Numbered from the whole stretch's first letter, positions 1 to 62,930 are shown. The stretch: 62,930 nucleotides of DNA, filler included, from Octopus bimaculoides (GCF_001194135.2; 5 parts of 5 records of this genome joined end to end with filler, not necessarily neighbours in it), one strand, 5' to 3'. Notes: generated by a model from the letters alone, not told the origin. Program-made: numbers and translations.

Positions 1-400
1 ACCGAGCGCAGCTCTGTGCGCCTTGGGTATGTGCTGTGGTTTGCTGTGGTGCTCTTATGTTTACTGTATTGAAAGTGTTTTGCGTAGGATGTGTGCAGTG
101 CCCAGTAGTGCAATTTTCTGTATGTTATATATATTTGTAAGTCCTGGTGTTTTTGTTATGTATTTGTCTGAATATTTTTTTATTATACCTAAGGCACCTA
201 CTATGATAGGAATTGTTTCTGTTTTTAGATTCCACATTCGAGTTACCTCTATTTCCAGGTCTTTGTATTTTGAAAGTTTTTCCATTTCTTTTAGGGAAAC
301 GTTGTCATCTGCTGGTATTGATACATCAATTAGAAAGCATTTTTTCTTCATCATCTTTGACAACTATATCTGGTCTATTTGCCTTAATATTGTTATTTTT
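1..400 (-). mobile_element. R4/Dong-like non-LTR retrotransposon 3' end (restriction-like endonuclease)
   Basis: IKANRPDIVVKD..CFLIDVSIP..K..KYKDLEIEV.RMW..IPIIVGALG motif with stop at 61-63. Confidence 0.85.
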
Positions 401-534
401 TAATTATTTTTTCTTCCAATTCTCTTCCATTTCTTGCCGAGTGTTTTCCGTGCACCTAGGGCAGAGAAGCTCATTCTATGCATTCTCAGTTTACACACGG
501 GAATTCACAGATAAAATATGTATTTAAAAGAAAA

Positions 535-1210
535 TTAATAAATAACTAAATTCATGAATGGATGTTGTTTACACAGCGATAATGCTCTTCTCAGTACATG
601 AGTCATTCCAGTTAGCACGATGTTTTGCACTTCCTGTAGGGATGGTGAGCCTGGTATCATTTTCAAATAGGTTTCAGTACTTTTTTTTTTATCATTCCTA
701 GAGATCCTACAATCACTGGTACGGTAGTCGCCTTGAGATGCCACATTTTTTCAGTTTCAATTAGCAAGTCTTTATATTTACTGATCTTGTCAAATTCTTT
801 CGCCGCTATATTGTGATCGCAAGGAATACTAATGTCAATTAATAATCACACCTTTTTTGTCTGATCTTTTATAATAATATCCGGTTTATTAGCTTTTATA
901 GTTTTGTCGCTATGTACCAGGAAGTCCCAGAGAATCGACACATTTTCTCCCTCAGTCACAGCTTCAGGGTGGTGTTTATACCATTTGTCAGCGGTTTTGA
1001 TTTTATAATGCCGACATATTGTCCAGTGTAAATACTGGCCGACCCTGTCATGTCTTGCCTTATATTCTACAGGTGCTAAGACTCTACATCCTGAGATCAG
1101 GTGGTCTATAGTTTCAATCTCATCGTTACAGAATCGGTATTTTGGGTCAGCTCCATTTTTTATCACATTGGCTTGGTAGTTCCGGATTAATAAGCTTTGG
1201 TCCTGTGGTC
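535..1210 (-). mobile_element. R4/Dong-like retrotransposon 3' fragment (CCHC knuckle + RLE)
   Basis: RFC..EIETIDHLISGC..RHDRV..HW..WDF..NKPDIII and VLTGMTHVLRRAL. Abuts (TTA)n. Confidence 0.85.

Positions 1211-1263
<53 letters not shown>
1211..1263. repeat. (TTA)n microsatellite
   Basis: Direct reading. Confidence 0.98.
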
Positions 1264-2045
1264 TCTCTTGATCACAGGTTTTGTTGAAACTCCGGAGCCT
1301 TGAATGCGTAGTGGGCTTGCTACTGCAGCCTACGGTACCATGCTATCCGTTCTTTTCAGCTGTCTAATACTTTCTTGATTATTCCGCCCGTGTCAAGGAG
1401 GCAAACCTTTTGTAACAGTTCTACTGGGAGCTCTATTCCAATTTTATTTATATTTCCCACGACGCCTTCTGATACTGTTCACCAGGGTTGTAGTTATCTA
1501 TCTTTTCGCCTTCCTTCTCGACTATTCGTGAGTCAAAGGGACATGCAATATCCACTCTATAGAATATGTGGTGCACCTTGTCCACCACCACTAGGACCGC
1601 TCTGTTATGCTCTAGTACCTGATCTGCTTGGATTGGGAAATCCCAGAGAATTTTGCTAGTCTCCGACTCCGCCACTCTCTGTGGTTTGTACTCATACCAC
1701 ATCTTGCCTCTCTCTAGCCCCTACTTTTCACACAGTTTCCAATGTAGCACTTTCACTACCTGATCGTATCGCCACAACTTGTAGTGGTTTACAGCAAGTC
1801 TAGGGCTTTCGTTTGAGATAGGGGCAATGGTTCCATCCACTCTATTGTAGATGTGGCACAGCAGAGACACTTGTTCATTCCTAAGGTTGACCCTCCAATT
1901 CGTGGCCAGATCTTGGTCCTGCACTGCCAGTATAGCGCTCTCGGTCTATTTTTTTAGTGTTCCTTTCTCAAACCAATCCCACCTATTTTTTCCAGAAATT
2001 TCTGTTGTGGCTACAAGAAATTGATTGTGTAGTCCCTTCTTGCGT
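1264..2045 (-). mobile_element. R4/Dong-like retrotransposon 3' fragment, third and more decayed copy
   Basis: AVQDQDLAT, VLHWKLC, ILWDFPIQAD..VDIACPFD. Confidence 0.8.
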
Positions 2046-2047
2046 AA

Positions 2048-2071
2048 TTCTTCTTCTTCTTCTTCTTCTTC

Positions 2072-2134
<63 letters not shown>
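2048..2134. repeat. (TTC)n-(TTA)n compound microsatellite
   Basis: Direct reading. Confidence 0.97.
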
Positions 2135-2860
2135 GTTCGGTTGTTGTCGCTTTGTTTTATACGAGCTGTTCCACGTCTCATTCTGAGACCTCAAGTAACA
2201 GCATGTTGCTCGTTTTATCGTGGGTGTTACTTACAAGTAGCAATGATATTTTGCAGACTAAGGAATCTAACTACTGAGAATCATAATTACATTAAAACGT
2301 TTGTGGTAATATTGGTGATCTTGTAAGAGTTGTTTCTGATTTGGGCATAAGGCCTAAAACGTCAATGAGAGGGTGTCAGTTGATGCCATCGACTCCAAAA
2401 GATCTGAAACAAATTTCATGAAGCTTTATTCTGGCATTGTAGTGATTCTCTCAGCTCACTACCTTAAATAAAATTTCTAATTTAGGCAGAAACTAAAGAA
2501 TTTCAAATAGGGGCTTTTACACCACAATCTCGACCCAAGTTCTTCACTGGTATTGTATTCTAGAGAATTGAAAGGTGATGATTACGTCGGCGTGAGTTGA
2601 ACTTCACGTTGTCAGTTCAAATTCTGCTGAAGTCATTAAGTTTGCCTTTCGTTTTTGCGTTTTTTGTATCGGTTCCACGACCCAAATTCAAATCCTGCCG
2701 TTGTCAACTTTGTCTTTCATCCACCTGGGGCCGATAAAATTAGGTACAAGTCAAATACTGCGGTCGATCGTATAGATTAAATTCCTCTCCTCGGAACTGT
2801 TGATGTTGGGCCTAAATGAGAAACTATTGTATTTTTATCATTAATATTTTTCTATATTGT

Positions 2861-3036
2861 GGCGGTGAGCTGGCAGAATCGTTAATACGCCGGACGAAAT
2901 GCTTAGCAACATTTCGTCCGTCTTTAAGTTCAAATCCCGCCGAGGTAGACTTTGCCTTTCATCCTTTCCGTGTCGATAAAACAAGGAGTTGAATGTTGAG
3001 GTCGATGTAATCGATTTACTCCTCCTCTGAAATCAA
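2861..3036 (+). mobile_element. tRNA-derived SINE family A (Nin/Deu-like core)
   Basis: Head ggcggtgagctggcagaatcgtta, B-box agttcaaatcc, core ctttgcctttcatcctttcc.gtcgataaaa. Confidence 0.85.
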
Positions 3037-3053
3037 TATTTTTTATATTTCAG

Positions 3054-3232
3054 CTGGTAAATGGATTAAAGTCTATGCTGTGTCAATGAAAGCTGGTTCG
3101 AATGTCTATGATTCCTTTCTTAACAAAGGTAATTTTTCCTCATGGAATGTAGACAAATGTAACGGTACCTTTTGCCCTAACTTCTTCCGGCATTCTATCA
3201 TTGACTCCTGGAATCATCTTCCGATTGATGAG
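3054..3232 (+). CDS. Host gene, internal coding exon A (xGKWIKVYAVSMKAG...FFRHSIIDSWNHLPIDE)
   Basis: Acceptor ttttatatttcAG at 3052-3053 and donor GAG|GTATGT at 3233. Open frame of 179 nt, phase 1 in and phase 0 out, joining exon B in frame. Confidence 0.88.
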
Positions 3233-3758
3233 GTATGTACACACATATACACACATGTTATAAGTGCGTATGCACGTACAATATGCATACTGACAGACAA
3301 ATATATGTATATTCACGAATAAAGATACTAAAGCAGCCAGCTAAATTGAACATATTTACCTGTAATCCACAGATACAGAAATCATTAATTTTTTAAATCT
3401 GAAAGACGAGGTTAAATCTAATTGCGTTTGGATTCAGAACGTAACGTAACTCTGTTACATGCCACAAAATATTTCAATAAACATAATAAAAATGACAAAA
3501 ATGCAATAATTATGACAAAAAAAAAAAATAATGACAAAAATGCTAGAACAGTCAAATAAATTGAACCTCGATAGTTTACTGATAATCATTCCTTTAGTTT
3601 TAGAAACCTGAAAGATGAAATAAAAAGATTACGACATATTATTAAAGACACGAAATTTGATCCTGTCCGGATTAATTTGCCCATTGCTGTACATCCATCC
3701 ATCCATCCATCCACCCATCCATCATCCATCATCCATCCATCCATACACACACTCATAT

Positions 3759-3789
<31 letters not shown>

Positions 3790-3889
3790 NNNNNNNNNNN
3801 NNNNNNNNNNNNNNNNNNNNNNNNNNNNNNNNNNNNNNNNNNNNNNNNNNNNNNNNNNNNNNNNNNNNNNNNNNNNNNNNNNNNNNNNN

Positions 3890-4660
3890 TGGTGACTTTG
3901 ACGTGTGCGTGTGTGTATGTGTAGGTGTGTGGATGTGGGACTAGGAAGTGGTCAGTGCTAGTGCGTGCATGGTGGTGTGATGTGATGTGATGTGGTGTTG
4001 TGTGGTATGGTGGTGTATGTAGTGGTGTGTGGTGTGGTGTGGGGGTGTTCGAATGTGGGAGAGGCGAGAGTGGGGGTAGAGGTGGGACATGCTGAAGTGG
4101 GTGTAAGGGATGGGCTGGGAGTGGGATAAGATGGAAGGTGGGGTTGGATTGTGTGGGATGGGGTTACGAGGGAGGGGTGACGATGAAGAGAAAGGAGGAA
4201 GGTGGGTAAGAGTGAAGAGAAGAGAGAAGGAGAGTAGGAGTGAAGAGAAGTAGGAGTAGGAGAGTAGGAGTGAAGAGAAGTAGGAGTAGGAGCAAGAGAG
4301 GAGAGGTAGGTGGAAGGAAGAAGGTGTGAGAGGGAGAGAGGAGAGGGGAGGAGGTTAGATGAGCCCATGTAGCGCAAAGGAGCGAAGAGAGAAGATTAAT
4401 CCCTGTTCACGGCGCAAACGGGAGTCCGGATGGCCCCTGTGCAAGGACAGTCCGAACACAGACAGGTGTTGCAAAGAGTGACCAGTAGAGCGGAAATGGC
4501 GCAAGACCGGGGTGTCATTGCCAAGTCGGATGTCTCGGAGGTGTTCCGCGAACCGGTCAGCCAAGCGGCGTCCCGTTTGACCGATGTATAAAGAAGGGCA
4601 GAGAGAGCAGGAGATGCAGTAGATAACATTGGTAGAAGTGCAGGTGAAGGAGTCGGTGAT
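3890..4660 (-). mobile_element. Penelope-like element 3' fragment: GIY-YIG endonuclease (4355-4660) plus low-complexity 3' UTR, in intron A-B
   Basis: FTCTSTNVIYCISC..C..LYIGQTGRRLADRFAEH. Confidence 0.9.
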
Positions 4661-4686
4661 ATATATATATACACACACACACATAT

Positions 4687-4733
<47 letters not shown>

Positions 4734-4810
4734 CTCTCTCTCTCACATATTCATACATATATGTATATTATTTACATATAATTATGAATATTAACTTGTT
4801 ATTTTGTTAG

Positions 4811-4974
4811 GTAAAACTCGTAATTTACAAAAACCAATCGGCTATTGTAAATATGGTGTTTGAAGGTCGAAATTCAAACATTGAAAACTGGTTCTCTATC
4901 ACAAATCTGAAAAGCTCCCCATGGCATGATCTAACTCCAGGCAACGTTCCTGTGTTCTCACTTCAAGGAAATAA
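4811..4974 (+). CDS. Host gene, coding exon B (VKLVIYKNQSAIVNMVFEGRNSNIENWFSITNLKSSPWHDL...FSLQGN)
   Basis: Branch-like ttaac, acceptor attttgttAG at 4809-4810, donor AA|GTATGT at 4975. 164 nt, phase 0 in and phase 2 out. Confidence 0.9.
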
Positions 4975-5491
4975 GTATGTCATTATTATCACTATATTTT
5001 TTATGCTTATGTCATATTACGTCCTGGGATCAATTAACACGCATATTAACTTTGCTTTTCAGCCATCTGTGGGCAATAAATGAATTATGTTTCTACCAAT
5101 TGATTGCATTTAATTGATTATAACATATCACCTGTATTCGAGAGAATACATAAAGATCATTGTTTCTCAAAAAAAAAAAACTGGTATTATTGTAAAGGAC
5201 AACTTTGACTTACATCCCTCTTAAATAATGGGCCGAACTTATCTGTGATTGTTATATTCTCTTGTGGTACTCCATCTTCCATTGCTCTTTGAGATTACCG
5301 CCTCCAGTTTGCTTTTATTACCCCCATATTTCAGGCTTAGTATCTATAGTACAAGTTCTTCTTCTTCTTCTTCTTCTTCTTCTTCTTCTTCTTCTTCTGT
5401 TAAAAAAGTACCAGTAACGCACTGTGGTTGATGTAATCGACTTAACCTACTCCCCCAAGCTGCCGTTGTGGCAAAAATTTGAAATCCTTAC

Positions 5492-5531
<40 letters not shown>

Positions 5532-5713
5532 GAGTGAGAGAGAAGTACATGCCATCAAAGTGACACTGGGGTAAAATATACGAAGCCCAGAACACCCGTC
5601 ATGGCTACTGCTGTGGCGGACCTCACCAGGTGAGAAGTGGGCTGGTCCAGTACTAATAAATGGTGAACTGACACAGTTAGTGGTTTCAGTTAGCCAGTCC
5701 CGCAGAGAGCTCA

Positions 5714-6620
5714 TAAATCTATTTTCCTACCCTTCCTTAATACCGGTTCCCATATGCTACTCATACTGCACTCGGTCTGCTTAGGAGGTTGTTGTGTCCT
5801 AGCATATGTGTTGCTTCTTTTTATTTTCGTATTTTCCAGTGGTGTTCTCTGTCTATTATTTTAGCATCATCCCACAGGCGAAGGTGGTCTCCATTTTCCA
5901 TACATGATCAGCTATACCCGATTTATCAATATCTTCTCGTGTCACAGCTTCGTGATGTTCTTCTACTCCTATTTTGAGGTGGTGGTATGTCTCGCCTTTG
6001 TATGACCTACCACAGCTGCATAGGATGGAGTTCACGCAGTATTTGGTCATATTCTCTTCTATTGGTGGTTTTACTCGAAGGAGATATTTGCGAAGTGTTG
6101 TATTACTTTTGAATACTGTACTGAGGTCATATGGGCCGCATATCTTTTGTATTTTTTCGGAGAGGCCTTTCACATAGGGTACACAGATTGTGGACCGTTC
6201 ATTGGTTTCATTCTCTCGTTTCTTCATAATTAGAGTGGATAGTATACTTTTGGGTTAGTTGTTGCTTGATAGGTTGTTATTGAGCTTAATCATTTCTTCG
6301 TGGTGTGTATCACGATCGCTACTTATATTCTTTGCACGATGTTTTAGGCACTGAGCAAATCCTCTTGTCACACTGTATGGATGACACGAGGAGATATTGA
6401 TAAATCGGGTATAGCTGATCATGTATGGAAAAATGGAGACCACCTCCTCCTGTGGGATGAAGTTGAAATGATAGACAGAGGACACCACTGGAAAATACGA
6501 AAACTAAAAGAAGCAGCACATATGCTAGGACACAAGAACCTCCTAAGCAGAGCGAGTGCGGATATGAGTAGCATATGGGAACCGGTATTAAGGAAGGGTA
6601 GGAAAATATCAGATTTATAT
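5714..6620 (-). mobile_element. Penelope-like element, 5'-truncated, with an inverted copy of its 3' end
   Basis: Minus strand PYVKGLSEKI..CSCGRSYKGET..EH..KSGIADHVW. The same C-terminal region is repeated on the + strand at about 6375-6620. Confidence 0.88.
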
Positions 6621-6626
6621 GCCCAC

Positions 6627-6699
6627 GGGCATATCGTGTAGTGGTTAAGAGCGCGGGCTACTAACCCCAAGATTCCGAGTTCGATCCCAAGCAGTGACC
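6627..6699 (+). mobile_element. tRNA-like (Pol III A/B box) segment following the PLE copy
   Basis: A-box tgtagtggttaag and B-box gagttcgatcc. Acceptor stem is imperfect, so not called a tRNA gene. Confidence 0.6.
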
Positions 6700-6952
6700 G
6701 GGATCAGCCGAAACGTTGTGTTAAGAAACAAGATGAGGGCAAATATCCGTCAAATGTAAATAATGTACATAATTCCCCATCTCTTAAATATAGAACTGTA
6801 TTTTCTCTTTCTTTTACCCCTCTTCAAGTAGATCCTGTGTACATTCGCCTTAGGTTGTAGGGCACTATACATCGTCATTGTCTTTCCAGTAGTGCTATCG
6901 AGTTGGTTAATCTGCGCTTGTGTCTATTTTAGGATAGGTGCAATATAGCGGA

Positions 6953-6989
<37 letters not shown>

Positions 6990-7011
6990 TTCATTATTAC
7001 TATTATTATTA

Positions 7012-7045
<34 letters not shown>

Positions 7046-7053
7046 GTTATTAA

Positions 7054-7273
7054 GGCGGCGACCTGGCAGAATCGTTAGCACGCCGGACAAAATACCTAGC
7101 GACATTTCGCCCGTCTTCATGTTCTGAGTTCAAATTCTGCCGAGGTCGACTTTACCTTTCATCCTTTTAGTGTCGATAAAATAAGTACCAGTCGATCACT
7201 GGGGTCGATGTAATCGATTATCCCCTCCTCCAAACTTGTTGACCTTGTGCCAAAATCTGAAATCATTATTATT
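7054..7273 (+). mobile_element. SINE family A, full length, inside a (TTA)n tract
   Basis: Head, core and tail gaaatcattattatt. Confidence 0.9.
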
Positions 7274-7283
7274 TCTTCCATAG

Positions 7284-7447
7284 CTTAAACCGCTACTTCT
7301 ATATAGGGCGTTTCGAAGGTGCGTGTGAGGCAGATCGTGGCTGGCTGGTTGTTATTCAAGGTCCACGCACATGTCCATATGCAGTTTTACAGCATTACCC
7401 TTCAATTTTCTATGCCAGCACGGATTCCCAAACCACCTGGGCAAGCG
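7284..7447 (+). CDS. Host gene, coding exon C (NLNRYFYIGRFEGACEADRGWLVVIQGPRTCPYAVLQHYPSIFYASTDSQTTWAS)
   Basis: Acceptor tttcttccatAG at 7282-7283, donor G|GTGAGT at 7448. 164 nt, phase 2 in matches exon B. No stop codons. Absent from the ORF track. Confidence 0.9.
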
Positions 7448-7509
7448 GTGAGTCTTTTGTCGTCTTTTCTTTCACATTTTCTCTAAGTATTTGTGTTCCT
7501 TTCAATGTA

Positions 7510-7543
<34 letters not shown>

Positions 7544-7894
7544 AGCAACTACTACTACTACTACTACTACTACCGTTGCTGTTGCTGATGCTGTTGCTGC
7601 TGCTGTTAGCACTACTTTTGTAATTGTTATACATATTGGAACCGGCGTGGGTGTGTGATAAGGAGTTTGTTTCCTAATTACATGGTTTCGGGTTCAGTCC
7701 CACTGCGTGGCACTTTAGGCAAGTGCCTTGATTATAATTCCGCAACCTTACCTCACCTTAGAAAAATCAATTTTTGTAATTTTTTTAATTTCAATTAACT
7801 TTCTTAAACTTGGTTAAAATTACAAATACTTTATTAAAATATAAGTTTTGTAGCATAATATTTAATAGTTATGATAAACCTTTCTACTGGAAGT

Positions 7895-8065
7895 ACGAGG
7901 CCCCAAATTTGGGGGAAGGGATTAAGTCGATTACCTCGACCCCAGTGCGTAAGTGGTACTTATTCAAACTACCCCAAAAGGGGATGAAAGACAAAGACGA
8001 CCCCGGCGGAATTTGAACTCAAAACGTAGCGGTAGACGCGCAAACGATTCTGCCAGTTCGCTGCC
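7895..8065 (-). mobile_element. SINE family A
   Basis: Reverse complement of head and core. Confidence 0.8.
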
Positions 8066-8071
8066 TTATTA

Positions 8072-8299
8072 CTGGGTTGTCCGGAAAGTTCGTGCCGATT
8101 TTTAAAGGGAAGAAAAAGATCAATAAATACTTGCCATTACATTTTTAATCAACCAAATATGAACCATTTTGTTGCACAATACGTCTCCATCTTCACTTCA
8201 ACTTGAAAATACCCTCTTCCCAGAATTGAGGTGGTTTCATGGCAAATAAGTCGAAAGATAAGCTGCTATAAATCGGCACGAACTTTCCGGACAACCCAA
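8072..8299 (-). mobile_element. Internally deleted mariner element (MITE-like)
   Basis: About 30-bp TIRs (ctgggttgtccggaaagttcgtgccgattt / aaatcggcacgaactttccggacaacccaa) flanked by TA. Interior encodes the transposase C-terminus KPPQFWEEGIFKL..RWRRIVQQNGSY. Confidence 0.9.
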
Positions 8300-8879
8300 T
8301 AATAGTTGTAATAATAATACAATCTTTTTAACATAATTTTCTCAAGAACCTCTTCATCCTTACTTCTCAGTCACATTTCAGTCACCTCCTCTTACTCCCT
8401 TCTTTCTTTGTTTCTTTACTCTCCCTCCTACTTATATTCTCCTACCCCTTTCTATCAGTCATCCCTTCTTTATATATTTCTTTCTCTCTGCCTCTCTTTC
8501 TCTGTCTTCCCCGGTGTCTCTTCTGTTTGCTTTTCTCTCTCTACCACTCTCCTTTCTTTCTATGTTTGTTTACAATCCATACTCCGACTACCGCCAAAGT
8601 TCGCCGCGTAGAGAAAGGTAAATATAATACGTTCCCTCTCTGATAGAGAAAAAGCATTCACAAAAATTCAGTGGAGCCTGGTCAAATATAACAACAACAA
8701 CAACGACACAAACGGCCACAACAACACAAACAACAACAGCAACAGTAAAAATTTATTCTTTTATTAGCCGCAAGGGCTCACATACATAAAACATTAAATA
8801 ACATGCAACAACATAAAAGACAAAAACAGGACGATAGAATGGGTTTTACAGCGTGTATACAATATAAATAAAAATTAGA

Positions 8880-9310
8880 ATTGAACAAATTAAAACCCCT
8901 AATTGAGGAGGTGCTTTAAGGTCCTCGTGGAAAAACCCAGAAAAGCCACGGGTGTCTGATCAACAGGGCAAGAACACTTCTTTAATTTTTTTTTCATAGG
9001 TGTACACTCAGAATTGGTCGTTTCATACTGGCCATTCTTCCAACATTCACCTACCTTTCAGCAAAGTTGCTACAAGGCAACACTTCCCTCTCTACCCTCA
9101 ACTTCCTTTTCAATTGAAACTTGAAAAAGTTGATGAGACTTTGGCCAAAGAGGAAAGTGTCTGTCTTTAGCCCTTTCAAACGGGTCCACCATACTACCTA
9201 TTTCGCCACAGCCTCCAGACAAATAAGAATTACCTGCTCCTCCCGGCCAAAAGAGGACGGCGGGGCAATCTTCACACTGGATTCAGCTGATAGCCGGATT
9301 CGTCCCACTA
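8880..9310 (-). mobile_element. Tx1/L1-like LINE 3' end
   Basis: VVWWTRLKGLKT..LINFFKFQLKRKLRVEREVL..FAERWV. Confidence 0.65.
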
Positions 9311-9553
9311 CGACAACAGTCATAATACCTCCGAACATATTGACAATGACACCAACAGAAACGGTAACTTCACAAACAGCAGCAACAACAACCATCGCGA
9401 TGACAACGCGAACGAACACACACTAGAACAATATTTTGTCAAGTTTGCTTCTACAGATATTTTATAGAAATTTATAGCCAGCACTGATTTTTGCTACAAC
9501 GTTTCGTATCGAGATGTCAGATGTAAACAATGTGACAGAAGACAAAAATGGGC

Positions 9554-9607
9554 AATGAGTGTATATGCCATATTTCGGGTGTTGTTTCCCCTTCATCAAC
9601 ACTCATC
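9554..9607 (-). ncRNA. Type I hammerhead ribozyme-like motif (core has C3U)
   Basis: GAUGAGUG-UUGAUGA-A-GGG(GAAACAACA)CCC-GAA-AUAU(GGC)AUAU-A-CACUCAUU. All three stems pair. Confidence 0.7.
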
Positions 9608-9938
9608 TAACCTATTGTTGCCTCCGAACACATTGCATATATAGCCACCGCATACAGCAGCGTTAAGTTATTGAATATATCAAATTTACATATTAGACGC
9701 ATTCTTGGTGGCTGCTGTGTAAACATTAATGATTTGTAGTATGTGGTACTTCGTTATGCAAACATAATATACTATAAAATATACTAAATGTTTTTCTCAA
9801 TCAGTACCACGTTCCACTGCGTCAGCTTCTTACATTATTTTGTTAAGGTTGTTTCTATAAATCGACAGCCTGCCCAACTACATCCAGGCGATGCAACCCA
9901 AGATCACCAATGTGAGGGAAACAACGGTATGGGAGTAT

Positions 9939-9994
<56 letters not shown>

Positions 9995-11146
9995 NNNNNN
10001 NNNNNNNNNNNNNNNNNNNNNNNNNNNNNNNNNNNNNNNNNNNNNNNNNNNNNNNNNNNNNNNNNNNNNNNNNNNNNNNNNNNNNNNNNNNNNNNNNNNN
10101 NNNNNNNNNNNNNNNNNNNNNNNNNNNNNNNNNNNNNNNNNNNNNNNNNNNNNNNNNNNNNNNNNNNNNNNNNNNNNNNNNNNNNNNNNNNNNNNNNNNN
10201 NNNNNNNNNNNNNNNNNNNNNNNNNNNNNNNNNNNNNNNNNNNNNNNNNNNNNNNNNNNNNNNNNNNNNNNNNNNNNNNNNNNNNNNNNNNNNNNNNNNN
10301 NNNNNNNNNNNNNNNNNNNNNNNNNNNNNNNNNNNNNNNNNNNNNNNNNNNNNNNNNNNNNNNNNNNNNNNNNNNNNNNNNNNNNNNNNNNNNNNNNNNN
10401 NNNNNNNNNNNNNNNNNNNNNNNNNNNNNNNNNNNNNNNNNNNNNNNNNNNNNNNNNNNNNNNNNNNNNNNNNNNNNNNNNNNNNNNNNNNNNNNNNNNN
10501 NNNNNNNNNNNNNNNNNNNNNNNNNNNNNNNNNNNNNNNNNNNNNNNNNNNNNNNNNNNNNNNNNNNNNNNNNNNNNNNNNNNNNNNNNNNNNCAAAAAG
10601 AGACCGATAGAATAGGTACTAGGCTTACAAAGAATAAGTCCTTGCGGTCGATTTGCTCAACTAAAGGCGGTGCTCCAGCATGGCCACAGTCAAATGACTG
10701 AAACAAGTACAAGAATAAAAGAATTCCTTTGCACTTTTTTGAAATGCTCATCTCCTTAGCAGACAAATCTTATTTTTAAAGGGGTGGGGTGAGGAATACC
10801 ACCTCTTCCCTTTTATATCATTTCTTTTAGAGGCACAAGTAGACGTTTTTGATGGGGATTAAGGTCGGAAGTAGATGAATACTGGAATGGAGGAGAGAAA
10901 AGAAAAAGGAGGGCGGAGGAGGAACATGAACAAAGGTAGGCTCAGGATGAAGGATGATGAGCTATTTGAAGAAGAAAGATAGAAGGAGGTGACCTCATGA
11001 CCATATAGAAGTCCTTTTGGGGAAATCCCCGTTGTTAATATTGATGTTTATATAACAGCTCAGCCATAGTTAGCACCAGCAGTACAATAATAGCAACAAC
11101 TGCAGCGGTAACAGTATTAGTAGTAATGATAGTAGTAATAGTAGTC

Positions 11147-11629
11147 GGTGTTACTGTTCCTTTTCATGAAATAGTAGTAGTGAGCCGTTGTTTGTAGAGT
11201 ATACTAAGCAAATTAATTGCTGATTCTACAGACAACAGCCAGGATTCTTGTTTACATTGAGAGATCTGGCGGCAGCGTTGACTGAAGGAAAACCAACGAT
11301 GTTAAAACACTGGTATTTCAGAGTCCGCTTACGTCACGGAATCGTGTGTGTCGTCAGCACATCGTCTGAAAGGCACAAGTTGTTCTCCGAAGACGAAATG
11401 CAACAGCAATTATCAAATTCACGCTCAAATCTGCCAAAATAAGTTACGAATCAATGTGAGGATCATCGAGTTGTTATTGTTGTTGTTGTTGTTGTTGCTG
11501 ACGCAGTTGTTCTTGTTACTGTTTTTGCTATAGTGTTACTGTTTTGTTCTAGTTGATGTTTTTGTTGTTGTACAGTTTTTGCAGTTGTTACTGTTTTTCT
11601 TGTCATTGATAATGTTGTTGTTTTTGTAA

Positions 11630-11683
<54 letters not shown>

Positions 11684-11883
11684 GTGTTCTTCTTGTTCAT
11701 GTAGTACCAAATAGCTCTTTGTTTTATAGAGTACAGTAAACAGATTAATTGCTGATTCTATAGGCAAGAGGCAGCGTTCTTGTTTTCATTCAGGGATCGG
11801 GAAGCAGCCTTGACTGAAGGGAAACAATGATGTCAAAACACTGGCGTTTCAAAGTTTCCTTAATCACTGAATCGAGTGTGTTG
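11147..11883 (+). repeat. Two diverged direct copies (about 200 bp, period about 532 bp), each preceded by (TAG)n and carrying a hammerhead-like relic
   Basis: 11147-11350 aligns by eye to 11683-11883. Confidence 0.75.
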
Positions 11884-12414
11884 TTAATGATATTCTTTTT
11901 TTTTTTTTCTTTTTCAGGACCTGGAGTGGCTGATTCCTTGGCTATATTTATCCGTTTGATTCCAAACTGACCAATCACACGATCTCTCTTGCTACTATTA
12001 TTGTTGTTGTTGTTGTTAACATCTATGCTTACACGATGACCATCATCACTGACAATATGTCAAGCGTCACTTAAAATTCAATAACCAACTCAATCCTTCA
12101 GCAATCTTTTGTTATCAATCACTTTTACTATTTCTCTCCATCTAGAGTAACACAATTATTGTTATTATTTAACACCCTGTTAATTGTCATCAAGATCTAT
12201 AATAAAAAGCCTTCCAGATGAGACCTTCATGATTTTTGGAATTATTCCTGTAAGTTATCTAATGTGTCAGTTTCAATTTTCAGATGGTGAGGTCTTGTTT
12301 GATGACGGTTTGGTTGCTATTTGTAGCAGGACCCGCAGCCACTTAGAAACTCTATCTCGTGTTTTCTTATATATGCTGTGTTGCTTCTTTGTGTGTATCT
12401 GTATGTGTGTGTGT

Positions 12415-12643
12415 TATTTCGTTACTGCCCACAAGGGGCTACACACAGAGGGGACAAACAAGGACAGACAAACGGATTAAGTCGATTATACCGACCCCAG
12501 TGCGTAACTGGTACTTATTTAATCGACCCCGAAAGGATGAAAGGCAAAGTCGACCTCGGCGGAATTTGAACTCAGAACGTAGCGGCAGACGAAATACCGC
12601 TAAGCATTTCGCCCGGCGTGCTAACGATTCTGCCAGCTCGCCG
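12415..12643 (-). mobile_element. SINE family A, long-tail monomer, near full length
   Basis: Head, core and tail ccccttgtgggcagtaacgaaata. Confidence 0.92.
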
Positions 12644-12807
12644 TGTGTGTATGAGTTGTATATGTGTGTGCGTGTGCGTGTAACGTGCAACGTGCGAACA
12701 TCTAAATTTCCTCAGTGCCTTTGCAATGTGTGTGTGCATTCAAGTTGAGATTTCTGGCGTTAGCTTGGTATGCATAGGAGCGTATGTACTCAGGGGCTGG
12801 ACTAGTA

Positions 12808-13224
12808 TACTCTTCTACTCTTTACTCTTTTACTTGTTTCAGTCATTTGACTGCAGCCATGCTAGAGCACCGCCTTTAGTCGAGAAAATCGACCCCAGGA
12901 CTTATTCTTTGTAAGCCTAGTACTTATTCTATCGGTCTCTTTTTGCTGAACCGCTAAGTTACGGGGACGTAAACACACCAACATCGGTTGTCAAGCGATG
13001 GTGGGGGGACAAACACAGACACACAAACATATACAAAAACATACATATATATATATACATACGACGGGCTTTCAGTTTCCATCTGCCAAATCCACTCACA
13101 AGGCTTTGGTCGGCCCGAGGCTATAGTAGAAGACACTTGTCCAAGGTGCCACGCAGTGGGACTGAACCCGGAACCATGTGGATGGTGAGCAAGCTACTTA
13201 CCACACAGCCACTCCCACGCCTAT
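12808..13224 (-). mobile_element. tRNA-derived SINE family B, full length, with internal microsatellite linker
   Basis: Head ggagtggctgtgtggtaag..gggttcagtcccactgcgtggcaccttgg, tail aatgactgaaacaagtaaaagag. Confidence 0.92.
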
Positions 13225-13432
13225 GAATATAAGTGTGTAGGTATATGTGTAAACTTTTGCAAGACATTTCCTGAGTGTGCGCTGCTATAACGTATGTGTG
13301 TGCTGTAGCAAGTGAATGGGCAAATGCAGATTGCAGTGTTAATTTCTATATGTGAATGTTGCCGAGGTTCAATCGAGAATTCATAGTTAAGTTCATAGAA
13401 TACAAGAGAAGTGGGATATAAGTAGGTTGTTT

Positions 13433-14303
13433 TTGTAGGCGCAGGAGTGGCTGTGTGGTAAATAGCTTGCTTACCAACCACATGGTTCCGGGTTCATTCG
13501 CACTGCGTGACACCTTGGGCAAGTGTCTTCTACTATAGCTTCGGTCCACCAAAGCCTTGTGTGTGGATTTGGTAGACGGAAACTGAAAGAAGGCCGTCGT
13601 GTATATGTATATATATATATAATACAAAGAATATATATACATGTATACACACATATATGTACATACTTACATCTACATGTGTATATATATGCATATCAGG
13701 GTACAGGACATTAGAACAATGAACTACAGACAACGGAACGAACACATAGAGAGCCACTTGGAATATTCCTTCATCAGCTGCCTCTATTCTAACCTGACGT
13801 TTCGAAGATAAGACAGAACGTTCTCTAGAATAGTCTCTTCCTGAGTAGTGGATCAACCCACTACACAGAGGATTCCAAGACAGGAAAAATTGGACAGTGA
13901 AAACAACATTCAAAAGCCGTACGGCCAAACGCGAATCTGAGGTAGAACGCTAGTAGTTCGTCTTGCCTTCACAGCGGCTGGAGTGAAAAGAAAGCTGACC
14001 ACAGGTCACACGAGAGCAGAGAGGATGGTGGAGGGAGGAAGTGGAACAAGGAGGAAGGGACAGAAAGGTATAGCAGTGAAGTAGAGGCCTTTGTATATGT
14101 TTGTGTGTCTGTGTTTGCCCCCCAACATCGCTTGACAACCGATGCTAGTGTGTTTACGTCTCCGTAACTTTGCGGTTCGGCAAGAGAGACCGATAGAATA
14201 AGTACTAGGCTTACAAAGAATAAGTCCTGGGGTCGATTTGCTCGACTAAAGGCGGTGCTCCAGCATGGCCGCAGTCAAATGACTGAAACAAGTAAAAGAG
14301 TAA
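13433..14303 (+). mobile_element. SINE family B split by a minus-strand PLE-terminal fragment (about 13640-14090)
   Basis: 5' half at 13433-13620, 3' half at 14094-14303. Confidence 0.85.
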
Positions 14304-14879
14304 GTACAGTATTGTTGAGATTCCAATGAAAGAGCTTTGGATCTAGGTTAGAAACCGGTTCTTTCTCCATAGGCAAGAAATCTTGAAATAAATTGAATAA
14401 TGACACACAGACACACACACACACACATTTATTTATTAATAATATATATACATACATATATACATACATCTCTCTCTATCTATATATATATTATATATAT
14501 ATATAATATATGTACAGAGTAAAGATTGTATACCAAAATAACGTGGTAGTCGACGAATGCTACTGCTATTTAGCCCCAGGAAACATCGTATCCATCTGGC
14601 TATACGGCACACTCTCTGTGTCCTTATATTTTCAAACAAGGGAGTTTACCATCCCCACTCACCACAAAACAATATCTGCCTATCGTGATTCTAGGTTATT
14701 TCCCTTCATCAGCACAGAGTAACTGTTCGGATAGAGGTGGCGCTGCTAAATTCTTGTTCGGAATATATAGTTTTCAAAGTGACACACAGGCATTGAGCTA
14801 ATAAAATAGAAAATTTACTATTTGTAAATCTCTCAACGAGAAACATTCAGTAACAGTACTCTAGAATACTGTCTCTTCT

Positions 14880-15450
14880 ATCCATCTTCTGTCTGTCTGC
14901 TTTCCTCTCTTTCTTTCCAACTAGTTCACCTCACCTACTAAAATTGAAGCAGATTTGATCAAGTCCGTTAGATCTTTTTGGGTTGCGCGTTTCACATTGT
15001 TACAGTCGAAGCGTCTTAGATTCACCGGCTTAGTCTCTGTTCTTGTAATTATTATATCATCGAGTCTTTTCCTGAGGTTTCTCTGTTCCTCACTCATATC
15101 CCCTCTTATTTCAGGGTTTTCTACATTATATTGATTGGCCGGCCTCTCCTCCACTACAACTTCACCTTGACTACGCATTCGCTGACCTTCACCTACGTTA
15201 TTCTTTTCGAGATTCTCACCCCTACAGAGGCTTTTCCTGTGGCACCTTCACGATTGGTTCTAATTCCGTTCACACCGTTATCATCATTTATTTTGCTTGA
15301 AATTTTCACTCACAAATGAGGTGTTTTTTTAGGTTACTACCAACCGATATCTTTATCTGGACACCATCTCCATCAAGGCAGGGTCCTTGCTCCTCTGGTT
15401 TGGGGCTTGGAGGGTTCCTTCTCCTAGGCTGCTTGCCACCCAGCTTAGGA
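14880..15450 (-). mobile_element. R4/Dong-like retrotransposon 5'/N-terminal fragment abutting (TTA)n at 15452-15513
   Basis: EEQRNLRKRL..TDLIKSASILVGE resembles the N-terminal region of these ORFs. Confidence 0.55.
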
Positions 15451-15513
<63 letters not shown>

Positions 15514-15835
15514 GTTAAGGCGGCGAGCTGGAATAATCATTAGGGCACTGGACGAAATACTAAGCGGTGTTTCGCTCTTCGCTACGGTCTGAGTTCGAAT
15601 TCCGCCGTTCATACTTTCAGGGTCGATAAAATAAGGGAAGTTTTGTTTCATTATGTTCTTCTTTGTGCGTAAACATGACTTGGTTGTAATATGATTGTTG
15701 CTCTTCTTGTGTACTTACATCTAAGCACTGTATTTGGTGAATCGACGAGTTTGTTGGTGTTGATTTTGTCTATGTGATTTTATGTGTATCTTTGCTGGAT
15801 GTGAGAGATAAAGGTCTACGTATCAGTTTACAGTT

Positions 15836-15879
<44 letters not shown>

Positions 15880-15882
<3 letters not shown>

Positions 15883-16075
15883 TCTCCCCAACATCGCTTG
15901 ACAACCGATGCTGGTGTGTTTACGTCCCCGTAACATAGCGGTTCGGCAAAAGAGACCGATAGAATAAATACTAGGCTTCCAAAGAATAAGTCCTGGGGTC
16001 GACTTGCCCGACTAAAGACGGTACTCCAGCATGGCCGCAGTCAAATGACTGAAACAAGTAAAAGAGAAAAGAGAA
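15880..16075 (+). mobile_element. SINE family B 3' half
   Basis: Matches 14094-14303. Confidence 0.88.
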
Positions 16076-16519
16076 ATCGTCACGTTTCGGTGTTAAAGGA
16101 ATGTTTTCACCTTTTCTTTTCCGACCACGTAACAATTTAGTTGAAGGCTAATTTGTTTCAGTGCAATGCAAAGTGAAAGCTCTGTAAAATTTCACGAAGC
16201 CAAGAAATTCACAAAACTTTTGTAACGGAATGGGAGTTGACATGTGCAAAAATGAAATTCAAATCACTTGTCACTTCATGAATAAATTCTCAGAATTCCG
16301 GGGCTCAAAAGTCACTCTAACGGGATTTATATTGGTCAAAATGTTTGGTAGTAATAATAGCTTTTGCTGAGAACTGGATGAGAGTTTTAAACATCTTTTG
16401 ATATCGCTGTCTGCGAACGAAGCTAGACTTCAATTTTCAGGAAACGGAAAAATCATTATGTTTTGTTTATCTGTTTACGTCGTTGCGACAATGAACGACT
16501 GAAGAATATGAAACCGTGA

Positions 16520-16910
16520 TTGTTGTTGTTGTTGACTCTCCGTCGCTTACGACGTCGAGGGTTCCAGTTGATCCGATCAACGGAACAGCCTGCTCGTGAA
16601 ATTAACGTGCAAGTGGCTGAGCACTCCACAGACACGTGTACCCTTAACGTGGTTCTCGGGCATATTCAGCGTGACACAGTGTGACAAGGCTGACCCTTTG
16701 AATTACAGGCACAACAGAAACAGGAAGTAAGAGTGAGAGAAAGTTGTGGTGAAAGAGTACAGCAGGGTTCGCCACCATCCCCTGCCGGAGCCTCGTGGAG
16801 CTTTAGGTGTTTTCGCTCAATAAACACTCACATCGCCTGGTCTGGGAATCGAAACTGCGATCCTATGACCGCGAGTCCGCTGCCCTAACCACTGGGCCAT
16901 TGCGCCTCCA
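16520..16910 (-). mobile_element. tRNA-Arg-like SINE family C with (CAA)n tail
   Basis: Head ggaggcgcaatggcccagtggttagggcagcggactcgcgg, tail gacggag..caacaacaac. Confidence 0.92.
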
Positions 16911-17320
16911 CGAAACTGTGATAACAACAAGTCAAATATGCTTCAAAATACTATCTATTGCTGTAAAAGAAAAAGGATTATTGAAAATGCCGAAAACTGG
17001 CTAGAAATAGCAGTCACAGTTATTTACTGTTGCTATATGATCGGCTGGAATTTCATCAGTGTGGGAATGGCTCGTGGAAATGACTTCTGGCTCTAGCATC
17101 TGTTGAACGTTTGATGCGAACAATAGAGAAGGCAGGTCACCAAGTTAGGAGTAACATTCAGCTGACAAAGACGTTGGAGTTAACATTTTAGTATAAAGAC
17201 ATCCACGGGTATTTTTCTTTTGTCGTCTGCGGTCATCATTATAATACCGTTGGAAGTATACAGTATTAAGTAGGCTGCTTGTAAAGGCAAGAATGACAAC
17301 ACTAATATTTGAATTTTCAG

Positions 17321-17367
17321 ATAATTTTGTTAACCCGGAACGTTTGCATTTATATGAATACAAATAG
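17321..17367 (+). CDS. Probable terminal coding exon D (DNFVNPERLHLYEYK*)
   Basis: Branch point ACTAAT at 17301-17306 plus ttttcAG at 17319-17320. Phase 1 is compatible with exon C. Spacing resembles the recalled C-terminal WxxGxVxxADxMxIF pattern of similar proteins. Needs a 9.9-kb intron. Confidence 0.5.
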
Positions 17368-17415
17368 TTGATCTAATGGAAAATAGCCATGAAATAACAA
17401 GGAAATCCTTGAAAG

Positions 17416-17748
17416 TCTTCTGCAATTCAGTATGTTAGATAATTTATATCTTCTGCAATTTAGTTTGTTAGATAATTTATATCTTCTGCAATTCAGTATG
17501 TTAGATAATTTATATCTTCTGCAATTCAGTTTGTTAGATAATTTATATCTTCTGCAATTTAGTTTGTTAGATAATTTATATCTTCTGCAATTTAGTTTGT
17601 TAGATAATTTATATCTTCTGCAATTCAGTATGTTAGATAATTTATACCTTCTGCAATTCAGTATGTTAGATAATTTATACCTTCTGCAATTCAGTATGTT
17701 AGATAATTTATATCTTCTGCAATTTAGTNNNNNNNNNNNNNNNNNNNN
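17416..17748 (+). repeat. 33-bp minisatellite, about 10 copies, running into a gap
   Basis: Unit tatgttagataatttatatcttctgcaattcag. No spacers. Confidence 0.97.
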
Positions 17749-18363
17749 NNNNNNNNNNNNNNNNNNNNNNNNTTAATTAATTAANNNNNNNNNNNNNNNN
17801 NNNNNNNNNNNNNNNNNNNNNNNNNNNNATAGAATAAATAAATATCAGCTTTAAAAATAAGCACCGGCGGTCGATTTGTTCGACTAAAACTCTTCTATGC
17901 GATGCCCCAGCATGGCCTCAATTATATCAGTGAAACAAGTAAAATGTGTGTGTGTGTGTGTGTGTGTGTGTTTGTGTGTGCGCCCGTGTGTATGTATGTG
18001 TATGTGCTTGTGTGTGCATGCCCGCGCGCATACGTGTGCGTTGATATATGCAAATTCATATGCATAAATATGTGTGTGTATATATATGCATGTAAATGTA
18101 AATATGTGTATATTTGTATGCGTCTGTATATATGTGTGTCTGTGAAATTATGTGCGCGAACGGGTGTATGTGTATGTGGGTGTGTGTGGGGGCGGTCGAG
18201 CGTGTTTTTGTGCGAGTGTGTACTTCTATGTGTGTAAACACAACTGAGCAAAGAGAAGCAAACGGATTAATTACGAAAAATAAAGGTATATTAAATACCG
18301 TATAAAATATTCTTGATTCATTAGAATTATCTCCCCGTCGAGAGAAAAATAAGCAATTGCGTT

Positions 18364-18770
18364 GGAGTGGCTGTGTGGTAAGTAGCTTGCTTACGAACCA
18401 CATGGTTCCGGTTTCAGTCCCACTGCGTGGTACCTTGGGCAAGTGTCTTCTACTATAGCCTCGGGCCGACCAAAGTCTTGTGAGTGGATTTGGTAGACGG
18501 AAACTGAAAGAAGCCCGTCGTATATATGTGTGTATACATATATGTATGTGTGTGTGTGTATATGTTTGTGTGTCTGTGTTTGTCCCCTCAACATCGCTTG
18601 ACAACAGATGCTGGTGTATTTATGTCCCCTTGACCTAGCAGTTCGGCAACAGAAACCGATAGAATAAGTACTAGGCTTCCAGAGAATAAGTCCTGGGGTC
18701 GATTTGCTCGACTAAAGGCGGTGCTCCAGCATGGCCGCATTCAAATGACTGAAACAAGTTAAAAGAGTAA
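18364..18770 (+). mobile_element. SINE family B, full length
   Basis: Complete head, linker and tail. Confidence 0.92.
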
Positions 18771-19048
18771 TTGTGCTGTAGCAATTGCGACGTTCTCCAA
18801 GTGAGACGGTAATATAATCACAAGAATCAAGAATTATCCGAAATCAACACACCCTTAATCAGAATACAGGTTAGTTATCTGGAGACAAAGAGGACATTTG
18901 TGGAAACGTGTTTCTATGTTAATTGATATCAGCACAGCAGCTGTCCTATCGAGTCTCGTTCAAACAAAATCTTTAGACGTATACAAAAGCAAATGTAGAA
19001 AACATTTATAGTCTATGTTAATTTGCATAATTTAAAAGAAAATTAGCT

Positions 19049-19471
19049 AGTGGCTGTGTGGTAAGAAGCTTGCTTCCCAACCACATCGTTCCAGGTTCAA
19101 TCCCACTGCGTGGCACCTTGGGCAAGTACCTTCTTCTATTATAGCCTCGAGCCGACGAAAGCCTTGTGAGTGGATTTGGTAGACGGAAACTGAAAGAAGC
19201 CCGTCGTATATGTGTATGTGCGTGTGTGTGTGTGTGTGTGTGTGCCTGTGTGTGTGTGTGCGTGCGTGTGTTTGTGTGTGTCCCTCCACCATCGCTTGGC
19301 AATCGATGCTGGTGTATTTACGTGACCGTAACTTAGCGGTTCGGCAAAAGAGATCCGACAGAATTAGTACTAGTCTTACAAAGCGTAAGTGCTAGGGACG
19401 ATTTCTTCGACTAAAGCCGGTGCTCCAGCATGACCGCAGTCGAATGACTGAAATAAATAAAAGAATAAAAG
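19049..19471 (+). mobile_element. SINE family B, full length
   Basis: Complete head, linker and tail. Confidence 0.9.
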
Positions 19472-19634
19472 GGAAGTAACTCAAATTGGCCAGTTGCATG
19501 AACATGGTTTGGTCTTCGAAATGGAAGAGTTACTGACAGAACTCAGCATAAAATAGATGCTTTGTATTTTTGATTTGAACTATGAAGTTACAGAAGTGAC
19601 TCAAAGGCCTAAAGATTGACGCCAGCATGACTAT

Positions 19635-19665
<31 letters not shown>

Positions 19666-19684
19666 ACACATTTACTATTCTTTT

Positions 19685-20075
19685 TTTTTACTCTAGACAC
19701 AAGGGCCTGGAGTTTTGAGGGGGGCGCAGGTGATTAGATCGACCTCAGTACACAACTGGTACCTAATTTATCGACCCCGAAAGAATGAAAGGCAAAGTCG
19801 ACCTTAGCGGAATTTGAACTCAGAACGTAACGGCAGACGAAATACTGCTAAGCATTTCGCCTGGCGTGCTAACGTTTCTTATTTGTTTATTGCCCACAAG
19901 GGGCTAAACATAGAGGGGACAAACAAGGACAGACAAAGTGATTAAATCGATTACATCGACTCCAGTGCATAACTGGTACTTATTCAATCAACCCTGGAAG
20001 GATGAAAGGCAAAGTCGACCTCGGCGGAATTTGAACTCAGAAAAGCATTTCGCCCGGCGCACAAACGTTTCTGCC
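19685..20075 (-). mobile_element. SINE family A dimer
   Basis: Long-tail unit fused to a head-truncated short-tail unit at about 19880. Confidence 0.85.
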
Positions 20076-20435
20076 NNNNNNNNNNNNNNNNNNNNNNNNN
20101 NNNNNNNNNNNNNNNNNNNNNNNNNNNNNNNNNNNNNNNNNNNNNNNNNNNNNNNNNNNNNNNNNNNNNNNNNNNNNNNNNNNNNNNNNNNNNNNNNNNN
20201 NNNNNNNNNNNNNNNNNNNNNNNNNNNNNNNNNNNNNNNNNNNNNNNNNNNNNNNNNNNNNNNNNNNNNNNNNNNNNNNNNNNNNNNNNNNNNNNNNNNN
20301 NNNNNNNNNNNNNNNNNNNNNNNNNNNNNNNNNNNNNNNNNNNNNNNNNNNNNNNNNNNNNNNNNNNNNNNNNNNNNNNNNNNNNNNNNNNNNNNNNNNN
20401 NNNNNNNNNNNNNNNNNNNNNNNNNNNNNNNNNNN

Positions 20436-20466
<31 letters not shown>

Positions 20467-20647
20467 AAGATACATTACCTATACATATATACGCACGCAC
20501 ACACACACACACACGCATCAATTTTTTTTTTTTTTCGATATTTCTTAAACCATAGTTTCTCTTCCTTCTCTATGGTATGTGTGATCTTTTCCTCAGTTTC
20601 TATGTTTGCGCTTTTTAAGTGAGATTTTTAGCCGTTATCAATCCTTT

Positions 20648-21035
20648 GGTGGAGGCGCAATGGCCCAGTGGTTAGGGCAGCAGATTCGCGATCATAGGAT
20701 CACGGTTTCGATTCCCAGCCCGGGCGTTGTGAGTGTTTATTGAGCGAAAACACCTAAAAGCTCCACGAGGCTCCGGCAGGGGATGGTGGCCAACCCTGCT
20801 GTACTCTTTCACCACAACTTTCTCTCACTCTCACTTCCTGTTTCTGTTGTACCTGTAATTCAAAGGGTCAGCCTTGACACACTGTGTCACGCTGAATATC
20901 CCCGAGAACTACGTTAAGGGTACACGTGTCTGTGGAGTGCTCAGCCACTTGCACGTTAATTTCACGAGCAGGCTGTTCCGTTGATCGGATCAACTGGAAG
21001 CCTCGACGTCGTAAGCGACGGAGTGCCAACAACAA
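20648..21035 (+). mobile_element. SINE family C, full length, with 11-bp TSD
   Basis: atcaatccttt at 20637-20647 and 21036-21046. Confidence 0.95.
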
Positions 21036-21059
21036 ATCAATCCTTTAAGAGATTTTTGA

Positions 21060-21500
21060 TCTGTATTTTATGTACCATAAGATTTTTCCTTTTTCTCAGA
21101 AACATATTTTTGTATATGCTGGCTTTCTTTCTGGGACATATTTATTGCACATAGCTTGCGTTATTAGCATAAATTTCTTAATTTTTTTTATGTGTAGACA
21201 GACTTTGGAACCAATTTTGTTTCAGGACATCTTATCTTTTGGAATTAATTTCCATTTAGCTTTTTGGTATTTGAGGCTGGACAGAATCCGTGAGCATCTT
21301 GTCGCGTCGCATCTATGTTTTCTTTTGGACCTCACGTTGTTAGTCTTCCTACATTGTGATTCGAGAAAATCGTCGATATTTCTTCGCTACTTAAACATTT
21401 TGGATGACTTCTGTATTGTTTGTGAAGCAGGAATCTAAAATGCTGTTTCCCCTGGTTAAATATTGCATTGTTTCTTCCCTGAACGTGGTTTCCAGGCCGT
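21060..21500 (-). mobile_element. CR1/Jockey-like LINE endonuclease-linker relic
   Basis: NSILDSCFTNNTEVIQNV and KAKWKLI..MCNKYVPERKP. Confidence 0.5.
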
Positions 21501-21549
21501 TTGACTTTGAGAAGATTTAAGTCACTTGCGAAAAGTAATTAAAGATGTG

Positions 21550-21591
<42 letters not shown>

Positions 21592-21884
21592 CATACATAT
21601 ATATAAGCTGTAATCTTTTGTATAAATATATATTGTTAATATAACAGTACATAAAGACGGGCTAGAGTTGAAGTGCACAGCATGAGCTAGAATTCATATT
21701 ATAGTAAAAATGGATACATAAGGGTGGAAAACCACAGGAACAATACCATATGGCCAACGCAAGATTTAATATGTGTGTGTGTGTGTGTGTGCGTGTGTGT
21801 GTATGTGTGTGTTCAATTCATTCTAGAATCGATAAATATATTGTTTTAAGTCTCTAAAATGTCTAAAAAGTAAGGTAAACTAAA

Positions 21885-21922
<38 letters not shown>

Positions 21923-22321
21923 CTGTGTGTGTGTGTGTGTGTAAGATCGAAAGATCGAGGCAAAGGAAGAAAGTGAGCTTCAAGCACTCCGTAGAAAATA
22001 TAAAAAACAACTTTCAGAAACAATAGTGGTTTATTGGGACGGAAGGTTGTGGATATTTTTCCTTATGGAAGTACGGTAAGCGGAAAAAAAAAAATTTATA
22101 TTCCACGGTAGGCAGCCAGGGTTGCCAGGTATGCGAATATATTTTGGCAAATCGAAAATTAGAAATAACAAGCCAACAAAAGTCAAAAGGACGTACAAAT
22201 GGAATGTATTAGCCTGTGACGCTCAGTATAAGATGGGAAAGAGAGCGGGTGTATAACGTTTTGAACATGGCTCTTCGTCAGAAAGAGGAGAAGGGAAAGG
22301 TTTGGAATAAGAACGTGTGTA

Positions 22322-22367
<46 letters not shown>

Positions 22368-22969
22368 GGTGCGTGTATAAGTGTAAGTGTAATGAACAAA
22401 GAAAAACAAAAAGAAGAAGACAATACAAGAGGGATACATTTGGAATAAGTATTGTATTAGCTTAAAGCTTAAAAAAAGGAAGAGGATGAGTATTGATGTT
22501 TCGGATCTTAGTCCTCTATCAAGAATGGAGGAAAGATGGGTTCGTGCACGTGAAAGTGTGTATTCGGGGGTTGATAAAATAAGCACCAATTCAGAATTTG
22601 GGGCGATGTAATCGAATAATACCGGCCCACTAAAGTTGCTGGCCTTGTAGCAAATTCGAAACAATTATGGCTGCGAGCGGGTAGAAACGTTAACGCGTCG
22701 GAATAAATGCTTAACAGTATTTTGTATAGTTCTTTACGTTCTGAGTTCAAATCTCGCCAAGATCAGTTTTTCCCTTTCGTCCTTCTGGACTCAATAAAAT
22801 AAAGTACCAGTTAAGGACTGAAGTGGGTGGTATTGACTAACTCAGTCCCCTAAATATTGCTGATCACGTGGCCTAAACCACAAGCGATTATCATTTACAC
22901 TTAGAATAGTGGAGTTGATTGACAAAGCTATTAGTATGTCGGACAAAATGCTTCGCGGTATTCTTTTCT

Positions 22970-23320
22970 ACTCTAGGCACATGGCTCGAAATTTTGTAGG
23001 AGGGAGCCAGTTGATTAGATCGATCCCAGTACCCAACTGGTACTTAATTTATCGAAAGGATGAAAGAGAAAGTCGACCTCGGCGGAATTTGAACTCAGAA
23101 CATAAGGACAGGCGAAATACCACTAAGCATTTCGCCTGGCGTGCAAACATTTCTTTACTGCCCACAAGGGGCTAAACACAGGGAGGAGAAACAAGGACAG
23201 ACAAACGGATTAAGTCGATTATATCGACCCCAATGCGTAACTGGTACTTATTTAATCGACCCCGAAAGGATGAAAGGCAAAGTCGACCTCGGCGGAATTT
23301 GAACTCGGAACGCAAAGAGC
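22970..23320 (-). mobile_element. SINE family A dimer
   Basis: Same junction type as at 19880, here at about 23155. Confidence 0.85.
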
Positions 23321-23694
23321 CAAAACAAATGCTAAAATGTATCTGATATACCAACTCGCTGAGCAGTACATTTAAAATTTTTTTTATCACCAACCCCGAC
23401 GAGATGACAGGCAAATTCGATTTCAGTAGGATTTGAACCCTGATCGCAAACTCGGAAAAAATACTAGGAGGTCTATTTATTGGATGCGCTAACAATTCAG
23501 CCAATTCACTAAATGAGTTCACCTGACACTCAGCAACATTTTCTTCAGCCGAAACCAAACACATTTCTCTCCTTCGTCACAGTACATCGCAACAGTCAGC
23601 CAAATTGTATAGTTCTTGCATTCAAAGACATCTTACTGCGTATCTGAATATTCCAAGGATCTGTAACTGTATGTCGTTAGAACCACGTTCACGT

Positions 23695-24066
23695 TATTAT
23701 TGCCTCCGTCTTCGCTAAGGTGGAGGGATTGTTTTCAGTCGCGTTTGTTTGTTTGTTTGTTTGTTTGTTTGTTTGCTCGTGAACAAGATGTCTTAAGAAC
23801 CCCTGGATGGATTCAGATGAAACTTTCAGGGATGTTTGGCCTCGTGACTGGCACGAACTGATTAGAGTTTGGGATCGATCTGGATTATTTTTCCGGGTTT
23901 TTACTTAATTTTTAGAGAGCGGTCGGGTTCATTTTGAGTATTCTCGTTTGTGAGATCAGTCGAGTTGATTTCAGATATTTTCATTTTAAAAACCATCACT
24001 GATTAATCGTTGAGAGGACATTGGTGTTGCTTTGGCGGTGGTTTGCACTCTCTGAGTGCTCTTGTT
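23695..24066 (+). mobile_element. Non-autonomous Helentron-type element (HINE/DINE-1-like)
   Basis: 5' hairpin cctccgtc..ggtggagg, (GTTT)n, 3' subterminal repeat ttggcggtgg and stem-loop gcactc-tct-gagtgc, T-rich flanks. Confidence 0.72.
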
Positions 24067-24087
24067 ATTATTATCTTTTTTTCTTTT

Positions 24088-24290
24088 CCGGCGAGATGGC
24101 AGAATTATTAGCGCGTCGAACAAAATGCTTAGTAGCATTTCTTCCAGTTCTTTTAGGTTCTGAGTTCATAACCTGCCGAGGTTCAACTTTGCTTTTCAAG
24201 CCTTCGGTGTTCGTTAAATAAGTACCAGTCAAGTAATGAGGTTCAATGTAATCGACCTGTCCTCTCCCTTCAAATTTGCTGGCCTTAAAC
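24088..24290 (+). mobile_element. SINE family A, degenerate
   Basis: Head and core recognisable. Confidence 0.75.
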
Positions 24291-24863
24291 CCAGCAACGA
24301 ACCAGTGTCCTGTTCATGTAGGGATTGTCGTGACCTCGGTTACTTACACGCCATGGAAAACGGGTAACTGGCTTCACGTGTTTTGAAACTCAAGAAATAT
24401 AACAAAACAAAAATTCCAGTTCTCAGCTATTTCATAACCTGCTTCCATCATCCATCCCAAATGATAGATGCTAGCTTCCATAGTGTTCATAGAGATTGAT
24501 TGTTGGTTGTTTCTATCTTGTTTGTAGCGTCCGCACTTTTTTCTTCGATACCAAGCGGCTGTAGTCAGATATTCGGTCTAATATAGGATGTTTTTCATCT
24601 ATTTGCTTCCGGTAATGCTTCGTTATACAATCTGACAATCTTCTAATTGCCCGCGGCGCTTTCCAGAATATAAAGGCTGTCAGAGAATAATTATCAAAGA
24701 CAGTTTGAAATTAACTCGCAGGACGAATTAAATCATGGATTTCGCGGCATAACAAATATTTAATACAGAAAGGTAAAATAAAGAACAGAAGAGTTACCTC
24801 CCTTAGTCTTTCACACCCACACAATTTCTTTGCCTAGATTTCATTAGGTTCAATATACTAATA

Positions 24864-24869
24864 TCTTCT

Positions 24870-24906
<37 letters not shown>

Positions 24907-24911
24907 TTGTT

Positions 24912-24968
<57 letters not shown>

Positions 24969-25405
24969 TTATCTATACCCATGTATGTATGTATCGATAC
25001 ACAAGGTATGATTAATCACCTCATCTGCATACTNNNNNNNNNNNNNNNNNNNNNNNNNNNNNNTATATATATATATATAGGTATAATTAATATATATGTA
25101 TATGTATACACACACACACACATTTGTGTAACATGTATGCATGTGTGTATATATATATATATATATGTACAAGTGCGTTCACGTGCCCGTACGTGTGTTT
25201 GTGTTCACGCATGCAAGCGTGCGCGCGCGCGTGTCTGTGTGTCTGTGTGTCTGTGTGTGCATGCTATAGAATGAAATTTAAGATTATGGTGTTGAATATA
25301 TATATATATGAGATTTCAAGCAACATTGTGTATCATTTAAACTTATTTAAATACACAAGAAAGTCTTAAACAACAGTTATTTTTCCTGTCTATTTCAACA
25401 TATCA

Positions 25406-25467
<62 letters not shown>

Positions 25468-25495
25468 AGTGTGCCTGTCTGTTTATCTATCTATT

Positions 25496-25569
<74 letters not shown>

Positions 25570-25680
25570 CATCTATCTATTTCTGTCTATCTGTCTATCT
25601 GTCTATCTATCTGTCTGTCTATCTGTTTCTGCCTGCCTGTCTGTCTGTCCGTCCGCCTATCTACCTGTCTGTCTGCTTGC

Positions 25681-25748
<68 letters not shown>

Positions 25749-25751
25749 TTC

Positions 25752-25797
<46 letters not shown>

Positions 25798-25810
25798 TGT
25801 ATGCGTGAGT
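24864..25810. repeat. (TCTA)n, (TCTG)n, (TC)n, (TA)n and (TATG)n microsatellite cluster
   Basis: Direct reading. Confidence 0.95.
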
Positions 25811-26549
25811 GTATTTAGGAGATGTATTTGTATTATTCTAACATAAAACAACAACCATCGTCACCACCTCCATCACCATCACCACCTCCGTCAGCATCAC
25901 CGTCATCATCACTAGGCATCACACCCCACTACAGCCTACACTTTATTTCCTTTCACCGTCTTCCATAACCACCTCCACTACCCATTATATATCACCCATT
26001 ATATCCACCAGCAACGTTACTACATTCTCTCTCAAAACCTGCCTCTACGTGCTAGAAACAACAACCAAATATCCTCTAAACTACAGCTTACCGTACAGAA
26101 AAAAAAAATGGCACTTTGGATAAAGCAGCTTTGGGCAGACTATTCATACAAATTAAACTGGATGATTGTATTCTGAAGGTCTTTGACTGAGACGGATCTA
26201 GAGCTTGAACTACAAACAAGCAAGCAAGATACTGGGAGAAGTTCTATATGATCGCTCGGTCTGCTAGATATAGCAGCTAAATGTCCTTCAAATTACAACC
26301 CACCGTTTTGTAGAAGAAGATAAAACACATTGGAATAACGTAGTCGTAGATACATTGAGCAAATAACTGTTTGGTCATGACTGGAGCACTTTTGATAATG
26401 TGGTTGTCTCTCAGGGCTAAATAACAACCTAACGACTACCTATCATCATCACTATCGTAATTACTAGGAACAGCATCACCGCCATCATTATCACATACGT
26501 CATCATCTCCACCACCACCACCACCACCACCACCACTATTAGCATTTTC

Positions 26550-27917
26550 TACTAAAGGGTGAGAGCTGAGGAGATGGATAATGAGAGAGTGAAAGAGAGA
26601 GCGAGAGATAGTTTGACTGGTAGATAGAGAGAGAGAGGTAAAGAGAGATAGAGAGAGCTAAAGAGAGAAAGAGAAGGAGAGAGAAAGCAGTGGCAAATTG
26701 ACATAAACATGCATGGAAGAGAGAGGGACCGAAAGAAAGACTGAGTGAAAGTGAGGGTGAGAGAGAGAAGTGGCAAGTCGACATAGACATACTCAGGAAA
26801 GAGGGAGGGTAAGAATGGAAGGAGAAATAAAAGGAGAGAGAGAATAGGAGGTGGAGGGGAAACTAAGACAGAGAGAAAGTGTGAGAGAGGGAGAGAGAGA
26901 GGCGAGGAAGGGGGAGAAAAGAGAGAGTAATGCAGAAAGAAAAAGAGAGAATTTTAAAACAAGCAGACGACTATAATAGTAGAACGAGAGTGAGTGAACG
27001 AAGGAAAGAGAGAGTGACGGAAAGAGAGTGGGGAGAGAGGAGAGAGAGGGGAGAGAGGGGAGAGAGGGGAAGGGTTAGATTGAGAGAGAAAGAGAGAACA
27101 AATGAGTGAGAAAAAGAAGGAGGGAGAGATGGAAAGAGAGAGGAGAGAGAGGGAAAGAAGGAGAGAAGGAGGAAGGGCTAGATTGAGGGAGAAAGAGAGA
27201 ATAAATGAGAGAGAAAAAGAAGGAGGGAGAGAAAGAGAAAAAAAGGAATTGAATAAGTGAGTGAGTAATTGATTGATTGATTGATTGAGTGTTTGAGTGA
27301 GTGAGTGAGTGAGTGAAAAGGGAACAAACAGATAGAGAAAGAGGCAGAAGTCGTAGTAGGAGCAGGAGGAGAACGAAAAGTAAGGGTAGGGCTGGCAAGC
27401 AAACAAAAGCAGACGATCACATGAGAGGGAAAGAGAGAGGGAGAGAGAAAGAGAGAGAGAAAGAAGAAGAGAAAAGGAGACAGAGGGGGAGAGAAAAAGA
27501 GAAAGAAAGGGAAAATAAAGAAAGAGAGAGACTCACACACGCTGACGTGCGTGCCGGCATGGCTGAGTGGTTAAAGAGTCCGTTTTACAACTACTTGGTT
27601 TCTGGTTCGATTTCCATGACCGCGTGTCGACCGAAGTTTCTTGCGTGAAATTTAATAAGTAAAGACTGTACGGAATCCTGTCAGCGGAACCATTTCTGTT
27701 TTTATACCATTTTTTTTTTAATTGTAGACTTTTATCCGTAACTGGTCTGTAAGTGTCTTTCGTGGGAGTGCATCCCGATGCAATCATCCGAGACAGGTCT
27801 CCGGTGTAAACGTAACCTCTCTCGTTTCTTCCATTAATGTTGGAGGCCCCTGAAGAAAAAGTCATGGACATTGCCTTAGATTCCATGACTAGGCCCTTAA
27901 AGGAAATTGAGAAAGAA

Positions 27918-27953
<36 letters not shown>

Positions 27954-29137
27954 NNNNNNNNNNNNNNNNNNNNNNNNNNNNNNNNNNNNNNNNNNNAAGA
28001 GACAAAGAAAAGACCAAAGCGAGGAAAAATTAGTGAAGGAAAAGTAATTTGTGGAGAAAAGAAAGGCTAATAAGTAATAGAGAGACCTCTGTGTGTGTGT
28101 GGGAGAGAGAGAGTTTATGAGAGAGGGAGAATGTATGTGTGTATGAGAGAGAGAGAGAGAGCGAGAGAGTGTATCTGCGTGAGCGTATGAGATAGAGAGA
28201 GGGTGTGTGAGAGAGAGTGAATGGGTGTGAAAGAGTGTGAGTGTGAGAGAGTGTGTGTGTGTGATAGTGAATGGGTGTGAAAGAGTATGAGTGTGAGAGA
28301 GAGTGAATGGGTGTGAAAGAGTGTGAGTGTGAGAGAGTGTGTGAGAGAGAGTGGATGGGTGTGAAAGAGTGTGAGTGTGAGAGAGTGAATGGGTGTGAAA
28401 GAGTGTGAGTGTGAGAGAGTGTGTGTGTGTGAGAGTGAATGGGTGTGAAAGAGTGTGAGTGTGAGAGAGTGTGTGTGTGTGAGAGTGAATGGGTGTGAAA
28501 GAGGGTGAGTGTGAGAGAGTGTGTGTGTGAGAGAGTGAATGGGTGTGAAAGAGGGTGAATGTGAGAGAGCGTGTGTGTGAGAGAGTGAATGGGTGTGAAA
28601 GAGGGTGAGTGTGAGAGAGCGTGTGTGTGAGATAGTGAGCGTATGCGAGTTAGAGAGAGAGGGGAAAAGAATGTGTGGGCATGAGAAAGAGAGAGAGAGA
28701 GAGAGAGAGAGAAAGAAAGAGAGAGAGTGTGTGGTCATGAGAAAGAGAGAAAGAGCGAACGTGTGAGAGTGAAAAGGGAGAGAGTGTGAGTTTGAGAAAG
28801 ACAGAGTTGATAAGCAATTATACAGAAGCAGACGATAACTGGAAGAAGAAGGAGAAGAGAAAGAATGAAAGAAAATGCGAGAGACAGAGAGAGAGAGTGG
28901 GGGAGGAATGAGAAAGATTAAACAGTGAGGATAACAAGAAATAGAAGAAAAGAAAGAACAAGGTAACTGTTCGATGAAATTGATAAAGTCGTAGGAGTAG
29001 GAGGGGGAATAAAAAAGAAGCAGAAAGAGAGGACGGATAGAGAGAGGAGAAGGGAGAGAAAGAAGAGAAAGATAGATATAGTGTATGAGAGAGAGAGAGA
29101 GAGAGAGGGAGGGAGGGAGCGAAAGTAAAAAGCAATA

Positions 29138-29175
<38 letters not shown>

Positions 29176-29350
29176 CCGCGCGAGTGTGTGCGCATGACAG
29201 TGAGAGAAAGAGAGAGTAAAAGAAATGTGTGCGTGTGTGTGTATATGTTCGTGTGGGTGTGTGGGGGAGTCCATGACAGAGAGGAAGGAAGAGACAAAGA
29301 AAGAGAGAGAGAGAGAGAGAAAGAGAAGAGAAAAGAAAAGAGGAAAAACT
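26550..29350. repeat. Mostly purine-rich (GA) low-complexity domain with internal duplications
   Basis: Direct reading. 27065-27140 resembles 27170-27240. Confidence 0.85.
28200..28640 (+). repeat. Variable minisatellite, unit about 34-50 bp (gagagtgaatgggtgtgaaagagtgtgagtgt...)
   Basis: Repeated gaatgggtgtgaaagag core. Confidence 0.9.
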
Positions 29351-30104
29351 AGAAGTAACAAGAAGAAACGATTAAAGGGAAATAACTCTAGTGTGCTTCT
29401 ATTGATTTATTGATTTTCTTATTTAATTGTTGCGGATTTGTACATTTTACTGCAAAGCCAGCACCCTCTTATCTGCAGCAGCAATAGCAGTAGCAGCAGC
29501 AGCAGCAGTAGCAGTAGTAGTAGTAGTTGCAGTTGTTGTATCCATGGTAGTAATAGAAGCGGGAATAGCAATAGTAAAATAGTGTTTTTGTTGTTTTTGC
29601 TTTTCTAGCCAAAGGCAGGCTCAGAACCAGACTTATGATCAAAGGGATTGCAGCCGTGACCTTACCATAACTTCAGCATGTATCTAAGCAAAGTGTCGTT
29701 CTTTTTTTCTAAGATGAAAAGGTATGTCCTGAGGGGGATTTGGCTGGTATTTCTAGCTCTATACCACAATTAATAGTGTATATGCACGAACATATGTATG
29801 TGTGTACATTATATATATGTGTTGTATACATGTATGTGTGTCTATGTATGTATATACATTTACATTTACGTATATATATATATATATACATGCAAACACA
29901 TGTACGTATACGATGAGCTAACGCACAGTTTCCACTTACCAAATTACATACACGAGGTGTTGTTCAACAATAAGCTACTGTACAAGACAAAACTCTTCGA
30001 TCTTCACATCTCTCTATCACAAGAACTTCCGTCTCTTCATCCATGAACAACACACACACACACACACGCACACACACACACAAACACACACACACATAAG
30101 TAAG

Positions 30105-30478
30105 TTGTTGGCACTCCGTCGCTTACGACGTCGAGGGTTCCAGTTGATCCGATCAACGGAACAGCCTGCTCGTGAAATTAACGTGCAAGTGGCTGAGCAC
30201 TCCACAGACACGTGTACCCTTAACGTAGTTCTCGGGGGATATTCAGCGTGACACAGTGTGCGACAAGGCTGACCCTTTGAATTACAGGTACAACAGAAAC
30301 AGGAAGAAAGAATGAGAGAAAGTTGTGGTGGAAGAGTACAGCAGAGTTGGCCACCATCCCCTGCCGGAGCCTTGTGGAGCTTTAGGTGTTTTCGCTCAAT
30401 AAACACTCACAACGCCCGGTCTGGGAATCGAAACCGTGAGTCCGCTGCCCTAACCATTGGGCCATTGCGCCTCCACTA
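30105..30478 (-). mobile_element. SINE family C
   Basis: Matches 20648-21035. Confidence 0.92.
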
Positions 30479-30547
30479 CTTAAGTAAGTTAGTAAGTAAA
30501 TATTTCATACATTCATATTGGCTTCAATTTTTTTTGGTGGGGTGGGG

Positions 30548-30745
30548 GTACAAGGCCAGAAAGTTTGATGGTGGGGTAAATCGATTACTTTGATGCCAAT
30601 CTTCAACTAATACTTGTTTTATCGATTCCAGAAGGACGAAAGGCAAAGTCGACTAAGGCGGAATTTGAACTCTGACGTAAAGACGGACGAAATACCGTCA
30701 AGCATTTTTCCCGGTGTGCTAACCATTCTGCTAGCTCGCCGCCTT
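30548..30745 (-). mobile_element. SINE family A
   Basis: Head and core. Confidence 0.8.
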
Positions 30746-31142
30746 ATTTCATGCATTCATATTAATGCACGTACGCGCATGGATGTGAAGACGAGAAGTT
30801 TGCTTCCAAGTCATGAGGTTTGGGGTTCAATCCCTCTGCGTTGCACTGGAAAGTGTCTTCGGTTATAACTCCGAGCCTTGTGAGTGGATTTGGTTGATGG
30901 AAACTGAAAGAAACCCATCGTATGTATGTATGTATGTATGTATGTATGTCATTATTCAGTTTATTTCAAGATTTCTTGCCAATAGAGAAAGAGCCGGTTT
31001 CTTCATTGGAATTTCAACATCAAGAATAAGGTATTTTTGTTTGTTTGCAAGTATGTATGTATGGATGGATGGATGGATTGATGGATGGATGGATGGATGG
31101 ATGTACGAGAAGTCTATGTAAAAATTTAGAGCCTAACCTAGA

Positions 31143-32035
31143 AACGGGGCTGCTAAATAGTTGAAACAATTTTTTCTGGTAAGTACAGTCTTTTCGGAGT
31201 ATTCTTGCTCATTTTCATGATTCTGATATTTTAATTTTGTTGTTCTTGCAGATTTTTGAATAAACAAGTGACGAGGTTACAAGGAAAATGAAGAAAATGG
31301 AGAAGACTGAGTATCGTGCTGTTATAAAGTACCTTCATTTGAAAGGCATGACTCCATCAGAAATCCATGAAGATATAGTGAGAACCTTAACTAACAATGA
31401 TCCTTCAAATGCAACAGTCAAACGCTGCGTAAATGAATTTCAAGCGTGGCAGGAAGTGTGTGGAAGATGATTCCAGATCAGGGAGACCTCCAGCTGCAGC
31501 CACCGAGGACAACCTTGACCTTGCTTTTGGTATGATAATGCAAGATCACCAAATATCATGTCGTTAGATAGCCGAGAGACTGGGCATCTCAACTGAAAGA
31601 GCAGACAACATTGTGACAAAAGAACTTGGGTTCTCAAAGGTTTCTGCAAGGTGGGTCCCTCGCCTTTTGACTCCTGACCAGAAACGCACCAGGAGCACTT
31701 TGTCCACGAGCAATCTGGAACTGTTTGAAGCTGACGAAGATAATTTTCTTGCTCGTTTCATTACTATGGACAGAAGTTGGGTCCATCACTACCAACCTGA
31801 AACCAAAGAACAATCAAAGCAGTGGAAGCACACATCTTCTCCTACCCCAAAGAAGGCCAGGGTCATTCATTCAGCTGGCAAGGTCATGGCGTCAGTTTTT
31901 TTTCTTCTTTTATTTTAATTCTCAAGGTGTCTTGCTGATCGATTACCTTGAAAAGGGTCACACCGTGACAGGGTTGTATTATTCTCAGCTACTGAAACGC
32001 CTCCGAGAAGCAATCGAAGAAAAAAAGCCGGGAAT
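31143..32035 (+). mobile_element. Mariner transposon relic (frameshifted, 3'-truncated by a SINE B fragment)
   Basis: MEKTEYRAVIKYL..WVPRLLT..ITMDRSWVHHY..SAGKVMASVF..GVLLIDYLEKG. Confidence 0.93.
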
Positions 32036-32859
32036 GCACACCTTTACAATTTCCGCCAACCAAATCTGCTCACAAGGCTTTGATTGGTCTGAGGCTATAG
32101 CAGAAGACACTTTCCCAAAGTGCCACAGAGTAGGACTAAACCCAGATCCCTATGGTACAAAAGCAAGCTCCTTATCACATCGCCACGCCTGGTCACTTTT
32201 TAAAATAGCTTATTTAATGCGTTCTTTTTTTTTTTAAGATGGTAGAGTGAGGTTTGAGAGAACCCTGAGAAGTCGAACGACCATGTTGAAGGTCCATTGA
32301 TTACGGTAAAAGGGTTTGGCTGTGTCACAATCCTGACGTCGTTTCACTGTATTGCTGACTTAAATTTCAGCGAGTGGTGACAATGTTGATTTCCGGCTGT
32401 TGGTGAAGCAGACGCAGGTAGTGATGTCACAGTAACTGTAGTCATCTCACTATTCTTCGCCACGCATCCATTTCCAAGTAAGTTTACCTATACACACACG
32501 CGCGCGCGTACACAGACACTCCAAGCCACTCACTCATGTATGGATGTATGCATGTGTATATACACACACATACACACACACACATACATATATACACATA
32601 TACATAGATAGATATACCTCCCTACGTACGTACGTACCTACCTACCTACCTACCTACCTACCTATCTATCTATCAGTCTATCTGTGTATGTGTATGTGTA
32701 GTTTTAGAAAGGCGGCAGCTGATGAAGGAAATGTTCTCTATGTGGCCTGTGTGTTTTCTGTGCTCTGTTTATGTTCTGTTTTTCATTTTGTCCACGTTTT
32801 TTGTGACGTCCTGTACCCAGATATGCATCTATATATACATGTAGATACATTTCCTATCC

Positions 32860-33060
32860 CAGAAAATAAGCCGTTTGCAGCAGAGCTAAATCGCCGAACC
32901 ATCTCACTCACCTCTCATATCATTAGAGTATTTGGAGGTTTGGTGAGATCGACATCGAGGATAACTGATTTCGTGCAGAACAACTTTCTAAATCTCTGTG
33001 TGATTTTTAAGAGGTAGCAAAGGTTGCTTTTGATACAGCTTCTAAACCACATTCAGAACG
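32860..33060 (+). mobile_element. CR1/Jockey-like RT fragment
   Basis: NRRTISLTSHIIRVF resembles the NYRPISLTS motif. Confidence 0.6.
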
Positions 33061-33492
33061 NNNNNNNNNNNNNNNNNNNNNNNNNNNNNNNNNNNNNNNN
33101 NNNNTTAATTAATTAANNNNNNNNNNNNNNNNNNNNNNNNNNNNNNNNNNNNNNNNNNNNGCTGGAGAGACTTTGTGAGGAAACCAAGTTAGGAAGCATT
33201 CTCTTGAGATGTTTAAATAATGAGAACAGCTGGATCCGCATAAAGGTGCGCAGAAAGTGCATCAATAAACTGTAAGGCTTGTTATCCAACAACAAAAAAA
33301 AGGGAAAACTGAAACGGATGGAATGTTACACAGTCAATCGTAATGTTATTCTCTTGTTTTGGTGTATGCGCCTGCGTATTTGTGTTCGACACGAAGAGAA
33401 GGAAAAAATTATGGCCACTAAATGATTTTCATAATGAAGATGATGATGATGACTCGTATCTGTCTATGTATGTATGTATGTATGTATGTATG

Positions 33493-33528
<36 letters not shown>

Positions 33529-33589
33529 CATCTATATGTGTGTGTGTGTGTGTGTGTGTGTGATTATATATATGTATATATGTACATAT

Positions 33590-33752
33590 AGATGTAGGAG
33601 TGTCTGTGCGGCAAGTAGTTTGCTTACCAACCAAATTGCTCCGGGTTCAGTTCCACTGCGTGGCACCTTGGGCAAGTGTCTTCTACTATAGCCCCGGGTC
33701 AACCAAAGCCTTGTAAGTGGATTTGGTAGACGGAAACTGAAAGAAGCCCGTC
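33590..33752 (+). mobile_element. SINE family B 5' half (runs into gap)
   Basis: Head and core. Confidence 0.88.
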
Positions 33753-35046
33753 CTATATATGCATATATATATATATATATATATATATANNNNNNNNNNN
33801 NNNNNNNNNNNNNNNNNNNNNNNNNNNNNNNNNNNNNNNNNNNNNNNNNNNNNNNNNNNNNNNNNNNNNNNNNNNNNNNNNNNNNNNNNNNNNNNNNNNN
33901 NNNNNNNNNNNNNNNNNNNNNNNNNNNNNNNNNNNNNNNNNNNNNNNNNNNNNNNNNNNNNNNNNNNNNNNNNNNNNNNNNNNNNNNNNNNNNNNNNNNN
34001 NNNNNNNNNNNNNNNNNNNNNNNNNNNNNNNNNNNNNNNNNNNNNNNNNNNNNNNNNNNNNNNNNNNNNNNNNNNNNNNNNNNNNNNNNNNNNNNNNNNN
34101 NNNNNNNNNNNNNNNNNNNNNNNNNNNNNNNNNNNNNNNNNNNNNNNNNNNNNNNNNNNNNNNNNNNNNNNNNNNNNNNNNNNNNNNNNNNNNNNNNNNN
34201 NNNNNNNNNNNNNNNNNNNNNNNNNNNNNNNNNNNNNNNNNNNNNNNNNNNNNNNNNNNNNNNNNNNNNNNNNNNNNNNNNNNNNNNNNNNNNNNNNNNN
34301 NNNNNNNNNNNNNNNNNNNNNNNNNNNNNNNNNNNNNNNNNNNNNNNNNNNNNNNNNNNNNNNNNNNNNNNNNNNNNNNNNNNNNNNNNNNNNNNNNNNN
34401 NNNNNNNNNNNNNNNNNNNNNNNNNNNNNNNNNNNNNNNNNNNNNNNNNNNNNNNTATATATATATAAATCGGCGTGTTTGATATAATGATTTCATTTTA
34501 CTTTCGCAGTTTCCCACTCAAGACAAACAGCCACGCTTAATCGAATCAATAATCACTACCTGCAACACAAACCCCAACACCAAGCATTACTCATCAGCGC
34601 CATCTTCGATACAAACCCCTACGCACGACACGGTCACAAAAACAACAACGACAACAGCAACAATGTCGACGACAACGTCTCATTTGCTCTGCACGCGTTT
34701 CCTTTATTATTGCTGTATGATCTTTGAACACGTTCGTTTCAACTTTATGACTAACACATGATTATATGTGAAGCAAAAATCCAGGCCTAAAATCCGATAA
34801 TTGACAATACAGCTTAGATATCACAATGTAAGTGAAAAGTCTGCGAAGGATGTTAAAATTTGAATGGGAGCCAAATAAAACTTTCACTGTTTCTGCCAGA
34901 TGTTAATATCTTTCCTATTGTATAAGAATAAAGAGGTCTTGGGAAAGTATTAATTGGAAATGGCTTGGATTAATGTTAGCAGAAGATGACAACAATTCAA
35001 CTGACACTGAGATACTATATTCTTGCGTAAAAATCAATAACCATGT

Positions 35047-35079
<33 letters not shown>

Positions 35080-35121
35080 CATACCTATACGCACGTACAC
35101 TCACATCCACACACATGGCCA

Positions 35122-35201
<80 letters not shown>

Positions 35202-35468
35202 TTTGTATGTAGTTATGCTTATTTAACTGCTTACATGTTTAATATATATAAATAAAATATATAGATAGATGCATACATACATACATACATGTATACATAT
35301 ATATACATACATACATACATACATATATATATATATACATTTGAGAGACATGCAAGACATGGATGCGGNNNNNNNNNNNNNNNNNNNNNNNNNNNNNNNN
35401 NNNNNNNNNNNNTTAATTAATTAANNNNNNNNNNNNNNNNNNNNNNNNNNNNNNNNNNNNNNNNNNNN

Positions 35469-35539
<71 letters not shown>

Positions 35540-36503
35540 GCATGCATGCATGTATGTATGTACGTATGTATGTATGTATGTATATTACGCATTCCGATTT
35601 CTGTTTTTTAAAATATTGCAGCATTAGTGTATGTAATCTGCACACACAATAACTGCGAGCGAACGTGCAAGCATATATAAATGCATATACACTCATTCCC
35701 AGCGACACGCACACATATGTTTATACAAATGTTCCTATACATATACAGTGTTTGAACGTATATATGTGTAATATTATTAATAACTCTGTAAGTGTATATG
35801 TGTGCGTGTGTTTATATGTGTTGTATGTATGCGTATGTATGTTTGTGTATGTATGTGCATGTATGTATCTATGTATGTATGTATGCACACACTCACAAAT
35901 GAAAAAATCTCCTAGCATTGAATTTTCTTTCGTTTATACTCTACGGATATTTACATGTTTCCACATGTATACCCAGTAAGAGAGAAAGTTTAGAAAGCAC
36001 ACAATAAGCTAATTACATATATATATATATATATATATATANNNNNNNNNNNNNNNNNNNNNNNNNNNNNNNNNNNNNNNNNNNNNNNNNNNNNNNNNNN
36101 NNNNNNNNNNNNNNNNNNNNNNNNNNNNNNNNNNNNNNNNNNNNNNNNNNNNNNNNNNNNNNNNNNNNNNNNNNNNNNNNNNNNNNNNNNNNNNNNNNNN
36201 NNNNNNNNNNNNNNNNNNNNNNNNNNNNNNNNNNNNNNNNNNNNNNNNNNNNNNNNNNNNNNNNNNNNNNNNNNNNNNNNNNNNNNNNNNNNNNNNNNNN
36301 NNNNNNNNNNNNNNNNNNNNNNNNNNNNNNNNNNNNNNNNNNNNNNNNNNNNNNNNNNNNNNNNNNNNNNNNNNNNNATATATATATATATATATATGTA
36401 CAATATATATTTGAGCATGAATATATATGTGTGTACGCACACATACATACATATATTTATATATATCTTTATCTATTTATTTGTCTGTCTATCTATCTAT
36501 CTA

Positions 36504-36541
<38 letters not shown>

Positions 36542-37064
36542 GCACATACATGTACACGCATACATGATATTAATGTTTGATTTTAACTCCATTTGTAATA
36601 AAAACAATTTTACGTTATCTAATAGATTGCTGTATTCTTTTGTAGGGCACAAATATATCATTCTTAAAGAAGAATGAGGTTGACAGTGATTTCGAAGTTT
36701 CGGCCTGCTAACCCATCGTCGGAGTATACATACAATGTTTATGCGCGTTCAATTCATCTAAATTTGACTCGATTCCCTCAGTTTCGTGTTCATGTGTCGT
36801 GATAATCCGCAAATTGTCATGTAATAAAAACACGTAACCAGTTGCTGAGTTCAATATCAAAAGATTACATTCGGACCACGTATAATATATTTTTATATGA
36901 CACATGTGGATATCTGCGTAAGTTAAGAAGCAGTGACAAGCGAAAATTTTGTAAATATGTTTTCACCGTATATTGACTATAAAATATAGCCTAATATTGG
37001 GGTTTATAAATGCCCAACGGAAAAAGAAATGGACAACATTTTATAACTGTTACAATATGTATAT

Positions 37065-62930: not shown

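What the first reader, a model, noticed from the sequence alone, without database searches (positions are those of the whole stretch)
3054..17367. Hidden spliced gene encoding an unnamed, probably secreted domain
Seen: three exons with canonical GT-AG sites whose phases chain exactly (1/0, 0/2, 2/1) into one stop-free peptide, plus a phase-compatible last exon. The protein has GKWIKV, FRHSIIDSW, NWFS..SSPWHDL, RYFYI..GAC..DRGWLVV and YPSIFYA motifs, four Cys and three N-glycan sequons (NFS, NGT, NQS). Inference from recall: it belongs to an uncharacterised domain family expanded in molluscs, often downstream of a PAN/Apple domain. I know no assigned function; a recognition or lectin-like role is speculation.
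Basis: partly seen in the sequence, partly recalled or inferred. Interest (0 to 1): 0.72.

Follow-up and report, generated by a model that had tools for sequence, protein, structure and literature searches.

The report
Octopus gene with divergent fibrinogen-like domain

Summary
Exons 3054-3232, 4811-4974 and 7284-7447 have AG/GT borders and chain into one open frame. Their product is identical to residues 111-277 of RefSeq XP_052833659.1, the 294-aa product of O. bimaculoides LOC106882135. So the gene is real, but it is not hidden in the current annotation.

The true one is 11918-11970, encoding (G)PGVADSLAIFIRLIPN*.

Exon 1 carries the putative signal peptide and a PAN-like region. It lies about 2.6-3.0 kb before window position 1, behind assembly gaps. 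Both N runs inside the finding are intronic.

The ~185-aa domain has no Pfam or PDB sequence match. It still belongs to a large family of 974 clusters in molluscs, amphioxus, echinoderms and some bacteria. True PAN_1 domains often precede it.

In bacterial and metagenomic "bridge" proteins, a canonical fibrinogen-domain start (CDM..GGGW) runs straight into this domain. A confident model (pLDDT 88) finds fibrinogen-like folds first, but only weakly.

Most likely this is a secreted PAN-like plus divergent fibrinogen-related recognition protein. Its function is inferred, not shown.

The parts
3054..3232 (+). It encodes (T)GKWIKV...HLPIDE, including the first beta-strand of the domain and the conserved WNVDKC..CPNFFRH loop.
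   Evidence: AG/GT borders and frame. tblastn E 1e-24 to 1e-38 against paralogues and P0183.
4811..4974 (+). It encodes VKLVIYKNQS...FSLQGN.
   Evidence: AG/GT borders. 100% identity to P0003 and P0183.
7284..7447 (+). It encodes (N)LNRYFYIGRFEGACEADRGWLVV...TTWAS(G).
   Evidence: AG/GT borders. tblastn to P0003/P0183 covers this exon at 96.5%, with the only mismatches at the splice-junction end of the alignment; the spliced product is identical to P0183.
11918..11970 (+). True last coding exon (exon 5). It reads GA|CCT...AAC TGA and encodes (G)PGVADSLAIFIRLIPN*, the final beta-strand of the domain.
   Evidence: Acceptor ttttcag at 11911-11917. 100% identity to P0003/P0183 and family consensus ADSMAIFIRL.
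11971..12206 (+). Probable 3' UTR, up to an AATAAA at 12201-12206. This is an inference from the sequence only.
   Evidence: Sequence read. No transcript evidence is available.
3790..3889 (.). Assembly gap inside the intron between exons 2 and 3, flanked by (CATC/TACA)n and GT-rich microsatellites.
9995..10593 (.). Assembly gap inside the intron between exons 4 and 5, preceded by (GA)n.
17321..17367 (+).

Best explanation
The window holds coding exons 2-5 of Octopus bimaculoides LOC106882135 (XP_052833659.1, 294 aa). These lie at 3054-3232, 4811-4974, 7284-7447 and 11918-11970. It is one member of a clustered, fast-diverging Octopus gene family.

Exon 1 carries the putative signal peptide plus a ~70-aa, two-Cys, PAN/Apple-like region. 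It lies outside the piece, upstream, behind two assembly gaps.

The four exons in the window encode one compact ~185-aa domain of mixed beta-strands and short helices, with two probable disulfides. I read this domain as a strongly diverged fibrinogen-related domain (FReD):
- It starts at the strand that corresponds to the FReD 'GGGWTV' strand.
- It has lost the N-terminal half of the A subdomain and its disulfide.
- It keeps a C-x4-GW[LM]-x7-8-C element that resembles the P-subdomain C..GGWW..C.
- It ends in a strand (MAIFIRL) that resembles the FReD terminal 'MKIRP' strand.

By analogy with ficolins, tachylectin-5, snail FREPs and intelectins, and with PAN modules, the product most likely works as a secreted soluble binding protein. 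The target would be a glycan or another surface ligand. The PAN-like module would add a second binding or oligomerising surface.

Shown: the gene structure, family membership, the breadth of the family, and the sequence bridge to the FReD N-terminus. Inferred: homology of the rest of the domain to the FReD B/P subdomains, secretion, and any binding function.
For: Gene.
- AG/GT borders and a single open frame.
- Exact identity of the spliced product to P0183, and 100% DNA identity of the window to CM046628.1.
- Exon 1 has an ATG and an A|GTAAGA donor, and ACT (Thr) forms across the junction.
- The paralogue P0016 has the same exon layout.

Family.
- 30 Octopus proteins.
- 974 clusters at E<=1e-3 and 566 at E<=1e-10 in the representative library.
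- Members occur in Branchiostoma, Mytilus, Gigantopelta, Pomacea, Asterias, Acanthaster, Anneissia and Myxococcota.
- The domain sits in mosaic proteins with ZP, Sushi, TSP1, EGF, VWD, F5/8C and kringle/ADAMTS modules.
- All invariant family columns are kept in the window's protein.

PAN.
- PAN_1 scores 26-29 bits against a cut-off of 21.4 in P0091, P0101 and P0105.
- 15 of 71 members have a PAN_1 hit.
- The Foldseek search with the P0002 model hits HGF and plasminogen PAN modules and the SML-2 lectin, with prob 0.9-0.97 on short alignments.

FReD link.
- The nine bridge repeats from P0081, P0084, P0086 and P0093 match Pfam Fibrinogen_C positions 2-61 (59-72 bits, cut-off 22). Two of the four also match COLFI around positions 22-70: P0086 (82.9 bits) and P0093 (27.4 bits, just above the 26.2 cut-off).
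- The same repeats match PDB fibrinogen, ficolin, angiopoietin and intelectin sequences at E down to 1e-10 over profile positions 7-74.
- hhalign of these repeats against a FReD profile gives Prob 96.4% and E 1e-9.
- The family profile aligns from that same GGGW strand to the repeat end, at E 1e-30 to 1e-45. hhalign gives Prob 100% and E 5.5e-49 over 185 columns.
- The AlphaFold model of paralogue P0005 has pLDDT 88.2 and pTM 0.84. Most of its 50 best Foldseek PDB hits, including 8 of the top 10, are fibrinogen-like domains aligned over about 210-240 columns.
- UniProt names the family member P0094 'Fibrinogen C-terminal domain-containing protein'.
- PAN+FBG architectures are already reported in molluscs (PMC7588048).
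Against: - Direct tests of FReD membership fail for the octopus protein itself. Pfam gives no Fibrinogen_C hit even at E<=10. The family profile finds nothing in PDB sequences at E<=10. hhalign of the family profile against a fibrinogen-gamma/FGL1 profile gives Prob 0.1%.
- The Foldseek matches are weak: E 0.02-0.7 and TM 0.28-0.40, with none at E<=1e-3.
- The sequence bridge rests on only about 25 shared residues, the GGGW strand plus the following loop. Everything after that is linked to FReDs only by fold resemblance and by motif patterns that I judged by eye.
- The PAN-like region of this gene's own protein gives no Pfam hit.
- No expression, secretion or binding data were available, and no paper mentions the locus.
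Confidence: 0.68

Rival explanations
1. The domain is an independent fold that is not derived from a fibrinogen-related domain. On this view the bacterial 'bridge' proteins merely place a truncated FReD A subdomain in front of it, and the shared GGGW-type first strand is a junction artefact or convergence.
For: There is no profile-profile signal between the family and canonical FReDs beyond the first strand. Foldseek TM is only 0.28-0.40 with E>0.01. Pfam Fibrinogen_C alignments in the bridge proteins stop at about position 52-61 of 221.
Against: The family profile itself includes the strand aligned to GGGWTV (W-x-[LKV]-x-[FY]), and the following G-x-G/S..Y..W loop aligns to FReD DGSVDF..W. 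Two independent models both return FReDs as the dominant hit class over their full length. One member is flagged as a fibrinogen C-terminal domain by UniProt's automatic rules. The total length of the bridge repeats (about 230 aa) equals that of a whole FReD.
Confidence: 0.22
2. The locus is a decaying or unexpressed paralogue (pseudogene) in a tandemly expanded family, and the RefSeq model is only an ab initio join of conserved exons.
For: The introns are heavily invaded by SINE and Penelope-like fragments. Exon 1 is separated from exon 2 by two assembly gaps. One nearly invariant Pro (FRHP) is Ser here. I had no transcript data.
Against: All four exons in the window, plus exon 1, are open with canonical splice sites. 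There are no frameshifts or stops. Every invariant family column and all four Cys are retained.
Confidence: 0.07
3. One reading: the transcript ends in exon D (17321-17367), as the main or an alternative isoform.
For: It has an AG acceptor, a compatible phase and a short open frame ending in a stop.
Against: The encoded 15 residues match no family member. This isoform would delete the terminal beta-strand (ADSLAIFIRL), which is conserved from bacteria to octopus and modelled at pLDDT about 95. The true exon at 11918 has a 20-nt polypyrimidine tract and is used in both RefSeq models.
Confidence: 0.03

Closest known systems
Fibrinogen-related domain (FReD/FBG; Pfam PF00147, PROSITE PS51406), as in ficolins, tachylectin-5A, angiopoietins, FGL1 and molluscan FREPs
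   Same: It is an extracellular globular domain of about 200 aa at the C-terminus of secreted proteins. It is preceded by a signal peptide plus an accessory module, which is PAN here, coiled coil in some gastropod members, and IgSF, EGF or PAN in snail FREPs. The first strand and following loop are homologous through bridge sequences. FReDs are the best structural matches. The family shows lineage-specific tandem expansion and fast divergence: about 50-57% identity among Octopus paralogues and between Octopus species.
   Different: There is no PF00147 hit. It lacks the N-terminal half of the A subdomain and its C...CDM disulfide. The B/P region is unrecognisable by profile comparison. TM is only about 0.35-0.40. 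The Ca2+ site and acetyl-binding pocket residues cannot be mapped.
Intelectins / X-type lectins (ITLN1, XEEL)
   Same: They are a precedent for a lectin family that keeps only a short canonical FReD-like N-terminal segment, while the rest of the domain has diverged beyond sequence recognition. The bridge profile hits ITLN1 and XEEL in the same N-terminal segment.
   Different: Intelectins retain the CDM..GGGW segment, which the octopus domain lacks. Intelectin structures were not among the top 50 Foldseek hits. No sequence similarity was seen in the C-terminal part.
PAN/Apple-FBG proteins of molluscs (one Biomphalaria glabrata FREP, Crassostrea gigas and Lottia gigantea FReDs)
   Same: They share the order signal peptide, then PAN/Apple, then fibrinogen-type domain, in molluscan secreted proteins (PMC7588048). 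True PAN_1 occurs upstream of this domain in Mytilus, Gigantopelta and Asterias members.
   Different: The published proteins carry canonical FBG domains. Here the C-terminal domain is the divergent type, and the PAN region of the octopus proteins is below Pfam's threshold.
Fibrillar collagen C-propeptide (COLFI, PF01410)
   Same: Two of the four bridge proteins match COLFI around positions 22-70: P0086 clearly (up to 82.9 bits) and P0093 marginally (27.4 bits against a 26.2 cut-off). This is the same N-terminal element as in FReDs. One family member gave a weak COLFI hit (E 4e-4).
   Different: There is no COLFI hit for the octopus protein. No collagen C-propeptide structure appeared among the top fold matches. 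There is no collagen repeat upstream.

Membership tests
The unnamed PAN-associated domain family (profiles A2/A3 built here) | Full-length profile match, including W-x-K-x-Y first strand, C..C..F/H-R-H..LD.W, VKLxLYK hairpin, WFS...L.SS.W.DL, RRFYI, C..D.GWL...C, and the terminal AD.MAIFI strand. | tested here: met
   The window's peptide has E 3.5e-62 to its closest relatives. It keeps all invariant columns. P0183 scores 423 bits against the A2 profile.
Fibrinogen-related domain (PF00147 / PS51406) | Significant match to the curated family model. | tested here: not met
   There are no Pfam hits at E<=10 for the window peptide, P0183, P0005 or P0094. PROSITE was not available, but UniProt's name for P0094 suggests that PROSITE flags some members.
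Fibrinogen-related domain (PF00147 / PS51406) | Profile-profile or transitive sequence homology to canonical FReDs. | tested here: inconclusive
   The direct hhalign test is negative (Prob 0.1%). The transitive link through bridge repeats is strong on both sides: E 5.5e-49 to the family, and E 1e-9 to 1e-10 to FReDs. The two alignments overlap only over about 25 residues.
Fibrinogen-related domain (PF00147 / PS51406) | Three-subdomain (A, B, P) fold. | tested here: inconclusive
   The model has pLDDT 88.2. FReDs dominate the Foldseek list, but with E 0.02-0.7 and TM 0.28-0.40.
Fibrinogen-related domain (PF00147 / PS51406) | N-terminal A-subdomain disulfide (C ... C-D-M) preceding GGGWTV. | tested here: not met
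   The octopus domain begins at the GGGW-equivalent strand. The CDM motif is present only in the bacterial and metagenomic members.
Fibrinogen-related domain (PF00147 / PS51406) | P-subdomain disulfide C-x-GGWW-x-C, the Ca2+ site and the ligand pocket. | tested here: inconclusive
   A C-x4-GW[LM]-x7-8-C element is conserved (C128 and C144 invariant; G133, W134 and L135 at >=90%). It is paired with NCA..GWW..C only in a zero-confidence greedy alignment. Ca2+ and pocket residues cannot be mapped.
PAN/Apple domain (PF00024) | Match to the Pfam PAN models above the gathering score, upstream of the domain. | tested here: inconclusive
   This gene's protein P0183 has no hit. Octopus paralogues score E 0.03-0.07, below the cut-off. 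Distant members score above the cut-off. The P0002 model hits PAN structures at prob 0.9-0.97 but at E of about 0.03-0.14. The exon that encodes this region lies outside the window.
Secreted protein | Cleavable N-terminal signal peptide and no transmembrane segment. | not testable with these tools
   The N-terminus MFQFTPTKPAVITVLLLNLALTLVVTS looks like a signal peptide. No predictor is available, and the exon is outside the window.

The most novel reading that the evidence does not exclude
The domain represents an ancient branch of the fibrinogen-related superfamily that has no Pfam model of its own. It comprises about 1000 clusters at 50% identity, in molluscs, echinoderms, amphioxus and Myxococcota-type bacteria. 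Its bacterial members preserve the ancestral junction with the canonical A subdomain. In octopuses this branch, fused to a PAN-like module, has expanded into a fast-evolving secreted repertoire. That repertoire would play a pattern-recognition role parallel to snail FREPs, giving cephalopods a distinct diversified lectin family.
Probability: 0.3. Interest if true: 0.55.

Novelty: new variant of a known kind. Interest (0 to 1): 0.33.

Why it matters
For annotation.

For protein-family curation. The work points to a large extracellular domain family with no Pfam model. That family can now be tied to the fibrinogen/COLFI superfamily through bridge sequences, which gives hundreds of 'uncharacterized' invertebrate proteins a testable hypothesis: ligand- or glycan-binding recognition modules.

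For cephalopod biology. A clustered, rapidly diverging PAN-plus-FReD-like family is a reasonable candidate for innate-immune or surface-recognition functions. Nothing here demonstrates such a function.

Tried and rejected
1. The spliced peptide could not be submitted directly to the structure or representative searches. I used the paralogues P0002 and P0005 as targets instead.
2. I searched for exon 1 inside window 1-3053 by tblastn with six family proteins at E<=10 and found nothing. It lies outside the piece.
3. The apparent in-frame similarity just upstream of exon A (SSEINIFYIS vs SNEISFYRYS) is SINE-derived sequence containing a stop, so it is not coding.
4. First model, P0002 with 25 sequences: pLDDT 66, too poor to judge the C-terminal domain.
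Against a 108-sequence fibrinogen-gamma/FGL1 alignment it also found nothing. That FReD profile was narrow (Neff 2.7), so this negative result is weak.
6. DUF7922 (PF25538) scored 32 bits on the four-repeat amphioxus protein P0032. It gave no hit on a single repeat and did not appear among the 25 family hits listed for the 71 members. I treat it as a summed weak similarity, not as the family's model.
7. Rfam and tRNA scans of the window found nothing.
8. Literature searches for the locus and protein accessions found nothing. A general search for an unnamed PAN-associated domain also found nothing.
9. Pfam on intronic ORFs gave only a sub-threshold GIY-YIG hit.


Full report
**Observation**

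I read the three claimed exons and the claimed last exon and translated them. Exons 3054-3232, 4811-4974 and 7284-7447 are each bounded by AG and GT. Their lengths are 179, 164 and 164 nt, which gives intron phases 1/0, 0/2 and 2/1. Joined, they read as one open frame: GKWIKVYAVS...TTWAS. The frame carries the quoted motifs, four Cys and three N-x-S/T sequons.

**Is it real?**

- The joined peptide has no Pfam hit at E<=10 and no PDB sequence hit better than E 0.17.
- It does find 30 proteins from Octopus bimaculoides, O. sinensis and O. vulgaris, at E 1e-22 to 3.5e-62.
- tblastn places that tail at 11917-11967. The sequence shows a 20-nt polypyrimidine tract and the acceptor ttttcag|GA at 11917/11918. 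The stop is at 11968-11970, and an AATAAA lies at 12201-12206.
- Every complete family member ends with the same ADSMAIFIRL-type strand.

**Locus identity**

The 90% cluster of P0003 also holds XP_052833659.1 (P0183, 294 aa, LOC106882135). Residues 111-294 of P0183 are exactly exons A+B+C plus the true last exon.

The window is 100% identical to CM046628.1 of GCA_001194135.2 (locus L002, coordinates = window + 12961). It is bounded on both sides by assembly gaps.

Exon 1 lies at L002 10001-10325. It has an ATG and an A|GTAAGA donor, and A+CT gives Thr110 across the junction. That places exon 1 about 2.6-3.0 kb before window position 1, behind two N runs. This explains why no signal-peptide or PAN exon was found in window 1-3053.

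The paralogue LOC106871660 (P0016, locus L001) has the same layout, with exon 1 (aa 1-100) only about 0.6 kb upstream of exon 2.

**Assembly gaps**

The N runs at 3790-3889 and 9995-10593 lie in the introns after exon 2 and after exon 4. They are flanked by microsatellites. The spliced product aligns to paralogues with no missing block at either junction. No coding sequence depends on continuity across the gaps. Both gaps persist in the chromosome-level assembly.

**The family**

- A profile built from 25 Octopus proteins (A2) found 974 clusters (at 50% identity) with E<=1e-3, and 566 with E<=1e-10.
- Named members come from amphioxus, crinoid and starfish species, bivalves, gastropods and a Myxococcota MAG.
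- In large proteins the domain occurs 1-4 times. It sits beside ZP, Sushi, TSP1, EGF, VWD, F5/8C, kringle/ADAMTS, TIG or FG-GAP modules. It is therefore a mobile extracellular module.
- Small members often have a genuine PAN_1 domain upstream, above Pfam's cut-off in P0091, P0101 and P0105. Across the alignment, 15 of 71 members have a PAN_1 hit.
- Some gastropod members instead have a signal peptide plus a coiled coil.
- In Octopus the N-terminal region scores only E 0.03-0.07 for PAN models, and nothing for P0183 itself. The P0002 model's N-terminal part does hit HGF and plasminogen PAN modules and the SML-2 lectin, at prob 0.9-0.97 and E of about 0.03-0.14.

For this gene it is only suggestive.

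**What the domain is**

With a 71-sequence alignment (A3), AlphaFold gave a confident model of the paralogue P0005, which is 56% identical to this gene's product. The model has pLDDT 88.2 and pTM 0.84.

Foldseek against the PDB returned no hit at E<=1e-3. Most of the 50 best hits, including 8 of the top 10, are fibrinogen-like domains: fibrinogen beta/gamma, ANGPTL2/3/6, FGL1, Ang2, ficolins and MFAP4. These are aligned over about 206-241 columns, at E 0.02-0.7 and TM 0.28-0.40. The poorer first model gave the same hit class.

Sequence evidence comes from four bacterial or metagenomic members: P0081, P0084, P0086 and P0093.

- Each of their nine repeats starts with a textbook FReD A subdomain, C..L..G...G.Y.IDP......V.CDMT.DGGGW.
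- Pfam recognises this as Fibrinogen_C positions 2-61 (59-72 bits). In P0086 (82.9 bits) and marginally in P0093 (27.4 bits, cut-off 26.2) it also recognises COLFI around positions 22-70.
- PDB FReD and intelectin sequences match it at E down to 1e-10.
- hhalign against a FReD profile gives Prob 96.4% and E 1e-9.
- The family profile aligns from that same GGGW strand to the end of each repeat, at E 1e-30 to 1e-45. hhalign gives Prob 100% and E 5.5e-49 over 185 columns.
- The two alignments overlap on the strand and loop GGGWTMVYKHS.G....W, which corresponds to GNGWTVFQKRLDGSVDF..W in fibrinogen gamma and W.K.YA.S.GAGS.VY.S in Octopus.
- UniProt's automatic name for the Pomacea member P0094 is 'Fibrinogen C-terminal domain-containing protein'.

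Against this:

- The family profile shows no direct similarity to PDB sequences.
- It shows none to a fibrinogen-gamma sequence.
- It shows none to a 108-sequence gamma/FGL1 profile.
- The pairing of C..D.GWL...C with NCA..GWW..C appears only in a zero-confidence greedy alignment.

My reading, at about 70% confidence, is that this is a FReD derivative. It has lost the first half of the A subdomain and remodelled the B/P subdomains beyond sequence recognition, much as intelectins did. The main rival, at about 20%, is an unrelated domain that bacteria fused behind a truncated A subdomain.

**Function**

Nothing was measured. The N-terminus encoded by exon 1 looks like a signal peptide, and four Cys and three sequons fit a secreted glycoprotein. 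FReDs and PAN modules are both classic binding modules for glycans and proteins, and PAN+FBG proteins are reported in molluscs (PMC7588048).

The Octopus family is clustered on one chromosome. P0008, P0013, P0016, P0019, P0027 and P0183 are all on a contig of the same length as CM046628.1, and P0016 and P0183 were confirmed on it directly. It diverges quickly: 50-57% identity among paralogues, and 57.5% to the best O. sinensis match. This pattern is typical of recognition repertoires.

The most likely mechanism is therefore a soluble recognition or adhesion protein. I rate this functional statement at roughly 35-40%.

**Surroundings**

- The introns are full of repeats. tRNA-derived SINE copies end 20-60 nt upstream of the acceptors of exons 2 and 4.
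- A Penelope-like GIY-YIG ORF fragment lies in intron 2.
- Other TE-like ORFs and many microsatellites are present.
- A 33-bp tandem array runs from 17416 into the terminal gap.
- No second family copy, no Rfam family and no tRNA were found in the window.

**Verdict**

The gene is already annotated, as 'uncharacterized'. The added value here is the corrected structure and the link between the unnamed domain and the fibrinogen-related superfamily. Interest is modest.

Noticed in passing
window ~2860-3045 and ~7055-7265 (+); further copies near 5426 (+) and 7925 (-): tRNA-derived SINE copies in the gene's orientation end just upstream of the acceptors of exons 2 and 4. The 17-mer GGTCGATGTAATCGATT occurs exactly at 3000 and 7203, giving 4 matches at <=2 mismatches against 0.01 expected. 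The SINE tail may contribute the polypyrimidine tract of both acceptors.
   Followed up: partly
window 17416-17728: A 33-bp tandem repeat (TCTTCTGCAATTCAGTATGTTAGATAATTTATA) is present in 9.5 copies with 96% matches. It runs into the assembly gap that ends the piece and creates a spurious 114-aa ORF.
   Followed up: no
window 4355-4684 (-), 5856-6227 (-), 61-363 (-), 846-1166 (-): Transposon-like ORF fragments lie in introns and upstream sequence. One has a sub-threshold GIY-YIG hit (E 2.4e-4, Penelope-like). The others look like retrotransposon ORF tails by eye but gave no Pfam hit.
   Followed up: partly
window 1-203 and 300-388 vs L001 10527-10831: The first ~390 bases of the piece are 94-98.5% identical, in the same orientation, to intron 1 of the paralogue LOC106871660. 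That is far more similar than the exons (~50-60% aa). It could be a young TE at the same relative position or a case of gene conversion. This is unresolved.
   Followed up: no
L001 13259-19446 (paralogue LOC106871660 / P0016): The RefSeq model P0016 stops after exon 3 (...SINGAL). Two exon-4-like segments lie downstream, at 14267-14446 and 19261-19446. The model is probably truncated, or a partial tandem duplication is present.
   Followed up: no
P0081 (Myxococcota MCK6544734.1), P0084, P0086, P0093: Bacterial or metagenomic giant proteins with TIG or FG-GAP repeats carry 2-3 C-terminal repeats. These repeats combine a canonical fibrinogen/COLFI-type N-terminal element with this family's C-terminal body. 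Such proteins are an unusual bacterial occurrence of a fibrinogen-type domain. Either horizontal transfer or contamination is possible.
   Followed up: partly
Family alignment A1/A3, window peptide residues 30-47 (WNVDKCNGTFCPNFFRHS): The most invariant stretch among Octopus paralogues (W-N-V-D-K-C..C-P-N-F-F-R-H) falls in the least confident part of the model (pLDDT ~61-65). It is reduced to C..C..H.R in distant members. It may be a lineage-specific disulfide-stapled loop and a candidate functional site. This gene has Ser where paralogues have a near-invariant Pro.
   Followed up: no
P0032 (Branchiostoma, 1211 aa): Pfam DUF7922 scores 32 bits (cut-off 25) on the protein with four tandem copies of the domain, but nothing on a single copy. 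It looks like a summed weak similarity of unclear meaning.
   Followed up: partly
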